A stretch of DNA of 5,214 nucleotides from a virus. Taxonomy: Duplodnaviria > Heunggongvirae > Uroviricota > Caudoviricetes. This document shows, piece by piece, positions 1-5,214 of this stretch. The stretch's first letter is position 1. Each line of letters opens with the position of its first letter. The stretch is from the IMG/VR virus record IMGVR_UViG_2671180636_000005; one strand, given 5' to 3'. The position numbers and the translations under genes are program-made. A model generated the notes under the pieces. That model ran no database searches. It was not told the origin of the DNA and was given only the letters and a program-made list of their open reading frames with translations.

Positions 1-59
1 TTGAACCAGCGACCTGGCGATTATGAGTCGCTCGCTCTGACCAACTGAGCTAAAGGGCC
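1..59 (-). tRNA. tRNA with CAU anticodon, 5' 59 nt only (3' end lies beyond the window start); most resembles tRNA-Ile2 (lysidine-type, AUA-reading) rather than tRNA-Met
   Basis: Reverse complement of 1-59 reads GGCCCTTTAGCTCAGTTGGTCAGAGCGAGCGACTCATAATCGCCAGGTCGCTGGTTCAA: acceptor 5' arm GGCCCTT, D-stem GCTC/GAGC, anticodon stem AGCGA/TCGCC (one A-C mismatch at the top pair), loop CTCATAA with anticodon CAT, variable loop AGGTC, T-stem 5' arm GCTGG plus TTCAA. From memory this is close to E. coli ileX-type tRNA. Not folded computationally. Confidence 0.85.
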
Positions 60-68
60 GGAGGCAGA

Positions 69-97
69 ATAATAACCATATGTCATCACATCTGCAA
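69..97 (-). promoter_or_regulatory. Candidate sigma70 promoter directly upstream of the tRNA (-35 TTGCAG, 17-nt spacer, -10 TATTAT)
   Basis: Minus strand reads TTGCAG-atgtgatgacatatggt-TATTAT-tctgcctcc followed by the tRNA 5' G at 59. The -10 is 5/6 to consensus, the -35 only 3/6. Sits in the 60-nt gap between the stop at c(120-122) and the tRNA. Confidence 0.3.
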
Positions 98-119
98 ACT
101 CATCTGACCACCAGCACGT

Positions 120-752
120 TTAACGTCCTGTGCCGTTTTTCAGGTATAAAAAANNNNNNNNNNNNNNNNNNNNNNNNNNNNNNNNNNNNNNNNNNNNNNN
201 NNNNNNNNNNNNNNNNNNNNNNNNNNNNNNNNNNNNNNNNNNNNNNNNNNNNNNNNNNNNNNNNNNNNNNNNNNNNNNNNNNNNNNNNNNNNNNNNNNNN
301 NNNNNNNNNNNNNNNNNNNNNNNNNNNNNNNNNNNNNNNNNNNNNNNNNNNNNNNNNNNNNNNNNNNNNNNNNNNNNNNNNNNNNNNNNNNNNNNNNNNN
401 NNNNNNNNNNNNNNNNNNNNNNNNNNNNNNNNNNNNNNNNNNNNNNNNNNNNNNNNNNNNNNNNNNNNNNNNNNNNNNNNNNNNNNNNNNNNNNNNNNNN
501 NNNNNNNNNNNNNNNNNNNNNNNNNNNNNNNNNNNNNNNNNNNNNNNNNNNNNNNNNNNNNNNNNNNNNNNNNNNNNNNNNNNNNNNNNNNNNNNNNNNN
601 NNNNNNNNNNNNNNNNNNNNNNNNNNNNNNNNNNNNNNNNNNNNNNNNNNNNNNNNNNNNNNNNNNNNNNNNNNNNNNNNNNNNNNNNNNNNNNNNNNNN
701 NNNNNNNCAAAAAAGCCTCAAGTTCAGACTTGTTCAGACCTGCTTTTTTCAT
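120..752 (-). CDS. Hypothetical protein (cargo gene 3); interior masked, so length (about 210 aa if uninterrupted) is unverified
   Basis: ATG at c(750-752) overlaps the TGA of the upstream frame (ATGA coupling) with GGAGG immediately 5'. Visible N-terminus MKKAGLNKSELEAFL; visible C-terminus FLYLKNGTGR with TAA at c(120-122). Stops inside the mask cannot be excluded. Confidence 0.3.
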   Translation of the reverse strand: MKKAGLNKSELEAFLXXXXXXXXXXXXXXXXXXXXXXXXXXXXXXXXXXXXXXXXXXXXXXXXXXXXXXXXXXXXXXXXXXXXXXXXXXXXXXXXXXXXXXXXXXXXXXXXXXXXXXXXXXXXXXXXXXXXXXXXXXXXXXXXXXXXXXXXXXXXXXXXXXXXXXXXXXXXXXXXXXXXXXXXXXXXXXXXXXXXXXXXXFLYLKNGTGR

Positions 753-1879
753 CCTCCGGAGCGCNNNNNNNNNNNNNNNNNNNNNNNNNNNNNNNNNNNN
801 NNNNNNNNNNNNNNNNNNNNNNNNNNNNNNNNNNNNNNNNNNNNNNNNNNNNNNNNNNNNNNNNNNNNNNNNNNNNNNNNNNNNNNNNNNNNNNNNNNNN
901 NNNNNNNNNNNNNNNNNNNNNNNNNNNNNNNNNNNNNNNNNNNNNNNNNNNNNNNNNNNNNNNNNNNNNNNNNNNNNNNNNNNNNNNNNNNNNNNNNNNN
1001 NNNNNNNNNNNNNNNNNNNNNNNNNNNNNNNNNNNNNNNNNNNNNNNNNNNNNNNNNNNNNNNNNNNNNNNNNNNNNNNNNNNNNNNNNNNNNNNNNNNN
1101 NNNNNNNNNNNNNNNNNNNNNNNNNNNNNNNNNNNNNNNNNNNNNNNNNNNNNNNNNNNNNNNNNNNNNNNNNNNNNNNNNNNNNNNNNNNNNNNNNNNN
1201 NNNNNNNNNNNNNNNNNNNNNNNNNNNNNNNNNNNNNNNNNNNNNNNNNNNNNNNNNNNNNNNNNNNNNNNNNNNNNNNNNNNNNNNNNNNNNNNNNNNN
1301 NNNNNNNNNNNNNNNNNNNNNNNNNNNNNNNNNNNNNNNNNNNNNNNNNNNNNNNNNNNNNNNNNNNNNNNNNNNNNNNNNNNNNNNNNNNNNNNNNNNN
1401 NNNNNNNNNNNNNNNNNNNNNNNNNNNNNNNNNNNNNNNNNNNNNNNNNNNNNNNNNNNNNNNNNNNNNNNNNNNNNNNNNNNNNNNNNNNNNNNNNNNN
1501 NNNNNNNNNNNNNNNNNNNNNNNNNNNNNNNNNNNAAATCCAGCNNNNNNNNNNNNNNNNNNNNNNNNNNNNNNNNNNNNNNNNNNNNNNNNNNNNNNNN
1601 NNNNNNNNNNNNNNNNNNNNNNNNNNNNNNNNNNNNNNNNNNNNNNNNNNNNNNNNNNNNNNNNNNNNNNNNNNNNNNNNNNNNNNNNNNNNNNNNNNNN
1701 NNNNNNNNNNNNNNNNNNNNNNNNNNNNNNNNNNNNNNNNNNNNNNNNNNNNNNNNNNNNNNNNNNNNNNNNNNNNNNNNNNNNNNNNNNNNNNGCTGTT
1801 TCTGGTTGAAATAACAGTCTTCCAGTTTTTCGAACACTTCCCACGCCTGATCGGTTTCGAGCATTTTGGCGTGACGGGC
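749..1879 (-). CDS. Hypothetical protein (cargo gene 2), partial; at least about 376 codons if no stop lies in the mask; 5' end is in the masked region
   Basis: In island 1795-1879 the minus frame reading ARHAKMLETDQAWEVFEKLEDCYFNQKQ uses common E. coli codons (CTG, GAA, AAA, CAG, TTC, AAC, CGT, ACC), whereas the other two minus frames carry rare AGG/AGA/GGG/CCC/TCG codons. The same frame ends RSGG-TGA at c(749-751). The 9-nt island 1536-1544 is open in this frame. Confidence 0.35.
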   Translation of the reverse strand, partial: ARHAKMLETDQAWEVFEKLEDCYFNQKQXXXXXXXXXXXXXXXXXXXXXXXXXXXXXXXXXXXXXXXXXXXXXXXXXXXXXXXXXXXXXXXXXXXXXXXXXXXXXXXXXXXXLDXXXXXXXXXXXXXXXXXXXXXXXXXXXXXXXXXXXXXXXXXXXXXXXXXXXXXXXXXXXXXXXXXXXXXXXXXXXXXXXXXXXXXXXXXXXXXXXXXXXXXXXXXXXXXXXXXXXXXXXXXXXXXXXXXXXXXXXXXXXXXXXXXXXXXXXXXXXXXXXXXXXXXXXXXXXXXXXXXXXXXXXXXXXXXXXXXXXXXXXXXXXXXXXXXXXXXXXXXXXXXXXXXXXXXXXXXXXXXXXXXXXXXXXXXXXXXXXXXXRSGG

Positions 1880-2137
1880 NNNNNNNNNNNNNNNNNNNNN
1901 NNNNNNNNNNNNNNNNNNNNNNNNNNNNNNNNNNNNNNNNNNNNNNNNNNNNNNNNNNNNNNNNNNNNNNNNNNNNNNNNNNNNNNNNNNNNNNNNNNNN
2001 NNNNNNNNNNNNNNNNNNNNNNNNNNNNNNNNNNNNNNNNNNNNNNNNNNNNNNNNNNNNNNNNNNNNNNNNNNNNNNNNNNNNNNNNNNNNNNNNNNNN
2101 NNNNNNNNNNNNNNNNNNNNNNNNNNNNNNNNNNNNN

Positions 2138-2172
2138 AGTGACGGGAGTTTTTCAATAGACGTGCGATTCAT
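2138..2172 (-). CDS. 5' end of the first gene downstream of the late leader (visible N-terminus MNRTSIEKLPS); product unknown, rest masked
   Basis: Minus strand reads AAAGGA-CATGTCT-ATGAATCGCACGTCTATTGAAAAACTCCCGTCA: Shine-Dalgarno AAAGGA 7 nt before the ATG at c(2170-2172). The frame differs from the codon-supported frame at 1795-1879, so this gene probably ends inside the 1880-2137 mask. Confidence 0.4.
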
Positions 2173-2315
2173 AGACATGTCCTTTCGAATATTTTGATTT
2201 ACCCCTTTTGAGAGGGTGACCGGGCGCTCAAAACCGTCGAAAGTCGGCGGGCGTATTTCCATTGCTGGTATTGTATTAGCCGCACACCCGGTCATAAACC
2301 AAGAATTCTGGACAC

Positions 2316-2343
2316 AAAAAAACCACATGGCTATCGGGTGTGG
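2316..2343 (-). terminator. Weak intrinsic terminator-like hairpin plus U7 tract (T2)
   Basis: Minus-strand RNA CCACA-cccgauagcca-UGUGG-UUUUUUU: 5-bp stem, 11-nt loop, 7 U. Oriented for the minus strand only (on the plus strand the A-run precedes the stem). Confidence 0.3.
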
Positions 2344-2378
2344 ATACCGCTTTCGAGGTGTTTTGAGCACCGCGGGGA

Positions 2379-2407
2379 AATGTAAACTGCAAACCTGAAA
2401 CTGTCAA
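2379..2407 (-). promoter_or_regulatory. Candidate sigma70 promoter P2 (-35 TTGACA, 17-nt spacer, -10 TACATT)
   Basis: Minus strand reads TTGACA-gtttcaggtttgcagtt-TACATT. The -35 is a perfect consensus hexamer with optimal spacing; the -10 is 4/6 but keeps A2 and T6. Predicted start near 2372, about 56 nt upstream of the T2 U-tract. Confidence 0.35.
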
Positions 2408-2532
2408 CACCGTCAGGTTCCAATCATCGGGTGGTGAGACGCACAGGGTTGGAACTACCGGGAAACCGACCGGCGAGCTTTTCAGCTCCCCCATGCGCCC
2501 CACCATAATTCAGATGTGCGCGTGCATACGAC

Positions 2533-2557
2533 AATAAAAAACACGCTCGCGGCGTGT
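2533..2557 (-). terminator. Intrinsic terminator candidate (tR'-like, T1)
   Basis: Minus-strand RNA ACACGC-cgcga-GCGUGU followed by UUUUUAUU: 6-bp stem (4 GC pairs), 5-nt loop, six consecutive U counting the last stem base. Lies about 75 nt downstream of the predicted P1 start. Confidence 0.55.
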
Positions 2558-2618
2558 GTCTGTCGCGGTCTCTATCCGGGGTTCCAATCCCGACGCCAGA
2601 TTTTGCTGGCGCGTGAGG

Positions 2619-2648
2619 AATATAGCCCCGGACAATGTGTCTGGTCAA
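2619..2648 (-). promoter_or_regulatory. Late promoter candidate P1 (pR'-like): -35 TTGACC, 18-nt spacer, -10 TATATT, 5 nt downstream of the Q stop codon
   Basis: Minus strand reads TAG-gtgc-TTGACC-agacacattgtccggggc-TATATT-cctcacG. Both hexamers are 5/6 to consensus. Its position immediately 3' of a Q-family gene is where lambdoid pR' sits. Predicted start near 2612. Confidence 0.5.
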
Positions 2649-2652
2649 GCAC

Positions 2653-2721
2653 CTACATAATTCGTTCTACGTATCTGTCCATCTCCAGCCGGATATCAAG
2701 CATCATCAACATGCCATCAAT
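2653..2721 (-). CDS. Antitermination protein Q, Q82/QuuD family, C-terminal 22 aa visible (rest masked; start expected near 3040 if about 127 aa)
   Basis: Visible C-terminus IDGMLMMLDIRLEMDRYVERIM then TAG at c(2653-2655). The motif GMLM-LDIRLEMD matches my recollection of the C-terminus of E. coli DLP12 QuuD and phage 82 Q. Position (after rusA, before a promoter/terminator leader) fits. Family call is from memory, not a search. Confidence 0.55.
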   Translation of the reverse strand: MDGMLMMLDIRLEMDRYVERIM

Positions 2722-3104
2722 NNNNNNNNNNNNNNNNNNNNNNNNNNNNNNNNNNNNNNNNNNNNNNNNNNNNNNNNNNNNNNNNNNNNNNNNNNNNNNN
2801 NNNNNNNNNNNNNNNNNNNNNNNNNNNNNNNNNNNNNNNNNNNNNNNNNNNNNNNNNNNNNNNNNNNNNNNNNNNNNNNNNNNNNNNNNNNNNNNNNNNN
2901 NNNNNNNNNNNNNNNNNNNNNNNNNNNNNNNNNNNNNNNNNNNNNNNNNNNNNNNNNNNNNNNNNNNNNNNNNNNNNNNNNNNNNNNNNNNNNNNNNNNN
3001 NNNNNNNNNNNNNNNNNNNNNNNNNNNNNNNNNNNNNNNNNNNNNNNNNNNNNNNNNNNNNNNNNNNNNNNNNNNNNNNNNNNNNNNNNNNNNNNNNNNN
3101 NNNN

Positions 3105-3436
3105 ACGCCCAGTCGCCCACCAGGAACGAGCTGACCGCGCACAATATTGATTTCATCAAACTGCTCGTCGTCTATGAGTAGTCCGGCATGCGTCAGCGCA
3201 TCCAGTGGTGCTTTCAGGATATTGTCCAGGTCACGACGGCGCTTATCCGGTGGCTCTGCAATAATCTTTATCGCCAGCCTTCCGGACAGGTTTAATTTCA
3301 GCCGCTGCTGGCGAACAATTAGCGTCACATCACGGCGATAACGCTCACCAACTTTTGATACAAAATATGTGCTGCCACGACGTCGCCAGTAAGTATTCAC
3401 CGTCGGCGGATAAGGTAAAATAAACTCATGGCGCAT
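3105..3436 (-). CDS. rusA: Crossover junction endodeoxyribonuclease RusA (Holliday junction resolvase); first 110 aa visible, last about 10-20 aa masked
   Basis: ATG at c(3434-3436) with GGAGGT about 9-10 nt upstream. Translation MRHEFILPYPPTVNTYWRRRGSTYFVSKVGERYRRDVTLIVRQQRL...PPDKRRRDLDNILKAPLDALTHAGLLIDDEQFDEINIVRGQLVPGGRLG carries the RusA catalytic DLDN motif and the downstream acidic LIDDEQ segment. Start overlaps the upstream stop (TGATG). Confidence 0.85.
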
Positions 3437-3678
3437 CAGCGCAGCACCTCCTGCACCATTTTTTCAAACTTTCCAACTTTGGTTTCCAGCTCTGCCACAC
3501 AATCAACGAGCTCATCCACCGCTTTTTGTGCGCGATGTTTCGCCTGCATCAGTTCCCTGAGCGCTGGCACCATATCCCGACGAATGGCATCTTTTGTTAC
3601 ACCTGTTTTTTCCAGTTGTTCCGCCTGTCGCAACATTTCCTGCGCGTGTTTACGCAATTGTTCAGAGGTAAAAGTCAT
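3436..3678 (-). CDS. Hypothetical 80-aa charged, probably alpha-helical/coiled-coil protein; function unknown
   Basis: ATG at c(3676-3678), 11 nt after the helicase stop; stop TGA at c(3436-3438) overlaps the rusA ATG. Translation MTFTSEQLRKHAQEMLRQAEQLEKTGVTKDAIRRDMVPALRELMQAKHRAQKAVDELVDCVAELETKVGKFEKMVQEVLR. E. coli-like codon usage; weak Shine-Dalgarno. The track's TTG start at 3693 adds 5 residues and is less likely. Confidence 0.6.
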   Translation of the reverse strand: MTFTSEQLRKHAQEMLRQAEQLEKTGVTKDAIRRDMVPALRELMQAKHRAQKAVDELVDCVAELETKVGKFEKMVQEVLR

Positions 3679-3689
3679 TGTCTGGTTGT

Positions 3690-5081
3690 TCAAAAGAAAC
3701 GCTCCATCTTACTGCTGTCGGTACGTGTATTGCTGTATCTGCGCGGCTGGGGCTGCCGCATTGGGGTGGAAAGAACCTGTGCGCTTTCCTGGTCCACAGG
3801 CAGAAAATGTCCGTTATAAAAACGCCGGTAAATCGTCCCCAGAGAACCGTTACGTTGTTTCGTGATATTAATTTCTGCTATGCCTGTAGCCTGTGTATCC
3901 GGGTTGTACACTTCATCCCTGTAAAGCATCAGAATGATGTCTGCATCCGCCTCTATTTCTCCGGAATTTTTCAGGTCTGAGTTCATGGGACGTTTATTGG
4001 GTCTGGACTCCACACCGCGGGAGAGCTGGCTCAGCGCAATCAACGGAAAACCACCGGATTTTGCCAGGCCTTTAAGCCCCTTTGAGATTTCACCCACGGC
4101 AAGGTCATGACGCCCCGTGGTTCGGGTTTTTATCAGCCCGAGATAATCAACCACCACCAGCGCCGTTTCCGGATGTTTAATCAGATGGTGTTTCGTTGTT
4201 GCGCATATCTCATCAATGGTCAGGTTCGCCTGGTCCACCATCCAGATATTGCGCCCGGTCATCCGCCCCACCCCTTGTGAGAAACGCGCCCAGTCTTCAT
4301 CTTCAAAGTGAGCCACAGATTTCAGGCGTGATACTGGCATCCCTCCAGCCGCAGACACCATACGTTCACCAATCTGGATGTTCGCCATCTCCATGGTGAA
4401 CAGAAGCACACCATGCCCCTGCTCAGTCACCTTGTCGATGATGTCCAGCGCAAGTTCGGTTTTCCCCATCGAAGGACGGGCGGCAATGAATACCAGGTCT
4501 CCGGGCTCCATACCGCCTGTTTTTGCGTCCAGTTCATCAATACCGGTCATCAACGTCCTGGATTTCTCCAGCCCCTGATTCCGGCATTCAACACGCTCAA
4601 CCACTTCCGGAAGCACATCATCAATATGTACCGGCTGAATGACGCCCTTTCCTGTCGACAGTGTGACCATCATGTTCTGCGCATCCTTCAGGGCATCTTC
4701 AGCTGCTTCACAGGTATGCGCATCACGTAATTTCTGCAGCGCCTCATTCAGTGTTTTTTCTGCATCGCGCAGTGCGGCATTGCGCCGCAACGCTGCAACA
4801 TAGTGCTCCAGTGAAGACTTCACCCAGGTTTTACGCCCGGTATCAGTAATCACCGGGGCAAGTTCCGGCATCTCATTACACAACAGCACGGGGTCAATCA
4901 CTCCTGAAACACGGGCCTGTCTGCAGATGCCTGTGTAGATATCCCGATACGCTCGTACAGAAAAAATGTCCGCCGGTAGTGTGATCAGAATATCCATCAC
5001 TTCATGATCTGCCCCACGCAGAAAGAATGCGCCAATGACAGCGCCTTCCAGGTCATCATTACGCCAGACTGGTGTTGTCAT
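3690..5081 (-). CDS. DnaB-family replicative DNA helicase, phage-encoded (P22 gene 12-like), 463 aa
   Basis: ATG at c(5079-5081) preceded by AGAGGTG at 7-nt spacing. Walker A ARPSMGKT near residue 201, DnaB-like N-terminal domain, and a C-terminal ITKQRNGSLGTI motif that aligns with E. coli DnaB IIGKQRNGPIGTV. Stop TGA at c(3690-3692). The track's start at 5102 is a TTG extension. Confidence 0.9.
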   Translation of the reverse strand: MTTPVWRNDDLEGAVIGAFFLRGADHEVMDILITLPADIFSVRAYRDIYTGICRQARVSGVIDPVLLCNEMPELAPVITDTGRKTWVKSSLEHYVAALRRNAALRDAEKTLNEALQKLRDAHTCEAAEDALKDAQNMMVTLSTGKGVIQPVHIDDVLPEVVERVECRNQGLEKSRTLMTGIDELDAKTGGMEPGDLVFIAARPSMGKTELALDIIDKVTEQGHGVLLFTMEMANIQIGERMVSAAGGMPVSRLKSVAHFEDEDWARFSQGVGRMTGRNIWMVDQANLTIDEICATTKHHLIKHPETALVVVDYLGLIKTRTTGRHDLAVGEISKGLKGLAKSGGFPLIALSQLSRGVESRPNKRPMNSDLKNSGEIEADADIILMLYRDEVYNPDTQATGIAEINITKQRNGSLGTIYRRFYNGHFLPVDQESAQVLSTPMRQPQPRRYSNTRTDSSKMERFF

Positions 5082-5214
5082 GCAGCCACACCTCTGATAC
5101 AAGAACGGTAGCTGGGCCAGTTGAACGACAACCAGTTGCGCCCCCCGTCTGTGATCCTGTCGGCAATGCGGGGGCTGATGAACGCTGGATTTGCCCCTAT
5201 ATTTCCAGACACCT
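5078..5214 (-). CDS. C-terminal fragment of the upstream replication gene (possibly an O-like or gene-18-like initiator, or a helicase partner); partial, continues beyond the window
   Basis: Frame is open for 45 codons from the window edge (VSGNIGANPAFISPRIADRITDGGRNWLSFNWPSYRSCIRGVAA) and ends with a TGA overlapping the helicase ATG (ATGA coupling at 5078-5081). Product assignment rests only on gene order in lambdoid replication modules. Confidence 0.4.
   Translation of the reverse strand, partial: VSGNIGANPAFISPRIADRITDGGRNWLSFNWPSYRSCIRGVAA

Follow-up and report, generated by a model that had tools for sequence, protein, structure and literature searches.

Organization of the locus

The window analysed in this work is the whole stretch of 5,214 nucleotides taken from a Caudoviricetes virus (IMG/VR record IMGVR_UViG_2671180636_000005), and the region of interest within it is a succession of small RNA elements read on the minus strand. 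The gene upstream of this RNA region as a whole ends with the C-terminus of a Q antiterminator, whose stop codon lies about 250 nt from the promoter designated here as P2, and downstream of the region begins an ORF6N-type gene. Two promoter-plus-terminator units, headed by P1 and P2, lie in between; the -35 hexamers of the two promoters are 241 nt apart, in rough agreement with the 230 nt of the first-pass annotation. The elements flanking the P2 unit are the following:

2648..2427, minus strand: upstream sister module, P1-isrK-C4
2648..2619, minus strand: P1 promoter (promoter scan)
2625..2536, minus strand: isrK/c4-a1b1 unit with its own terminator
2625..2573, minus strand: c4-a1b1, overlapping isrK (Rfam)
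2612..2536, minus strand: isrK (Rfam, 77.5 bits)
2510..2427, minus strand: C4 antisense RNA (Rfam, 71 bits)
2423..2417, minus strand: residual C4 target UUGGAAC, complement of C4 GUUCCAA at 2455..2449
2293..2210, minus strand: sRNA-Xcc1 (RF02221; Rfam, 77.4 bits against a gathering score of 53)
2243..2237, minus strand: Xcc1 element b', CUUUCGA, in the loop of the second hairpin
2234..2226, minus strand: Xcc1 element a', GUUUUGAGC, in the junction 3' of the second hairpin
2212..2206, minus strand: a2, CUCAAAA, the a target repeated downstream of Xcc1
2188..2182, minus strand: b2, UCGAAAG, overlapping the Shine-Dalgarno AAGGA at 2184..2180
2178..2176 and 2172..2170, minus strand: candidate ATG start codons of the ORF6N-type gene

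In the Rfam scan, the P2 leader sits exactly between C4 and sRNA-Xcc1, an RNA that we read here as a C4-like antisense RNA. The same scan places the isrK/c4-a1b1 unit and then the C4 antisense RNA under P1. Past the residual C4 target, the remainder of the C4 target and ribosome-binding-site region has been replaced by P2, as revealed by alignment with C311 and VT2-Sakai. On the other side of the P2 unit, the gap between the U7 tract and Xcc1 spans 22 nt and no plausible promoter could be seen in it on reading the sequence; hence, Xcc1 must come from read-through transcription. The outer stem of Xcc1 is followed in the scan by an ACCC tail, and only some 32-38 nt separate Xcc1 from the start codon of the downstream gene, with the Shine-Dalgarno 8 nt ahead of the ATG at 2172. 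No coupled small upstream ORF of the icd or orf45 type is present between Xcc1 and the start codon in the window.

The downstream gene is N-masked in the window past its first 13-15 codons (13 counted from the ATG at 2172, 15 from that at 2178), with one internal unmasked stretch at 1795..1879. Its annotated counterparts in E. coli EC12 and O157 strains, with 82-84% nucleotide homology, indicate an ORF6N-domain, antirepressor-like gene and not a late gene; the homologues in EC12 and TL-2011c carry the Pfam ORF6N domain.

The P2 promoter, its predicted leader RNA and its terminator

The component parts of the P2 unit, whose motifs lie on the minus strand precisely where the first-pass annotation had placed them, can be listed as follows:

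2407..2402, minus strand: P2 -35 hexamer TTGACA (promoter scan)
2384..2379, minus strand: P2 -10 hexamer TACATT, after a 17-nt spacer (promoter scan)
2372..2316, minus strand: predicted leader RNA of ~57 nt, comprising a1 hairpin, b1 and terminator (match to covariance model R1, 75.1 bits, E 5e-16)
2371..2368 and 2360..2357, minus strand: hairpin 1, GGUG pairing with CACC, a1 in the loop (sequence reading)
2368..2360, minus strand: a1, GCUCAAAAC, complement of Xcc1 a' (GUUUUGAGC)
2356..2350, minus strand: b1, UCGAAAG, complement of the Xcc1 hairpin-loop b' CUUUCGA
2349..2347, minus strand: near-invariant CGG directly after b1
2343..2323, minus strand: terminator hairpin, CCACA (2343..2339), 11-nt loop CCCGAUAGCCA, UGUGG (2327..2323) (sequence reading)
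2322..2316, minus strand: U7 tract abutting the 3' side of the hairpin (sequence reading)

The P2 hexamers show 10 of 12 matches to the sigma-70 consensus in the promoter scan of the window. A transcript starting near 2372 and ending at 2316-2322 would be 51-57 nt long, roughly the 56 nt to the terminator estimated on first reading. The terminator comprises a stem of 5 bp (3 of them G-C), a loop of 11 nt and a U7 tract immediately 3' of the stem. With a predicted energy of about -3.3 kcal/mol for the hairpin alone, it is a weak and atypical terminator and, hence, probably a leaky one, and the terminator scan does not report it because its loop of 11 nt exceeds the limit of 8.

Judged on the window alone, neither the promoter nor the hairpin motifs rise above chance. 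The promoter scan found 3 promoter-like sites in the window against 2.4 +/- 1.9 expected, and folding of the 2316-2372 transcript, a check proposed together with the original description of the unit, lent it no support: the 58-nt leader transcript folds at -8.3 kcal/mol (z = +0.93), no better than shuffles. It is the comparison with relatives, and not the statistics of the window, that establishes the unit as real. Rfam models yielded no match inside 2316..2407 in the scan of the window, even at E<=1, and the P2 leader falls outside the isrK (RF01394) and c4-a1b1 (RF03163) families, both of which match the upstream unit at 2625..2536. Two coding readings of the region were also discarded, a 30-codon TTG ORF (2423..2331) and a 60-codon ORF on the plus strand (2216..2398): the former is shortened in EC12 and missing from TL-2011c, and the region shows the conservation pattern of RNA pairing.

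Conservation and covariation of the leader unit

Searching by pattern for the Xcc1 core gave 120 IMG/VR and 120 genome stretches, the latter including many chance matches that were filtered by requiring the Xcc1 outer stem. Across 35 diverse loci, a promoter-like pair (at least 10 of 12 matches) occurs at the same position in 54% of cases, against 1.4% of shuffles, and the end of the -10 element lies 22-27 nt ahead of b1 in most loci. A stem followed by a T-run comes after b1 in 34 of these 35 relatives, with varied stems and T-runs of 5-8. Since the MAFFT alignment of the leaders was out of register at the stems, a covariance model, R1, was built from 11 well-aligned leader seeds. R1 identifies 84 units in 93 Xcc1 loci, which comprise alpha-, beta-, gamma- and deltaproteobacterial genomes as well as IMG/VR viral contigs, and the Xcc1 core follows 77 of the 84 units on the same strand, 31-285 nt further on (median 59). 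At E<0.1, the model has no match in 21 control loci devoid of Xcc1, including N15 and loci with isrK-C4 only.

The stems of the leader covary. In pair counts taken from the alignment fitted to R1, which favours structure, 95.6% of cells are paired and all 9 pairs are compensatory; none of 500 shuffles reaches the observed values, and slid controls fall far below them. Both helices contribute to this signal, with 98.8% of cells paired and 4/4 compensatory pairs in helix 1, and 93.4% and 5/5, respectively, in helix 2, which corresponds to the terminator. Conservation in related leaders, singled out beforehand as a test of the unit, is thus strongly upheld by the 84 R1 units and their compensatory stems. 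Hosts with both Xcc1 and a recognisable leader include the Pasteurellaceae, Erwinia, Edwardsiella, Symbiopectobacterium, Tolumonas and Xanthomonas, together with the Legionellales, Oxalobacter, Desulfovibrionaceae, Azospirillum and Cohaesibacter.

The terminator loop carries a conserved CCCG(N2)AG.

Complementarity between leader, Xcc1 and ribosome-binding site

The leader elements a1 and b1 are both complementary to Xcc1, through a' and b', and both recur downstream of it as a2 and b2. The resulting layout is that of a c4-type system, with a1/b1 at 2368..2350, a'/b' at 2243..2226 and a2/b2 at 2212..2182, and with the downstream target b2 overlapping the ribosome-binding site of the regulated gene. 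The superposition of b2 on the Shine-Dalgarno is seen also in EC12, TL-2011c and many IMG/VR loci. Among relatives, b1, b' and b2 change together: EC12 and Z869 carry UCAGUAG as b1, CUACUGA as b' and UCAGUAGGA as b2 with the Shine-Dalgarno, and the corresponding sequences in TL-2011c are GCAAGUAG, CUACUUGC and CAAGUAGGA.

Pairing statistics were obtained for 46 non-redundant IMG/VR loci by scoring complements of at least 7 nt in cognate and non-cognate combinations. The b' element is hypervariable, with 43 different sequences in the 46 loci, and its complement is present in 76% of cognate leaders, against 9% of non-cognate ones, and in 65% of cognate ribosome-binding-site regions, against 4% of non-cognate ones. 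A complement to a' is likewise found in 31 of 46 (67%) cognate leaders and 29 of 46 (63%) cognate ribosome-binding-site regions, compared with 3.7% and 2.5% in non-cognate combinations. Predicted duplex energies follow the same trend, averaging -24.5 kcal/mol for cognate and -17.6 kcal/mol for non-cognate leader-Xcc1 duplexes, and -18.4 and -12.6 kcal/mol, respectively, for Xcc1 and the ribosome-binding site, whose segment was bounded so as to leave out Xcc1's own 3' strand. In the window, the leader-Xcc1 duplex is predicted at -35.7 kcal/mol, ranking first among 51 leaders, and a1b1 is paired with a'b' when the read-through RNA is folded to its minimum energy. The same fold predicts that the terminator loop pairs with the 5' strand of Xcc1; this third contact covers 8 nt in the window, but it is not general (mean longest match of 4.94 in cognate vs 4.72 in non-cognate combinations) and was set aside.

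Mosaic arrangement in relatives

BLAST comparisons resolve two separable homology blocks around P2. The first runs from P1 through isrK and C4 and ends near 2398 in most relatives; the second, shared with other phages and with E. coli genomes, extends from 2371, the predicted +1 of P2, via the hairpin, U7 and Xcc1 to the ribosome-binding site. In TL-2011c and O157:H7 TW14359, unrelated sequence ahead of the second block still provides a TTGACA-18-TATATT promoter at the same distance. The modules can also be found apart. C311 and VT2-Sakai have isrK-C4 followed directly by the ORF6N gene, with neither P2 nor Xcc1, and the order in TW14359 is NinE, P1-isrK-C4, ORF6N gene, P2-leader-Xcc1 and Ant gene. 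In 933W and Sp5-like Shiga-toxin elements, both modules lie ahead of genes annotated as ORF6N-domain or Ant. The window therefore holds two sister modules in tandem, the first of which has lost its own gene and retains the UUGGAAC C4 target alone.

Neither module is bound to Q. VT2-Sakai and O157 TW14359 carry the P1-type module behind ninE, and N15 has it in its immA region, a CA-RNA system studied by experiment, which scans as isrK plus C4; all of these positions are far from any Q gene. The P2 module, in turn, follows the Rha gene in TL-2011c and occupies the nin region of phage 2851 and TW14359. The first-pass annotation had envisaged two consecutive units in a leader between Q and the first late gene. 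The second unit is real, but the framing by Q and a late gene is not supported, given that the modules occur away from Q and that the downstream gene is antirepressor-like.

A proposed antisense switch around sRNA-Xcc1

Taken together, these results lead us to propose, with a probability of roughly 0.7, that the P2 unit provides a self-contained antisense-RNA switch, centred on sRNA-Xcc1, with its promoter, leader and leaky terminator, and that the short RNA serves Xcc1 as a decoy or partner in the manner of IsrK. This is a genuine second promoter-plus-terminator unit, and the original suggestions of a small RNA of about 55 nt or a second attenuator came close to the mark.

According to this proposal, P2 would start transcription near 2372 and many of its transcripts would probably stop at the weak hairpin and U7 tract, yielding an RNA of ~57 nt that should display a1 in a hairpin loop and b1 as single strand. 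Transcripts reading through would carry Xcc1 and then the ORF6N-type gene. RNase P excises C4 from its operon transcript and, by analogy with C4, Xcc1 would be released from the read-through transcript to pair with a2 and b2, mask the Shine-Dalgarno and block translation. Xcc1 is reported to be abundant and untranslated in an EDL933 lysogen (PMC5331693) and to accumulate as a discrete 88-nt species in Xanthomonas (PMC2996969); this discrete species, the 22-nt gap and the ACCC tail are all consistent with a predicted excision of Xcc1 from the operon transcript. Since the predicted pairing of Xcc1 with the leader is stronger than that with the ribosome-binding-site region, the leader could act as a decoy in trans and as a sequestering partner in cis. 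For the direction of regulation, in which the leader would be a decoy and an activator, we rely on the precedent of IsrK: accumulated short leader RNA would raise expression of the antirepressor-like gene, as IsrK does. The hypervariable b1/b'/b2 triplet would then set the specificity of each module.

The closest parallel is provided by the IsrK locus of Gifsy-1, where a leaky terminator divides the transcripts begun at the isrK promoter into short IsrK and read-through products (PMC4825925). Short IsrK pairs with a region called orf45 and raises anrP translation 139-fold in trans (PMC4825925). The orf45 region is conserved in its nucleotides and not in its amino acids, and it yields a processed species, STnc1160; the authors explained the activation by mRNA refolding and a coupled upstream ORF (PMC4825925). 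Because C4 directly follows isrK in both the window and N15, we infer that orf45 corresponds to C4. The P2 module shares with Gifsy-1 a constitutive-looking promoter, a predicted short RNA, a probably leaky intrinsic terminator and two elements complementary to the next structured RNA, followed by an antirepressor-type gene, and a true copy of the Gifsy-1 module lies immediately upstream of P2 in the window. It differs in that the partner of the P2 leader is sRNA-Xcc1 and not C4, without any match to the isrK or c4-a1b1 models, and in that its elements are adjacent and antiparallel to the Xcc1 loop and junction, so that one nearly continuous duplex of ~24 bp is possible. Moreover, unlike Gifsy-1 and P1, the Xcc1 module has no coupled small ORF ahead of the regulated gene.

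The P2 module can similarly be compared with the c4 systems. For P1, the features compared are those reportedly described by Citron and Schuster in 1990 and those given in a review (PMC12197685). As in ImmI of P1 and P7 (c4-icd-ant) and immA of N15 (CA RNA), an antisense RNA with two short recognition elements is embedded in the transcript that it would control. Copies of its target are again present upstream (a1, b1) and downstream (a2, b2), the ribosome-binding site is covered by b2, the next gene is of the antirepressor type, and the recognition sequences differ between elements. In contrast with these c4 systems, Xcc1 belongs to family RF02221 instead of RF01695, an icd-like ORF is missing, and much of the known distribution of Xcc1 falls outside phages, as in the Xanthomonas integron cassettes in which it lies upstream of symE.

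A different kind of precedent can be found in the anti-sRNAs AgvB and AsxR of EHEC, which are prophage-encoded, 51-60 nt long and antagonise another small RNA (PMC4104026). The P2 RNA resembles them in being unusually short and in having another RNA as its predicted target, but AgvB and AsxR form convergent pairs 3' of PR' in a moron site and act on core-genome sRNAs, whereas the target predicted here is a neighbouring phage RNA. Identity with either can be discarded, since they lie 3' of PR' and no Rfam match to AgvB is obtained here.

Alternative interpretations

The alternative that fares best, although we deem it unlikely, confines the system to cis. P2 would here be the promoter of an Xcc1-ORF6N transcript in which a1/b1 either keep the Xcc1 precursor inactive through its folding or direct its processing; the hairpin and U7 tract would be no more than a site of slight pausing or weak termination, and no role in trans would fall to the short RNA. 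The weak terminator and the pairing of a1b1 with a'b' in the minimum-energy fold of the read-through RNA agree with such a scheme, and a cis role for the same pairing, termed structure A, has been reported alongside the trans effect of IsrK (PMC4825925). Nonetheless, the preservation of a hairpin with 5-8 U in 34 of 35 diverse loci, with compensatory stems, is hard to explain if termination is irrelevant, and trans activity has been demonstrated for short IsrK.

Somewhat less probable still is an antisense-driven attenuator, in which Xcc1 from earlier read-through would bind nascent a1/b1 and promote termination at U7, establishing negative feedback on itself and on the ORF6N gene and leaving the short RNA as a by-product. 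The target sites do lie directly upstream of the terminator, in a conserved arrangement, and the predicted leader-Xcc1 duplex is strong; moreover, the P4 CI RNA and related immunity RNAs act via premature termination. Against this, no conserved antiterminator structure was found that Xcc1 binding could displace. One candidate, in which the 5' strand of the terminator would pair with the GCGG following b1, was rejected, since GCGG is near-invariant and terminator stems differ between loci (among them ccaca, ccgcg, ttcac, tcacg and ccagc), meaning that the two do not co-vary. An antisense RNA would also have to bind very quickly, given a gap of only ~7 nt between b1 and the terminator stem, and the short RNA of the homologous system, IsrK, is an activator.

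It seems very improbable that P2 and its terminator represent the true Q-dependent late promoter and terminator (pR'/tR'), as had been entertained at first, or a second copy of them. Short transcripts of the pR'-tR' type in lambda and Stx phages (6S RNA, StxS) do resemble the P2 RNA in having a constitutive promoter with a terminator soon after, in being small RNAs of the lysogen and in their proximity to Q (PMC7547250), and the P2 unit does lie downstream of a Q gene. Furthermore, when the EC12 interval from Q to the lysis genes was put through a simple scan, no other sigma-70 promoter close to the consensus came to light. However, the P2 unit is not tied to Q, being found also in early or nin regions, and its transcribed sequence is accounted for by complementarity to Xcc1. 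PR' has been described as "closely associated with Q" (PMC7547250), and its site falls in a stretch of ~90 nt that abuts Q in Stx2 phages. In EC12 and C311, with a Q protein sharing 81% identity with the 933W-type (Stx2-phage) Q, the homologous stretch lies past the ORF6N gene. The occurrence of both modules away from Q and this PR' homologue 3' of the ORF6N gene make it unlikely that either P1 or P2 is pR'.

Chance co-occurrence of the hexamers and a short hairpin, which the chance-level counts in the window and a fold no better than shuffles might suggest, becomes negligible in view of the conservation of the unit, its fixed position relative to Xcc1 and the covariation of its stems over 75 distinct sequences from several bacterial classes.

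Distribution and significance

To date, sRNA-Xcc1 has been regarded as an orphan sRNA that acts in trans and is tied to virulence regulators in Xanthomonas. It has been noted upstream of an ORF6N gene in APSE phages (PMC7313666) and upstream of symE in Xanthomonas integrons (a preprint), in both cases without a proposed mechanism. Within the literature searched, whose reach stopped short of subscription-only work, we found no description of the leader unit or of its three-way complementarity, and the leader has no Rfam family. The antisense switch proposed here offers a concrete mechanism for an Rfam family, and adds to it a companion leader RNA outside the coverage of Rfam models.

More generally, and at a little less than even odds, sRNA-Xcc1 might be the antisense core of a widespread and programmable switch with three sites (a1b1, a'b' and a2b2). 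Its targets, in phages and integron cassettes throughout the Proteobacteria, would be antirepressor genes of the ORF6N type and perhaps toxin genes of the symE type. In that event, the P2 RNA would belong to an unannotated family of "anti-antisense" leader sRNAs, specificity would be encoded by the b element, with its 43 variants in 46 loci, much as in the heteroimmunity of P1 and P7, and the CCCG(N2)AG loop and CGG could have a further role. On the mechanism proposed here, the logic of the c4/IsrK systems, with its decoy, antisense RNA and ribosome-binding site, has arisen or diversified in a second RNA family found across the Proteobacteria. Prophage induction can be triggered by antirepressors, so that the ratio of short leader to read-through transcripts could also bear on the induction of toxin phages. 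For annotation purposes, the locus illustrates that promoter-plus-terminator pairs beside Q are not automatically pR'/tR'.

Apparent position of the segment between Q and the late promoter

The upstream genes, at 2717..5102 on the minus strand, probably form a typical lambdoid replication/nin region, their identities being drawn solely from the translated ORFs and, in relatives, from the synteny of RusA and Q:

3690..5102, minus strand, DnaB-type helicase ORF
3436..3693, minus strand, 85-codon ORF
starting at 3436, minus strand, RusA-like ORF

In two related loci, L001 and L003, a homologue of the stretch lying directly 3' of Q in Stx2 phages is located downstream of the ORF6N gene, with TTTACG-16-TATCCT followed by a hairpin and a T-run:

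L001, 5130..5215, homologue of the Stx2-phage post-Q region
L003, approximately 3930..4020, homologue of the same region

Given this location, the whole segment from the P1 promoter to the ORF6N gene appears to have been inserted after Q, separating it from its late promoter. In the window, the corresponding sequence is N-masked. Runs of N occupy large parts of the window (155..2137 and 2722..3104) and hide the greater part of both the ORF6N-type gene and Q, so that neither the gene downstream nor a late promoter, if present, can be read there.

Remnant of the upstream C4 module

At 2398..2427 (minus strand), the C4 antisense RNA of the upstream module has been deprived of its own ribosome-binding-site target. 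Since homology to C311 and VT2-Sakai, relatives in which C4 directly precedes an ORF6N gene, stops after GGTG(T/G)TGA(C/T)AGTTT, UUGGAAC is the sole C4 target left in this module. The counterpart of the P2 -35 hexamer in C311 is GTGATA, and an independent junction from C4 to sRNA-Xcc1 (Xcc1) is found in the IMG/VR locus L007.

Conserved elements of the leader and its targets

A CCCG(N2)AG motif (variants cccgatagc, cccgtcagc, cccgacagc and cccgaaagt) is conserved in the leader-terminator loop at 2328..2338 (minus strand) and in its homologues in L001-L240, irrespective of the sequence of the stem. A near-invariant CGG lies directly 3' of b1, one of the leader segments complementary to Xcc1. 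In the window, the terminator loop is also predicted to pair with the 5' strand of Xcc1 over 8 nt, a pairing that is not general among relatives. Downstream, a small hairpin, CCCU-CUCAAAA-GGGG (2206..2218, minus strand), holds the second target segment, a2, in its loop and mirrors the a1 hairpin GGUG-CUCAAAA-CACC; this mirroring is absent from some relatives. The target units on either side of Xcc1 resemble paralogues of one another.

Tandem and variant modules

Two tandem Xcc1 modules, each with its own b specificity, occur on a single contig in L101 and in the Oxalobacter locus L225. Additional matches to the leader covariance model in L014/L119 and L201 lack the exact Xcc1 core pattern downstream, pointing to variant partner RNAs.

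tRNA gene at the window edge

The edge of the window cuts a tRNA gene:

1..59, minus strand, 5' part of a tRNA gene (Rfam tRNA, 40.3 bits, model positions 1-56 of 71)

ARAGORN called no tRNA at 1..59. The fragment is reminiscent of the tRNA genes that lie 3' of Q/PR' in Stx-type prophages; in O157 Z869 (L002), a tRNA-Met follows the ORF6N gene.
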